IMG/VR virus record: IMGVR_UViG_3300032302_000065
Length of the DNA: 64,000 bases
Source of the DNA: a virus
Taxonomy: Duplodnaviria > Caudoviricetes
Strand: one strand, 5' to 3'
Shown: positions 1-64,000 of the stretch, one piece after another
Layout of the letters: each line of letters begins with the position of its first letter
Position numbering within the stretch: position 1 is the stretch's first letter
Position numbers and translations under genes: made by a program
The notes under the pieces: model-generated
Seen by the model: only the letters and a program-made list of their open reading frames with translations
Told to the model about the DNA's origin: nothing
Database searches by the model: none

Positions 1-47
1 TATACCATTTCGTTTGGACTCATCGTATCGATTACGCAATATTGGAT

Positions 48-1535
48 TCACACGGTTCCTCCGTAGTAAGAAATCAGCAATTCTAAAGCGGCAATGAGTT
101 TAATGTTGTTTGTAACATCTTCTGGATGCAACCATTTTCCGTCTTCATAATCTTCAAGTTCTTTTCGCAAATATTTTAATTGTGATTGCAGGTCCAACAG
201 AGTAATTCTGTCGGCGGTTTCGTAATCAATTTCTAGTCCTGTACTCATCATTCAACTCCGAAAGGTTTTAGCAATTTTATCTGCACAGTAATGTCCATCT
301 TTACCATTGTCGCCCATTTCTTCGCATATGTTTAGGCATTCTTGGATAATCAACTCGGCGAACTTTTCTTCACGGTCCCAATGAAAAATATCGCTGATTT
401 TGAATGCTGGAATACCCCAAGCCTCTGTAATAAGTTCTTTAATTCGTTCGTTCATGCGAATTCCTCAATGTCAAATTTAGTCATAACGATTTGACCCTTC
501 ACTTTCTTCGGATAAAATTCTGGTGCAGTCATTGTCTCTGCAACAAGAATTTTACCAAGTGCGATCCATTCAACAAGTGGCATTGAAATGTCAGTATATG
601 CTTCAAGATATTCTTGGCATTCAGCAAACGTTTCAAATTGTTTTGCGTCTAGTGTATTAGTCAGTTTTGGTTTTGCGAGTAACATAATTTATTCCTTATA
701 AACAAGTGAGGAGGTACCATCGTAACGTGAAATGTCTTCGTTCCATGAAGGTGGTTGTCCGCATTCAAAATGCGCTACATCACGACCTTCAATGTCTTCT
801 TCAACATCTAGAATATCAACTTCATCGGTATAATGCCAATCATGGCACCATTCGCAATAGACTTTGAATCTATCTTGTGCCATTTGGCGTTTGCTTTTAA
901 AACCTGTCATGTTCACTCCGCAGAAACTGGGTCTAAACAAAATTGTGCAAACTCTTCCCATGTACCTTCGAACAATGGTTCTTGGTCATATGGACTTTCA
1001 CCATATGGAAAATCGTGATACACAATCACTTTGTTTTCGTATACGTGATATTCATAATCTTGGCTGTAGTCACGACCAAGCACAGGTGCGTAGATATAAA
1101 TTCCACCAACACCATGTTTTAATTGAACAACCAATTGTGCGGCAAGGCAACCCATGCCATTTGCTTGTGCAGAATTTTTATCGCTATACCCATTGACTAG
1201 GGTTTTAGAATTTAAAAACTGAGCCAGTTCATGGCCATGCCCTGAAGGATAGCCATCGAATTGCCGATAGATGCACATGATTGGTTCGTTAGTTCCGTCA
1301 TCGGAATTGGAACCATCATACACAAAAGTTAAAGACCGAGTACCCATTACATATTCTCCTTTGCCATATCATAGCCATTCATAAAATCAGCATCGGAAAA
1401 CAACAAGTCATTCCAACGCTTCTCAACAATTTTCTCAACCCATTCAACTGGACAACCAACCTGCTCTGCAATTTCTTCGCAAAGCATAACTGTGGTGTCT
1501 AGTATCTCATTAATTTGAATTTCAATTTCGCTCAT
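48..1535 (-). CDS. Cluster of small hypothetical early proteins (48-251, 252-455, 452-685, 689-910, 913-1347, 1347-1535)
   Basis: Abutting or overlapping minus-strand ORFs downstream of the sigma70-like promoter at 1729-1756. Confidence 0.75.
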
Positions 1536-1699
1536 TGTGCATTCTCACGCATAGCGGAAACACCAGTAAACATGATAGCAAGACCAGTTACCGCAACAAT
1601 CATTTGAACCAGCAAATCGGCATCAGGATTCACTTCGATAGTACCAACGGCACCAAAGACAATCAAAAAACCAACAAGCATTCGAATAGAACCACGCAT
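1532..1699 (-). CDS. Small two-TM membrane protein (MRGSIRMLVGFLIVFGAVG..., 55 aa), not in the ORF track
   Basis: GGAG SD, ATG at 1699, TGA overlapping the next ATG (ATGA). Confidence 0.7.
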   Translation of the reverse strand: MRGSIRMLVGFLIVFGAVGTIEVNPDADLLVQMIVAVTGLAIMFTGVSAMRENAQ

Positions 1700-1728
1700 T
1701 TTAATCTCCAATCAACTGAACAAATTCT

Positions 1729-1789
1729 AGTATAACACAATAGGAGGGAATGTCAACAAGTTTTTTCACTCTGTTGTTTTTTTGCAACA
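1729..1789 (-). promoter_or_regulatory. Early sigma70-like promoter with upstream TGTTG-N8-CAACA palindrome
   Basis: TTGACA-N16-TATACT; palindrome 1772-1789. Confidence 0.8.
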
Positions 1790-2013
1790 CCATAAATTTG
1801 CCACAATTTTTCTTCACCGTCATAGTCATGTGCATAGACAAAAAGTTTCTGCCCATAAACGGTGATATATCCCCAATTATCATAAATATTATCTGGATCT
1901 GGTTCTACAGTAACGCTCCGCACAATTTCACAATAACCATTTCGCCATGTAGGCAATTTCTGTTTAAAATACTTATCATTTTCTTGTTGAATGATATAGA
2001 TTTTAGATTTCAT
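1753..2013 (-). CDS. Hypothetical protein
   Basis: ORF abutting the upstream gene. Confidence 0.6.
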   Translation of the reverse strand: MKSKIYIIQQENDKYFKQKLPTWRNGYCEIVRSVTVEPDPDNIYDNWGYITVYGQKLFVYAHDYDGEEKLWQIYGVAKKQQSEKTC

Positions 2014-2014
2014 T

Positions 2015-2764
2015 TTAAGCCGCCATCAACATAAGAGTAGGATATTTCACAAAACCGCTGGTATCTTTTTTAGCCTTGCCTTTAGCATACAAGCCAACAA
2101 TCACACCTTTGGGATCAAGGAAACGCAGGTCGGATTCGTCACCATTGAAAACTGGCAAGCCCATATAAGTCTCAGGCATTGGCAAAGTTTTCTTGATACC
2201 GAACACGGTAGCAACATTATAACCTTGTTGAATTGCTTTTGCAACATCGGCATCATTGCCGTCAGCGGCAGAGAATGTCAGGTGGTAGTTAACGATATCA
2301 ACAATTTTACGACCAAGAATCTTGGTGTAATCATAGAATTGGACTTCAGGAAAAGCGGTGAAAATATTACGAAAGAATTTTCCGTTACGTACAACCTCAT
2401 ACTTTTCAAACGCAAGGTCGGAAGTACCATTCAGACGGAAAACAGGAATCAGGTTCATCCGTTTGCTTTGTTTGATAGCCAATTCAATATCAGCAACAAG
2501 CAAAGTCATAAAATAGTTACGGGTTTCGAAAAACATTTTGGTTTTGCGAATACGTGCCTGTTGGATAACGTTAGTGGTTTCGCCACGCTTAAACATACCA
2601 CCACGACCAGCGGTGTTTAGGCAAGCGGCAGTACAACCAGCAGTACGCTTGGCGCAGGTTTCATAACCGCTCAAGTTGGCAGGCGCAAGGTGCAGAATGT
2701 AAGTATTGTAACCTTGGGACATTCCTTTCAGAACCTTGGGATTTCCAGTAGAGAGCAGTTTCAT
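2015..2764 (-). CDS. Gp88-like Cys-cluster (radical-SAM-like) phage protein
   Basis: C-x6-C-x3-C motif, RLNGTSD, FYDYTK and GDESDLRFLD motifs; likely start MKLLSTGN. Confidence 0.65.
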   Translation of the reverse strand: MKLLSTGNPKVLKGMSQGYNTYILHLAPANLSGYETCAKRTAGCTAACLNTAGRGGMFKRGETTNVIQQARIRKTKMFFETRNYFMTLLVADIELAIKQSKRMNLIPVFRLNGTSDLAFEKYEVVRNGKFFRNIFTAFPEVQFYDYTKILGRKIVDIVNYHLTFSAADGNDADVAKAIQQGYNVATVFGIKKTLPMPETYMGLPVFNGDESDLRFLDPKGVIVGLYAKGKAKKDTSGFVKYPTLMLMAA

Positions 2765-2797
2765 AAATTTCCTTTGTTTTCTCAATCAACAAAGTCT

Positions 2798-2884
2798 ATT
2801 CTACAGGTCCTACCGAGGAAGTCAACAACTATTTTCAGTTTTGTGGGGTTTCTACAACACCCCAAATGTTGTAAAAAAACAACA
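2798..2884 (-). promoter_or_regulatory. Early promoter with two upstream palindromes
   Basis: TTGACT-N16-TAGAAT; TGTGG-N8-CAACA 2842-2859 and TGTTG-N8-CAACA 2867-2884. Confidence 0.8.
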
Positions 2885-2886
2885 AA

Positions 2887-2990
2887 AAACCGCCTGATTA
2901 GGGCGGTTTTAGGCGGCTTTTGCCGTTTGGGAGGGGTAGGAGTACAGTCTAGGTCGGAAAGTCGCCCTATCGGCGGTTTAAGGGGTCGCT
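2887..2990. repeat. GC-rich periodic element, copy A (related to 15283-15378)
   Basis: Phased GGCGGTTT-like units around a central AGTACA. Confidence 0.6.
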
Positions 2991-3956
2991 GTATGCCAGT
3001 TTTTCATTGCTTTTTCTAGTTCCTTGAATGCCTCATCTTCCTCCTTAGAATATGACGGAATTGTGACAGTATTATTACTAGAATCTGATGATGTTAATGT
3101 GATACAAATATTATCAAGATTACTAAGATTAAATGCGGGAACAGTAACTGTTTGCATTGTATTTTCTGGTAATACTACTGGTTCTGGTTCTTCTTCAAAT
3201 TCTTCCTGTTCTTCTTCGAATTCTTCCTCTTGTGGAAAACTTTCATCACGAACTGCATCAAATACAGTTTGAAATTTTTCATACAATGTAGAATCGATAT
3301 CGTCAATCATACCTTCCATTGTGTAGATTGCAGATTGCAATACTTTAATGTCCACATAATTTTCTGTGCCAGCAACAAGAAGTTTAAAGAGATTTTTAAA
3401 TTCTCCAACTCGGATGATTGCTGTTTCTAAATCATTTAATTCGCCCCAATGTTTCATATTGACTCCATATGTTTAATTTGTTGATTGTTTTGTCGTGGTT
3501 GTTGTTCACGAACAGACTCTTTGATAGTGTTTTGAAATTTACTAACACTACTATCTATAAGCATAGCAACTCCAGAAGTTCCTGCTGTCGCTAAAAAAAT
3601 TCCAAATGCAATTCCACTTAAAAATTTAATCATGCTATATTCCAATTTATTTCATCACGAATCTCTACTGATTCAGAACCATCATATTCGTGAATGCGAA
3701 AAGCTGTACCGACAGGCAACCATTCGATTGTTAAATCGTCTGCACCACCACAGTATGTGTGTGGATGTACAGACTTAACATATGTTTCGATATCTTCTAT
3801 TGAATCTTTATTCTCAACCATATCAACTAGTGTCGGATCAAAGAGCATAAAGTCACGATTATCTTCGTCACCAGTATATGCCCATGTCGACCAACCAGCA
3901 CCAAATCCTGGAGATACTAGTACTGCAACTTTCCCATCACGAATAACTTTATTCAT
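2978..3956 (-). CDS. Three hypothetical proteins (2978-3457 acidic; 3454-3645 membrane-anchored; 3630-3956)
   Basis: Overlapping operon-like ORFs. Confidence 0.7.
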
Positions 3957-4567
3957 TAGTCCACCTTCATTGTATTCAATTCGCTAATCTTTTGTTCTTC
4001 AATCTTACCAGTTTCTTTGTCTAACTCACGGAAAGATTTAGATGCACGTAGTTGTGCGTAGAGTGCGGCATTACGTTGTACTTCAGCAAGCATAATTTTG
4101 TTTGATTCATCAGCAGAGAAACGTAGTCGAACAAATGCACGGAAACCACTACCTTCTTTCACAACAATAAAGTTTGTGCGTTGAACACCAACTAGATTTA
4201 CTTTAGCAACAATCAATCGTGTAGTACGTTCAATATCTGCGTTAGCAACACCTTTACCTAGAATGCCAGACTCAACTGCAAAGTCTTTCATCATAGCACT
4301 AGTGTATGAAGAATAGTTAGATGCAAGTTCACGTTTAGCGGATAGCATCGCCTTGTCTACTGCAAATTGAAAATCATTTGAGTATTCGGTACCAACACCA
4401 TAGATAGACGAATCATCTTTCTTTGGCGCATCCGCATACCATTTAGGATAGTCAACTTCATTGCTGAAAGTTTTAGTTTCACTTACACTAGGCCCATCTT
4501 TGATAGTGCTACATGCAGTCAAAGAAACTACGATTGGTAGCACGATATAGCATAAAAGTTTATCCAT
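3956..4567 (-). CDS. LPP20-like lipoprotein
   Basis: Lipobox LTAC; P-x-W, YGVG and A-x3-A-x2-ELA pattern. Confidence 0.7.
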   Translation of the reverse strand: MDKLLCYIVLPIVVSLTACSTIKDGPSVSETKTFSNEVDYPKWYADAPKKDDSSIYGVGTEYSNDFQFAVDKAMLSAKRELASNYSSYTSAMMKDFAVESGILGKGVANADIERTTRLIVAKVNLVGVQRTNFIVVKEGSGFRAFVRLRFSADESNKIMLAEVQRNAALYAQLRASKSFRELDKETGKIEEQKISELNTMKVD

Positions 4568-4569
4568 GA

Positions 4570-4698
4570 TTATTTTCCCACATTCTTAATGTATTGACCT
4601 GCTTGATTCAAGTCTTGTCCAGCGCCTTGCATTGCGCCACCCACAGTACCACAGCCCGTTAGAACCGCAAGTACACCCATAATAAAAAACAACTTCAT
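4570..4698 (-). CDS. Entericidin (EcnA/B)-like small lipoprotein, 42 aa, not in the ORF track
   Basis: MKLFFIMGVLAVLTGCGTVGGAMQGAGQDLNQAGQYIKNVGK: lipobox LTGC plus G-x-G-x-D amphipathic helix. Confidence 0.7.
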   Translation of the reverse strand: MKLFFIMGVLAVLTGCGTVGGAMQGAGQDLNQAGQYIKNVGK

Positions 4699-4699
4699 T

Positions 4700-5422
4700 T
4701 TACTGCCTCTCAATACTTACATGATGATTAATAACTTTTCTGCTAGAGAACGGAATGTCCTTTACCAGCGCCTCAAACTCCATTGTACTGTACCTAGGTT
4801 TGAAAGTCAAATTCTTATCGGTAAATAAAAACACCAGCAGTTCATTAGAATGACTTTTGCCATTTGGCAATTCAGCTTGCAGTTTATAATTAGCAGATGG
4901 AATTTGAATTTGTTTGTTAGTCTCCAGTACTTTGTCAGTATAGACCATTTGGTACTCTTTGTCAACTAGATTAAAAATGCCAACGGTACCGGCAATCCCA
5001 GAGACGGCTTGGAAAACAAATCGTTCGCCAACCTTCAATTGATTTTTGCCCTCAACATGAAACTTCATAGTATTGGTAATCTTCTCTACGTTCGCAACAA
5101 TGTCAACTTCACAAACTTGTCGATTCCTATCGGGATAAACTTGTTTGTCTTTTTTGATGATTGTTTTAATCTCACCACTTACTTCAGTATAAAGAGTAGA
5201 AAGCACGGTACACTTTTCATCTTTACAATTTTCGTTTTGTGCGGCTTCGATTAATTCACCAACAAAATTTGCAATTGCATTTTGCTTTGCTTTTTCTTCA
5301 GCAAGTCTACATGCAACATTCTCAGCAGTATCAGGACCAAATGAATACTCACCAGTACCTGATACACGTTCAGCGTGTGCAATACTTGCACAAAGCAAAG
5401 TCATAACAAATAGTTTACGCAA
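4700..5422 (-). CDS. Secreted/periplasmic protein (FlgT-N-like plus beta-sandwich)
   Basis: Signal peptide ending AHA; A-x3-A-x2-NA motif. Confidence 0.5.
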   Translation of the reverse strand: MRKLFVMTLLCASIAHAERVSGTGEYSFGPDTAENVACRLAEEKAKQNAIANFVGELIEAAQNENCKDEKCTVLSTLYTEVSGEIKTIIKKDKQVYPDRNRQVCEVDIVANVEKITNTMKFHVEGKNQLKVGERFVFQAVSGIAGTVGIFNLVDKEYQMVYTDKVLETNKQIQIPSANYKLQAELPNGKSHSNELLVFLFTDKNLTFKPRYSTMEFEALVKDIPFSSRKVINHHVSIERQ

Positions 5423-5885
5423 CTTTCAATCCTTTCAGTCTGTCTGCCGCATACGATGCCGCAAACGCATTTGGTTTAACCATCGGAACAACATTACATG
5501 TTCCTTTGATGTATCCAATTGCTTCATTAATCACACAATAACTTCCATGTATCTCATTCGGATTGATATCCAAATGAACTTCTACATCACGACCTTCAAG
5601 TACATCTGCAAGTTTGATATACAATTCAGAAAGTTTATACACTTCATTCATCAAACGATATCTTGGACGATTAACTTTTTGGTCATAGTCACGTTCACGC
5701 TGTACTTCACCAAACAATTTGCATCCATTATTTCCGTTGATATGAACTACGATAGCAAGAATGTAATCTGCGTACCACAACCCACCTATGTTAAATCTTT
5801 CAGAATCACAACCAATATAGATTTTAGTATCGGGCGTTTGATCTTCTATGAATTGCCGCACCTCTTCTAAATCTAATTTTCGCAC
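5415..5885 (-). CDS. RNase H-like YkuK (DUF458) family protein
   Basis: IYIGCDS, RLMNEV, EVHLDIN and AASYAAD motifs; GTG start after AGGAG. Confidence 0.75.
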   Translation of the reverse strand: MRKLDLEEVRQFIEDQTPDTKIYIGCDSERFNIGGLWYADYILAIVVHINGNNGCKLFGEVQRERDYDQKVNRPRYRLMNEVYKLSELYIKLADVLEGRDVEVHLDINPNEIHGSYCVINEAIGYIKGTCNVVPMVKPNAFAASYAADRLKGLKVA

Positions 5886-5909
5886 AACGTAACTCCTTAA
5901 TAAAAAACT

Positions 5910-5984
5910 TGGTGGGCAGAGAGAGAATTGAACTCCCACTCAAGCGATTATGAGTCGCCTGCTTTACCATTAAGCTACCTGCCC
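5910..5984 (-). tRNA. tRNA-Ile2(CAU), probable lysidine type
   Basis: Cloverleaf, GCGACTCATAATCGC anticodon arm, encoded CCA. Confidence 0.8.
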
Positions 5985-5988
5985 ATAT

Positions 5989-6071
5989 TGGTACGAGTGG
6001 AGGGACTTGAACCCTCAATCCGAAGCGGCAGATTTTAAGTCTGCTGTGTATACCAATTCCACCACACTCGC
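5989..6071 (-). tRNA. tRNA-Leu(UAA)
   Basis: Cloverleaf with long variable arm, CCA. Confidence 0.93.
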
Positions 6072-6076
6072 ATAAC

Positions 6077-6153
6077 TGGCCTGCCCTGAGAGATTCGAAC
6101 TCCCGACATGCGGTGTAGAAGACCGCTGTTCTATCCAACTGAACTAAGGGCAG
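6077..6153 (-). tRNA. tRNA-Arg(UCU)
   Basis: Loop CT-TCT-AC, CCA. Confidence 0.9.
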
Positions 6154-6174
6154 TTATTTAACTAATATACATGT

Positions 6175-6203
6175 AGTATAGTTGATATTGATTGTAATGT
6201 CAA
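6175..6203 (-). promoter_or_regulatory. sigma70-like promoter for the Arg/Leu/Ile2 tRNAs
   Basis: TTGACA-N17-TATACT. Confidence 0.8.
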
Positions 6204-6204
6204 G

Positions 6205-6280
6205 TGGAGCGGGAGGCGGGATTCGAACCCGTCTATTTCAGTTTGGAAGACTAACGTGTAACCGTAAACACTTCACCCGC
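6205..6280 (-). tRNA. tRNA-Gly(UCC)
   Basis: Cloverleaf, U73-CCA. Confidence 0.9.
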
Positions 6281-6288
6281 TTATTTTT

Positions 6289-6362
6289 TGGCATCCCCTG
6301 AGAGATTTGAACTCCCACCAACGGTTTTGGAGACCGGTATGCTGCCGTTACACTAAGGAGAT
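6289..6362 (-). tRNA. tRNA-Trp(CCA)
   Basis: Loop CT-CCA-AA, CCA end. Confidence 0.9.
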
Positions 6363-6371
6363 ATTATTTTT

Positions 6372-7031
6372 TTATTTAACAACTTCACAATTAAATGCTA
6401 AGATAATTCTATCTTCATCATCTTTATGTTCCGAACTTTCGTGATATATTAATGGTGGAAATAAAATTAAATCTCCATCATTTGCTGGAATCTTTACCGC
6501 TGGTATTGTATATTTTGTTAAAGCCAGTACTTCTTTGTATCGTGCGAAATATGAAGAATCTCTTCCTTGATTTCGACTTTTTCTCGGAAGTAAATCGATA
6601 AATGGATTTGGATTGTGCAAAATTGTTTCACCCCCATTTCCTTTTTTAATATAAAGAACTCCAGAAACTACGGCAGGATGTGCATGTATATGTTTTTGTG
6701 TTTTAGCACCACGCTTTTGTTTTGTGATCCATGAACGCCCAAATACACATCCTGGAATACCATAATATAATACATAAGAATCTACTGCACGTTGTAAATC
6801 TTTTTTTATATTGACACATGATGGAATTTGTGCTTCTATCATATCTAATGCATTTTCTTTATTCCAAAATGTTGTTTCGGCATTATCGGGACTACCAAAC
6901 AGACCATGATGATATTTTTGTGACTCGGACAAATTTTCTACAAATTCAATTATGTCATCAATTTGTTCTTTTGTCAATGCTTGTCCGGTAAAAACTGGAA
7001 TAGAAAATAAATCGTGAGACTTTAATTTCAT
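6372..7031 (-). CDS. Putative 2OG-Fe(II) oxygenase (TIGR02466-like)
   Basis: HxH...SGVLY...GDLILFP..I.H...RIILAFN. Confidence 0.8.
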   Translation of the reverse strand: MKLKSHDLFSIPVFTGQALTKEQIDDIIEFVENLSESQKYHHGLFGSPDNAETTFWNKENALDMIEAQIPSCVNIKKDLQRAVDSYVLYYGIPGCVFGRSWITKQKRGAKTQKHIHAHPAVVSGVLYIKKGNGGETILHNPNPFIDLLPRKSRNQGRDSSYFARYKEVLALTKYTIPAVKIPANDGDLILFPPLIYHESSEHKDDEDRIILAFNCEVVK

Positions 7032-7570
7032 GGATTTCCTTTTGTGTGTGGAAGATCAAATACGAATGTTATTCTATCTGTTGTTCCATTATTAATTGCA
7101 GAGTGAAACTTTTTATTGTCAAACCAGAAAAACGTTCCTGGTTCAATTTGATGCGTTTCACCATCAACTTCGTATAGATATGTTCCCTGTATCGATACAT
7201 GATATCTATCTCTAGTCAAATAGTATTTACCATCATCAATGTGTCTACCCACTTGCCCGCCAGGTTCAAGTTTAAAGAATCCTGCTCTTGATGTACTTTT
7301 TATTCCTTGACTTTTCAAGAACTTTTTAATTTCAGAGTACTTATCGTAGAGTGGTGTGCGTTGTTGTAGATTAGAATCTTTGATGTTATCGGTTGGATTT
7401 TTAACTTTACCCATCACCAATGGAAGAAATCCATATGGATGAGTTTTGCCCCCAATATTTGCGTATGTAGAAACTGCTTGCCAATCTTTAGGATTCGCTA
7501 ACAATTGTTCTAAAATTTTTGATACGTCAATGTCCTTTTCAATGAATCTAAAATTCTCACTCATCACCAT
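7028..7570 (-). CDS. Aspartyl/asparaginyl beta-hydroxylase-like 2OG oxygenase
   Basis: HID...RYH...WFDN..H.A.N...RITFVFD. Confidence 0.8.
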   Translation of the reverse strand: MVMSENFRFIEKDIDVSKILEQLLANPKDWQAVSTYANIGGKTHPYGFLPLVMGKVKNPTDNIKDSNLQQRTPLYDKYSEIKKFLKSQGIKSTSRAGFFKLEPGGQVGRHIDDGKYYLTRDRYHVSIQGTYLYEVDGETHQIEPGTFFWFDNKKFHSAINNGTTDRITFVFDLPHTKGNP

Positions 7571-8216
7571 ACTCCATCAATTCCATATTGTCTATTGGCG
7601 CAAAATTATATCTGTCAAAATGATCCGCATTTGTTTTACCTACAGGCATAATGTTTGCACCAACAATAATTCTATACTGAGACTTATTTGGTTTAGTGAA
7701 ATGTGATGCCCAAGATGGAAATACTAATAATGTTCCAGGTTTAAAGTCAAATGCTTTCTCTTTAACAAGCATTGGTTCTTTATTATGATTGACTGGTGGT
7801 TGAATCACATATTTTTCGAATGCCGAATTGTTGAAAACTGTACCGCCAGCAGAATTATCTATATCAAATGCATAGAATGAACAACCCAAAAAACTATTAC
7901 AATGAACATGATTATGATGTGATGCACCAACACCTTGTCTGGTTGCCCACATACTTGTTATGCCGCACTTGTCTTTATATCCCATATCAGCCATTGCGTA
8001 CTTTGCAGACTCAACAATAAACTCTGTCAGTTTATGAATTGCTTGATGCTTATGTAGATTTGGATTTGTAATTTGCAGACCAGAATATTCTCTAGCATCA
8101 AGATACAATGAATCTTGTGCTAAGTATTTTACTATCAACTCCTGATCGTTTTTAAAGTCGGGATACTCAAACTCCCATATTGGAGTATAAAATAATTTAT
8201 GTAATTCAGCTTTCAT
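7557..8216 (-). CDS. Putative 2OG-Fe(II) oxygenase (TIGR02466-like)
   Basis: HVH...GTLLVFPSW..H...RI. Confidence 0.8.
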   Translation of the reverse strand: MKAELHKLFYTPIWEFEYPDFKNDQELIVKYLAQDSLYLDAREYSGLQITNPNLHKHQAIHKLTEFIVESAKYAMADMGYKDKCGITSMWATRQGVGASHHNHVHCNSFLGCSFYAFDIDNSAGGTVFNNSAFEKYVIQPPVNHNKEPMLVKEKAFDFKPGTLLVFPSWASHFTKPNKSQYRIIVGANIMPVGKTNADHFDRYNFAPIDNMELMEYGDE

Positions 8217-8964
8217 TTTTTATATGTTTGTCTGAATTTAACTTCTTTGGTTTCTTCGTTGTACTTATGGATTGATTCGAATTCATCATCATACAAACCT
8301 AATTCTTCGCTGATACGAACCATTTCATCCAATGCGGCTTCTTGACGCTTTTTTGCAAAGGCTTCATAGTCTTCTTTATTTCCCAATCGATATCCTTTAT
8401 CAGAATGAATCTCTTCGGCCGCCTTGATATTCTTTTTAAATATAGCATCAAATCGATTTGCGTATTCTTCCTGACTTACGCTAAATGGACGTGGTGCGCT
8501 TCCTTTTCCGCCATCACTCATAAAATCACCCTATGATATTCGTAGTTAACTGTGTCTTCATTATCTCTGAAAACAACTGCACCATTACGCAAATGAAAAC
8601 GTCTAGCCAATTCAGTCTTAGGACTTAGCGTAACGTATCTTTGAATTTCGGGTTTGTTTTCTTTGATGTGTCGAACCGCATCAAAAATTAATGTGCGACC
8701 AGCACCTGGAGCATAACTCCAAATGGTATAAAAGATTGCAACAACAGGTTCAGATGATACCTGAAACAACTCTGTTTCTTTTGTTGGAATTTCTGTCTGA
8801 TAACTTACGCATGTAATTGCTTTCACTTGTTCATTTTCATCACGCAACACAAAGATATCTTTGTTGTCGCCAACTCTATCAACATGTGGAATATGAGGGC
8901 GCACCGGATCTTCATTCAGCATTCCCATTACACTATCAGTAAACGATTTTATTAGATATAACAT
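8213..8964 (-). CDS. Two hypothetical proteins (8213-8521; 8518-8964, possibly GNAT-like fold)
   Basis: ORF track; FYTIWSY..GAGR and F...NGA motifs in the second. Confidence 0.6.
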
Positions 8965-8994
8965 TTTATACTTTCACTTTATTTCCTAAATTAA

Positions 8995-9069
8995 TGGTGG
9001 AGGATGGGAGGATCGAACTCCCACTTCATGCTTGCAAAGCACATGTGCTCCCATTATCACTAATCCCCC
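8995..9069 (-). tRNA. tRNA-Ala(UGC)
   Basis: Cloverleaf, G3-U70, CCA. Confidence 0.93.
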
Positions 9070-9073
9070 AAAT

Positions 9074-9150
<77 letters not shown>

Positions 9151-9159
9151 TATTTATAC

Positions 9160-9234
9160 TGGTGCCGGATGAAGGATTCGAACCATCGACCTACCGCTTA
9201 CAAGGCGGTTGCACTACCCCTGTGCTAATCCGGC
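9160..9234 (-). tRNA. tRNA-Thr(UGU)
   Basis: Cloverleaf, CCA. Confidence 0.93.
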
Positions 9235-9247
9235 AAAAACTTTAAAT

Positions 9248-9322
9248 TGGCTCCAGAGGCAGGGATCGAACCTACGACCAATTGATTAACAGTCAACTGC
9301 ACTACCGCTGTGCTACTCTGGA
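9248..9322 (-). tRNA. tRNA-Asn(GUU)
   Basis: Cloverleaf, CCA. Confidence 0.93.
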
Positions 9323-9329
9323 ATGAAAC

Positions 9330-9405
9330 TGGTTGCGGGTGAAGGATTCGAACCTCCGTCTCTCAGGTTATGAGCCTGATAGTCTGACCTCTGACGTAAC
9401 CCGCT
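9330..9405 (-). tRNA. tRNA-fMet(CAU), initiator-like
   Basis: Unpaired 1:72 (A/A), GCGGG acceptor, CTCATAA loop. Confidence 0.82.
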
Positions 9406-9410
9406 ATTTT

Positions 9411-9902
9411 TTATTTTTTTGATAAATTATCATCTTCTGGTTTATCAAAAGTCCTTACTGATAATGTTTTTATTCCAATATTTTTACGACCAAAGAATTC
9501 TTGTACATTATAAACGCCTTTGTTTATATCAACTTGAGAATCATTATCTGCAAGTACAGTTTGATCTATGATAAAACTTGGGTCAATAATTTCATCATTC
9601 ATATCACGCAATGCATGAATACATGTCATAATAGTATCATCTTCTTTTGCAGTTAGTCTGTGTCTAATATTTTTTCCGATAAAAATAAACATGGGTGCTG
9701 TGAAAATTTTTCCAACAATAACACTACCATCTTCATTCATTTTTTCAACAAGAACTTTACCTTTAGCCAAAAGCGTCCCGTGGTCATATTCATGGTAATG
9801 TCCCAATTCCACATCACCAGCTTTTTTGAAATTCATTAGTCTGCAATAAACATTGCTTACTGCTAAAATTTTTACTTCAGGTCCATCAATATCTTCTGTC
9901 AT
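9411..9902 (-). CDS. Cupin-fold protein
   Basis: GHYHEYDH.T.L..G and H.L.A.ED motifs. Confidence 0.7.
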   Translation of the reverse strand: MTEDIDGPEVKILAVSNVYCRLMNFKKAGDVELGHYHEYDHGTLLAKGKVLVEKMNEDGSVIVGKIFTAPMFIFIGKNIRHRLTAKEDDTIMTCIHALRDMNDEIIDPSFIIDQTVLADNDSQVDINKGVYNVQEFFGRKNIGIKTLSVRTFDKPEDDNLSKK

Positions 9903-9943
9903 AAAATATCCTTAATAATTAAATGTACATATAATATATATGC

Positions 9944-10019
9944 TGGAGTGAGTGACAGGAATCGAACCTGCATTATACGGACTTGCAAACCGTTGCCTAG
10001 CCTTTCAGCGCACACTCAC
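9944..10019 (-). tRNA. tRNA-Cys(GCA)
   Basis: Loop TT-GCA-AG, U73 discriminator. Confidence 0.85.
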
Positions 10020-10028
10020 ATAAAAACT

Positions 10029-10104
10029 TGGCGGTCTTAGGGGGTAACGATCCCCACTCTTATGGCGTGACAAGCCATCGTGCGTCCATGAACACTTTAA
10101 GACC
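10029..10104 (-). tRNA. tRNA-Asp(GUC)
   Basis: Cloverleaf, G73-CCA, atypical T-loop ATCGTTA. Confidence 0.85.
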
Positions 10105-10110
10105 AAAACT

Positions 10111-10203
10111 TGGTGGAGTAACTTGGAGTCGAACCAAGAATGTTTACCACAAGGGGACGGATTTACAGTCCGCCGATGCACACGCCATAGCATCAATTAC
10201 TCC
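10111..10203 (-). tRNA. tRNA-Tyr(GUA)
   Basis: Long variable arm, CTGTAAA loop, CCA. Confidence 0.9.
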
Positions 10204-10204
10204 A

Positions 10205-10413
10205 TGGTATTAGTTGTATCGTTTTGTTATGGACAGCAATCACCCTACTGCCGTTTGCTTTTATCGCCCAAACCTTATACAAGGACATCGGCCGATGCTA
10301 ACCTTGCTTTCGTTTGGCACAACTGTATATAACTTCAATCTAGAATCCATTACATTGCCAGTGCATTATCCAAGTGGACACAGGATTTTTCCAAAACGAT
10401 ACAACTAATACCA
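10205..10413 (-). ncRNA. Putative structured ncRNA E1 closed by a perfect 22-bp stem
   Basis: IR 10205-10226/10392-10413 enclosing 165 nt with several hairpins. Confidence 0.65.
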
Positions 10414-10622
10414 CATTTAATTACACTGGATGATTGACAAAAATAACAGTTTTGAACCTGCCCTACCATGCCGTCCATGGATTTGTTTGTCAACCACATT
10501 ACGGACCAAGTTGTTCCAGCGTGATTCGCTCGTTCATGTAATCTAGAAGTGCCAGTCCGTCAACTGGTTCTCACTTGTTAAATTACCTACTGGCTTGGTA
10601 ACCAATGTAATTAAATCTGGTA
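10409..10622 (-). ncRNA. Putative structured ncRNA E2 closed by a 21-bp stem
   Basis: IR 10409-10429/10602-10622 (one G.U pair, one mismatch). Confidence 0.65.
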
Positions 10623-10693
10623 CACGGTACGGGAATCGAACCCGTCTTACATACGTGAAAGGCATGTGTCCTAAACCGATAGACGAACCGTGC
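10618..10693 (-). tRNA. tRNA-Glu(UUC)
   Basis: Cloverleaf, CCA. Confidence 0.92.
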
Positions 10694-10700
10694 ATATATT

Positions 10701-10804
10701 TTTTAAAGAACATCTGATTGATTTCTCAATCTATGAATAGAGTATAACACTCTACACATTTTTTGTCAACAACAATTTTTGATAACTGTTGTTTTTTTGC
10801 AACA
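10701..10804 (-). promoter_or_regulatory. Internal tRNA-array promoter with palindrome and downstream boxA-like site
   Basis: TTGACA-N17-TATACT 10741-10769; TGTTG-N8-CAACA 10787-10804; TGTTCTTTAAAA 10701-10712. Confidence 0.75.
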
Positions 10805-10805
10805 C

Positions 10806-10893
10806 TGGCAGAGAGTATGAGATTCGAACTCATGCACCGCTTTCGCAATGACGGTTTAGCAAACCGCTCCTTTAACCACTCAGGCAACTCTCT
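10806..10893 (-). tRNA. tRNA-Ser(GCU)
   Basis: Long variable arm, CCA. Confidence 0.92.
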
Positions 10894-10900
10894 ATAACTT

Positions 10901-10990
10901 TGGCGGAAGCGGTGAGATTCGAACTCACGGAACATTTCTGTTCGTCTGTTTTCAAGACAGGTGCAATAAACCGGACTCTGCCACACTTCC
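10901..10990 (-). tRNA. tRNA-Ser(UGA)
   Basis: Long variable arm, CCA. Confidence 0.92.
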
Positions 10991-10996
10991 ATATCT

Positions 10997-11072
10997 TGGT
11001 GCAACCTAGAGGAATCGAACCTCTTTCAATGGTTCTTCAGACCACCGCTATGACCACATCAGCTAAAGTTGC
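10997..11072 (-). tRNA. tRNA-Phe(GAA)
   Basis: Loop CT-GAA-GA, CCA. Confidence 0.9.
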
Positions 11073-11074
11073 AT

Positions 11075-11149
11075 TGGCGCACCCTGAGAGAATCAAACTC
11101 CCAATTCCTCGTTCGTAGCAAGGTGTGATATTCATTTCACTAAAGGCGC
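11075..11149 (-). tRNA. tRNA-Arg(ACG)
   Basis: Loop CT-ACG-AA; divergent D and T loops. Confidence 0.82.
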
Positions 11150-11156
11150 TAACATT

Positions 11157-11233
11157 TGGTGCCCTCTCTCAGATTCGAACTGAGACTTTACGGCTTCTAA
11201 GACCGTCCTCTCTACCAATTGGAGTAAGAGGGC
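11157..11233 (-). tRNA. tRNA-Leu(UAG) with short variable loop
   Basis: Loop CT-TAG-AA, A73-CCA. Confidence 0.82.
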
Positions 11234-11238
11234 ATTTT

Positions 11239-11312
11239 TGGTGCTCAGTACAAGAATCGAACTTGTGATAAACGCTTATCAAGCGTCCGTTATACCATTT
11301 AACTAACCGAGC
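11239..11312 (-). tRNA. tRNA-Ile(GAU)
   Basis: Cloverleaf, CCA. Confidence 0.92.
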
Positions 11313-11318
11313 AAAATC

Positions 11319-11393
11319 TGGTACCTTGTGACAGGATCGAACTGCCGACCTTCTCCTTGTAAGGGAGACACTCTACCGCTGAGTTAACAAGGC
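11319..11393 (-). tRNA. tRNA-Val(UAC)
   Basis: Cloverleaf, CCA. Confidence 0.92.
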
Positions 11394-11402
11394 AATTTTC
11401 TT

Positions 11403-11478
11403 TGGGGTGACCTATGGGATTTGAACCCATCCTATCGGAATCACAATCCGAGGTGCTGACCGCTAACACTAAGGTCAC
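11403..11478 (-). tRNA. tRNA-His(GUG)
   Basis: C73-CCA, TTGTGAT loop; encoded -1 base is T. Confidence 0.9.
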
Positions 11479-11492
11479 ACCAAAGAAAACTA

Positions 11493-11604
11493 CTACCATA
11501 TAGAAACACATTATACAACAGGTTTAGGTCTGCTTCTGTATCCTGTTACGGCTGAGTATGAAGTTATCTCTAGACCTATGCCGTAATGTGTTTTTATATG
11601 GTAG
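11493..11604 (-). ncRNA. Putative structured ncRNA E3 closed by a 21-bp stem, kissing-loop core
   Basis: IR 11493-11513/11584-11604 (1 mismatch) enclosing 70 nt. Confidence 0.65.
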
Positions 11605-11673
11605 GGGCACAGAGAATCGAACTCTGATTAATAGGTTAAAAGCCTACTACTTTAGCCGTTAAGTTATACCCCC
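11599..11673 (-). tRNA. tRNA-Lys(UUU)
   Basis: Cloverleaf, CCA. Confidence 0.92.
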
Positions 11674-11676
11674 ATT

Positions 11677-11751
11677 TGGTGGTGACAGTTGGATACGAGC
11701 CAACGACCTCCTGCGTATGAAGCAGATGCACTACCGCTGTGCTATGTCACC
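11677..11751 (-). tRNA. tRNA-Met(CAU), elongator
   Basis: Paired 1:72, TT-CAT-AC loop. Confidence 0.85.
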
Positions 11752-11757
11752 ATTTAT

Positions 11758-11831
11758 TGGCAGAGGGTACAAGGATCGAACTTGTGCTAACAGAGTCAAA
11801 GTCTGGTGTGCTACCGCTACACTAACCCCCA
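11758..11831 (-). tRNA. tRNA-Gln(UUG)
   Basis: Cloverleaf, G73-CCA. Confidence 0.92.
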
Positions 11832-11854
11832 ACATAAAAAATATGGATGCAAAT

Positions 11855-11866
11855 TGTTAAAGAACG
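11855..11866 (-). promoter_or_regulatory. boxA antitermination element
   Basis: CGTTCTTTAACA vs rrn/lambda boxA consensus (T/C)GCTCTTTAACA, just before the first tRNA. Confidence 0.75.
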
Positions 11867-11892
11867 TTTGTAATATATTCGATGATATACAC

Positions 11893-11929
11893 AAAGAAAA
11901 ACCCCCTAGAGTTTTCAGTCTCTAGGGGG
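11893..11929 (-). terminator. Intrinsic terminator (attenuator) upstream of the tRNA array
   Basis: CCCCCTAGAG-actgaaaa-CTCTAGGGGG-TTTTTCTTT. Confidence 0.9.
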
Positions 11930-11965
11930 CTTGTCTTTGTATTCTCTTTAGGACTTTTTTGGTCC

Positions 11966-12082
11966 TCAGGTATAACAAGCCCCCATCACTGGTGCGTGGC
12001 AATCGGATTTCTCAAAGCGAGAAATACTCTGCCACGTAATTGGCATATAATTTCTTGTTGAGAGTTTCGAAATTAAATTCAT
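11966..12082 (-). CDS. Putative attenuator leader peptide containing all 20 amino acids (MNLISKLSTRNYMPITWQSISRFEKSDCHAPVMGACYT)
   Basis: 38 codons; ATG 1 nt after the upstream TAA; 3' end GGGGGCTTGT complementary to a segment overlapping the terminator 5' arm. Confidence 0.8.
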   Translation of the reverse strand: MNLISKLSTRNYMPITWQSISRFEKSDCHAPVMGACYT

Positions 12083-12083
12083 T

Positions 12084-12368
12084 TTAGAGTACCGTTTCTT
12101 TCGTATAAATGTTAGACCATTTCTGGAGTTTTTCTTTTTTCTTTCGTGATGCGTTATCTACTTCATCAATATTAATAATACCTGTTTCAATCATCAATTG
12201 AATCATACAAAATAAATCACCAACTTCTTCTGTCAATCGTTCACGATTAGATGCGCCATTGTGTTGTGCATGTAATCCAAATCGAAAAACCTTACTGATT
12301 GCCTGTGTCACTTCTGCACATTCTTCCTGTGCAATCAATAAAATTTCTTTCTCATTCGCATTAATCAT
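12084..12368 (-). CDS. MazG-like nucleotide pyrophosphohydrolase
   Basis: EECAEV.QA.SK..RFG and EEVGDL motifs. Confidence 0.8.
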   Translation of the reverse strand: MINANEKEILLIAQEECAEVTQAISKVFRFGLHAQHNGASNRERLTEEVGDLFCMIQLMIETGIINIDEVDNASRKKKEKLQKWSNIYTKETVL

Positions 12369-12388
12369 TATCCAAACCTTTTCTCAAT

Positions 12389-15165
12389 TCACACATTCTG
12401 AATGAATTCTTTCACCAAGAATCGTTTCACTTCCCATGCGTTAGTCATTCGCACAGTCTTTTCTTTACTATTCAATCTGTATGTAATATATAGTCTTTTT
12501 GGAGCAGAAATTACCACAGCACCAAAAATATTTTTACTGAGTCCAAATGGTATCACATAAGCATCACCGTTGTCAAGTTTCTTCTTGGCATAACCATTAG
12601 CACCTTTGATCTTATCAAGACCACCAAATCGAACTGTATCTAAAATTTCAACAGCCATCGATTGTCGTGGACCCATACCATCAATATACATATTGTTCCT
12701 TATGCTTTGGTTCTCTCTTACGCTTGTCTGCAACCACACGCATACGATACTTAGGGCTACGCAAGTCCTTCGCTACCATGTTACGTGGTTTTGTTTTCGA
12801 CAATTTAAAATTCAGGCTCTCCATAACTTCCGTAATCCTCATCGGTTCCATATCCTGCTGAAGCCATAGCGGAATCAAAATCTCCGTCCATGTCATCATT
12901 ATACTCTGGATCAATAAAATTTGCAACAAATTCATCTACCATTTCAACTGGTAAATTAAGCATCATCGCAATCGTAGATTCTTCATAACCTTTTGCGTAC
13001 AACTCTTCAATTTCCATCGCCAATTCAGCCATCTTACTCATGCTAGTTCCTTTTGTTTATCCAAAACTTCTTGATACGTCATTGTAGGTTCTTTACTGGT
13101 GATAACACCATCAAACTCCAACTGAGATTTTTCGAACCATGAAAGATAATCATCACTTTCAATGGACCAATCGATCATAGTCTCACGGTTATACTCATTG
13201 TCCGTTTCGATACCAGTCAACGCAAATTTGACTAACTCATTATAGTCCACATTGAGCGGAATGTCAAGTATCTTATACTCGCAACCGCCTTTTGCTTTCC
13301 AATACTGAGGACACTCACCCTCACCATCCCAATCATGTGCGCCATAATTTTCGTGATATTGGGTAGAGATAACTAGCATCATATATTTATTCCTTAAAAC
13401 CTAAATTGAATTCCATCAACAACATTTTGGCAATATTGATATACTGCCGTGCATCATTTAAACCACGCTCGGTACCAGACTGCATCACTTCCTGTGCATC
13501 GGAAAGATAACTTGCAATTATCATGCCGGGACCAGAAAATTTGAAACTAATTGAATCCGTAACGGACTCAAGGATTTCGGATTTCGTAGCACCATATGCT
13601 TGGATTTCCCAGAGGGTTTGTTCATTCGCTGTTCGCATTTCAATGTCCTTTATCAACTCAACAGACTCTAGTTTAACAGGTTGGGTGGGTAAGTCAACAA
13701 CTATTTTTGGTAGTGTTGTTATTCTGCAACATGTCAGTCATAGATTCTCTCCAGTTTCATCATCAATGGCACCAGTGTAGACAGCAATTGTAACAGGCTG
13801 ACCCACAGGGATGTTATATTCGTTGACATACCGAAGTGCTTCTTCAACAGTAGGAAACTCCACCTCATCCAGCACCTTGTGGTCATTCACATGTCCGGCA
13901 TAGATAGGATAGACTTGAACATTGTGTACGATAACCATCATTAGTCCTTAAGCAAACATCTTGCGACCATCGACCATGAACCGTTCAAAGGCTTCCATCA
14001 CTCGCTCGGAGTAAATCATCTTACCTTCTTTTTGGATATCTTGCAACAACTCCAAGAAACCAATACCCAAAAATTCACGTTCTTTATTCAGAATACCAAT
14101 TGCTGTTTCGATTTTCATATTAAGCGCCATAAAAGTCAGAAGTAAAACCACAAGCATTATAGACACACTCACGAACTTCGGTGTCCATCGCCTCACCAAA
14201 TTTGCTATAGTCAGATTTCGCTAACATGTTAAGACACTTATAAGTCTGTGGCCATGTCAGGTTCATTGTAATTGCAGTAACGACAATACCGTGAACGGCT
14301 AAGTTACCAACTTCGCTAAACATTCCGTAAGAGATATCGGTTGTCAATGTAGTCATTTTATTTCCTTAAATCAAATCAATCTGAACTTGCATACCACGGG
14401 TTGTATAACCCAAACCAGTTGGAACCAACTCGTTATCTTTTTTAGCCATGTAACGCATATAAGATAATTTCAACAATGCATCACAAGCGGCGGCGCTATG
14501 GCTAGCAGTAGCAAAAGTACCGCACACACCACCTACAGTAGTGTAGACACCGAACCCATCAAACATCACACGGATTTTTTGTGAATTCTTAAAGCCGTCA
14601 ATAAAAGTCTTAGTACGCATATCAAATTTCCTTATTTCTCAATCACTACAGAATCTATTCTACTCTCTTGGGCAGAAAAGTCAACAACTATTTTTCAAGT
14701 TGTTGCTTTTTTGCAACAATCACAGATAGTGAGGACCCATCCACTGGATTGAGTATCCACCGTCCAGAATGTTACCACGTGCGGCGTTACGTGCAGGAGC
14801 CGCCCAACCAGCCGCTTTCAGAATGTCACCTTTACGGAATTTCTTGTCCGTATCAGTTTTCACAATGAAACCCCAAACCGAGGAACCAGTAACAATCTTG
14901 ATGTACTTGCTACCTTCATCAATTCGAATTCCGTTGATAAACTCGTCAAGCATCCGTGCTTGGATTTCGGTGCGAGGTTTACCACCAACGTTTTGCCAAC
15001 CTTCGTAATCGGCAACAATGTCATTCTTCAAGGTTTCTAGTGCTTCGTACATCATTTTCATTTCCTTTATCAATTAACCGAGGGTTTTAACAGAACCGCC
15101 AACTGCGGCACCGAACAGAACCATCGCAACAAACAAACCCATCAAAATCGCTAAAACCGTAATCA
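12389..15165 (-). CDS. Array of small hypothetical early proteins (12389-12691, 12681-~12824, 12805-13041, 13038-13382, 13387-13656, 13738-13941, 13948-14118, 14120-14356, 14366-14620, 14720-~15061, ~15071-15165)
   Basis: Short SD-preceded ORFs in cassettes behind repeated promoters. Confidence 0.7.
13670..13731 (-). promoter_or_regulatory. Early promoter plus palindrome
   Basis: TTGACT-N16-TAAACT; TGTTG-N8-CAACA 13714-13731. Confidence 0.75.
14657..14718 (-). promoter_or_regulatory. Early promoter plus palindrome
   Basis: TTGACT-N16-TAGAAT; TGTTG-N8-CAACA 14701-14718. Confidence 0.8.
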
Positions 15166-15202
15166 TTTAAATCTCCAATCAATCTCACTCACTACAGAAT
15201 CT

Positions 15203-15283
15203 ATTATACAGGCACTGGTGGGCAAGTCAACGGATATTTTCACTTTGTGCAAAAAAACAACGTTTTGTGGGGAAAAAACAACA
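15203..15283 (-). promoter_or_regulatory. Early promoter plus two degenerate palindromes
   Basis: TTGACT-N16-TATAAT; sites 15245-15262 and 15266-15283. Confidence 0.8.
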
Positions 15284-15378
15284 GCCCTAGAACCGGTTTT
15301 GGGCGGTTTCTAGGGCTGTGGAGAGGTGTCAGTACACTAGACGGCCAAAACCGTCCTAGACGGCGGTTTTAGGCGTCT
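15283..15378. repeat. GC-rich periodic element, copy B
   Basis: Phased GGCGGTTT units around a central AGTACA. Confidence 0.6.
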
Positions 15379-16623
15379 TCTTCGGCTTCATCCTCGTCCT
15401 GTGGGAGGGTTTCACCTCGTTCTAGTCGGTGGGTGTCGCACAATGTTGAAATCCATCCGTAGTTATTTGAACGACCAGGATTGCCACACTCTTCACATGT
15501 ACGATATGACATGGACTCTGCCATTGAAATCATTGCACCAATGCCTTCGGTATAACCATTAGTGTAGAATCGTAATCCACCAAACTTTTCTTTGACTTGG
15601 CTTGCTGTGACGTATGGCATGTATGGAGGAACTTCTTCATATTCTGCTCTTTCAATTGCTTTGTATGCATACTCAATTCCAAACTTGGTTGGTTCTGTAT
15701 AATCACCAAAACTAAAATGCATTTGAAGTGGACGTACATCTCCATTCAATGCACGTTTCAACGCACGATTAAATCTCAATGCTTTTGCACGTTCTTTACG
15801 TTTTTGATTCACATGATGTTGAATATGCAAACACAATACGTCAATGATGTTGTACCAACCATCACCACATTCAAAACCCCAACACATAGCAGTATGTGTC
15901 ATTGGTGCATGACGATACTTGAAAATCTTTGGGTACTTTGCACATAGTGCTTCATCCAATTCTTGTTTCATAATATATTCTCAGGGGTTATTTTATTTCG
16001 TCAAATTCTTCAAACTCATCCCAATCATCTTCATTTATATTTTTGGGATCAATAAATTTAGTTTGGTGCTTGAACTTATCTTTTTGCTTTTTCGATTCGT
16101 TCAACTTCGGTTTCCTTACTCTGCCTTCGTCTTCATAGAAGTCACGGAAACTGGAATATTTCTTTGTCTTGGCCATTTGTTACTCTGATTCTCCCTGCAA
16201 AATTTCAGGCAACGCTTCTTCGATTAATTTACGATTGATGCCTTTGTAAGTAAGTTTTTTTTCTTTCATCATCAGAACCAATTTGGCTTCTTCTGGTGAA
16301 ACGCTTTCCAGAACCTCAATAAAAATTGATTCACGTTTAATAGGATGCAAATTATTTCCAGTTATGAAATATTGAAACTTTCTCAATTCTCTAGGCAATC
16401 TATTGTGTCCCCAATTTGCTGGAGTCTCCATCTCTTTGTATGGAGGTACACCTTTAGGTAACTCAAACTGTATATTCTTATGAAATGTATATTTAAGAAC
16501 AGTTTTCAACTCTGGTGTCAAATTCGCAATTTGTTTCAATGCACTTGCTTTCTTCGCAACAGGCAAATCTCCGATATGCTGTAGCAACTCAGGCAAAGTC
16601 ATCTTCTCAATATTAATAGCCAT
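15369..16623 (-). CDS. Three hypothetical proteins (15369-15971, 15988-16176, 16180-16623)
   Basis: ORF track; QVKEKFGGLRFY motif in the first. Confidence 0.7.
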
Positions 16624-16624
16624 T

Positions 16625-17491
16625 TTAAAATTCCTGTATATGTTCCATCAACTGCTTCATGCGGTTTTGGATAAAATAGTTAAGTAGTTTTTCCCTACCA
16701 CGTTTAGGGGTATTATCATAAGTCTCAAGAATCTTCTCTTGATACTCAGTTGGAATCTTCGACAGGTCAATCAGCAATTCGTTTCGCTTGTAATTTCTCA
16801 GCATCACTTCATCACAAAAAGACTCAGGTTCTTCTTCTAACCACTTATTTAGTTTTTTCTCAGTTACAGGTTTTTGTCGTGCTTCTACAACAAATGTATC
16901 ATCGGAAGACAGAAAGTTAGGGATTCCATCGCTTCTGTCTCCTTTAAAAATATGTTCTTTTAGGAATTTGTCTGGATCGCTACAGCGCAAGAACTTCTTA
17001 GTCATTGGGCTATACTGTTCTACGTTTGCGAACTTTTGCAATTGCATAAAGTCTTTATCACTAGACAGAATCAGAATCTTTTCGGTAGTGCTGTTCTTAA
17101 GTGGAACGCCAAACTTGTGCGTCAACGTAGCAATAACGTCATCGGCTTCTGTCTTGTCAACTTGAATCACTTTGTACGGAAAGTATTCTTTGATTTCATC
17201 ACGCACTTTGTTTAGCGTTTCAAAAATCATATTCCAATCGAACGGAGATGCCTCTCTGTCTTTCTTACGACCTGCTTTGTAGTAGGGGAAGTAATCACGC
17301 CTCCAATACTTTTTGTCATCGCAACAGATAACAATCTCACCGTACTCATCTTTGAATTTGACATTGTACATACGAATGCTGTTCAGCACCATATGTCGTA
17401 CCATGTTTTCATCAATTGGGTTTGATGCATTTGAATTTATTTGCATCATCAAGTTTGAAATCATTACCTGATTCAAGTCAATCAAAATCAT
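16625..17491 (-). CDS. rnh: T4-like RNase H / 5'-3' exonuclease
   Basis: LID, WRR..FP.YK..R, EADD, SSDKDF.QL, GD.SDGIPN. Confidence 0.93.
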   Translation of the reverse strand: MILIDLNQVMISNLMMQINSNASNPIDENMVRHMVLNSIRMYNVKFKDEYGEIVICCDDKKYWRRDYFPYYKAGRKKDREASPFDWNMIFETLNKVRDEIKEYFPYKVIQVDKTEADDVIATLTHKFGVPLKNSTTEKILILSSDKDFMQLQKFANVEQYSPMTKKFLRCSDPDKFLKEHIFKGDRSDGIPNFLSSDDTFVVEARQKPVTEKKLNKWLEEEPESFCDEVMLRNYKRNELLIDLSKIPTEYQEKILETYDNTPKRGREKLLNYFIQNRMKQLMEHIQEF

Positions 17492-17497
17492 TTTAAG

Positions 17498-18619
17498 TTA
17501 TCCAGTTATTACTCTAACAATAATTGTATCAGAGTTAATTCGTCCTGTCAACTCGGAAGGTTTGGTAGTCAATCCGTCTAACAGTTTTTTCAACACAATT
17601 TTACCACCATCAAGTACTTGCTTAACAGTCACTTCAGGTTTACGCAAACGTTTGCCAGTGGATGTTTCGGTATTGAAGTTTTGAATTGTTGTGCCTTTGA
17701 TTGTCAAACCTTTTGCATTGTCAGCATTGTACATGCCAAGCAATTTTGTTTTGGTATTGTACAACCAGACTTGGTTTGCACCAATAATCTTTTCTGGTAA
17801 AACACTTTTCAAACTCAAGTCCGCAAACTCTTTCATGTATTGCACTTTAGCGGCAATCACGCTTGCAGGTTTCTCTTTTACTTTACGTGCTTTACGTGTA
17901 GGTTTGTTTTCTGCACCACGATTTGTTTCAGCAACAATCGCATCATAAAACTCTTTAACTTTACGCAATTGTACTTTGGTGAAATTGGAGTATGCCTCTT
18001 TCGTATCTGCATCCGTTGCATTCATCACTTCTTCGAATTCTTTAGAACGCTTGATGAATACTTCACACATGCGTTTTTGCACAACGGCAGATAATTCTTT
18101 ACCTTTCAGATATGATTGCATATCTGGTGCAGACTTGCATCCACCAGCAATGAAGTCATCTACAAGTCCTTCGATTTCACCGACTTCTTCAGATGCCTTT
18201 TCACGAATTCTATCTTGAATAGAAACGATTGGTGCGGTCGATGCAACAACAGGTACTTTTGCTTTTTTAGTTTTCTTTGCAGTCTCAACAACATTCTTAA
18301 ATTCTTTGACAAAGAATTTTTTGAATGATTCGGATGGTTCGTAACCCATACACATCATACGTGCTACCCAACCAAGTTGTACTGGAATAGATGCGTCACT
18401 TGATGCGACTAAAGAAATTTCTTCCTTCGGTCGATCAACGCTAGCCATGTATTCGACAACAAACGTTTTTGCTTGTTTGTTGTCACAAAAATAATTATAC
18501 CAATTCAATGCACGAATTTCTTCGCTTCTGAGATTTTGCATCTCGGCTTGATTGGTCCAAGAAGGTTCCATGCCATATGCTTTTGCATCGGCACCAGGAT
18601 TAATCTTGGAAAATTTCAT
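17498..18619 (-). CDS. Conserved T4-like hypothetical protein
   Basis: Long ORF; ALNWYNY and LRKPE...GRIN motifs. Confidence 0.75.
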   Translation of the reverse strand: MKFSKINPGADAKAYGMEPSWTNQAEMQNLRSEEIRALNWYNYFCDNKQAKTFVVEYMASVDRPKEEISLVASSDASIPVQLGWVARMMCMGYEPSESFKKFFVKEFKNVVETAKKTKKAKVPVVASTAPIVSIQDRIREKASEEVGEIEGLVDDFIAGGCKSAPDMQSYLKGKELSAVVQKRMCEVFIKRSKEFEEVMNATDADTKEAYSNFTKVQLRKVKEFYDAIVAETNRGAENKPTRKARKVKEKPASVIAAKVQYMKEFADLSLKSVLPEKIIGANQVWLYNTKTKLLGMYNADNAKGLTIKGTTIQNFNTETSTGKRLRKPEVTVKQVLDGGKIVLKKLLDGLTTKPSELTGRINSDTIIVRVITG

Positions 18620-18622
18620 AGT

Positions 18623-18955
18623 TTATTCACCCAATGTAAATGATACAGATTTGATAGAATCGTAGCGGAATGAACGCCATTCGTTTTTCTCTAAGTCAAC
18701 TACAGAAATAGACTCATCGGTTGAAGTTGTGCGAACACGTTCGGTTTTCTTTTCGTATGTTGGAATTGCAGACTCTAACAATGTGCATTTCATGGTACGC
18801 ATTGTGCCGTCTTTCTTTTGGAAATCAACAGTCACAGGACCATATTTGAGATGGCCAACAAGCCAATCACGAAATAGTTTTTGTTCTTTTGGTGTAGTTG
18901 TTGCATAATTAAAAGTTGTCATATCAAAGTTCTCCATGTTAAAAATATCTTTCAT
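18623..18955 (-). CDS. WYL_2/SH3-like beta-barrel protein
   Basis: V.F.KKDGT.R.M.CT ... D.EK.EWRSFR. Confidence 0.75.
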   Translation of the reverse strand: MKDIFNMENFDMTTFNYATTTPKEQKLFRDWLVGHLKYGPVTVDFQKKDGTMRTMKCTLLESAIPTYEKKTERVRTTSTDESISVVDLEKNEWRSFRYDSIKSVSFTLGE

Positions 18956-18966
18956 TCAATGTCTCT

Positions 18967-18995
18967 AGTATACCTACAATCCGTTCAGTTGTCAA
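18967..18995 (-). promoter_or_regulatory. sigma70-like promoter
   Basis: TTGACA-N17-TATACT. Confidence 0.75.
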
Positions 18996-19005
18996 GTTTG
19001 CCATG

Positions 19006-19251
19006 CTAACTCTTTTCTATTCTCAATTCATCATAAAGGTAATCATGCAATTCATTGATACCACCAATATAAGTTAAGTTGTGGTATATGTGAGGAACAA
19101 AAGTAGTTCCTGGAATTAGCTTGTCCAATTGCTCTCTTGTATAGTCTTGTCCCAAGATAAAAAGTTTATATTTTCGTCTACAAACATTTAAAAGCAATTC
19201 CGCTTTTTCGGTAGACTTGCTTCCTATTGCACCATAAACATAGTACGTCAC
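19006..19251 (-). CDS. Glutaredoxin-like protein lacking CxxC
   Basis: TFVPHI...YIGG motif. Confidence 0.55.
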   Translation of the reverse strand: MTYYVYGAIGSKSTEKAELLLNVCRRKYKLFILGQDYTREQLDKLIPGTTFVPHIYHNLTYIGGINELHDYLYDELRIEKS

Positions 19252-20319
19252 GGCGCATTGTACACCTGCACAAATTCACTTGGTTCATAATGTAGTATTG
19301 CAGTTTTTAATGTACCCTTAAATTCATATGTAACTTGATAGCCTTTAATTACATCATAGTAATCTTGATGCGTCACAATATTACATACAGGTTTTGAATC
19401 TGTTTCAGTTTTTGCAATTATGGGAGAATTTACAGACGGACCGCTATAGTGCGTAGTTCCATAATATCTCTCACAATAATTTTTAGTTGCCATATATGCT
19501 ACCTTTTCTACTATAGGTTTTTTTGATATAACCTTTGCCATATAGATTCCGCTTTGATTAGAAGAATCTTCGACAAGAACAACGCCTGCTTTTGCAATTG
19601 ATGCAAAAAAAGAAATTGCTATAATACTATGTAGCTTTTTCATAATTACTGGATTACATATACACTTGTAACTGCTTTAATTCTTACTGTATCTCCGGGA
19701 TCATTTTCCATACGAACTGTTCGTATTTGTCCAAAATATTCAAACGTAACGTCATATCCATTAATGACTTGTTTGTATTCTCTGTCATTATATGGAACAC
19801 AACGTTGAATCATCTTTGATTGTCCAGCACCAACAACACCTCCGGCGACTGCTGGAGATGGAGATAAATCTTCAACTAATGTACATGATTGGCGGATAAC
19901 GCTATAAACTTTTGAGGTTGTGATAGGCTGAATTCGCACAACTCTAGCTAAGTCATATTTTACAAAATTATCACCGCTACCTGTGCTATAGCCACCAGTA
20001 ACTTCTGGAGAAGTATTACGCCCTGATCCATAAAAAGCCTCTGCACTTGAATTTGTCATTACGCAAATACCAAGTAGACTGGCAATTAAAATTTTCACTT
20101 TGAACTCCCAACAGTAGCATTCACTAACGCAGTTAACCAGAATACTGCAAATACAGTTTCCCATGTCACAGGAATATTTAATGCGGGAAACAAACTATTG
20201 ATAGCGCATAATGTCACATATGAACCAATCAAATAAAAAGATAGCCAAGCAAATAACGCACCTAGCAAAACGCTCATAGTCATTTTTTCTGGCGCAACAG
20301 TAAACGGTCCAAGTCTCAT
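19248..20319 (-). CDS. Two related exported proteins (19248-19643; 19646-~20100) and a membrane protein (20095-20319)
   Basis: Shared A.V....P...C...C...GY.VT(Y/F)E(F/Y).G pattern, signal peptides. Confidence 0.6.
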
Positions 20320-20372
20320 ATAAAAACTCCTTTATTGATGTTTATACAGTATAACACAACAGTCATGGCATG

Positions 20373-20690
20373 TCAAAATGTATTTAACGATGGCTCATAT
20401 TCGGCAATCAATTCACGTTCACGCTGGTGTGCGGGTTTACGTCCACGGATCACTTCAATAACTTCATATTGCCAGTTTGCGCCAGCCAACTCACGCAATG
20501 CATTACACATTGCCCAATTTTTGTTTTCGCACTTAGCACGGCTCACATGTTTTTGCCAACGAACTTTAACAGAACGCAAATAGGCTTGACCTTGTGCAAC
20601 AGTCAAGCCAACATATGTATCGCCAGTATCAACGCATGTAACTTTGTACAGTACATGGTTTCTGTCACAACGTTTTTTTCTCATTACCAT
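20373..20690 (-). CDS. GIY-YIG-like nuclease
   Basis: VLY...YVGLT...RW..H...E..LI. Confidence 0.7.
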   Translation of the reverse strand: MVMRKKRCDRNHVLYKVTCVDTGDTYVGLTVAQGQAYLRSVKVRWQKHVSRAKCENKNWAMCNALRELAGANWQYEVIEVIRGRKPAHQRERELIAEYEPSLNTF

Positions 20691-20696
20691 ACTTAC

Positions 20697-20789
20697 AGTA
20701 TAACAAATCCGGAGAATTTGTCAAGGAATATCCACATTGTTGCAAAAAAACAACAAAATCCCCCTATGAAGTGTTGTGTTTTTGACACA
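20697..20789 (-). promoter_or_regulatory. Early promoter plus two palindromes
   Basis: TTGACA-N16-TATACT; 20738-20755 and 20772-20789. Confidence 0.8.
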
Positions 20790-20808
20790 TTTTTAAGACT
20801 TGGATTAC

Positions 20809-20816
20809 CATAAATA
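20809..20816 (+). promoter_or_regulatory. T4-type late promoter for the plus-strand operon
   Basis: CATAAATA upstream of GGAGG SD. Confidence 0.6.
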
Positions 20817-20847
20817 ATGTTATCAAGTCCTAGGGAGGATAATAATC

Positions 20848-22737
20848 ATGGATATAGTAGAGATACTTTTAAAAGCATGGCCAGTATTTTTAGCATTTAT
20901 CACTTTAGTCATAGTTTTGGCTAAAATGGACGTGCGAATCGGAGTATTAGAAGAAAAAGTCAAATCATTATTTGATTTACATAACAAAGGAAAATAAAAT
21001 GGCAGAAAAAACAGCAGAACAAGCACATGAAAAAGGTGCGTTTATAGAGAAATTATTATTTGCATTATTACCTCTATTAGTTGGTTCAGTTGGATATTTA
21101 ATTCAAGCATTAGGTGTTATTCAACATGATGTAACCATTCTGAATCAAAAAGTGAGTTTAGTTGTTACTACAGATAACAAGCAGGCTAGCAATAGCGGTG
21201 CTGAATTGGCACGTGAAAAACTACGTCAAGATTTAGAAAAAGAAATTCAAAAGAATCGTGACGCTATTATGGAGAATAGAACACACATTGCTATTCTTGA
21301 AGACAGAGCAGGTGTAACGAAAAAAATTGGACCAATGAAAGAAAACTAAAATGGCAGAAGTAGTATTACAACAGAAACCATTGTCACGTAGCGAACGTGA
21401 GGCACATATTAAAGATAAAGCTGGATGGGTAATTACCGTCTTAGCCGCTTTACTTGCAATTAACACTTATATATCAAATGGTAACAGCAGTAAAGTTTTA
21501 AATAACACAATCCGAGCAAATGATACTTGGGCATTTTATCAAGCTAAGAGTATTAAACAAACTCTAGCAGAAATGCGTATGGATGATGCTATTGCACAAA
21601 AAGATTTTAAAAAGGCTGAAGCACTAAAGGCTAAAATTGATAAGTATGAATCTGATCCAACTACGGGTGAAGGTAAAAAAGAATTGTTTATTAAAGCAAA
21701 AGCACTTGAAGCTGAACGTGATGAAATTCGCAAATCAAGTCCTTGGTTAACATTTGCGGGTTCTGCATTTCAAATTGCAATTGTTTTATTAACGGCAAGC
21801 ATTTTAGCAGTCAGCATGTCATTGTATTTCGCTAGTATTGTTGTTGGAATTTTTGCCTCAGTACTAATGAGTCAGGGTCTGTGGCTTTGGCTTCCTATCG
21901 CTTTGTAAAGTACATATCAATTACATTATGTTTTGTTATTTTAACTGGAAGTGCTGAGATAAAAGAAAGTCCTAAAAAACAGGATGAAGTAAAAACCTGC
22001 ACCAAATGGAAATGGGCAGGTGATGTTTTTAATCGAACAGTCTGGTGTGTGGAATGGACCATAAAAAATTGTTCTCAGAGATTGCATAAAGAAATATGTA
22101 AAACTGGTGGTTAATAATCATGGACCCAATTACAATCGGACTTGCATTCTCAGCCGCACAGAGTGCAGTCAGTCATATCAAGCAGGCAATCGCATTAGGC
22201 AAAGACGTTAATAGTCTTGTCGGGCAATTCAGCAAATTCTTTGAATCGTCAGATGCTATTCATCGTGAAAAAACAAAACAAAGAGCAAAGGCGCAAAGCC
22301 TAGGTAAAACTGATGCTGAGTTAGGTAAAGAAGCACTTCAAATTGCTATGCATAGTGATGCATTACGTGAGCAAGAACGTGAACTTAAGGATATGATTAT
22401 CTGGGAATTGGGTAAACCTCAAATTTGGGAACAGATGATTAAAGAGCGCACACGTTTATTTAAAGAACGTGCAGAAGCAGAAGCGGTCGCTGAGAAAAAA
22501 AGATTAGAGGATAAAAAGAAAATGGCAGACATGTTTATGTTTGCAATGTATTTCATTGCAGGATCAATTATTTTATTTGCAATTGCCATGGGCGGAATTG
22601 GTTTATACGGAGCAATGGAAGAAAAAAGAATCTATGAAGAAAAAGTTGCTAAACGAAATTTACTTATACGACAGCAACAAAAAGAACGTGATACGAAAGA
22701 GCGTGAAGCAAGAGATAAAGCAATTGGAGGAGGCTAA
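20848..22737 (+). CDS. Membrane/coiled-coil proteins (20848-20997, 20999-21349, 21351-21908 DUF4337-like, 21881-22114, 22120-22737)
   Basis: TM segments plus coiled coils; W.FYQAKSIK motif in 21351-21908. Confidence 0.7.
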
Positions 22738-22850
22738 CTTATGTACTTTAATATAATTATTACATTTAACGATTTATTATTTTTATTCTGTATGACTCCG
22801 TTACTTGCTGTCTTTTGGGTTATGTTTAAAGATTGGTTAAAGGATAGAAA

Positions 22851-23615
22851 ATGAAAACATATCGTTCTATTTTTGTGAGTGATGTACATTTAGGTACCAA
22901 AGATAGTCAGGCTGATAAGTTAAATAACTTTTTAAAGCATAACAGTTGTGACACACTATATCTAGTGGGTGATATTATTGATGCATGGCGCATACAACAA
23001 AACAAATGGCGATGGAAACAAAGCCACACTAATGTGGTACGTAGAGTATTGGGTCACGCAAAACGTGGCACTAGAGTTGTTTATATAGCAGGGAATCACG
23101 ATGAGTTTCTTAGACCCATGATACCATATGGTTTTAGTTTTGGTCTTATCGAAATTCACAATCAAATAGAACATATAGGTGCAGATGGCAAACACTATTT
23201 AGTTACACATGGTGACTTGTTTGATGGCATTACTAGACTTGCACCATGGTTGAGTTTTTTAGGAGATAAAGCATATGATTTCATTCTTTCGCTCAATAGC
23301 AAGTTCAATTGGATACGTCATCGTTTTGGTTTTGGGTATTTTAGTCTTAGTCAATATCTCAAACATAGAGTAAAAAAGGCTGTAGATTTTATATTTCAAT
23401 TTGAAAAAAATCTAGCCGCTTACTGTATCAAACGAGGTTTTGATGGGGTAATATGCGGACACATACACCACGCAGAGATTAAAGAAATCAATGGTGTTAT
23501 GTATATGAATGATGGCGATTGGGTTGAAAGTTGTACAGCACTTGTAGAACATCATGACGGCCGCTGGGAAATTATAACTTGGACTAAGGAGAAAGACAAT
23601 GATGAAACTATGTGA
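22851..23615 (+). CDS. LpxH-like (UDP-2,3-diacylglucosamine hydrolase family) metallophosphoesterase
   Basis: SDVHLG, GDIID, GNHD, HGD, GHIH, N.GDW. Confidence 0.85.
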   Translation: MKTYRSIFVSDVHLGTKDSQADKLNNFLKHNSCDTLYLVGDIIDAWRIQQNKWRWKQSHTNVVRRVLGHAKRGTRVVYIAGNHDEFLRPMIPYGFSFGLIEIHNQIEHIGADGKHYLVTHGDLFDGITRLAPWLSFLGDKAYDFILSLNSKFNWIRHRFGFGYFSLSQYLKHRVKKAVDFIFQFEKNLAAYCIKRGFDGVICGHIHHAEIKEINGVMYMNDGDWVESCTALVEHHDGRWEIITWTKEKDNDETM

Positions 23616-24312
23616 TAAAATCACTATTGTTGTGCCTTGTAAAAATGAAGAAAATTATATTCATCATCTACTAGATTCACTACGCTCACAAAACATAGGC
23701 GACACTAGAGTAATCATTGCCGACTGTTCAACCGATGCCACTAGACAAGTTATTAAGAATAACAGTATTGGACTGAATGTCGAAATTATTGATGGTGGTC
23801 CAGTATCTATTGCTAAGAACAACGGAGCAAAACTAGTCACTACTCCGTACATTCTGTTTATCGATGCTGATGTTAGATTCTTTAAAGATACAGTTATTAG
23901 AGATGCTGTCAACAAGATGGAATTAAAGAAACTGCATCTTGTTGGACTAAACATTAAATGTTACGACAAAGACATACGAGCAAAGATTGGATTTACAGCA
24001 TTTAATGTAATCAATCACACACTAAAATTCTTTAGCCCATTTGCTGTAGGTGCATTCATGCTGACACGTAAAGATAAGTTTGAAGAGTATGGTGGGTTTC
24101 CCGAAAACTTATTAACATCTGAAGACTACTTTTTATCTAAGAAATATAGTCCTAGAAAATTTAAGATTATTCGACATCACTTTGGACAAGATAGCCGTAG
24201 ATTTAAAAAGATGGGCTACTTAGGTATGGGCAAATATCTTGTTAAAAATTTTGTCAATCGCAATAACAAAAAATATTGGGAAAGTTTATACCATAATAGA
24301 TACTGGAATTAA
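23599..24312 (+). CDS. GT2 family glycosyltransferase
   Basis: VVP.KNEE, STD.T, FIDAD, ED motifs. Confidence 0.85.
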   Translation: MMKLCDKITIVVPCKNEENYIHHLLDSLRSQNIGDTRVIIADCSTDATRQVIKNNSIGLNVEIIDGGPVSIAKNNGAKLVTTPYILFIDADVRFFKDTVIRDAVNKMELKKLHLVGLNIKCYDKDIRAKIGFTAFNVINHTLKFFSPFAVGAFMLTRKDKFEEYGGFPENLLTSEDYFLSKKYSPRKFKIIRHHFGQDSRRFKKMGYLGMGKYLVKNFVNRNNKKYWESLYHNRYWN

Positions 24313-24737
24313 ACTTTTGGTGCAGGATTTCTCTTCTTAGGCGCACTAGTTGTAGGCGCTTTAGTAGTTTGTTGTTGTTTTGGTTTAGCAGTTTTCTTTG
24401 CTGGCGCTTTGTGTTTAGCAATAGATTTTTCTACTGCATCAACTTTACCATCTTTATTCAAATCTCGTTCATCTGCTTCAGTTTTTACTGGAGTTGCAAC
24501 TGGAGTTTGTTTAGGCTGAGTTACAATTTCTGCGCTAATAACTTTACCCATAACTGGTGCAGTAGTCTCTACAATATTTTTTTCAATATGTTCAGATTTT
24601 ACATTAGGGTTTAGATATGGACATTTTGATGGGTCACCGCCATGAGATGTTTCTTCTTTAGCTTTTTTTACTGCAAAGTGATGTGCAATAAATGCCAAAA
24701 CTGCGGCAACGATAATTAGTCCAATAATAATTTCCAT
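24309..24737 (-). CDS. Membrane-anchored protein with basic tail
   Basis: N-terminal TM; DLNKDGKVD EF-hand-like loop. Confidence 0.6.
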   Translation of the reverse strand: MEIIIGLIIVAAVLAFIAHHFAVKKAKEETSHGGDPSKCPYLNPNVKSEHIEKNIVETTAPVMGKVISAEIVTQPKQTPVATPVKTEADERDLNKDGKVDAVEKSIAKHKAPAKKTAKPKQQQTTKAPTTSAPKKRNPAPKV

Positions 24738-24748
24738 GATTTCTTCCT

Positions 24749-25369
24749 TTAAGTTAAAATTTCAATCGCATGATTGTAATGATTAATTCTTTCATCTAAG
24801 CCAAGATAACCGCCATTGATGCGTTTTGTCATTGTTTTAATGTCTCCAATATCTGCTAGTTCATTTAGTCTAGCCGCAGACCAGAACCAACAAGCAGAAT
24901 GAATAGCATATTCCGATTCAACTAACAAATCAGGATTCTCAACTAATACATTGCTTTCGAACAATGATTGTGAGCATTTAGTGTAATTGTTTTTTCCTGT
25001 AATTTGCACAATACCTCTACCACGGAAGTACCAACCTTCTCCAGAGGCTTCATCTCCATTACCCATACGATTTGCATATACACGATTCGCAATCATTTCT
25101 GGTCTACGTTCGTATTGTTTTGCTACTGCTTCAGTAGGAAAATATTTCTTAAAAGTACCAACTAAACCTTTTGCAGAGTAATTTAAATTCTCTTGAAGGG
25201 TAGTAAACCCACCAGATTCGTGCCCACATTGAGCCATGAATGCGGCAACTCTAGCAGAAGTGTCTATATCGTATTCTGGCAATATATTTAATAAATTGTT
25301 ATACCACTCATCAAAGTTTTTAACTTTTGGTATCAATTGTTTTACTGCATTTTCCGTAAAAAATTCCAT
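24749..25369 (-). CDS. GH19 (chitinase-like) endolysin
   Basis: AQCGHES, ENLNYS, RGRG..QITG..NY, INGG..GL..R. Confidence 0.9.
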   Translation of the reverse strand: MEFFTENAVKQLIPKVKNFDEWYNNLLNILPEYDIDTSARVAAFMAQCGHESGGFTTLQENLNYSAKGLVGTFKKYFPTEAVAKQYERRPEMIANRVYANRMGNGDEASGEGWYFRGRGIVQITGKNNYTKCSQSLFESNVLVENPDLLVESEYAIHSACWFWSAARLNELADIGDIKTMTKRINGGYLGLDERINHYNHAIEILT

Positions 25370-25409
25370 TGCTATCTCCTATGATAATCATAGGAGTATT
25401 TAGCATAGT

Positions 25410-27603
25410 TTAATCCCAAAGTGCTTGGTAGTACTTACCGAACAAACGAAATCCGTTTTGAATTCGTGTCTCAACAACTTTCATGCCTTCATAGTCACAC
25501 TTGTATGTGTTATTGGGACCATCTGTCATTCGAAACAATTTAGCATCTTTCTTAGGAACTTCATTGCCATCTTTATCGACAGGTAGCCAAAGCAAGTCAT
25601 GTTCACCAGAACGAAACTCTTCTTCCCAAGAACCATCATTCTTGCAAGTGAATGCAAAAATCATTTCATCTAATACCCAGTCCCAACGCTTGAAATGATT
25701 TTCGTCAGTATCCCATTCATTTTCTTTTGCTGGCGCTGAAGTTGACTTTAGTTCTTCTGGCACATCTTCATCATCAACATTGGGGGCGCCATGCTTTGTT
25801 GCTTGCAATTGTTTCAGCATAGGTAAGACAATCATTGCAAGTGTGTGATCCATTGACCATGTATCGTACTTGTCAATCTTGATATATGATTTGCGACTAC
25901 GCTTAGACTCTATCCATTGACACAGTTTCAATAGCCAAGTTTCTGGCGGATTCTTTGAGTCTACAATTTCTTCTTTTGTGGTGCCGTGAGAAAGCCAAGT
26001 GCCAAAATTATGCACCCACCTAGGTTTGCTTTCCATATCATATTCGTCCTTTACTGGCTTTGCCCAAAAACAAAGTGCTTCAGCAATCTGATATGGTCCA
26101 ACCCAATTCTTATAGGGTCCGATATAAACTTTCATTTCAATTTCTTTCTAATGTGTGGACACGGATTCGGTCTAGTGCGAGTTAGTTCTCCTCCAGCAAA
26201 AGGATCGTCATCTATTAACACACCGAACTCTTTTTCTATATAGTACTTACCCATCGCTTTGATACATTGATCCATCAAACTGTTAGAACCAGAAGAATCG
26301 TCTTCTGCCCAAAAGCAAATTGGAGACCTACCCCATGTACGATATCTTAAAACATCGTGGAAAATTTTTCTATGTTTTTTATTACTAGGGTCAAACGTTT
26401 CGAACACTCTGCCGAACTGTTGAATCTTGCTCATTACTTTCACTTTCTATCATAATTAAAAGTCGCTTTGATTCTTTACGAACCTCATCTGTTACTGACC
26501 AACCAAAACCTTCTGGATGCAATAACTCTTTCAAGAAGTGTATAACTTCATTTTCAGTTTTCGCTTTCATTCGTCACCTTCACGAATAAACTGTTGACGG
26601 CAAAATCTTCAGGCATTCTCTCAACAATCTTTGTGAAGTGATATGAATCTGGATAGTGTCGTAGAACACTCAAAGCACGTTGACGAATGTACTTTGGTAC
26701 TTTGGGTGTTACTTTTGGGTTCAACAAATCTAAAAGCATTTGATGCCCACAACGCAACGCACGATATCTTTCATCAGGTAGCGTCATAATCATTCTCGCT
26801 AATATGTTCTGCCATTGTTGTGAAAAACGTTTTAACTTTTAATTCATCATTCCATACTCTTGCGTAGTCATTGTCTTTATCGCACAATGCAAGTGCTTCT
26901 TCTTTAGTCACGACACGATGTGACACGATAGTTTCGCCTAAGTGTTCTTGCGAAAACTCTTTGGCTTCTTCCATAGTGACAGTATCAAGTGCCCAATCAG
27001 CTTTGTCTTTACCATATCTATCTGTGCCGACAGGAACTTCTACCATGTAGCGTTCACGGAACATAGACACCGTTTCAACAAGAACCCATTGTGTTTCAAT
27101 TTTTTTCATAGTCCAACTTCCATCTTTGTTATCAATCCATTCAATACTGTCGCCAGTTTGCCAACCAGTTCCCTCTAGTATATCATCATTTAGGGGAAGA
27201 ATCAAGTCACCAGTTTCTGGGTCTTCTTCCAATGAAATTGTCCAAGTTTTGTTTTCCATATGCACTCCTTAAGCGAATACATTCATTATAAATGGGGTTT
27301 GACGGAAAGTCAAGCAATGAGCATTCTTACCAAACCAATGGTATCTATGGTTGTTAGCAGTAGATAGTTAGCCAACATGCCAAAAGATTTCCTAGTCCAA
27401 CTAGCCCAAGCATACAAAGCACAGCCAAGAATCCAGACAGGATAAAGAGCAAGAAGCGGAGGGGTGGGGACTGTGACTGCCATAGTAATACTACAACCAA
27501 TACTAATAGCCCAAGCAAACAACTCAACAGCAAAGCGAATTCGGTTAGACTTAAAGTCATCTTTAATCCATTCTATAGTAGGGCGAAACAAATCAATAAT
27601 CAT
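25410..27603 (-). CDS. Hypothetical proteins (25410-26135, 26132-26443, 26554-26793, 26774-27259 with AbrB-like N-terminus, 27310-27603 membrane)
   Basis: ORF track; promoter TTGACT-N17-TATAAT at 27285-27313. Confidence 0.7.
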
Positions 27604-27604
27604 A

Positions 27605-29145
27605 TCAATCCAAGTTAAATAATTCTGGATGTGTCTTTGAAAAATATAGCCTTAAAATATTCCAATGTTCAAACAATTCAATCGATTGTCGTTCAACAAC
27701 CATTCTTTTTATGCCATATAATGATTCTAAAACTTTACTAAAATCATTGATCTGATTTTTATAAACATCATATTCGTATGGACGACTATACACTTTATAT
27801 TCTTTCAATTGAAGGAATGTAGAAAACAATCTTTCAACAATAAACGGAAACATATTGAGATTTGGATCTCTGCTATAGTTTGCACTACCATGATAAATCT
27901 CAGCATCTTCTCCTGTCAATGCTTCAAGTTTTTGTTTAATGTCATTCACAAAAGACAAGTACTCCAACCAAAATTTTTTAGTTGCAACAAAGTAACTGCA
28001 ATAACATGTAGCGTCCGTCATAACTGAATTAAGAACAGAAGTATCATATCCACCAGCAACAAATGCAGAATGAACAATTTTTTTAATTCCAGGATGAAAA
28101 TAATCTCCCTGTTCCCAAACACTTACTGTTAGTGCATTTTGTACTCTAGCATGATTAAAAATATAAACATCAAAATTTGGATTTTCATCAATCGACTTTT
28201 TAATTTCTGATGCACCATATCGCATTTTGCTTTGCCAGCGAGGACCAAAGACACCCCAAGCATCCAAATCATCCACATGACCCTCATCAATAATACGATT
28301 GAACGAATGAAACTCACGTAATTCTGGACGCTCATTTGATGTGTTATCAAAAGGTGTTAGCAAAGGATCGACTAGGGGGATTTGTTTGTCCTCAAAACAA
28401 ATTTGAAAAATTTTGTAGTTCAATCTGACACTCCATTACCATTAGGAGCGATATTTCCTTGCACTCCAATTTTTGAAATTTTTTGAATTAAGTCTTCTCT
28501 TAAGTGCGAGAATAGTAAATGCTCAATGTCAATATATCCGCCATCAGTCAATCTTTTATTCATATCAGCAAACATGTTTCGATATACTTGTGTAATTTCT
28601 GGAAATAATTCAGAATCAAAACTCCAAAGTCTACTCATATACTGAAAGATAACATTGCCCGTTACTGCTGGCGTGAATTGACTAGTAAATGGTCCACGAA
28701 TTACAATTTTACCTTTTGCATTATAATGCGTATCATAATTAAAATCATCGTTTAAAACGTATCGACCACTCATTTTAAAAATACGTTTATAGTGTTTATA
28801 GTCTTCAGTCATATTCATTTGTTCAAACATGGTTCCGAATGTCATTATTTCAGCCATGTTTTTTACGATATCCTGACTGGGAATACTAAGAATGTGTTTT
28901 AAGTGTGGCGATTCACAAAAACTAATGAATGTGAAAATGTGTGGAGATAATTTTTCTTTTTCTTCATCAGATAAATCTTTATCTCCACCATCAATAATCA
29001 TAATGTCTGCTGGACACCTACTTTTAATTGATTTGCACGTTTCGATTGTTTGTTCTAGTCTTTGTTCAGGACTATAAACTCCATGTTTAGTATGTATTGC
29101 AGACGATACTAAAAATAAACTTTCATTCTTTTGGTTTTCTTGCAT
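27605..29145 (-). CDS. Two glycosyltransferase-like hypothetical proteins (27605-28423, 28420-29145)
   Basis: F..ERLF and FK.SGRY motifs. Confidence 0.5.
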
Positions 29146-29785
29146 TTGGTTTTTTCCTCACAGTTTTAGCGGCAGCTTTTTTCGCAACAGGTTTTCGTTT
29201 TGGCTTAGCTTCCCCATTCATCATTTCTTCTTTTTTATTCAATCGTTTGAATACCTCTTCTGGTTCCATCCAGATATCTTTGTTCTCTAGTATAGACTTA
29301 ATTTCATCGTCTGTCAAGAATCCAGCATATACGCTACGCATGAATCGGTCAGACCACTTACGTTCGTACATAATATTGTCGTACATCTCACCACCTTTGC
29401 CTATAGTACCACCTGAGTAATTGTGGAACATAAACATAGAATGTTCTGAGATTTCAAATCCATGCCCACATAAAAATATCATAGTAGCCGCAGACATACA
29501 TGCGCCTTCTACCGATGTGATAATTTTAGCTTCGCATTCTGCCATTACACGCATCAATTGTATAGCAGTAAATAAATTACCACCAGGTGAGTTGATATGT
29601 ATTTTAATGATATCAGTATCTGAAGCATTTCTGATAATTTCATACCATTCAACGTAATCTTCCGGAGAAGATATTTCACCAGTCAAGTATAGAGTATATA
29701 AATGACCTATGGGTTTAGGTTGTCTAGGTTTTTTAGAATCATCTAAGTTAAATATTGATCCCAATTTGTTTTCTTCTTCGTCCAT
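29123..29785 (-). CDS. ClpP-like serine protease
   Basis: INSPGG, SAATMI, FMFH motifs. Confidence 0.85.
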   Translation of the reverse strand: MDEEENKLGSIFNLDDSKKPRQPKPIGHLYTLYLTGEISSPEDYVEWYEIIRNASDTDIIKIHINSPGGNLFTAIQLMRVMAECEAKIITSVEGACMSAATMIFLCGHGFEISEHSMFMFHNYSGGTIGKGGEMYDNIMYERKWSDRFMRSVYAGFLTDDEIKSILENKDIWMEPEEVFKRLNKKEEMMNGEAKPKRKPVAKKAAAKTVRKKPNARKPKE

Positions 29786-29820
29786 AGTTACTCACTTTCT
29801 ACAGTAATATAGAGTATACT

Positions 29821-30405
29821 CTATTTTGTTTTAAATGTCAAACTTTCAACTCCATATTTGCACAACCAGTATGCATCAATCAAGTCAGAAGAAGGATTCC
29901 ATTGTTTCTCGGTCATATGTAGTTCTTCTTTTAAACGAATGTCATTAAATTCTTCAAAGACTTCCTGCATTCGTTCTTTATTTGCATTGCCTTTACCAGT
30001 AGCATATTTCTTAAGTACTGTTGGTGGCACTTCTGTACATTCTACAGCAAACAACCATAGTCTGTATTTTAAAATGCCAGCGTTCTCTGCAATGTTGAAT
30101 ACTCTGCCTTTTGATCCCATAGAATATCCTTCTAGGAATACGTGGCACTCTTTGTCTGTCTCTAACAATTTATCGATAAAGAAATTTGATATACCATCGT
30201 ATCGTAATACGTCAGTCACTCCTTCGTGGTCAAAAAATCTACCTGTTATGTTTTTAAATTGCACATCATATTTTCTAGATTGAGTTAGAAAATAAAAATT
30301 ACAATCAGAAAAATTAAAATGTCCAATCCTGTCATTGTTTTCTCCAGTATCAAATACACACATTGCAGGACATGTTAGGGAATAATCTATTCCTGCTACA
30401 ATCAT
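29821..30405 (-). CDS. RuvC-like nuclease
   Basis: GIDYS, LEGY, KK.ATGKGNA.K..M, D..DA. Confidence 0.8.
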   Translation of the reverse strand: MIVAGIDYSLTCPAMCVFDTGENNDRIGHFNFSDCNFYFLTQSRKYDVQFKNITGRFFDHEGVTDVLRYDGISNFFIDKLLETDKECHVFLEGYSMGSKGRVFNIAENAGILKYRLWLFAVECTEVPPTVLKKYATGKGNANKERMQEVFEEFNDIRLKEELHMTEKQWNPSSDLIDAYWLCKYGVESLTFKTK

Positions 30406-31446
30406 CTATCGTCTTCTTCCGTGTTCCATTCATCTTCTATTAGACTATCCCAATCTTCATCTGTCCAATCGTCTTCAACTTCTGTAATTGTTTCTTCCAA
30501 TATCTGTGATCCACAATAGGAACAATTTGTTGGAATTAAATCTGATACTCCTGCCGATGGTGTTACTGAATACTCAGTTTCACATGTGTCGCAAAATACG
30601 TTATATGTTGTCATTTTTTTCTCCTTATTCGTACATTACAGTACTGGTGCTTCCGAGTGCCCATTTTGCTTCAGTCTCTACTGACCAACGCTTTGTTGCT
30701 ACTTTGAAATCTGGAATCTTAAGTTCCTTTGGGTTACTACTAGGTTCTAAAATCAACATTCTATTGTTGGGCTGTGCCGCAAATTGCCCATTATCACATT
30801 TAATAAAATTATAAGATTTGTGATCCTCAATGTCTTCGCTGAATCCTGTATCTAATATATTAAAATCTGGGTGGGCAGAATCGACAGTAAACATATACTC
30901 GCCGTATCTCCAATCACCCGCCTTACTTTTAAATTTACATTTCTGAGATTGCAACTGTGCTTTTTTAATTACAGTAATGTCATATGACAAACAATCCCAC
31001 AATTGTAATTGGTCAAGGGGCATCTCATCTGTTATTTCTTTCCAGCAGAATGCATGTAATGGCAATTTGTCATATAGTGCGCCGTATTCATTTAAATATG
31101 CTTCTATGCGAAATGCTTGTCCCCTCAGACTCTTTATACTTATCCACCAGCAAGGAACTAATTCTCCATGACCCTTTTCAAAGTCATAGAGAAATTCTTT
31201 GCGTACAAAACATTTAACCGCCGGAAGATTTGCTACGATGTGTGCCATTTACCAATGCCTTATAACACCTGCTACAATAAACAGGTTTGCTATTATATAG
31301 CAAAGCACAATACATGTTCTGATAATTGCAACTTTGTCGGACTCGTTATCACATACACTAGCCTTATCGCCCAATGCTTTTGCCCATAGTCGCCACATGA
31401 ATTCCTCAATTGCACCAAGATTGTTTCGCATCTCCGTAGTATTCAC
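30402..31446 (-). CDS. Hypothetical proteins (30402-30614 Zn-ribbon, 30625-31248, 31249-31446)
   Basis: ORF track; CxxC...CxxC in the first. Confidence 0.65.
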
Positions 31447-31864
31447 GGGCTAAACCGTTTGCAATCAATGCTTGTCTTAAACTATTTCCGTCTAAAATAA
31501 CGTCACCTAAAACACGCCCACCATACTTATCCCAATCCATCAACATAACTTGGCGTTTCTTTGCAGAAGCAACAGCATGTTTTGTAAATTCTGTGGCACG
31601 TTGTCCTCTTAAGTCCTCTTGTGGACATTGCGCTCTGAATCCTTTTTCTGGTGTGTCAACGCCAAAGACACGAATGCTTAATTCTTTTTTGAGTGGATCT
31701 GGTAAGAATGTCGCTTCAAACGCAACAGTATCGCCATCAATAACCCTAGTGATATTAGCATCGTATATAACTCCAGGCCTTTGCTTTCCTGTTTGTGCAT
31801 GTGTATTCCATGCAAGAAATGTAATTCCAACTACCAAACAAATTTTCCAAAATAAATTTTTCAT
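31406..31864 (-). CDS. Thermonuclease (SNase-like)
   Basis: VIDGDT, R..GVDTPE, DKYGGR.L; signal peptide. Confidence 0.9.
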   Translation of the reverse strand: MKNLFWKICLVVGITFLAWNTHAQTGKQRPGVIYDANITRVIDGDTVAFEATFLPDPLKKELSIRVFGVDTPEKGFRAQCPQEDLRGQRATEFTKHAVASAKKRQVMLMDWDKYGGRVLGDVILDGNSLRQALIANGLAREYYGDAKQSWCN

Positions 31865-32856
31865 GCCGCTTTCCCCCATACGTCTGCCCAATCACCTTTT
31901 GTAGCACCCTTTGCATAGTCGGTTGCTCTGTTCTCAAAGAAATTAGTATGCGTTGGAGCATTAATCATTTCTTCAACCCAAGGTAATGGATTTCTTTTAA
32001 CTTTAAAAATACCTTTCAGCCCAAGACTGATAAGGCGCCTGTCTGCAATGTAACGAATGTACTTCTTAACTTCTTCTGAAGTGAGTCCTTCCATCTCATT
32101 GATACCGAACGCCAAGTCAATAAACTTGTCTTCAAGTTCAACCATTCGTTCTGCAATAGTATATATCTTAGATTTTAATTCGTCATTCCAAATTTCATTA
32201 TTCTCTTGGATAAATGATCTGAATAATTTAATCATAGATTCTGCATGTTGCGTTTCATCAACGATAGACCATGTAATAATCTGTCCCATGCCTTTCATCT
32301 TACCCATGCGTGGAAAGTTCAATAGCATAATGAATGAAGAGAACAACTGCATACCTTCTGTGAATGCTGAGAATACTGCAATGTGTGTTGCTGTAGATTG
32401 CAAGTTTCCATTCTTACTTGAAATGTCTAGCACATAATCGTGTTTGTCTTTCATCTCTTGATATGCTAAGAATTCATTATATGTTGTGTCTGGTAGACCC
32501 AATGTTTCAATCAAGTGTGAGTATGCGGCAACGTGTAATGCTTCTCTAGCGGCAAAGCCAAGCAACATCATACGCACTTCAGGCTGTGGAAAATAAGGTA
32601 GATAGTTTTTTACATAACCACCAGCAACGTCAATGTCACCTTGTGTAAAGAAGCGAAAGATATTCGTGAGAAAATGTTTTTCTTCTGATGTTAATTTTTT
32701 CTTCCAATCTTTTACATCTTCAGCCATCGGCACTTCAGTATGTAGCCAATGACTCTGTTCATGCTTCAACCATGCATCATATGCCCATGGATAGTTAAAT
32801 GGTTTGAATGCATCTCTGCCATCCATTAAATTACTTTTTGTTTTTATTGCATTCAT
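31861..32856 (-). CDS. nrdB: Class Ia ribonucleotide reductase beta subunit
   Basis: D, EALH..AY, EG, DETQH iron ligands and radical Tyr; NFFE. Confidence 0.95.
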   Translation of the reverse strand: MNAIKTKSNLMDGRDAFKPFNYPWAYDAWLKHEQSHWLHTEVPMAEDVKDWKKKLTSEEKHFLTNIFRFFTQGDIDVAGGYVKNYLPYFPQPEVRMMLLGFAAREALHVAAYSHLIETLGLPDTTYNEFLAYQEMKDKHDYVLDISSKNGNLQSTATHIAVFSAFTEGMQLFSSFIMLLNFPRMGKMKGMGQIITWSIVDETQHAESMIKLFRSFIQENNEIWNDELKSKIYTIAERMVELEDKFIDLAFGINEMEGLTSEEVKKYIRYIADRRLISLGLKGIFKVKRNPLPWVEEMINAPTHTNFFENRATDYAKGATKGDWADVWGKAA

Positions 32857-33158
32857 TCGTTGACCTCAAACACTATTCTTTTATTCGGATTGTTTTTTAA
32901 AAAATTCTTTATTGCAGTTTCAATAGTTGAACCTTGACATAAAAATACATCTGTGTTTTTGTCCCAAAGAAAAATCTCATTATTATGAACCTCACTTTTA
33001 CCAACAATAACTTCAACTTCTATCTGAGGTTCATTGTTTGTGATGTTTGTTATTTCAGTATTAGCCGGTGAAATCTTGCGAAAAGCTAAAAATGCAACTG
33101 CTAATAGAAATAATAATTCTAATATTCCAAAATCAAAATTCATATAATTGGTATCCAA
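32853..33158 (-). CDS. Membrane-anchored hypothetical protein
   Basis: N-terminal TM. Confidence 0.6.
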   Translation of the reverse strand: MDTNYMNFDFGILELLFLLAVAFLAFRKISPANTEITNITNNEPQIEVEVIVGKSEVHNNEIFLWDKNTDVFLCQGSTIETAIKNFLKNNPNKRIVFEVNE

Positions 33159-34527
33159 TGATTGTTATAAGTTACCGCATACTCTCCTAGGTTTGCTTTA
33201 GAAGGAATATTATATTCTTCGGAATCTCTATGATAAATTTTATTAGAACTATCTGCGAAATTTATCTGCTGTCTACATGTGATATCAAATGCAATTGTAA
33301 TTCTAGGCTCATCGCCTTCCCATGGCCAAGTTCTATGCATATCATTACTGCATTTGCTCATGACAATTTGATTGGGTACAGTAGGAACATCGATGTAATC
33401 TTTATTTGGAACGACCTTATATGTTGTTTTGCTTCCTTCACCAGTCACACAATAGAATCCATGATATGATGGAACATCTTTGTTACCATTTCCAGAATGA
33501 CTATGCCAACCAATAAATTGTCCTTTTTTGTAAATATTTAACCAACATTGCATATAATAGCCGTGACGCAATGCATCTTCTCCTGCCACTTCTTTGAAGA
33601 AGGTTGAAATTTCTTTATACAAGTCATATAGCTGACCGTATGGATATAAAAGTAAATTATATTTATAATATAATACTGTTGTTTTTCCGGTTTCCACTAA
33701 AGCATCAGCGAGTTTGCGATACTGCCCTTCAGTTTGTGGACCATCTTTATTCCATTTAGCTAAAATATGATTCTCTAAACTCATACACGTTCCAGCCATA
33801 AGTTTAGTATCTAAGTTAATTTGTTTTGTGTTTATATAATTTGCAATAGTATTAAATGTCATAATTATTTTCCATTATTAATTGGGATCCAATGATTATC
33901 GGATATGAGTCCTCCACACGGTACTGAAGGATATGTTTTACCTTTTTCTCCAGTAATTTGAGTTCTAGAAACAATATCAAATGCAATTGTAATTCTAGGC
34001 TCATCACCTTCCCACGGCCAAGTTCTATGCATATCAGAAGTGCTTTTGCTTATTACAATTTGATTTTCAATAGTTGGAATATCAATCCATTCTTTAGCAT
34101 GGCCAAGTTTATATGTTGTTTTACTTCCCTCACCAGTCACACAATAAAATCCATGATAAGGGGGAATCTCTTTACTCACATGATTCCAATGTCCATGCCA
34201 ATCAATAAATTCGCCTTTTCTATAAAAGTTTAACCAGCATTGAATGTAGTATGGATTTTTTACTATATCTACGTTATCTTTTTCCGCAACTTCTTTAAAT
34301 AGATTTACAATTTCTCTATACAATTCATATAACTGACCGTATGGATATAGAAGTAAATTGTAATATGAATATAGTCCAGTAGTCATTGTAGACTGTCCAC
34401 TATAAGTCATCTCTTCTTCACCCCAAACTTTTTGAATATGACTCATCATATAATCACAAGTTTCAATCATTACTGGAGTGTTCAGATTGATTTGTTTCGT
34501 ATGTATGTAATTTTCAATCGTATTCAT
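33140..34527 (-). CDS. Tandem paralogous putative 2OG-Fe(II) oxygenases (33140-33862, 33865-34527)
   Basis: WHxH...HGFYCV...H.T.PW...RITIAFD in both. Confidence 0.75.
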
Positions 34528-34773
34528 TTATATTCCACCCAACCAGTCATGTAATTCTGTTTTAGATTTTGTTCCAGAAAATCTTTTTACTTCAGTAGGA
34601 CCATCAACCATAATTAATGTGGGTACACTACGAACACCACACATAGATGCATACTCAAAATCTTTTTCGATATCGAAAGATTCGATTGGAACTTTTGTGT
34701 TGAGTTCATCAAGTATTTTAGTCAATGTTTTGCACGATTCACACCAATCTGCACCAAATTTAATAACTTTCAT
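34528..34773 (-). CDS. Thioredoxin
   Basis: WCESC, VRSVPTLI. Confidence 0.85.
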   Translation of the reverse strand: MKVIKFGADWCESCKTLTKILDELNTKVPIESFDIEKDFEYASMCGVRSVPTLIMVDGPTEVKRFSGTKSKTELHDWLGGI

Positions 34774-34776
34774 TTT

Positions 34777-36558
34777 TTATCCCTCACAAGCTAAACAAGT
34801 ATCACCATCGATAAGTGCTTTCATATCTAGTTCTTTAATAACTTCACGTTCAATACGTTTCGAAACTTTATCTGCTTTACCAATCTTTTCTGAACGGCAA
34901 TAGTAGAGTGTTTTCAGTCCTTGCTTCCACGCTTGAAAGTGTACTGCATGTAAATATTTAATATTCACATCAGGACGAAAAAATAGATTTAATGATTGCG
35001 CTTGATCTATATATGTTTGTCTGTCTGCGGCATGATTGACTAACCAACGCTGGTCAATCTCCATAGAAGTCTTGAATACATCTTTTGTCCAATCATCTAG
35101 AATATCTAAGTGCTGTACGCTACCATCATTCGCAATGATGCTAGACCAAACTGTCTGATATTCATCGTCTGATTTTACTATACTCTTAATGATTTTGTCA
35201 AGCCATTTGTTCTTGGCTAACGATGAGCCCGATAAAGTGTCCTGACGATAAGCATTAGCACGATAAGGTTCGATACTAGGGCTAGTGTTTCCCATGACGA
35301 TAGACGAAGAAGCATTTGGAGCGATAGCCATAAGATGACTAAAACGTTGACCAGTGCCAACAGCATCAAGAGCCTCACCTCGCTCTTTACCCAACTTAAG
35401 ATTCGCATCATTGAGTTGTTCCCTTACGTGTTTAAAGATTTGTTTGTTTCTTCCGACTGCAAGTGCTGATTCGAATGGGACGTTATTTCGTTGTAGATAA
35501 GCATGAAACCCAAGAGAACCGATGCCAATACTGCGCTCACGTATGGCAGAGAACCTTGCACGTTCAACGGCGGCAGGAGCATTATCAATAAAATACTGAA
35601 GAACATTGTCAAGCATTTCTGCAATATCAGAAAGAAATAAAGGATCCGTTTTCCACTCATCAAAGTACTCCAAGTTGACTGAAGACAAACAACAGACTGC
35701 TGTTCTATCTTTATCTGTAGGTAAAATAATTTCAGAGCAAAGATTACTTTGCTTGATACTTAGTCCCAAATCTTTTTGAAACTGTGGCATAGCACGATTG
35801 CTTGCATCAATGAAGTGTAGATATGGTTCACCAGTTTGCATACGAATGTCAAGTATGCGTTGCCATAAGTCTTTTGCAGAAACAACTTCACGCACTTCAT
35901 TACTGTGTGGGTCTCTTAATTCCCAAGAATCATCTGCATCTTTGTCTTGCATACAATTCTCAACGATTTGCATGAATGAATCTGGAATGTTAATGCCATG
36001 ATGTAGATTCAATGTACGTAGATTGGGATCGCCTGTTGGCTTTCTCATTTCCAAAAATAAAAGAATATCTGGATGAGAAATATCAAGATAAGTAGCGTAG
36101 GAACCACGGCGAGTCCTACCTTGTCTATAAGCGAGAGATGATGCGTCATATGTGCGTAGGTGGGGCATGACTCCAACCGATTTATCATCCGAACTGCGAA
36201 TGCCGACACCGATTCCGACGCCGCCGCCCAACATCGAAAGCCAATTAACTTCTGCAAGACAATTGACAAGCCCTTCTGCACTATCATGTAGATATGGTAG
36301 AAAACACGAAATGGGAAGCCCACGACTACTGCGACCAAAAGAAAGAATGGGAGTAGAATAAGACAACCAATGCCTACTGCTGTATTCATATAATCGTTGT
36401 GCATGTTCTGGATTGGAACCAAACGCTTTTGAGACATAAGCAAACCTTTCTTGTGGTGAAGTTTCGTCCTCACGCATGTAGGACTCTTTCAATCTCTTAA
36501 TGCCTAACTCATCGAATAGCGAATCTCTACTATAGTCGATTACAATATCAGTTGTCAT
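34777..36558 (-). CDS. nrdA: Class Ia ribonucleotide reductase alpha subunit (no ATP cone)
   Basis: SCF, SNLCSEI, APNASSS, LYY, C-terminal CxxC. Confidence 0.95.
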   Translation of the reverse strand: MTTDIVIDYSRDSLFDELGIKRLKESYMREDETSPQERFAYVSKAFGSNPEHAQRLYEYSSRHWLSYSTPILSFGRSSRGLPISCFLPYLHDSAEGLVNCLAEVNWLSMLGGGVGIGVGIRSSDDKSVGVMPHLRTYDASSLAYRQGRTRRGSYATYLDISHPDILLFLEMRKPTGDPNLRTLNLHHGINIPDSFMQIVENCMQDKDADDSWELRDPHSNEVREVVSAKDLWQRILDIRMQTGEPYLHFIDASNRAMPQFQKDLGLSIKQSNLCSEIILPTDKDRTAVCCLSSVNLEYFDEWKTDPLFLSDIAEMLDNVLQYFIDNAPAAVERARFSAIRERSIGIGSLGFHAYLQRNNVPFESALAVGRNKQIFKHVREQLNDANLKLGKERGEALDAVGTGQRFSHLMAIAPNASSSIVMGNTSPSIEPYRANAYRQDTLSGSSLAKNKWLDKIIKSIVKSDDEYQTVWSSIIANDGSVQHLDILDDWTKDVFKTSMEIDQRWLVNHAADRQTYIDQAQSLNLFFRPDVNIKYLHAVHFQAWKQGLKTLYYCRSEKIGKADKVSKRIEREVIKELDMKALIDGDTCLACEG

Positions 36559-37245
36559 TCAGGTTCCTTCTCTTATGCTTTTAATTATTGGAAATACATT
36601 TGCAATTACTTCTGCACATGCTCTTGCAATTTCTGCGTGTTCTTTTTGTGTTCCATTTCCATCTCTGAGGTCGATGTAGTGGATCCATGATCTGAGTGTT
36701 CCGTTGACGTAGAGTCTTGAGATCGTGTTTCCTTCAGGAAGAACCACCCTCGCCTGCTCCTTTGCAATACCATTGCTAATCGCCCAACTGTACGCATTGA
36801 TAGCCTCTTTGATTACGTTACTTTGAATTGTATTCCATTGTTTTTGTAATTTATCATCATTAATTTCTATGCTATTTTGTCTATTTTTTGTGTCTTGCAA
36901 TCTAGCTTCTCTAAGTACAAAATTGAGTTCTTTAGTTGGGTCAGCATATCGCTGGCTGAATTCTTGAAATGAGAAACTTCTGTGTCGCAATAATTGTCTT
37001 GCGATATCTCTTGTTGTCTCAACTTCAATACATGCGGAGACCATTTCAAGTGGACTCCAATGTTTGTGTTTGATGAGGTATTTGATGAGTCTTTCTGAAG
37101 TCTCACTATTGGACTGATTGGAGGGATTAGATACTCTTGCACAGTATGCGACAAGGTCTTGTAGATTGGGTAATTCAAATTCAAATTCATCTTGTTTGCT
37201 CGGATCGATTGCTTGTTGTGAATAGCTTATTAATTTTACGTTCAT
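36559..37245 (-). CDS. thyX: Flavin-dependent thymidylate synthase
   Basis: RHRSFSFQEFSQRY. Confidence 0.95.
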   Translation of the reverse strand: MNVKLISYSQQAIDPSKQDEFEFELPNLQDLVAYCARVSNPSNQSNSETSERLIKYLIKHKHWSPLEMVSACIEVETTRDIARQLLRHRSFSFQEFSQRYADPTKELNFVLREARLQDTKNRQNSIEINDDKLQKQWNTIQSNVIKEAINAYSWAISNGIAKEQARVVLPEGNTISRLYVNGTLRSWIHYIDLRDGNGTQKEHAEIARACAEVIANVFPIIKSIREGT

Positions 37246-38264
37246 CTCATCTTCCATATGTTAAATTCAAGTAATGCTTTTGGACCGTGAAAAGTAAAGT
37301 TATTTATAGTATTGATGATTTCATCCTGTTCTTTTCCGGCGAGTATCATATCATTTATATCTTTTTCTTCATATGATTTAGGCCAGATCACAACATTAGC
37401 ATCTGCTTTAATTGTTTCACCAATCTCTCTTACGATTTCTTTATTACGTGGTTCGTTGTCATAAATCAATACTAACTTATCTTTAGGTAAGTAATTGAGT
37501 ACATATTTCAAATTAGAATTTCCAACTGCAATAGCATTAGGTAAGAATAGACTATCAATCGGACCTTCAGTAACAAAAATAGTCTGTGTTATATCTATCC
37601 TGTTCATGTTGTAAATCATGGGTAAATCATCTTTTATTTTCATCACAAGATAACGCTGTTTCTCACCACGAATACCTCTGGCAGTCAGTCCAACTAACTC
37701 ATCATCTTTATCATAGAACGGCAACACAATTCTAGGTTCTTCAGTTACAATCTTTTCTTCATAATCTGGAGAGAATACTTTTAACTTCTGAACGTTGTCA
37801 ACGTAGTATAACGTTTTTAGTTTGTTCTCAGGAATCTTTCGTGAACGTGCATATACAATCGCTTCATGCGTATCGCTGAGTTTAGATAGGGGAGTTAGAA
37901 CGCCTTTTAGATTATCCGTTTTATTACTGCCAAATGTGACAGGCTTAAAAATGAATCCGTGTTCTTTGTGTGCTTTGCGACCAGTCTCACCTTCTTTATA
38001 TCGCTCTAGGCAATACTCTTTGTAGAGGTTTGGGTCAACTGCTTTGATTAGATTGCCTAGAGAAATGCTGACTGCACAATTGTGGCACTTGTAGAAGAGT
38101 CCACCTTTTTGTGCAAAGATATATCCACGTGCCTTGTTTCGATTTGTTTGGGAGTCACCGCAGATAGGGCATCTGAAGTTGTAAGTGTAGTCGCCTTTAC
38201 GAACAAATTTGTCCAAGCGAACCGAGAGTGTACCAATGTACTTTTGGTCAATCCAAATGCTCAT
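37242..38264 (-). CDS. DNA primase (T4 gp61-like)
   Basis: CPICGDS...CHNC Zn finger; EGPIDS, DNEPRN, KDIND. Confidence 0.93.
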   Translation of the reverse strand: MSIWIDQKYIGTLSVRLDKFVRKGDYTYNFRCPICGDSQTNRNKARGYIFAQKGGLFYKCHNCAVSISLGNLIKAVDPNLYKEYCLERYKEGETGRKAHKEHGFIFKPVTFGSNKTDNLKGVLTPLSKLSDTHEAIVYARSRKIPENKLKTLYYVDNVQKLKVFSPDYEEKIVTEEPRIVLPFYDKDDELVGLTARGIRGEKQRYLVMKIKDDLPMIYNMNRIDITQTIFVTEGPIDSLFLPNAIAVGNSNLKYVLNYLPKDKLVLIYDNEPRNKEIVREIGETIKADANVVIWPKSYEEKDINDMILAGKEQDEIINTINNFTFHGPKALLEFNIWKMR

Positions 38265-38290
38265 ATTTTTTCATTATATACAAAAAGTCT

Positions 38291-38330
38291 ATCTAATGTT
38301 CATTATAGCGTACATTAGATGGTAAGTCAA
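38291..38330 (-). promoter_or_regulatory. Primase promoter inside an inverted repeat
   Basis: TTGACT-N17-TATAAT; ATCTAATGT/ACATTAGAT. Confidence 0.7.
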
Positions 38331-38331
38331 G

Positions 38332-38763
38332 TTAGCCGCCAAGAAGTTTACTTATTGCGTCTATTTTAATATGGGAGAATATCCATGCAAGAACCACGAT
38401 TGCGCCGGCAGCCATCCACTTCCACTCCATAATTTTACGTAATTCGTTGTCTTCTTTTTTGTTATGCTCTTGAATTTCTTCACGAAGTGCTTTAATTTCA
38501 TCCATGATTCTGCGTTCCGTCAATTCTACCTTGTCGGAAACTTCACGACTAATTGTGGTAATTCTAGAATGCAATTCTTTGATATCCGTGTTGGTGTCTG
38601 ATTTTCTTTTTTCCATATCGTCATATATTTGATTGACCATACGGTCGTGATTATCCACCAGCTTTTCAATAAGCGAATCGATTTTATTACAGAGTTGTGT
38701 AATTGTCAAGACTTGATTTTTTAAAACCTCAACATCAACTTTTAATTCTACTATATCACTCAT
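38332..38763 (-). CDS. Coiled-coil protein with C-terminal TM
   Basis: ORF; lies next to the spanin genes. Confidence 0.65.
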   Translation of the reverse strand: MSDIVELKVDVEVLKNQVLTITQLCNKIDSLIEKLVDNHDRMVNQIYDDMEKRKSDTNTDIKELHSRITTISREVSDKVELTERRIMDEIKALREEIQEHNKKEDNELRKIMEWKWMAAGAIVVLAWIFSHIKIDAISKLLGG

Positions 38764-39026
38764 TTCTTTAGTGTCTCGTAAATTTTCTTTTGAGTTTCGT
38801 ACCATTCTATCCAAGCGTCATTTCTAACTGCACATTCGTAATACGTTGTGTAGTTTTGGGTTATTGTTTTAGATATCTCAGATAATTTAGATCCATCCAT
38901 AGTTTTTAAAGACGGGCACTTAACTTTCATTTCATCTGGAACATCAGGAAATTTTACTGTCACAGGAACAACAGTAGAACATCCTGTTAATAGTATAAGC
39001 AATAAAGATGCAAGGTATTTATTCAT
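38760..39026 (-). CDS. Rz1-like o-spanin lipoprotein
   Basis: Lipobox LTGC, P..P..M...CP.L, Y.ECA. Confidence 0.75.
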   Translation of the reverse strand: MNKYLASLLLILLTGCSTVVPVTVKFPDVPDEMKVKCPSLKTMDGSKLSEISKTITQNYTTYYECAVRNDAWIEWYETQKKIYETLKK

Positions 39027-39469
39027 CTTGGATCCTTGACAGCATCATCATGCGCTATAAAAAATTCTTTAGGAATTTCACACGCACCTCCTGGTGCAAA
39101 TATAGTATCATACTTAACAACTTCACGATCAATGTACTTAACAACTTCTGCACCTTGAACTTTAACTACTTCTATCTTCTTGACAACTTTTTCAACTATT
39201 TTTACATTTTCTTCAGCAGATTTAACTTCTACTTCAGCAACTTTTTTTTCCAATTCTCTTATTTTAGCAAGCCAAGATTCATTGTCTGATATAGCGCCTG
39301 CCATATAAGTGCCAAAACATAATGCTATAGCAGATAATATCTGTATTGGTAGTCTATATGTTGACAATACAGGAATAAACTTAAAAAACTCAGTCGCAAT
39401 AATCCCTAATAATCCAATAAAGAATATTGCATAAAATGCCCAATTGGGCAACCATTTTAAAATCGACAT
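39023..39469 (-). CDS. Rz-like i-spanin
   Basis: TM, coiled coil, C.IP.EF; overlaps the o-spanin. Confidence 0.7.
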   Translation of the reverse strand: MSILKWLPNWAFYAIFFIGLLGIIATEFFKFIPVLSTYRLPIQILSAIALCFGTYMAGAISDNESWLAKIRELEKKVAEVEVKSAEENVKIVEKVVKKIEVVKVQGAEVVKYIDREVVKYDTIFAPGGACEIPKEFFIAHDDAVKDPR

Positions 39470-39600
39470 GATTATTCTTTACTTGCGAATGCAGAACGCA
39501 CTTTAGTTTCTAACGTCTTAGCCCACGATGGTTGCGGAAAATGCCAACCAACAAATGCACCAATTAAAATCCAAAAAATTGTTTCTAACATATCGTTTCC

Positions 39601-41535
39601 TTATACTGTGAATTTTTGATTATGCGTCATAAAGTTTTTCTTACGCATAACTGTCTTTGCTACTAAGTCTAACTCTTCAGCATCTCTATCCCATTTCAAT
39701 ACGAATGGTAAATTGATTTGCGTCTTCATATCATTCAATACTGCTTCTGCATCTGGTCCTAACGCAGGAATTCTTTTTCCGTATTTCTGTAATGTTTTTT
39801 TAAATAATAATTGTAGTTCATCTACTGTGATAGGTTTACCATTACGTGCATCGTTAACTCTATCTAAAAAATGTTTAGTAAATGCAACATCGACATTTAA
39901 TACTTTGAACAATTGATCTAAGTATTTTTCCAACTCATTCAATTGCGCCTGAGAAACTTCCTCAACTAATTGTTCTCTTTCAAATTGTTCTGTAAACATT
40001 CCCGAACGCCCGTGACGTAAGAATGTCATTGCGCCAGTTAATTCATCTTGTATGATAATTGGCTTCTTAGGATACTTGCGCCCATAGTCACGAATTGCAT
40101 TTCCAACTTCATCATTACCAACATACTTTTCATATTTAAGATATTTCTTTTTACCAAATCGTGCGTCATTAAATTTCTTCGCATCAACAACAAACACATC
40201 GTGGTTTGCAAATCTACGCATCATAACTTTAGTTGGCTTTGGAGGATCACCTTTTGTTCCAGCAATCTTACCATCACCAACATTGTTTGCTGGCGCATCT
40301 TCAGTCAAATAACTTTGCCCATTGTAGTATTCTAAAAACTGTTCTTCTAAAGTTTCTTCTCTAATATTCTTCTCTTCTTTCAAGAGAAACAATGCGGCCG
40401 CATATGATGCAAGTTTGCTTTTGCCAAATGGCAATTTTTCTAAAACTCTTTTTAATTTTGAAATGAGTAAATCAAATTTAGTAAATGAGTCTTCTTGTGC
40501 GGGCGTTCTTTTTTCTGGTGGAACAATAATGTTTCCACCATCATCAATAACGCCAGTTTTAAATGCTTCCCACTCCGCAAATGGAGTAGTAAACAATCTT
40601 AAAATTCTATACACTAAGTATAAGTCTACTAAATTTGACACTCTATATACTCTTCTTTAAATTGTTGTACAATGATAAATCTAATACTTCTACATCTTCA
40701 AGTTTTATATATTCAAGGTATAGAAGAAATGCATTTAATACATCATGATTTTTATCATCGATTTTAAATGCTAACATATTGACTGTAGCTTCAGCACCAA
40801 ACACATTTGAAAGAGAAATTATATGATTTAAAATTAATCTCTCTTTCAATTCTTTCTTATCTACATATTTGTTTATTAACCTCTTGATGTATTTAATAAT
40901 TTTTAAATCATCTAAAAATTCTAATACAGATATGCAATTAGGATTTATGTAGTTGCTGACTGCATATTCATCAAAATTATCATTATTTAGAGTTGTCATT
41001 AGAACGTACTTAGTGCTACTCGCTTAATTACCGATGAACTAACTGCGATATACAAATAATTTGCGTCCCAAGTAATAGTGCCAACGCCCCAACCAATAGC
41101 TGTATTGTTTGAACTTGCTGGTGTTCTAGCAGTACGCACACGAAATGCATCAGAATTAATATCCAATACTTCTGTTGGTGCATTTGTCATCAAACCAATC
41201 TTATCTGTAGTCGCATTAACATAGAACATGTTTGCTTGATTGTCAGATGCAATCTTAGTATCAGATTGAGTGCCGCCACTATTGATCGAAATACCCTTAG
41301 AAAATGTCGATTGATTATTTGCCGTTACCGTAAAGTTGTTTGCAGTAAATGCTGTGTCACCTACTGAAGCAAGATTGATTGTGTTTGATGTTACTTGTGA
41401 GGTTGTACCAAAGAAATCACCAACAGTAATTTTTTTGCTGACTGGTGAACCTAATGGATCATCAATGATTAATAATAAATCGTCTTTTGTTGGTGCAGTC
41501 AATGCTGTCAACTGCGTTACTTTTTTATCTGCCAT
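39601..41535 (-). CDS. Probable virion proteins (39601-40641, 40643-40999, 40999-41535)
   Basis: Late-region ORFs; MADKKVTQLTAL and WDANYLYI fibre-like motifs in the last. Confidence 0.65.
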
Positions 41536-41592
41536 TTCTATTCCTTAATTTAAACCCAATTGAATGGGAATTCTACTTCCGGGACTCGGACC

Positions 41593-41614
41593 AAAAGGGG
41601 GCTATTAAGCCCCC
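41593..41614 (-). terminator. Intrinsic terminator
   Basis: GGGGCT-TAAT-AGCCCC-CTTTT. Confidence 0.6.
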
Positions 41615-41627
41615 ATGTGAAATAATA

Positions 41628-42407
41628 TTAAACGACTGTCAATACTGCGTTTGCAGATATTGTGTTTGCGCCAGTACCGTTTGTAACAGACATTTGGGCA
41701 CGATAGATAGAACCTGTGCCTGCAATAGAAACGTTTGCAATGCTTAGAGTTGCTGTCGATGTGTTTGAGAATGTACCTGCGTTTGTCAAATCGGAGAATG
41801 TAGCATTGGCGTTAGCCGCTTGTTGCCAACGATAGTTGATTGTAGCGCCTGTTGGTACGGATGTTACAACAATAGTGAATGTGTTAGCTGTACCAGCAGT
41901 AACCGATTTGCTTGTTGGCTGTGTACCAATAACAAGTCTGTAATCTGGATATGCTACGTCTTCATCATCTGTTGCAGTAGACATAGAACTGAATGATGCT
42001 AAAACTTCAGACTTTCTACGAATGTTACCATGCGTATCAGTATAGATGTTTGTGTAAACCCAGCCAGGAATCTCATTGTTAGCTGTTGCTTCGTTTACGT
42101 CAACACCATAAACTAAACCAATGCTCTGAACTGTTTTATCAGTACCAGCGGCAAGGTGTTTTGGTGATTGTTTTAACGTAGCACTAACACCTGTCGTATT
42201 AGCGATTGCCCAAGCTGGACTAATCGTCAATGCAGTATTGCTAGTGATTCCGATAATTTTTGCGAAAGTGCTGTTAACTTTAATAACATCACCAACTTTT
42301 GTTTCTGTTGTGAATACTGTGCTAGTTCCAGTAACTGTAGCGGATCCGTTTGTTGTTGCTACTGTGCCTGTTAAAGCAAGTGCTGAATTATTTCCCCATA
42401 GTGCCAT
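41628..42407 (-). CDS. Virion protein with C-terminal Ig-like domain
   Basis: MALWG, GWV..R.KSE.L, QP.S..V..G....F...Y.WQ; late promoter TATAAATA 42464-42471. Confidence 0.75.
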   Translation of the reverse strand: MALWGNNSALALTGTVATTNGSATVTGTSTVFTTETKVGDVIKVNSTFAKIIGITSNTALTISPAWAIANTTGVSATLKQSPKHLAAGTDKTVQSIGLVYGVDVNEATANNEIPGWVYTNIYTDTHGNIRRKSEVLASFSSMSTATDDEDVAYPDYRLVIGTQPTSKSVTAGTANTFTIVVTSVPTGATINYRWQQAANANATFSDLTNAGTFSNTSTATLSIANVSIAGTGSIYRAQMSVTNGTGANTISANAVLTVV

Positions 42408-42422
42408 GGTGTTCTCCTTTTA

Positions 42423-42917
42423 TTAATATCCTAGTTTTCTTAATTGTGAAATAGTGTTCATACTATTTATATGTCGTATTCCAATTCCTCCAGCGGAAAC
42501 CCACTCTTTGATGTTTTTTTCATAATCATCAATCAAAAGATTTGGTGTTCCATCGCTGTTTACTGCAAATTTCTGTTTATCTTCTCTCGGAACAAGATAA
42601 ATGTGGTCTACATTACCTAAATGTTTTCGAACCCATTCAATCTTTTCCGGCTTACATGTAGCCATGCGTTTAGAAGGAGTAGATAATACATATGGATTAT
42701 GCGGCTTAATATATCTCCATAACATCATACCATCAGGCATTGGCTCTAAGTTAGCCCAAAATTTTGGAACTTGTTTTAGTGCTTCCCACTTAGCATTCTT
42801 TTCTTCTTCCGGAAACGGTTTTAATCCTGCGGCAGCTAATGCTTTATTTGCACCACCCACGAAATTGACTAACACTTGATCCATGTCACAATAAATTTGT
42901 GGCAATCCATTATTCAT
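42423..42917 (-). CDS. HAD-family 5'(3')-nucleotidase
   Basis: DMDQVL.NF, K..W, LIDD. Confidence 0.8.
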   Translation of the reverse strand: MNNGLPQIYCDMDQVLVNFVGGANKALAAAGLKPFPEEEKNAKWEALKQVPKFWANLEPMPDGMMLWRYIKPHNPYVLSTPSKRMATCKPEKIEWVRKHLGNVDHIYLVPREDKQKFAVNSDGTPNLLIDDYEKNIKEWVSAGGIGIRHINSMNTISQLRKLGY

Positions 42918-42918
42918 T

Positions 42919-44835
42919 TTATTTTACTTCTTCTTTTAATTCTGGATTGATTTCAATTGGTTCTTTTTTACCAGTTAATGGTTCGCCTTTTTTAACTGAA
43001 GCATTGTTTGGGGTTTCTTCTTTCATTTTCTTTTTAACATCTTTGAAAGTTTTTTTCTTAGCTTCAGTCATAACAACTTCTTCTTTGTTTAGAAGATTGT
43101 GATAGCGAACTGCTTTTTTTAAGTCTTTGCTTGCGTTTGCATTCTTTGGATCACCTGCTTTGTCAAAATGATCGTCTGCTTTAGCTTTTGCTTCAGCACC
43201 ACGCTTCATCGCTTTGATTTTATCCACTAAACTTTCTTTCATATTTTTTGGCTTCTTACCAGCCTTCTTCATATCAATAGCGATAGCCGCTTGCTGTGCA
43301 GGTGATGCCGCTTCTTTAGCTAAACGCTTTTCTGCTCTTTCTTGGCCAGCACTCCTATTTGCAAATTTGTGACTATTTTTGTTAAATGCCGCAACTGCTT
43401 TGGCTATATTTTTTTTATTATCAAGGGCTCTAGAAAGTTTATCTAATTGAATGTCTTGATCCTTTTCGGATTTTTTCACATAAGAGTACAATGTATCTTT
43501 GTTCAATTCGTCCAACTGAACTTCTTCAATGTACATGTTCAATTCATACTTGTGATTGTCCATGTTGTACACTTGAAGGTGCAATGCTTTCTTAGATTCT
43601 TTGCCGTCTTTCTTCAACTTGACGGAGAATGAATTTGTTTTACCAGCAGAAGGTTTCTTGGGACCAGTAGCAACTTTATCGTGCCAATCATCCATGTCTA
43701 CTTCAAAGCCACGCTTCTCTGCTTGTTTGATAGCTGTTTGTACTGCTGAAGAATAATCTTTGTGATAGATTTCGTAATCAGATTTTCCTTCATCCATACG
43801 CCCATTAGATGCAAGTCTTTCTTTACGTCTTTGTGCGGCAAAGTCTGCACCTTGTGGTTTCTTTTTATTGCGAATTGCGGCTAAATCAAAACCATCAATC
43901 TTTCCGTTTTTGTTCTTGTCAATTTCTTTTTGCTTTGGTGACAACAACTCTTCAGTTTTTGATTTTACATCATTGTCAAATTGTTTTTTAGTTGCTTTGA
44001 TGATTCCGCTGAAACGTTTGTTGCCACGTTTCATGTCACCTGCTTTATCGGCAGCCGATGCATCTGCGCCAGCTTTCTTTTTGTAGTCTGCTAGTTTGTT
44101 TGTAGACAATTCATCAATAGATTCAACTTCTTCAACCTTTAGACTTATACTCTTTTTTAATTTGTTAACATCTTGTTTGTTTGCTTTTCCTGCGCTAGTT
44201 ACACGGGCTGGACTTCTGTGTGCGAGTTTATCATAAGACCCAAGAGTATGCCCTGGTCTTGTATAGTGACCTTTAGCATCTGCGGCACCTTGAACTGCGG
44301 CCGCAGATTTTGCATCTTTGGTTTTCTTAGCACGATCTGCAAATTTTTGAGGATCGTGTGACTTACCATAATGATAATCTGCATCAGGATCGGAGGCGGC
44401 GTGTGCGGCTTTAGCTAAAAGTTTCGTTGAAATTTCATCAAGCTGAACGTCTTCTTTTTTCATGCTCTTTCTAAGAACACGATTCTGTGCAAGTTTAGAT
44501 ACAAATTTTACATTTGCATCAGCAAGAGATTTTAAAGATTTCAAATCTAACTTGTCAAGCATAGCAATTAATTTTTTGTATGTATCACTTGATGGATCAA
44601 TTGTATTAATCTTAGAGTACTCTGCTTTCAAAGCGGCAATTTGAGATGCGCTAAATGATTCTGTCATTGTTTCTTCCTTCTGTAAAGACTTTCTCTGTGC
44701 GGCAAGCGCCTCACGTTCTTTATTTTGTTTCATGCGTAACTGAACCATTTTCAATGATAATTGGGCACGTTTTTCGGCAGACTTATCTGCGACTGCTGTG
44801 CCTGATCCAACTTTTGCTTCTTCTATATCTTTCAT
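42919..44835 (-). CDS. Lys/Ala-rich modular polyprotein, probable head-internal protein
   Basis: Repeated (L/I)DE-(L/I)S modules. Confidence 0.65.
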   Translation of the reverse strand: MKDIEEAKVGSGTAVADKSAEKRAQLSLKMVQLRMKQNKEREALAAQRKSLQKEETMTESFSASQIAALKAEYSKINTIDPSSDTYKKLIAMLDKLDLKSLKSLADANVKFVSKLAQNRVLRKSMKKEDVQLDEISTKLLAKAAHAASDPDADYHYGKSHDPQKFADRAKKTKDAKSAAAVQGAADAKGHYTRPGHTLGSYDKLAHRSPARVTSAGKANKQDVNKLKKSISLKVEEVESIDELSTNKLADYKKKAGADASAADKAGDMKRGNKRFSGIIKATKKQFDNDVKSKTEELLSPKQKEIDKNKNGKIDGFDLAAIRNKKKPQGADFAAQRRKERLASNGRMDEGKSDYEIYHKDYSSAVQTAIKQAEKRGFEVDMDDWHDKVATGPKKPSAGKTNSFSVKLKKDGKESKKALHLQVYNMDNHKYELNMYIEEVQLDELNKDTLYSYVKKSEKDQDIQLDKLSRALDNKKNIAKAVAAFNKNSHKFANRSAGQERAEKRLAKEAASPAQQAAIAIDMKKAGKKPKNMKESLVDKIKAMKRGAEAKAKADDHFDKAGDPKNANASKDLKKAVRYHNLLNKEEVVMTEAKKKTFKDVKKKMKEETPNNASVKKGEPLTGKKEPIEINPELKEEVK

Positions 44836-44848
44836 GTGTATCTCCGCT

Positions 44849-47230
44849 TTAATCTAATTCGCTTACGCTTTTGTCTGAACGCCACATTTGGCAAGACCAA
44901 TAGTTTGCTTTCCACTTTGGTCCAGGATTGTCGCAACCGTGTCTAGCACGATAGCTTTTTAATCTTTCAGGATCGTCACGTTTGATTTCCATATTAGGAT
45001 CACCAAAACGAACGACAACAACTTTACCATTTGGACCCATAGTGTAGACACCAAACTTCTTCGGACCATCAGGTGTTCTGAATGGATCATTCAATTTAAC
45101 AGACTTACCTTGATAATCTGCTTCAAATAAAATATTTACCCAATCAACTTCTTCTGCAATATCTTCTTCAACGGGAACACAATTAGGAACAGTTTTACCA
45201 TTTTTAACTTTTGTGCCAACTGGTTTGTATCCTTTCCAGCAAGGATTATCTTTTGGGTCTTTCAAACCTTCATCAACTTCTTTGCAATCATCACAGCAAT
45301 GATCTGCATTTTGAATATCCGTTGATTGTCCTGGAGTATCGGCTGCGTATGATTTACGCATTGCATCTGTACCCCATTCTAATGCTTCAAACATTTTATT
45401 CAATGTAACTTTTTCTGCTAAATCTTTATCTTCGTTTAGCCAAGAATTACCTTTGCGTGTGATGAATGAATTTACTCTAGCAAAAGCCCATTGTTCTTGT
45501 GTCATCATACCTTTTTTAGGTGATGCTAAACCACGGCGATAAACTTCTTTTAGAACGTCATATGAAATGCCAGACTTCTCAGACTTATTGTATAGACTCT
45601 TAATCTCTTCAATGATTGGTTTAAATTCTTCGTATGCATCACCAAAGTCGGCTGGCTCCATATCATTTATATACGCATCGACTTCATTACCATATTCTCC
45701 ATCATCATCTTCACCATCGTCTTCAAAGTTATCATCGAATTCTAGATAGTCACGAACTGTGGCAATGTAATCTTCTGCTTTAGTAATTTTAGAAAGAACC
45801 CATTCGTCTGGTTCTTCATCCATAGCATCTAACTGCTGAATTAAATCTTCTGCGTCATCGCAAATATTAGACAACTGAATTTGTGCCATAGAGATTCCAT
45901 CCATCTCTGCGGAATCATCATCTTCATAATTATCATATTCATCATTGTTTAGATTATCATCAACAGATTCTTTTTGTAACTGCGTCTTAGTCATTCTGAA
46001 CAATGCATCGCTTGAAGTCACCATGTCAAGCAATGTAGTTAACAAATCATTTGTTGCTGTGCGTTCTTGTGGTGATAATACATCTCCGTTTTTCAATTTA
46101 TCAACAGAACGTTTTATTGTTGACAAAGATTTTGTATCAGCTAAACCTAAACGAACTAATTGATCTAGTCTAGAAGATTCTTTTCTAGCTTCTGGAGTTT
46201 TAACTGCCTCAACAAATGTTCCAAACATACGATTAACATCTTCTTTTTTAACTTTAGATGCCATCATTGCTTGAGTTCGTCTATCCAATGCATTTTTTCT
46301 CGCAAGAGGAACTAAACGTGCGGCTAGTTTTCTAATGCTAGGTAACATTTTCTGCAATCGTGTATCGATAGAGATTTTTTCTCCAGTACTCAAATCTGCA
46401 TAACTCTTTCCAGCAGAAGCAAAACGCTGTCTGAAGAATTTGTATGCTAATTTTTTAGCGCCTCTTTGGACACGTTTATTATCTGGTGCACGTTTTGATT
46501 GCAACTGTCTTGCTCTAAGCAATCTCTTAGCCATTCTTTTAAATTGTTGCGCTCTATGTCTACGTTGTGCGTAACCAAGTACTGCTTCGTCCTGTTGTTC
46601 TAATTCTTCGTTCATGCCACCACCTATGTATTTGTCTAAAAGTTTTTTCACTTTAGCTTTATTTTTTGCTTTTGGATATAAATCGCTTATGATTTTATCT
46701 CTTTCTTCTGAGTCTGCGTCTGAATACATTTTTCTAACTTGACTGCCAGAGAATGCTTCTTTACCATTAACTGTAAAGTCATGTTTCTTAGTTACAAAAA
46801 TATATGCGTGTGTCTCAAATGATTCACATTTGTCAATGCTAACAAATGGCTGATAATATGCTGGTGAACCATCTTTTTTTGTGTACTTCATTGGGTCACG
46901 TTCTGAACGAACAAGAATGAGAATGTCTTTTTTTTCGTCATACTTCTTCATAATCTCTTCCGGATTAATCGGCTGAACGACCTGAACGAAATCGTCTGTA
47001 ACTCCTGCTTGTTGTGCTAGGAATTCTTTATCTTTGAATGGAATTGGACGGACTTTTGTGTCGTTGCTAGATGCAACATAAAAGTCTGGAGTATGGAATT
47101 TGGATTTGGCTTGAGTGTAACTACTCAAATGTCCTGCGTGAAATGGCTGGAAGCCACCACCGTACACGACAATTACTTTGCCTTTTGCTTTTGCTTCATC
47201 AAGCAATACTGATTCTTTAAACGATTTCAT
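44849..47230 (-). CDS. Multidomain protein with N-terminal HIGH-type nucleotidyltransferase (cytidyltransferase-like) domain
   Basis: GGFQPFHAGH; SGSQVR; late promoter TATAAATA 47294-47301. Confidence 0.75.
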   Translation of the reverse strand: MKSFKESVLLDEAKAKGKVIVVYGGGFQPFHAGHLSSYTQAKSKFHTPDFYVASSNDTKVRPIPFKDKEFLAQQAGVTDDFVQVVQPINPEEIMKKYDEKKDILILVRSERDPMKYTKKDGSPAYYQPFVSIDKCESFETHAYIFVTKKHDFTVNGKEAFSGSQVRKMYSDADSEERDKIISDLYPKAKNKAKVKKLLDKYIGGGMNEELEQQDEAVLGYAQRRHRAQQFKRMAKRLLRARQLQSKRAPDNKRVQRGAKKLAYKFFRQRFASAGKSYADLSTGEKISIDTRLQKMLPSIRKLAARLVPLARKNALDRRTQAMMASKVKKEDVNRMFGTFVEAVKTPEARKESSRLDQLVRLGLADTKSLSTIKRSVDKLKNGDVLSPQERTATNDLLTTLLDMVTSSDALFRMTKTQLQKESVDDNLNNDEYDNYEDDDSAEMDGISMAQIQLSNICDDAEDLIQQLDAMDEEPDEWVLSKITKAEDYIATVRDYLEFDDNFEDDGEDDDGEYGNEVDAYINDMEPADFGDAYEEFKPIIEEIKSLYNKSEKSGISYDVLKEVYRRGLASPKKGMMTQEQWAFARVNSFITRKGNSWLNEDKDLAEKVTLNKMFEALEWGTDAMRKSYAADTPGQSTDIQNADHCCDDCKEVDEGLKDPKDNPCWKGYKPVGTKVKNGKTVPNCVPVEEDIAEEVDWVNILFEADYQGKSVKLNDPFRTPDGPKKFGVYTMGPNGKVVVVRFGDPNMEIKRDDPERLKSYRARHGCDNPGPKWKANYWSCQMWRSDKSVSELD

Positions 47231-47303
47231 ATTCTTAGAGTTTTCCGTAGACTTATCTGTACAGGTTTGCCGTAGCCTAACTGAGTTATACTTTATTTAT
47301 AAT

Positions 47304-48098
47304 TTACATGAATGCTAGAATTATGGGGTCTGCCTTTAATGCTACTTCATCGATTGCCGCACTAGCGCCTTTTTTAAGGGGTGCAATGTTATATGGGGAT
47401 TTTGATACTTTACCGAATTGTAACGTCATAACAAACTGATAGTCTCCACCACCCTTATATTGACAGCGAACACGAATAACAGCAGATGCATTAGTAGCAA
47501 AATCAGGAATCGGAGAATTCTTGTTTGCTTTGAGTTTTGGCTGTAGACCCAATAAGTCTTTGCCTGCTAATGTAAAGAATCCGTGAGTTCCCACATTGAT
47601 ATACGAACATTTTTTTGCAATGTAGTAGTCACATATTGCTTTTGCTGGAATAGGCACATGCACTTCATTTTGCGCCCCAAACTTTTCTAAATCTGATTTG
47701 TAGGCGGCCGCCTTATCTTTAGCACCAACTATGACTTTTTTACCTCTTTCATCATTTTGCAAAGAAGGCACCTTACCACGCCAATCTTTACCATGAGTTC
47801 CACTAGTGTTCATCTCTCTTAGCAAGTTGAATTTCTTTGCTAATTCAACTAAGAATTCTTTTTCAGGATCAGTTCCAATATCACCGAATTGCCACTTACC
47901 ATCGTAGTATTTCATAACTAAAGAACCAGCGGCAGTCGGTGAATTTTTAAGTTCACAACCAGTAGTTTTCTTCGATTTATTTTGAATAGTTAAGTCTGGT
48001 TTGTCGTGTGATGCGCCGGCAGTTCCACCCGTTGAAATTTTGTATTTCTGCAATGCATTATATGCATTCTCCTCATATAAAAAACCTTCTTGTGCCAT
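47304..48098 (-). CDS. PD-(D/E)xK nuclease-like protein
   Basis: E...PDL...ELK. Confidence 0.55.
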   Translation of the reverse strand: MAQEGFLYEENAYNALQKYKISTGGTAGASHDKPDLTIQNKSKKTTGCELKNSPTAAGSLVMKYYDGKWQFGDIGTDPEKEFLVELAKKFNLLREMNTSGTHGKDWRGKVPSLQNDERGKKVIVGAKDKAAAYKSDLEKFGAQNEVHVPIPAKAICDYYIAKKCSYINVGTHGFFTLAGKDLLGLQPKLKANKNSPIPDFATNASAVIRVRCQYKGGGDYQFVMTLQFGKVSKSPYNIAPLKKGASAAIDEVALKADPIILAFM

Positions 48099-48188
48099 TT
48101 TATTATTTTCCTTGTTTAGTGCATTTGTACCATTAAATATAGTTACCCGATGTATACATAAAGGTGTCCGGTTTCAAATTAAACCTTA

Positions 48189-49415
48189 TTACCTCTGCCA
48201 ACCTTTAATAACATCAGGTGAGAAGTTTGCATAACTGAATTGCATTCTGTCAACTAACTTGACTGCATTGCCTTTAATCTTATCGATAGCAACATAACCC
48301 TCAACACCAGTCACTTCGTAGCCTTTCTTTGTCAACAAGAAAGTGTTCAATGTCTTAACTTCATCCATCTTCTTAATTAGAATCAACTTCGCTTCTGCTA
48401 AGAGATTCATCATTGTGAAAATGTCTTCTAGGTGTGCTTTGTTTTTTGGTGAGAAGAATTTGAGAACTTTGCTCTTCTTTAGCATCTGAGTAGCACGACC
48501 ACGTTCACCTTTGCCTTCTGCTTGTTTCTCGTAATAGTCTTCAATGTATGCAATCAATTCTTTAACGTGCGCTTTGACGTTAGTGATTTTTAACTGTTGA
48601 CGTACTTTTGAATTGTTGAATGTCTTGATGCGTTCAATCAAGTCTTCGTCTGTATTGATGTAGTTTAAAGTGGCGGCATCTAGCTTTTGAAATATCTTTC
48701 CAGCTTCAGATAAAATCGCTGTCACTTCGTCATTTTCTGCTTGTGTCAACGTAGCCTTACCCGAAACATCGTGATAGACTGCACTTGTCATCCAAACGTT
48801 TGGACTTTGTGTAAGTGTACTTAGAATGTCTTTGCCAAAGACTGCTGACATTGTTTCAAACGAATCGCCTTCGTAGATTGTGTGCCAGACAATACCAATC
48901 TTTGCTTTTTGTATTTGTTTAGCAAGTTCTGTTCCTGTTGGAACTGCGTAGACTAAAGTGTTTGGATGAAACGTGACATATGATTCACCATCGATTGTTT
49001 CTGTCTTCAAGTCTGATTGTGTGAATAGCAAGTCGCCTTGAATGACGCCTTTGATACCAATCTTAGGCAACCACATCAAACACGCTTTGAGTTTGTCTGC
49101 TAAGTCACCAGAAGTGTCTGCATCGATATCTGCTGGAGTTTTGTATACTTTGGGATTTTTATTGAAGACACCTTTCTTCGCAACAAAGAATTTGCCGTCT
49201 GTTGGGTCTTGTCCTGCAAAGACTGCTGGCGCACCATCCCATTTGACTGAAATGTCAACTTTGCTTTTGGAATGTCCAGCAAGCATATCACGCACCGCTC
49301 TGAGTGCGTTTATGCTATCTCTAGTTCCTTCAACACCGCCATTCAGAACATCGTCTTCCGCATGTTCCATGTGAGTGTTTTTCTTCTCAATAAGGTATTC
49401 TTTAAATTTAAACAT
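48189..49415 (-). CDS. Conserved T4-like late protein (KWDGAP motif)
   Basis: HMEH.ED, KWDGAPA, QGD, EGYV, KLVDR..FS; late promoter 49441-49448. Confidence 0.75.
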   Translation of the reverse strand: MFKFKEYLIEKKNTHMEHAEDDVLNGGVEGTRDSINALRAVRDMLAGHSKSKVDISVKWDGAPAVFAGQDPTDGKFFVAKKGVFNKNPKVYKTPADIDADTSGDLADKLKACLMWLPKIGIKGVIQGDLLFTQSDLKTETIDGESYVTFHPNTLVYAVPTGTELAKQIQKAKIGIVWHTIYEGDSFETMSAVFGKDILSTLTQSPNVWMTSAVYHDVSGKATLTQAENDEVTAILSEAGKIFQKLDAATLNYINTDEDLIERIKTFNNSKVRQQLKITNVKAHVKELIAYIEDYYEKQAEGKGERGRATQMLKKSKVLKFFSPKNKAHLEDIFTMMNLLAEAKLILIKKMDEVKTLNTFLLTKKGYEVTGVEGYVAIDKIKGNAVKLVDRMQFSYANFSPDVIKGWQR

Positions 49416-49449
49416 GATAGGTCTGTCGTTGCAATAGACCTATTTATAA

Positions 49450-49791
49450 TTACCTTCGCATTGATGCTTGATCCTTTGCATCATCACTAGAGAAAATAGG
49501 TACTGCATTGCTTTTGTGTAGTGTGCCAATACCGATCATCTTGTCGCCAGTGTAAACTTTACCGTGAATTGGTTTGGTGCAACTGTCGCCAAATGTCGCT
49601 AAACTGGGATGACGTACAGTTTCACGCACATATGCTTTTGGAGGCTGATATGTTTCTACTGTTTTGGTAGGTTTTTTGAAACCTTTAGAGAATGAAGTTG
49701 TCGGCAAGGAATCTTTCCACTTTTGATATTCCGCCATTTTCTTTGCGGGAACTTTTTTCTTCTTCGATTTTTGATATGTGTATATTAGCAT
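49450..49791 (-). CDS. Conserved hypothetical protein
   Basis: YTG....GI.T.HKSN.VP. Confidence 0.65.
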   Translation of the reverse strand: MLIYTYQKSKKKKVPAKKMAEYQKWKDSLPTTSFSKGFKKPTKTVETYQPPKAYVRETVRHPSLATFGDSCTKPIHGKVYTGDKMIGIGTLHKSNAVPIFSSDDAKDQASMRR

Positions 49792-50434
49792 TTTCAGTCA
49801 ATGTATTTACAAAATCTAACAATAATTTGTGTGTTCGTTCTTCGTGCCAATGTTTTGATATGTACTGTCTAGGCTTCTCATACCAATACTTTTGGCTCTC
49901 AGGATGACAACCAATCACACCTATACGATTTTGAATGATTGCCATAGCGTCACCATTCGCATAAGTAGAGACTATTTTAGCACGTTCTAGATTGCCTGTC
50001 AATGCACATCCATCGTAGAAGAACATTGTCTCAGGATTGCCGTTCCAAGTAACGTTTGCAATGGTAGAATAAGACCTACGAATATCAGCATTTGGTTGTT
50101 TAATATACTGAACAGGTTCAATATCATCTAGTATATCAAAATAGTGACTACCAGCCCAGTAAGCGCCCATGCATATTCCGAGATAATATCCTTTAGATTC
50201 AACAAAATCTGCTATCATATTAGCACGTTTACGTCTAAAGAATTTATCATAAGAATCTGCATCTCCGATACCTCCAGGAAATGCAACAATATCTGTATCG
50301 TTTAAAACCGTGAGCAAATCACTATCTGTATTGAATAAATTAATTTTATAATTTGGCGATAGAGCCTTAATCATTCCATCGCAACAATCTGTTGAACATT
50401 CGGGATGATTAACAAACAATGATATTGTTTTCAC
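49685..50434 (-). CDS. Class I glutamine amidotransferase-like (BPL_N-like) protein
   Basis: FPGG, GICMGAY, HPE catalytic residues. Confidence 0.75.
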   Translation of the reverse strand: MKTISLFVNHPECSTDCCDGMIKALSPNYKINLFNTDSDLLTVLNDTDIVAFPGGIGDADSYDKFFRRKRANMIADFVESKGYYLGICMGAYWAGSHYFDILDDIEPVQYIKQPNADIRRSYSTIANVTWNGNPETMFFYDGCALTGNLERAKIVSTYANGDAMAIIQNRIGVIGCHPESQKYWYEKPRQYISKHWHEERTHKLLLDFVNTLTENANIHISKIEEEKSSRKENGGISKVERFLADNFIL

Positions 50435-50435
50435 T

Positions 50436-50917
50436 CTATGCCATTCTATCTACATTCTGTCCGTTACGATTCATTCTACGATTCATTTCAATTCGTGCTT
50501 GTTCTGATACCTCACGAATATGTTTAATTCTGCGTTCTTCCAATCGAATTTCATCATGCCTACGTTCTACATTACGAATTTGTGTATGTCGATACATTTC
50601 ATTATTATATTGTGTGATAGAATTTAATTTCATTTTAACACCAAGAATGCTAACATAATACTTTGTAAGAAAAATCCAATACCGTTTGAAAGCATGTAGA
50701 GTTTATCTTTCATAATCGCAGATCGAACAAAGAATAGTAATAATCCACTCCAAATTAGAACGACCATGCTTAATGGTGGAAGTATAGTGGGTTCGCCTTT
50801 AATTGCCAAGTATGTTGCAGGGACTGTAGAACCATGAATTAGAATCAATCCGATCCAGCCGCAAATTTCGCCAAAAGATTTCACAACCCAATTATACCAT
50901 TCTGCAAGTTTAATCAT
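50436..50917 (-). CDS. Two small proteins (50436-50633; 50630-50917 membrane)
   Basis: ORFs; promoter TTGACA-N17-TATAAT 50993-51021. Confidence 0.6.
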
Positions 50918-51058
50918 ATCACTTTTTTCTTTCAAATAGTTTAAGGGAACATTTAAGTTTTTTAGGTCCATTTTAGTCTTTCATAAAATTATATTATAAC
51001 ACTTCTATGGTATCCTGTCAAGGGATATTTAGGGAAAGGAATATTTCACGATGTGAAA

Positions 51059-52468
51059 TTAAACCTTTAGATTGCCAAAATCTCGGTTTTTCTGCATTCT
51101 TTTGCCAAAACTAGACTTATCAAATGCAGGTTTATCCTCTTCAATCTGCCCACTATCGGAAATGTTAGTCTGCGCTGACTCTTCTGCATCATACAGTTTC
51201 ATTTTCGCTCTGTCAACACCAATCACAAAACGCTTATTTGTTGTTGGATCGCTGTATCGATTTTTTAACTGCTTGACCATAATCTGATTCAACTCTGCAA
51301 GTTCTTCGGTTGAAATCAAAGCAAACATCAAGTCTGCTGTTGCAGGCAAACCAAACGATTCTGAAGTGTCTTCAAGTCCAACGTCTGAGTTTGTGTAACC
51401 ACTTCTTGTTGTTTGTGTTGCAGATACAACTGGCACTTTATGTTCAACTGCAAGCCCACGCAACTCTTCTGCAATTGCTTTAATGTATGTGTAAGAATTA
51501 ATAGAAGAACCCATCTTCATACGTGCGGAAGAACAAATGTTTAGATAGTCAATGTAAATGATATCAGGAATAAATTGACGTTTCAATTTCAACTCATTCA
51601 ACAAATGCGAAAAGTGATTTACGTTTGCACTAGCGGTTGGATATTCTTTGATGATTAGTTTACCCTTAGTCTTCTCACGCAAAGTTTCAACTTTCTTCAA
51701 GTATGTTTCTTTAGGCATACCAACCAATCGATCCAATTCAACATTCATTAAGTTTGCATCAATACGTTCTGCGATACGCTCTTCAGCCATTTCCATTGTA
51801 ATGTATAAAACATTCTTACTCATAGTCAGATTGGCTGCCGCACAATGACACATGAACAATGACTTACCAACACCAGTGCCAGCAAGAACAATGTTCAAAG
51901 ATTTTTCTGCAAGCCCGCCTTTAGTAATCCTGTTCAAGTAGTCTAGGTCGAATGGGATTCGCTTTTCAGCTTTATGGTAGAAGTCATAGCGTGTTTCTGC
52001 GTCATCAATAAAATCGTGACCAATGTGATTATCAAAAGAAACCGAAAGTGCATCTGCTAAGATTTTAGGGATTGAACCTTTATCAAGTTTTTCTGTTTTG
52101 TTTTTGTCATCCAGAATTTGAATACTCTGCATGATGCCATTGTAGATTGCTTTCTCTTGACAGAAATCTTCTGTTGCATCAATCAACCATTTAGTGTCTG
52201 ATACTTCAGGATCGATTGTAATCTGTTTGACAAGTGCAATAGTTTTTTTATGCTGGTCATCTGTTAGATTAATTTTTTTGTCAATCTCAATAACCAACGC
52301 TTCTTGCGTTGGCATTGAGTTGTACTTATTCACATAACTCTGAATCTCAGTAAACAATAGTTTTTCTGAAGACTCTTGAAAATACTCGCCTCTAATGAAT
52401 GGTAGTGTCTTACGTGTATACTCTTCATCCAATATCAGGTGTTTCAGTATTTTTTGTTCCAAGTTCAT
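51059..52468 (-). CDS. Replicative DNA helicase (T4 gp41-like)
   Basis: AGTGVGKS, EMAEE, IDYL, ATQ, ESFG, QLKNRY. Confidence 0.95.
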   Translation of the reverse strand: MNLEQKILKHLILDEEYTRKTLPFIRGEYFQESSEKLLFTEIQSYVNKYNSMPTQEALVIEIDKKINLTDDQHKKTIALVKQITIDPEVSDTKWLIDATEDFCQEKAIYNGIMQSIQILDDKNKTEKLDKGSIPKILADALSVSFDNHIGHDFIDDAETRYDFYHKAEKRIPFDLDYLNRITKGGLAEKSLNIVLAGTGVGKSLFMCHCAAANLTMSKNVLYITMEMAEERIAERIDANLMNVELDRLVGMPKETYLKKVETLREKTKGKLIIKEYPTASANVNHFSHLLNELKLKRQFIPDIIYIDYLNICSSARMKMGSSINSYTYIKAIAEELRGLAVEHKVPVVSATQTTRSGYTNSDVGLEDTSESFGLPATADLMFALISTEELAELNQIMVKQLKNRYSDPTTNKRFVIGVDRAKMKLYDAEESAQTNISDSGQIEEDKPAFDKSSFGKRMQKNRDFGNLKV

Positions 52469-52769
52469 TCTTATACCTTTTCTCAGCTTCTTCTAATGAG
52501 TGTTTTAGAAGATCATTTAAAATTTCACCTAGGGTTTCTTCAAAGTCACTATTACCTTGTAGAGCCTTGTGTTCTTCATCTATTATATCATAGTTGAAGC
52601 CGATTGAATACGTTCCATCAGGATTTTCTTCTTCGGCAAAATTAATTTCACCAAAAGTAAATTCTAAACCTTTGTATTTACCAGAATTAATTTTGATAGA
52701 TGCTACAGTATCTTTGTCTTTGTATTTGATATCACGGGTTGTGATTTCGTAGTCTTCATTAATCTTCAT
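52425..52769 (-). CDS. Hypothetical protein (in the gp40 position)
   Basis: Lies between uvsX and the helicase. Confidence 0.6.
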
Positions 52770-53832
52770 TGGCTAACTCCAATTCTTCTACCTCATCAAT
52801 AATACCGCTATCGTTTTCTTGACCATACAAGAATTCTTTTTTACATGCTTCGTCAATCAATGCTAAGATATCAGGCGTGAAATACTTCTCTGGCTCTTCG
52901 TTGATGTTCTTACCAAATACTTTAGTACCATTGGCAAGTTCATATCGTGTGGATACTTTCTTAATGATACCATGTTTCTCTGCAATTTCAAGCAATCCAT
53001 AGTAGCGGTCAAGACCTTTACTGTATGTGATCTTCACTTCAATTTGAGAGTTCTCTTTAGTCAAACGTGACTTCTGCAACTTGCAACGAACAATATTACC
53101 AACAACTTCAGTACCATCTTTGTCTTTACGTTTAGACAAATAAATGATTGTGGATGCTGTGTACTTCAAGCCAGAACCACCAGACATTTCTTTAGTTGGG
53201 ATATATGCACCAACAACATCATAAACGTGATTCGTTACAAGCAAAGGCACACCAATCTTTGCAAGTTTTAAATTAAGAACACGGAATGTTGCTTTGAGAA
53301 TAGCAGACTTGGTCATGTCTTTAGTCTCTTTGCCTTCAGCAGTATCTTCCATTTCTTTAGTTGAAGATAACTGACCAAGAGAATCAAGAACCATAATCAT
53401 TGGCTTACGTTTTGCTTCTGGCTGTGCTTGATACTTCTCAATGATTTGCAATGCAGTATGACGAAACTTTTGAATTGTATCTGGCTCAGAGATAACGACA
53501 CGTTTAGTGTCAACGCCACGGGATTCCATCATTTGTTTTGTAACTGCGGCTTCAGTATCAAAGTAAATAACACCGCCTTCAGGATTTGCATCAAGGAATT
53601 GTTTAACAATACCAAGAACAAAGAATGTTTTACCTGTTGATGATTCACCAGCGAATGCAGTCACTTTGTTATTAGGCACACCACCATAGATGCTACCTGA
53701 TAGAACAGCATTTAATGCATATGAACCAGTATCAATGCAACCACTATATTCAGCAGATGCACCACCTTCAGATAAAATTTTAGTGTCTTCATCTTTCAAC
53801 TGATCCACTAAGTCTGTAAAAAAATTACTCAT
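52759..53832 (-). CDS. uvsX: UvsX RecA-like recombinase
   Basis: [23 protein letters not shown]. Confidence 0.93.
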
Positions 53833-53894
53833 AATCACCCCTTAAATTATTAATCATCAATTATTATAACATCAATTCAACACAAAATCAATAC

Positions 53895-55187
53895 TTACAT
53901 TGAATCTTGATCCCTATGGTACATTTCTCTTGCACTAAGGACTTCATCTTTATTCATTGGTACAGGTCCAACTGTAGTTACTGATGGAATATTAATTTCA
54001 TATCCACCAGACTTTTCTTCTTTTTCTTTTGCAATTTGTTTCAATGAGAAATTCCCTGCAATGACAAGTAGAACTGCCATCGGATCAAACACAAGAACTA
54101 AAAGAATGATAACAAATCGTACAGACTTATCTAGTATGTTAGAATCAACATCATCATATATCAACGCCGCAATATATTTGATAGGACCAACTTCCGCTTC
54201 CACTTTACGAACTTGGGCGGCGATAGGGCTTCTTTCTTCATTGAGAGTCGAAATCCGCTTGTTATATGTTTCGATTTCTTTAAGTAAGCGACTACGTTCT
54301 GCCTGTTGGGCTTTGCGAAGTTTTGCCGCTGATTCGGCACCCTTTTCATCTTTTGAGCGAACCATAACTTGGTCCACCGATTCATCCATCTGTTTGAGAG
54401 TTTTGCGATTAACATCTATATTATCCTTTTCAATTTTAATCTTCTCATCTATAAGCGAAATCTGTGCCTGCACATCTCCACTTACTAAATTTTGGTCGTT
54501 GTGTGCTTTAGAAAGATATCCAAAAATTCCTAATGATGTAATGAACATTAGGATGATAACTGCTATCGTGAAGTAGTACTTTAAAAATCTTGGTGCAATT
54601 TTCCAATTCTTATATGCCCATGATGCGGCAATGAGTTTAGAAAATTCAAGCGCACCACCCATGATTGCAATTGGAATTGGACTAGCCGCAAAGATAGCCA
54701 TCAAGCCAATGACTGAATAGTATGCGGCAATAGCAGAAAGAGATATCGCACTCAATAATGTAATCAAAGCAAATAGCATAAGTTATCCTCTAGTTAGTGC
54801 TAATACTTTGTCGATTTGTTCTTGAATTTTTGCTGTGCGATTTGGCCAGTAGATATATTCTTTTTCTGGATTCTTCATCAAGTTGACAAGTAAAGGCATG
54901 ATAAGTTGTTCTAATTCTTTTAGATTATTTTTTACATCTGCTATCATGTTTTGACGTTCTGCATCAAGCCCAAGTTTACCTTGATTGTATAATGATAGCA
55001 TTGAATCTAGTTTCTCTTCTACACGTTGTAAAGATTCTGAAGACTGAACCACAGTTTGTTTAACAGCAATTGTATCTTCTAATGTGTTTGGGTCTGTGAT
55101 TCTAGTCAACGTTGATTCATCAACTGCACTAAATCCAAAATCATCTTCTTTTCTAAACGCTAGATATTCTGATGGTATTTTGCTCAT
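53895..55187 (-). CDS. Membrane/coiled-coil protein (53895-54779) and conserved hypothetical protein (54783-55187)
   Basis: TM helices, EVGPIKYIA; YI.WPNR. Confidence 0.7.
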
Positions 55188-57676
55188 GCGAAAAAACTCT
55201 CCAATGATGAAACACGTTCGGTCTTCCAACCAATTGTGTTTACGATTGTTTTTAATGGCTCAAGATATGCTTTATCAAACTGTGTGTCGTAGTCGATATA
55301 TTTTTCTACGCCAAACTCTTTAGGCAAGACTGTAAGAATAGAAAATACATTTTCTTGAATCGGATTCGGAACTTTCATGTAACAGAATTTAGTCTTATCA
55401 CCATCTTGAATAAGTTGGTACTTCTTAGTCAGTTTATACTTTTTCAGAAACGCATTAAACATTATCGCACCACGCACATGCATAGGTGTGCCTTTTGAAT
55501 ATAGTTCCGTACTACCCATATATTTAGATAGGTCACTAACACCACGTGGAAATGCAATGTCTTCAAATGGAAGAGTTTTGAATTCTTGTTTGAATGCTTC
55601 AACAAAAGATTGAAACTCTTGTTCATTACCATTCATCACAATCTTCAAAGACTCTTTAATCTTCTCACGGCATGACATTGGTGTAGAAGACTTGACAGCT
55701 TCAATGCCCATCATCTTCAACTTTGGCTCTGCAAATTGAACACCCTCAGAATCATACACGTTTAGAATATAACGCTTCTTTGCAGTCCAGATGCCTTTGT
55801 TTGCAATGACCTCACGCTTCATCTGCATCTTCTGGTCAAATGCATTCATGTAGTCTGCTAGTTCTTGGTATGACTTGTCGATGAATGGTTCGAATTTTTC
55901 GATACATGCTTTGTTGACGAAATCAACAATCGTTTCAACTTTCGTTTCACTCTTCGATCCGTAGACCATAGTAACCAGCGGACCAAGATTGACGTACACC
56001 GAGTCTGTATCTGACGCAATAACATAATCAATATCCTTAGTCTTCAATAGTTTGTTTAGATAACCATTCAACTTCATTTCAATCCATCGAATGGACAATT
56101 GACCAGACAGAGTAATTGCCTCTGCTTGTCGAATGTCAAAGAACCTAAAATATTGATTACCAAGTGCGCCATAAGCGGAGTTCAATTGTACTTTCTTTGC
56201 CAACTGCAAGTTCTTGTACTTTGAAATTTGATTTGATATTTCACGTTTACGTTCTTTATCAGTTTCTTTTTCGTAAGCCTTTTGAGCCTCAATCATTTTC
56301 TTTTTGTACAATGACCGATCATCATACATGCGTTGCATCATAGCAGGCAAGAAGCCTTGCTTGTCACGTTTGAAGTAATGTCCATTGGCTGCCATGCAAT
56401 ATTCACCAGATGCTTGATATTCGTTGTTCAGCAAATTATCAATAGAGATACTTGTGTGGCGACCTTCAACAATTGTTTCAGGTGAAACGTTGTACTGCAT
56501 AATCAAGTGTGGATACAATGAGTTCAAGTCAAACGACACAACCCATTCGTGCATACCAACGATTGGGTCTTTAACATAAGCGCCAGCATACTGTTCATCT
56601 TTTGGTGTGCGAACATTCTGCGGTACGACAATCTTATCTTCAATCAATTCATTGTGAATCAAAGTATCCCACATACGTACTTGCGTAAACACATCGGTGT
56701 AATTAACTTTGGCGTCATATGCAAGTGCAAGTGCCATATCAATCAATTGCATCTTAGCATCAATTCGATCCACAAGTTCAACGTCATGAATGTTATACTC
56801 AATAAACTTTTGAAAGTTTGTTCGGTATAACTGATGCAGACTTTCAACTTCAGAGTAGTCAAGTTTCTTCTCGCCGAGTTCAAGGAACGCAATGTGATTA
56901 AGACTAAAACTTTCTTGTTGTGAGTAAGTAAATTTCTTGTACAATTCAATGTAATCAAGAATAGCGATACCTACCAAGTCAAATGCTGTTTGCTGTTTGT
57001 TGTGAATTGTAGTTGTACGTTCACCAATTCTACGGAATGGAGATAAACGCTTTGCAGTATTCTCGCCCATGAGTTTGTTGATACGATTGTGTAGATATGG
57101 AATATCAAAGAATTGAATGTTCCAACCAGTCACAATGTCTGGTGATGTTGATTCCCACATGTCAAGGAAACGCATGATAAGATTATTCTCATCACGACAC
57201 ATCATATATGTTACATCATCACGATAGTTATTAAACTCGCTACAACCAAACACATAGAAGTGTCCCGCTATCTTAAACGTGATGGCAGTAATTGGCTCAG
57301 ACGCAGATGCAGGTTCAGGAAAGCCATTTTCAGAACCAACTTCAATGTCAATATTTGCAATTTTAATTTGTTGCGGATCATAATCTACTTTGCCTGGATA
57401 GGCTTCATTAATATAAACGTATGGGAAGTTTGTTGAGCCATATACTTTGAAGTTATCAACGTCTTCATATCGTTTCATAAACTCAGTAGCATCACGCATT
57501 GTGCCTTGTGATACTGGCGCAACTGATTGTCCATCCAACGTTCTATAGTCACCATCTTTCGATGGTAAATATAGAGTTGGATTGTATTCAACTTTATCAA
57601 TAAATTTCTTGCCGTTGTTATATCCACGAACAAGAATATGATTGCCAAGTTTAGAAAAGTGCGTATAAAATTTCAT
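55184..57676 (-). CDS. Family B DNA polymerase (T4 gp43-like)
   Basis: DIE exonuclease, FDLNSLYP, K...NS.YG, DTDS, KKRY. Confidence 0.97.
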   Translation of the reverse strand: MKFYTHFSKLGNHILVRGYNNGKKFIDKVEYNPTLYLPSKDGDYRTLDGQSVAPVSQGTMRDATEFMKRYEDVDNFKVYGSTNFPYVYINEAYPGKVDYDPQQIKIANIDIEVGSENGFPEPASASEPITAITFKIAGHFYVFGCSEFNNYRDDVTYMMCRDENNLIMRFLDMWESTSPDIVTGWNIQFFDIPYLHNRINKLMGENTAKRLSPFRRIGERTTTIHNKQQTAFDLVGIAILDYIELYKKFTYSQQESFSLNHIAFLELGEKKLDYSEVESLHQLYRTNFQKFIEYNIHDVELVDRIDAKMQLIDMALALAYDAKVNYTDVFTQVRMWDTLIHNELIEDKIVVPQNVRTPKDEQYAGAYVKDPIVGMHEWVVSFDLNSLYPHLIMQYNVSPETIVEGRHTSISIDNLLNNEYQASGEYCMAANGHYFKRDKQGFLPAMMQRMYDDRSLYKKKMIEAQKAYEKETDKERKREISNQISKYKNLQLAKKVQLNSAYGALGNQYFRFFDIRQAEAITLSGQLSIRWIEMKLNGYLNKLLKTKDIDYVIASDTDSVYVNLGPLVTMVYGSKSETKVETIVDFVNKACIEKFEPFIDKSYQELADYMNAFDQKMQMKREVIANKGIWTAKKRYILNVYDSEGVQFAEPKLKMMGIEAVKSSTPMSCREKIKESLKIVMNGNEQEFQSFVEAFKQEFKTLPFEDIAFPRGVSDLSKYMGSTELYSKGTPMHVRGAIMFNAFLKKYKLTKKYQLIQDGDKTKFCYMKVPNPIQENVFSILTVLPKEFGVEKYIDYDTQFDKAYLEPLKTIVNTIGWKTERVSSLESFFA

Positions 57677-57978
57677 TAAACGATAATGGATTGTTGAGGC
57701 GGAACAACAATTCCTGAGCCATAAACTTCATTATACTTGTTTTTGATTTCATGTGCAACTGTTACGTTGTACAATACGTGAGAATTTTTGAGTTCTACCA
57801 CTTTCTGTTCGGAGAACAAAAGCATTGGTTGCATCTGTAAACTTGCTTTGCCATTCGAACCCATTGCAATACCAAGAATGCATGGATTCTCAATTCGATA
57901 TTTTTCTGGAGTTTCTTCTACAAGATCACCGACAATCTCTTCACCTGTTGTCAATTTCAAAATTCTTAAGTTTGCCAT
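57676..57978 (-). CDS. Small Sm-like hypothetical protein
   Basis: KL.TGEEI. Confidence 0.65.
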   Translation of the reverse strand: MANLRILKLTTGEEIVGDLVEETPEKYRIENPCILGIAMGSNGKASLQMQPMLLFSEQKVVELKNSHVLYNVTVAHEIKNKYNEVYGSGIVVPPQQSIIV

Positions 57979-58202
57979 TTTATATCCTATAATAAAAATG
58001 GGTGCCATTGCGGCACCCATCTGTTTACTTAAACAATGCGCTAATCATAAAACACCTCTATTAGCAAGGATTTTTTGCCTACGTTCTAAATCCTGTTGAT
58101 CTACAGATTTAGAAAGATAATATTCGGCATATCCTTTTGCTTGATAATTTCGTGCTTCTTGAATGCCTTCAATCAGAGCCATAAAAAAGTTCTTGATGTG
58201 TT

Positions 58203-58718
58203 TCATAGATCATCCTCAGTCAAATATTGCTGAGATGATTTTTTAGTTTTGGGAGTAACAGTATCAACTGTATCCTTAACTTCAATCTTCTTAGGCTTTT
58301 TGTGTTCCGGAATGATTCGTTCCAAAGCAATCTTCAACATGCCATTAATCAAAGCGGCATCTTGAATTTCGATTTGTTCATCAAGTGCAAATGTACGAGT
58401 GAATGCACGATTTGCAATTCCTTTAAACAAGAAATTATCGTTATCATCTTTTGTATTACCAGAAACGATAAGTTTATTATCTTCTAGTGTGATATCGATT
58501 TCTTGTTTACCAAAACCAGCAACAGCAATTTCGATGACGTAAGTATTGTCACCAGTCTTGCGAATGTTGTATGGTGGATAGTTTGGAATGTTTTTAGTTA
58601 GATCATCATGAATTTTTGCGAGTTTATTGAATTGATCGTCAAACCCAACAAAAAATTTATCAAAGTCTTTAAAGCCTGCACCTGCGAAAAGTGCGGGAAT
58701 TGGAGTATGATTACCCAT
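58203..58718 (-). CDS. Small heat-shock protein Hsp20
   Basis: YPPYNI, AVAGF, GIA.R.F.R.F.L, NGML.I. Confidence 0.93.
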   Translation of the reverse strand: MGNHTPIPALFAGAGFKDFDKFFVGFDDQFNKLAKIHDDLTKNIPNYPPYNIRKTGDNTYVIEIAVAGFGKQEIDITLEDNKLIVSGNTKDDNDNFLFKGIANRAFTRTFALDEQIEIQDAALINGMLKIALERIIPEHKKPKKIEVKDTVDTVTPKTKKSSQQYLTEDDL

Positions 58719-58726
58719 AGTTTTGC

Positions 58727-58885
58727 TCCTTATTAAGCGAGTTAAAAATAAAATTTGATACCCCGAAGGCATATCATTAATCCTGCTTACTGCATACAGG
58801 GACACCATAACGTTGTGTCAGCGTTAGACGCTCCTAAGGTAGAAGAGCCATTTACGTTCCCATCCCTGAGATACGTTTATTTATA
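58727..58885 (-). promoter_or_regulatory. Late promoter and structured 5' leader of hsp20
   Basis: TATAAATA 58878-58885; multi-stem 58797-58868; UUCG hairpin; SD-covering hairpin. Confidence 0.6.
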
Positions 58886-58889
58886 AGGC

Positions 58890-59380
58890 TTAAGCCTGTC
58901 CAACCATTCTGCGTGAAACAAAATATGTTGTGTTACCTTCTGTGTTCATATTCTTACGAATCTTGAAACCTGCTTGGCGCAAGTCGCTGATACGGGCACG
59001 AAGGTTTTTGATGCCAAACAAAGACCGTGCTTGTGGTGCAGAGATTCCACGACCAGTACCACGCAAGTATGATACCAAGAGTTCTGTCTGTGTTTTGCTA
59101 GAATTTACAAATGCCATTTTAAATACCTCATCAAATAATGATAAAAAATTACTAAGAATTATTTCTTAGCGGTTGATGTAGCCTCTGCTTTTTTTGCGGC
59201 TTTCTCTTTTGGAGTAATCACTTTGGGATGTGGTTTCTCTTTTTTGGAGTCTGCTTTAGCGGCAGGTGCTGATGCTGTTGTTGCAGGCGCAGGTTTTGTT
59301 TCTGCTGGTTTGTCTGCCGCAACGGCAACTAGGGAGAGAGTAGTCAATGCTACTGATGTCAATACTTTCATGGATTTCAT
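58890..59380 (-). CDS. Winged-HTH protein (58890-59117) and secreted Ala/Lys-rich protein (59159-59380)
   Basis: L.ARI.DLR..G..I; signal peptide. Confidence 0.65.
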
Positions 59381-59460
59381 AGAATCTCCTAATTTAGTTT
59401 GAGATAACATTATCTCATATAATATAACGTTTGTCAAGCTATTTTTGTTGACAAATTTAT

Positions 59461-59904
59461 TTATGTCATTTTTTTCAATGCGGCTCTAAGCATCCATGCA
59501 TGTTTAATAAATGATTCCTGACGTTCGGCCATGAAGTTACTAATGTGATGCAAATGTACTTGTTCTGCAAGTTCATATGTACGTTCGACACTTGCCAACA
59601 TGATAGAAGTATCATCTAATAATCTTTGTAACATCACTTCTGCTGGAGGAACAGATTCATCACCCTGAATCTGTGATAATTGAATGAATCGATTAAAACT
59701 CCCTGGAGCATATGCATCACATCCACGAATCTCTTCCGCAATTTGGTCTACTGCACCATAAACTTCTTCATACATTGCTTCTAAGAATTTATGATATTGA
59801 GGAAAATTTGGACCACTAATATTCCAATGATAGTAGTGAGTTTTCAGATAGAATGCATAGTGATTTGCTAAAGTTACTTTTAGCGATTGTATTAATTCAT
59901 CCAT
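59461..59904 (-). CDS. dps: Dps-like ferritin
   Basis: H.YHWNI.G..F...H, D.IAE.IR, K.AWML. Confidence 0.9.
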   Translation of the reverse strand: MDELIQSLKVTLANHYAFYLKTHYYHWNISGPNFPQYHKFLEAMYEEVYGAVDQIAEEIRGCDAYAPGSFNRFIQLSQIQGDESVPPAEVMLQRLLDDTSIMLASVERTYELAEQVHLHHISNFMAERQESFIKHAWMLRAALKKMT

Positions 59905-59905
59905 T

Positions 59906-60313
59906 TTAATCTCTCTTTTTGCTTCCGATATTGTATTTTGCTGTTAATAACCAATCGTCTTTTTCTTTATAAGAGATAATTTTGATTTGAGATAACGGCG
60001 CAATTGGTTGTTCTACATTTGTGGGTTTATTTATAATCTCAATAAGACCCCATTCGGCTAACAATTTTGCTATTGTGTTACGTCTTGCTAAATCATTCTC
60101 TTCAAAATCAGTTGGTTTGCCATCTAATGCAAATAACTCTTTAAAATGTACAATATAATATTTACCTTTTTTATGTAAAATATGACACGATTGATATAAC
60201 GTTTTATCTTTGCGAGATGCAACTCCAATACGGGTTAGTGTTTCTTTTACTTTTAAAAAATCGTCTTCTTGTTTTAATCTTACTTCAAGTAAGTCTTCAA
60301 TGTTCACCGCCAT
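59906..60313 (-). CDS. regA: Translational repressor RegA
   Basis: FLKVKETLTRIG, QSCHILHK.G.YYIVHFKE. Confidence 0.95.
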   Translation of the reverse strand: MAVNIEDLLEVRLKQEDDFLKVKETLTRIGVASRKDKTLYQSCHILHKKGKYYIVHFKELFALDGKPTDFEENDLARRNTIAKLLAEWGLIEIINKPTNVEQPIAPLSQIKIISYKEKDDWLLTAKYNIGSKKRD

Positions 60314-60716
60314 TCTTTTTCTCCTTAGACTTCAATCCACCTTTTTCTAGTTTTTGTCGCATGATTTTAAGTTGGTCTGAGGTTATGAGATTCTGTACTT
60401 GTTTAGCCTTAGCGTAACTATAGCCAAAATATTCTGAAATCACATTAATATTCTCTACCACTTCATTCTTAAACCATTTACTGAACCTTTTTTTAGGCCT
60501 GATGGTATTTAGTAAATACAAAAACTGTGGTTTATTGTCCAAGAAATGACGCATATTCATTTCATTTGAATATAGGATTGTGTCTGGAAAGTAAGATAGT
60601 CCTTTATTAACGATATATGGATTGTAAGATTTTTCTGCAAGTTCATCATTGTCAGTACCAACCATCATATTTTCTTTCGATTGGTTGATAGCATTTAAAT
60701 AGTCAAATGGTGTCAT
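60297..60716 (-). CDS. Clamp loader small subunit (gp62)
   Basis: Synteny; Y..YI.N..LS...D, NEMN. Confidence 0.88.
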   Translation of the reverse strand: MTPFDYLNAINQSKENMMVGTDNDELAEKSYNPYIVNKGLSYFPDTILYSNEMNMRHFLDNKPQFLYLLNTIRPKKRFSKWFKNEVVENINVISEYFGYSYAKAKQVQNLITSDQLKIMRQKLEKGGLKSKEKKNGGEH

Positions 60717-61651
60717 TTGAATTCGCAGTCCATCATTGCTTCAGTCAAGAATGCAACAAAATTAATTTCTTGATCGGCAACAAATGCAGACTTGTATTGA
60801 TATTCAGCAAGCATTAATACCATGCGTGGAACAGAATCTGGTACCAAGTATTCATTGGTATTGTCAAATATTCTTTTGAATAGAACGGATGGTTCATTGT
60901 CAAGATTCTCTGCAACCCACTTACGCATACCAGTAAAGTCTTTTGCTTTCAGTTTTTCTGTTAATGCCTTGAAATTGTCACTTGAAATATTTGCAAGAAT
61001 TCCAGTATCAATCTTACCTGTGGCCGCATAACGTTGTAGTTCATTAAGAACACGCCTCCAATCGGGGAAGTGTTTCATAATAAGTTCAGCAACAACTTTA
61101 TCTTCAAACTCAATATTTTCTTTTTGCAAAATGCCAGTCACACGTTTCATAAAACGACCAGCAAGTTTTGGCTTATCAGAATTGGTTATCTTAAAGTGTA
61201 CAACAGAGCATCGGCTGTGAAGAGGGGCGATGATACGATTGAGAAAGTTGCAAGTAAGGATAAAACCACAATTAGCAGAAAACTCTTCCATGAAGTTCCG
61301 TAATGCGGGTTGAGTAGATTGAGGATTAAGGTAATCAGCTTCATCAAGTATGACATATTTTCTTCCGCCAGAAAATGAAACGGTTGATGCAAAGTTTTTA
61401 ATTTCATTGCGTAGTGTATCGATGTTTCCGTTCATCGATCCGTTAATAACAATATAAGTACATCCAAGTTCTTCAAGCATAGCCCTAGCGATGGTAGTCT
61501 TACCAACGCCAGGACCGCCTGTAAGAATTAGATTTGGTACATTTTTATCGTCAACAAATTTTTGAAATGTTGCTTTCATATCTGCTGGAAGAATTGTATC
61601 TTCAACAGTTTGAGGACGATATTTTTCTACCCACAAATAATCTTGTAGCAT
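60713..61651 (-). CDS. Clamp loader large subunit (gp44)
   Basis: WVEKYRP, GPGVGKT, DEAD, SRC. Confidence 0.95.
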   Translation of the reverse strand: MLQDYLWVEKYRPQTVEDTILPADMKATFQKFVDDKNVPNLILTGGPGVGKTTIARAMLEELGCTYIVINGSMNGNIDTLRNEIKNFASTVSFSGGRKYVILDEADYLNPQSTQPALRNFMEEFSANCGFILTCNFLNRIIAPLHSRCSVVHFKITNSDKPKLAGRFMKRVTGILQKENIEFEDKVVAELIMKHFPDWRRVLNELQRYAATGKIDTGILANISSDNFKALTEKLKAKDFTGMRKWVAENLDNEPSVLFKRIFDNTNEYLVPDSVPRMVLMLAEYQYKSAFVADQEINFVAFLTEAMMDCEFK

Positions 61652-61718
61652 GTGTTCACCTTATCATAACATAAAAAATATATTCTAACACATTGCATGT
61701 TAGAATGCAAGCTGAGTG

Positions 61719-61979
61719 TTACTTAGCAACACTCTCATAAAGGGTCTCAACGTCATCTTGTTCTTGTTGGACCTCGGTGAAGTTTTGTTTGTGATAAATT
61801 TTTGCAAGTTTGCGAGTATACTTTTTAGGCAACTCAAATTTATCTTCAACTGTAGTGAGAATATCTTTAATCAAATCACGCTCTGCTTCAATGCGAGTTA
61901 GTGATGAGGAGATTTCTACAAGTGCATCCAGAATTTTTTTACGGTCTTCTGGAGAAGACGGAACAATCACATTACTCAT
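61719..61979 (-). CDS. T4 dsbA-like double-stranded DNA-binding protein
   Basis: Small helical protein, KL..IYHKQ. Confidence 0.6.
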   Translation of the reverse strand: MSNVIVPSSPEDRKKILDALVEISSSLTRIEAERDLIKDILTTVEDKFELPKKYTRKLAKIYHKQNFTEVQQEQDDVETLYESVAK

Positions 61980-61983
61980 AATA

Positions 61984-62655
61984 TTAACCCTCGTACTTAG
62001 AACCAGCTTCAGTAGCAATCCAATATTCAATTGGGTCTGTGCTGTGCTTGAAATGCGAAATACCCTTTGATGAAATTGCAACATCATATGTGCCGGGAAT
62101 CATCTTCAAGTTTTCTGTATTGAAAATCATTTTGAAATTGGATGAAGTCTCACCAACTTTGATGGAGAAATTATCAGAGTCAGTATTCTTAACATCAAGT
62201 GCAGAGATAGAGATTTCAGAACCATCACCAACAACTGCAATGTTTGGAAGACCCAAGATGCCAGACAACTTCAATACTTGATTCAAATCGTCTTTTGTCA
62301 GTCGAAAATTCACTTCCGCATTTTCTACTTTAATCTCTTTTGCTGGCGGTGCTACAATCATAGACTCATCAGAAAGTCCGTATGTAGTTTTTGAAGAGCC
62401 AGACTTGATTGTCAGATTCTTTGCGGCACTATTAATTGCGATTTCGGGATCGATAAGAGAACCAACCAAACCCAAAAAGCGATTCAAGTCATAGATAACA
62501 AAGTCACTATCAAATGTTTCTGTTACTGTAGCTTTACCCAAAACGTTTTGTTGTTTTGAAATAGTACGAATAACGTTTCCGCTTTTGATTAGCATACCGG
62601 AGTTAATGTTAGAGAAATTCTTTAACACATTGATTGTTGATTCACTTAGTTTCAT
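61984..62655 (-). CDS. Sliding clamp (gp45)
   Basis: MKLS..T...LKNFS.IN, IYDL..FL. Confidence 0.93.
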   Translation of the reverse strand: MKLSESTINVLKNFSNINSGMLIKSGNVIRTISKQQNVLGKATVTETFDSDFVIYDLNRFLGLVGSLIDPEIAINSAAKNLTIKSGSSKTTYGLSDESMIVAPPAKEIKVENAEVNFRLTKDDLNQVLKLSGILGLPNIAVVGDGSEISISALDVKNTDSDNFSIKVGETSSNFKMIFNTENLKMIPGTYDVAISSKGISHFKHSTDPIEYWIATEAGSKYEG

Positions 62656-63780
62656 TTTGTTTTCCTTCATTCAAGTCATGTACGTGTAGCATGATTATAG
62701 CATAGTGTAAAATTTTTAGCAAGTCTTTACGATTGCGTCCGTCTTTCTTGCCATACCTTTGTGCATATTTCAGCACGTTCCCAATACAGAATCCTTCACC
62801 GTGGCCACCATCGATGATGAATTCTGTTGCTTGGAATTTGTCACGGGAATAATGTTGCCCGTATGTTGCATCAATATAAGACTTCAGTTCTTCCAAAGTC
62901 TTATCTTCATTATAACGATAATCTATCATGACAATGTAGATTCTCTTTTAGGAACATTATTTCCCGCAGTAGGTGATGCATTAATTGCGGCTAATGCTTG
63001 AAGAGAACCACCAAAGATATAACTACCAGCATGTTTCAAACGTAACCATGGAAGCAACCAAATCTTTCCGCCAGCTTTACGCATCCATTGACAGAACATA
63101 TAATCTTCTGAAAGATAACGTTTTGTATCTGGACAAATAACACAATCAAAGTATGCCATGATTTCTCTACTACCATCAAAGTTTACTGTACGTGCATGAT
63201 CCGGTTTATAACTTTGCATTGGGAATGCTTTGTCAAATTTTTCCAATGCGCTACGCTTAATCATCATAAATCCAGTTCCAGATTCTTTCACTTCAACTGG
63301 CTCATCTACTCGGAATGAAGTTTGATTATCCGCAGGATTAAAAACAAAGTCACCAACAAACTCTTCCAATTGATTTGGATTATTATCTGCATATCCTTTA
63401 TCAACTGCGGATTTAATTTTCTCCCAAGAAATTGCTTTCTTTGGATATGGTCCACAAATAACATCCATATCATCACGTTCAACTGCGTAATGCATCATAA
63501 CAAAAATATCTTGTGCATCAAAGTGAATATCGCTATCGATAAACATCATCAAGTCATATCCACTACGTACAAATTCATCTGTCAAATAATTTCTAGCACG
63601 TTGCACTAGAGACTCATTAAAAATGAAAAACAACTTAGCTTCAACTCCATACTTTGTGCATAGTGTCATCAAGTCTGCGATTGCTTTAGTATAAGAACCG
63701 TGGCATTGTCCACCATACATTGGTGTCGCAATGAACAATTTTTTTTCTCTTAGCTTACCAATATCAATTTCAAATTGCAT
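62642..63780 (-). CDS. DUF3310-like protein (62642-62929) and GT-A-like hypothetical protein (62926-63780)
   Basis: HY, GN..KY..RYGKK; ATPMYGG, FIDSD, SEDY.FC. Confidence 0.7.
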
Positions 63781-63824
63781 AATTTCTCCATATTATTAAA
63801 AGTTTGCATGTGTTATATATGTAT

Positions 63825-63852
63825 AAAAAAAGAGGCTACTTTACGTAGCCTC
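63825..63852 (-). terminator. Intrinsic terminator
   Basis: GAGGCTAC-gtaaa-GTAGCCTC-TTTTTTT. Confidence 0.85.
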
Positions 63853-63875
63853 AAAGGCATTACTGCCAAGGAGAT

Positions 63876-64000
63876 TTAGAACACTTCATGATCAACTGCT
63901 GGCGCAGGTGTCACTTCCGCAGTAGGGTCGATACCCGCATCAATCTTGGTATACAAATCAAGGAATGATGTTTTGGTTTCTGCATCAAAGCGGTTGATAC
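63876..64000 (-). CDS. C-terminus of a CobS/MoxR-like AAA ATPase (partial)
   Basis: ..INRFDAETKTSFLDLYTKIDA.. is typical of this T4-like gene. Confidence 0.6.
   Translation of the reverse strand, partial: INRFDAETKTSFLDLYTKIDAGIDPTAEVTPAPAVDHEVF

Follow-up and report, generated by a model that had tools for sequence, protein, structure and literature searches.

The locus lies on the minus strand of a 64,000-nucleotide stretch of DNA (hereafter the window, IMG/VR record IMGVR_UViG_3300032302_000065) from an uncultured T4-like myovirus of lake water, whose closest cultured phages, by the gp43 polymerase only (53% identity), are cyanomyoviruses. The final ordinary gene of the upstream operon encodes a MazG-like NTP pyrophosphohydrolase of 94 aa (12084..12368; phrog_4856, E 1e-23). 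It is followed by a leader ORF of 38 codons plus stop (11966..12082), with base 12083 as the sole nucleotide separating the MazG-like stop from the leader ATG; given this spacing, translation of the leader is probably coupled to that of the MazG-like gene. Codons 16-30 of the ORF form a nested hairpin in the MFE folds (11995..12036). A function in pausing or spacing is possible for this hairpin but not established; hairpins of other leader types sit at a similar position in their folds. Codons 33-36 make up segment 2, the 5′ strand of a predicted antiterminator (GGGGGCUUGU, 11975..11984): GGGGGCTTGT at 11984-11975 is the perfect 10-nt complement of ACAAGCCCCC at 11934-11925, which was assigned as segment 3 from complementarity, folds, and duplex energy. 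Segment 3 runs into the 5′ arm of a called intrinsic terminator (11891..11932; G+C-rich stem of 10-13 bp, 8-nt loop, T tract), and its alternative partners are segment 2 and the terminator 3′ arm. The terminator stem, 11929-11920/11911-11902 and then the T tract, counts 13 pairs, 7 of them G-C, with the full-length MFE fold as further evidence. The region as a whole folds strongly (z −7.1).

Downstream of the terminator, a 23-nt stretch (11866..11888) takes the place of a 93-nt promoter module, P2, carried by most relatives (comparison with L001, L004, L008, L009, and others). It is followed by a boxA-like element of the rrn type (GTTCTTTAACAATTTGC, 11849..11865), whose position is conserved in the two main groups of relatives, families A and B, and which we take to match the proteobacterial rrn boxA consensus. 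The criterion for a boxA, a consensus located between a promoter or terminator and untranslated genes, is met at 11865-11849; binding of NusB/NusE has not been shown. The first tRNA of the array, identified with ARAGORN, is tRNA-Gln (11831-11758), which opens a first block of 11 tRNA genes from Gln to Ser(gct) (10806..11831).

The leader ORF encodes all 20 amino acids and holds both codon boxes of Leu, Ser, and Arg, all four UCN codons, and 23 of the 24 elongator decoding classes (the classes matching the 25 tRNAs of the window), AUA alone being missing. Its composition is flat, without any run of identical codons or residues. A first-pass annotation of the sequence had claimed this composition, the start of the ORF 1 nt past the MazG-like stop, the complementarity of codons 33-36 to the 5′ side of the terminator, the hairpin over codons 16-30, and the order of terminator, boxA, and first tRNA; all were confirmed by codon counts and folds at the coordinates given above.

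Null models were built from the amino-acid and codon frequencies of the long ORFs of the window. With this usage, the probability of finding all 20 amino acids in 38 aa is 0.004, and that of at least 23 of 24 decoding classes in 38 codons is 5e-4; when the window is read in all six frames, which gives 407 ORFs of 30-60 aa, the leader ranks first for decoding-class coverage. By these measures, its coverage lies beyond chance. The duplex between the ORF end and the 5′ side of the terminator reaches −22.8 kcal/mol, compared with a mean of −4.3 and a best value of −8.9 in 657 upstream control windows. A single window still leaves room for one lucky ORF of such coverage, and the comparative evidence is decisive. 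Codon rarity was considered as a signal and given no weight, the codon adaptation of the leader being only mildly low (5th percentile of synonymous recodings). A second 38-codon ORF of the window (9899-10015, minus strand), with 22 of 24 decoding classes, overlaps tRNA-Cys and is probably due to chance.

Records of cultured phages yielded no relative of the locus in DNA searches, near and distant, or in tblastn searches with the leader peptides. Family A comprises 18 IMG/VR viral and 40 JGI metagenome loci, all sharing the layout of MazG-like gene, leader, terminator, boxA, and tRNA array. The MazG-like stop and the leader start are at most 4 nt apart in all family-A relatives, the form of the junction varying, and the family-A leaders show neither a promoter of their own nor a Shine-Dalgarno sequence. 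Twenty kinds of amino acid occur in 11 of the 24 distinct family-A peptides, 19 kinds in another 11, and 18 kinds in two; Phe and Val are the only residues ever absent. The most distant member (L178, 46% identity) has kept all 20 amino acids, with Tyr and Cys having swapped places and Phe and Val standing at new positions.

Family B was first met in a scan for the boxA motif, as a very different ORF heading a tRNA array; further members were gathered by the 3′ end of the ORF and, independently, by a peptide motif from its middle. The family-B ORF shares 11-18% identity with the peptide of the window, the positions common to both families being a Pro and a Trp in all members and a Ser/Thr-Arg in most. 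Family B yielded 32 distinct peptides of 37-45 aa, differing by many indels, of which 28 have the full set of 20 amino acids and four have 19. These leaders have their own consensus promoter (P1), the −10 box of which ends 6-10 nt ahead of the ATG. It is inferred from this spacing that the family-B mRNA is leaderless or nearly so, and that a ribosome can load once the 5′ end emerges.

A search blind to the leader, using a pattern made from tRNA-Gln alone, matched 17 loci, and a leader was present at every array head for which upstream DNA was available. The only tRNA-Gln without a leader (L322) stands in mid-array, behind its own promoter. This search returned a further family-B-like leader with no promoter between terminator and tRNAs (L320), as well as one (L326/L327), also family-B-like, whose switch carries a compensatory change. 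Two new sequence types were also recognized, type C (L321) with 41 codons and type D (L324) with 37 codons, each encoding 19 kinds of amino acid. The expectation that a short ORF of poorly conserved sequence would recur upstream of related tRNA arrays was borne out: the ORF is kept and near-complete coverage with it, while the sequence drifts down to 11% identity. Despite the indels, the leader frame is open in all of the roughly 130 other loci with a leader, the exception being one family-B locus (L206). There the leader is cut by a premature stop or frameshift, being either a decayed leader or an assembly error, and the pairing of ORF end and terminator, P2, boxA, and tRNA-Gln are all intact.

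Taken from lake-water phage contigs, 58 distinct leader peptides of 37-45 aa, homologous or analogous to one another, were compared for composition. All 20 kinds of amino acid were present in 39 of them, 19 kinds in 17, and 18 kinds in two, where the null models give a mean of 16.2 kinds and a probability of 0.003-0.016 for 20. All 24 decoding classes are held by 20 of 30 unique family-B ORFs (null probability 8e-6 to 3e-4). With the peptide fixed and synonymous codons drawn at random, 6-8% of the ORFs would be expected to cover all eight split boxes; family B in fact shows 22/30 such ORFs, and family A 5/12. Both Leu boxes occur in 30/30 family-B ORFs, and in one family-B clade the two Leu codons beside the conserved Pro have exchanged boxes jointly. 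When residues were shuffled within alignment columns, only 25% of the family-B peptides still had all 20 amino acids, against an observed 90% that none of 3000 shuffles attained; in family A the share fell from 58% to 33% (p 0.01). Relatedness was not controlled in either test. This collapse indicates that completeness rests on coordinated changes across positions and not on conservation site by site. The single-copy residues Y, C, H, Q, and V occupy differing positions in different members, and conserved residues show synonymous variation, which argues that the frame is read. That the composition of the leader is under selection is near certain, and, as far as sequence comparison can tell, the target of selection is the completeness of the codon repertoire, not the sequence.

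The second conserved property is the complementarity of the ORF end to the terminator. Against about 650 upstream windows, the last eight codons plus stop were the best partner of the 5′ side of the terminator in all 41 unique leaders, with duplexes of −17 to −28 kcal/mol compared with control means of −4 to −6. The four sequence-distinct leader types (A, B, C, and D) all set the end of the ORF opposite the 5′ arm of the terminator. The pairing strand is of the G5CUUGU type in type A, G3U4GG with a variable extension in type B, GGUC...CGGGGU in type C (L321), and GGGUUUUGUG in type D (L324); each is matched by the arm of its own terminator, and the sequences are wholly different between types. 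Within family B the 9-bp pairing core is invariant and hence uninformative, with the exception of L326, in which one G-C pair of this core is replaced by A-U in a compensatory manner. The complementarity noted in the window is therefore conserved across relatives, in four sequence versions and with one compensatory G-C to A-U replacement.

When the RNA was folded up to a point before the terminator 3′ arm, the antiterminator formed in seven of nine leaders, the other two not having retained segment 3, and in each of the four leaders of the set anchored on tRNA-Gln; the window fold ending there forms the helix of segments 2 and 3. In L016, L320, and L326 the antiterminator is also the MFE structure at full length. 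The homologue of the terminator in family B has 98% of its cells paired and covaries, with four pairs changed on both sides. Judged by its G+C-rich hairpin, U tract, and compensatory stem changes, the predicted terminator meets the criteria of an intrinsic terminator. In family B the antiterminator and terminator overlap by only 3-5 G-C pairs and an A tract, and some full-length MFE structures keep both.

The stop codon lies inside or just beyond segment 2 in all types, 18 nt beyond it in type D. With the stop so placed, a terminating ribosome would cover and mask segment 2, or in type D only its 3′ part. No competing partner of segment 2 was seen in the folds: the nested hairpin (12036-11995) excludes the segment and coexists with the 2:3 helix. 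With no partner seen to sequester segment 2, the untranslated state should read through, unlike in trp. We hold it to be quite likely, on the whole of this evidence, that the alternative pairing is functional.

The first-pass annotation had read the element as ribosome-mediated attenuation of the trp/his type, and this reading gains support from the conserved coverage and from the ORF-end pairing in four leader types. RNA polymerase coming from the upstream MazG-like operon would transcribe the leader, followed by a ribosome coupled from the MazG-like stop. As long as decoding keeps pace, the ribosome at the last codons or the stop would cover segment 2; segment 3 would then pair with segment 4, the terminator would form, and transcription would end at about 11897. 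Should the ribosome lag at an earlier codon, or never load, segment 2 would pair with segment 3 first and no terminator would form, letting the polymerase continue through boxA into the tRNA genes. The element would thus clock the overall speed of decoding like a stopwatch, by OR logic across the tRNA species, and feed back on tRNA transcription, its regulatory codons being the whole code, about one codon per amino acid and almost every decoding class. Host shut-off, starvation, and anticodon nucleases are candidate causes of the tRNA loss that it might register.

This model builds on computed properties, namely selection on the ORF composition, alternative pairings conserved in different sequence, a canonical terminator, and a position at the head of the tRNA region. 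It is inferred that the ORF is translated, that termination follows the position of the ribosome, that read-through rises when charged tRNA is scarce, and that the benefit is compensation for tRNA loss. With these inferences, we think it likely, though by a measured judgement, that the leader is a ribosome-mediated attenuator that times decoding over all tRNA classes, slow translation letting upstream transcription into the tRNA genes. Whether its purpose lies in general homeostasis or in a response to host shut-off or to a tRNA-cleaving defence is a matter of inference, and a role in counter-defence is an untested inference. It remains a tentative proposition, possible but open to serious doubt, that the element is a general sensor of decoding speed in which a near-pangram leader serves as an OR gate inducing the array when any host tRNA becomes limiting, with its codons co-evolving with the repertoire.

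Several observations weigh against the attenuator reading. The sensitivity of classical attenuators depends on runs of regulatory codons, and each decoding class occurs about once in the leader. The frame of L206 is broken with the pairing intact, and family A has no Shine-Dalgarno sequence, which leaves its translation dependent on coupling. Contigs from four lake metatranscriptomes cover the MazG-like gene with the first ~70 nt of the leader and, separately, the tRNAs, and none of them spans 11924-12000; such contigs show neither ends, strand, nor level, and carry-over of DNA is possible, so that they carry no weight for or against the reading.

The codon content of the leader was compared with the tRNA repertoire of its phage. 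The leader as a simple copy of the phage tRNA set was rejected, since one genome (G004) lacks the Tyr, Asp, and Asn tRNAs and yet its leader retains those codons, and another locus (L014) has tRNA-Phe but no Phe codon. The leader reflects the full set of amino acids, not strictly the tRNAs of its own phage, and tracks the repertoire only loosely. Among the family-A leaders, replacement of the Phe codon by one for Ser, Leu, or Ile is associated with absence of tRNA-Phe from the first tRNA block (16/3 vs 1/6, Fisher p 0.002, relatedness uncorrected). The complete genome G005 has no Phe codon in its leader, and its tRNA set is that of the window minus Phe. The tracking of tRNA-Phe by the Phe codon, resting on two or three independent events, is suggestive only. 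According to the model, a stall within the last ~6 codons should escape sensing, as would apply in the window to Val, Gly, and Ala and in family B to its sole Asp codon. Val, the other residue that family A can lose, stands seven codons before the stop, where a paused ribosome would have segment 2 masked already and so fall in this blind zone.

The surroundings of the leader bear on what the switch controls. In five complete or near-complete genomes of 150-171 kb, 143 of 144 tRNA genes lie in one region starting directly after the leader; the remaining one, a tRNA-Gly of G002, lies ~7 kb beyond this region. The leader element was found only at the heads of tRNA arrays. Nearly all family-B members and most of family A carry P2, a strong consensus promoter between terminator and boxA, which is a cassette of ~70-90 nt (for example, L001:3490-3582, compared with 11866-11888 of the window) whose presence or absence is polymorphic among near-identical leaders, one and the same leader variant existing in both states. 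P2 is absent from the window, from the complete genome G005, from six other family-A loci, and, on the family-B side, from L320. The 23-nt stretch of the window contains no promoter site with at least 9 of 12 matches, a single 8/12 match found by eye being under the scan threshold. A hidden promoter considered at 11860-11831 (9/12) was rejected, since its end coincides with base 1 of tRNA-Gln and transcripts would begin within that gene. Further along the minus strand, the nearest consensus promoter is at 10769-10741, and no promoter belonging to the first block of 11 tRNA genes itself was seen in the window.

The claim that the leader gates the tRNA array therefore holds in part. Without P2 or another promoter for it, the first 11-tRNA block of the window is fairly described as gated. 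In most relatives, P2 would supply the array, and the contribution of the switch to tRNA transcription can only be an additional one, perhaps of modest size.

Further consensus promoters occur inside the tRNA region of the window (10741-10769, 6175-6203, and 6949-6977, minus strand), as does a second boxA-like element before tRNA-Glu at about 10701-10712 (minus strand); with these internal signals the array consists of several transcription units, only the first of which is behind the leader. Three complete family-B genomes, G001 (L256), G002 (L257), and G003 (L258), each encode a tRNA with the anticodon CUA, labelled Pyl by ARAGORN, which is a candidate amber suppressor. In eight more distant relatives (L020, L059, L062, L064, L071, L076, L077, and L080), a tmRNA gene of the permuted, two-piece kind, encoding tags such as ANDERFALAA, lies ~2-2.6 kb downstream of the MazG-like gene, as one more translation-rescue function that these phages bring along.

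The distribution of P2 is one ground for the rival explanation that survives best, in which the leader is a real all-codon sensor of translation with an output other than tRNA transcription, the array running from its own promoter. Candidate outputs would be a short trans-acting leader RNA, through its abundance or stability, or a peptide whose synthesis requires every tRNA to work. A consensus promoter does stand downstream of the terminator in nearly all of family B and most of family A, the promoter and terminator of family B make its leader a self-contained small transcription unit, and a few peptide positions are conserved over both families. Variants without P2 nevertheless recur, leaving the first tRNA block with no other visible promoter, and the restriction of the element to the heads of tRNA arrays, the association of the Phe codon with tRNA-Phe, and the specific pairing of the ORF end with the terminator arm, a signature of read-through control, all speak against such an output. 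We regard this explanation as unlikely, without setting it aside, and tRNA transcription as the probable output of the switch, with some reservation.

It is very improbable that the leader is an ordinary gene for a small phage protein followed by an operon-ending terminator, its composition and complementarity being by-products of what the protein does and of the length of the terminator stem. The conserved ORF with its synonymous changes, and the common occurrence of terminators after early operons, would suit such a gene. No Pfam family was matched by four leader peptides, however, and the two families share 11-18% identity though the composition is kept, with residues relocating and codon boxes swapping; selection for protein function cannot account for coverage of 24/24 decoding classes, which is a property of the codons, and the pairing has been re-invented in four different sequences. 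An RNA-only region, such as a processing or pause structure before the tRNA precursor with an incidental frame, has the strong fold and the pairing kept in L206 on its side and can hardly be maintained against the frame open in all the other leader loci despite indels, the synonymous changes at conserved residues, and the start codon placed exactly where the upstream gene stops (family A) or where the transcript is predicted to begin (family B), and it leaves the amino-acid and codon-box coverage unexplained.

The attenuator preferred here was compared with known systems. Like the enterobacterial trpL, hisL, pheL, leuL, and thrL leaders and the multivalent leader of ilvGMEDA, it has a short translated ORF, as proposed, just ahead of an intrinsic terminator; in both, the end or stop of the ORF lies on a segment able to pair with the 5′ arm of the terminator, and the ribosome position that selects antiterminator or terminator in the enterobacterial attenuators is proposed to do the same in the phage leader. 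The enterobacterial attenuators use runs of codons for one or a few amino acids and control biosynthetic enzymes, whereas the phage leader has about one codon per decoding class and would control tRNA genes. No trp-type 1:2 anti-antiterminator is evident in the phage leader, and family B is predicted to use a leaderless mRNA, unlike the enterobacterial attenuators. In Rfam, the His_leader model scored 29.9 bits, short of its threshold of 49 bits, and 27.2 bits on the other strand; occurring on both strands, this sub-threshold match was attributed to the terminator hairpin. Seven other leader loci gave tRNA hits only in Rfam, the T-box model gave no hit at E up to 1 in the window or 0.5 in the other leader loci, and Rfam holds no family for this leader.

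T-box riboswitches also couple tRNA charging to terminator read-through and control genes of the translation apparatus; unlike the phage leader, they bind one uncharged tRNA directly, without a ribosome. The ermCL, cat/cmlA, and bmrB (bmrCD) leaders share the idea that a ribosome stalled on a short ORF, and not the lack of one amino acid, reshapes the RNA and so turns genes on. For bmrB, transcription attenuation is the reported mechanism (PMC4191407). These antibiotic-sensing leaders depend on drug-dependent arrest peptides and serve resistance genes, whereas no sign of a specific arrest motif is seen in the phage leader and codon coverage is what is selected. With rrn boxA/Nus antitermination the phage locus shares a boxA-like element ahead of untranslated genes; in the phage it lies downstream of the switch, as a separate module and not a sensor, and would resist later termination.

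Full-text searches of the literature returned neither an account of such a leader nor one of attenuation acting on phage tRNA genes. To our knowledge, leader-peptide attenuation has been described only for one or a few amino acids and for biosynthetic or resistance genes, and we know of no other gene under selection for the completeness of its codon repertoire. Since the promoters and boxA resemble their proteobacterial counterparts, the idea is directly testable in E. coli reporters. If true, it would establish a direct feedback loop from the speed of translation to the transcription of tRNA genes, and the leader would be the first attenuator known to regulate tRNA genes. It would explain how large phage tRNA arrays are tuned, and it would bear on the part played by phage tRNAs against tRNA-cleaving defences, for which the element would provide an inducible, self-limiting counter-defence.
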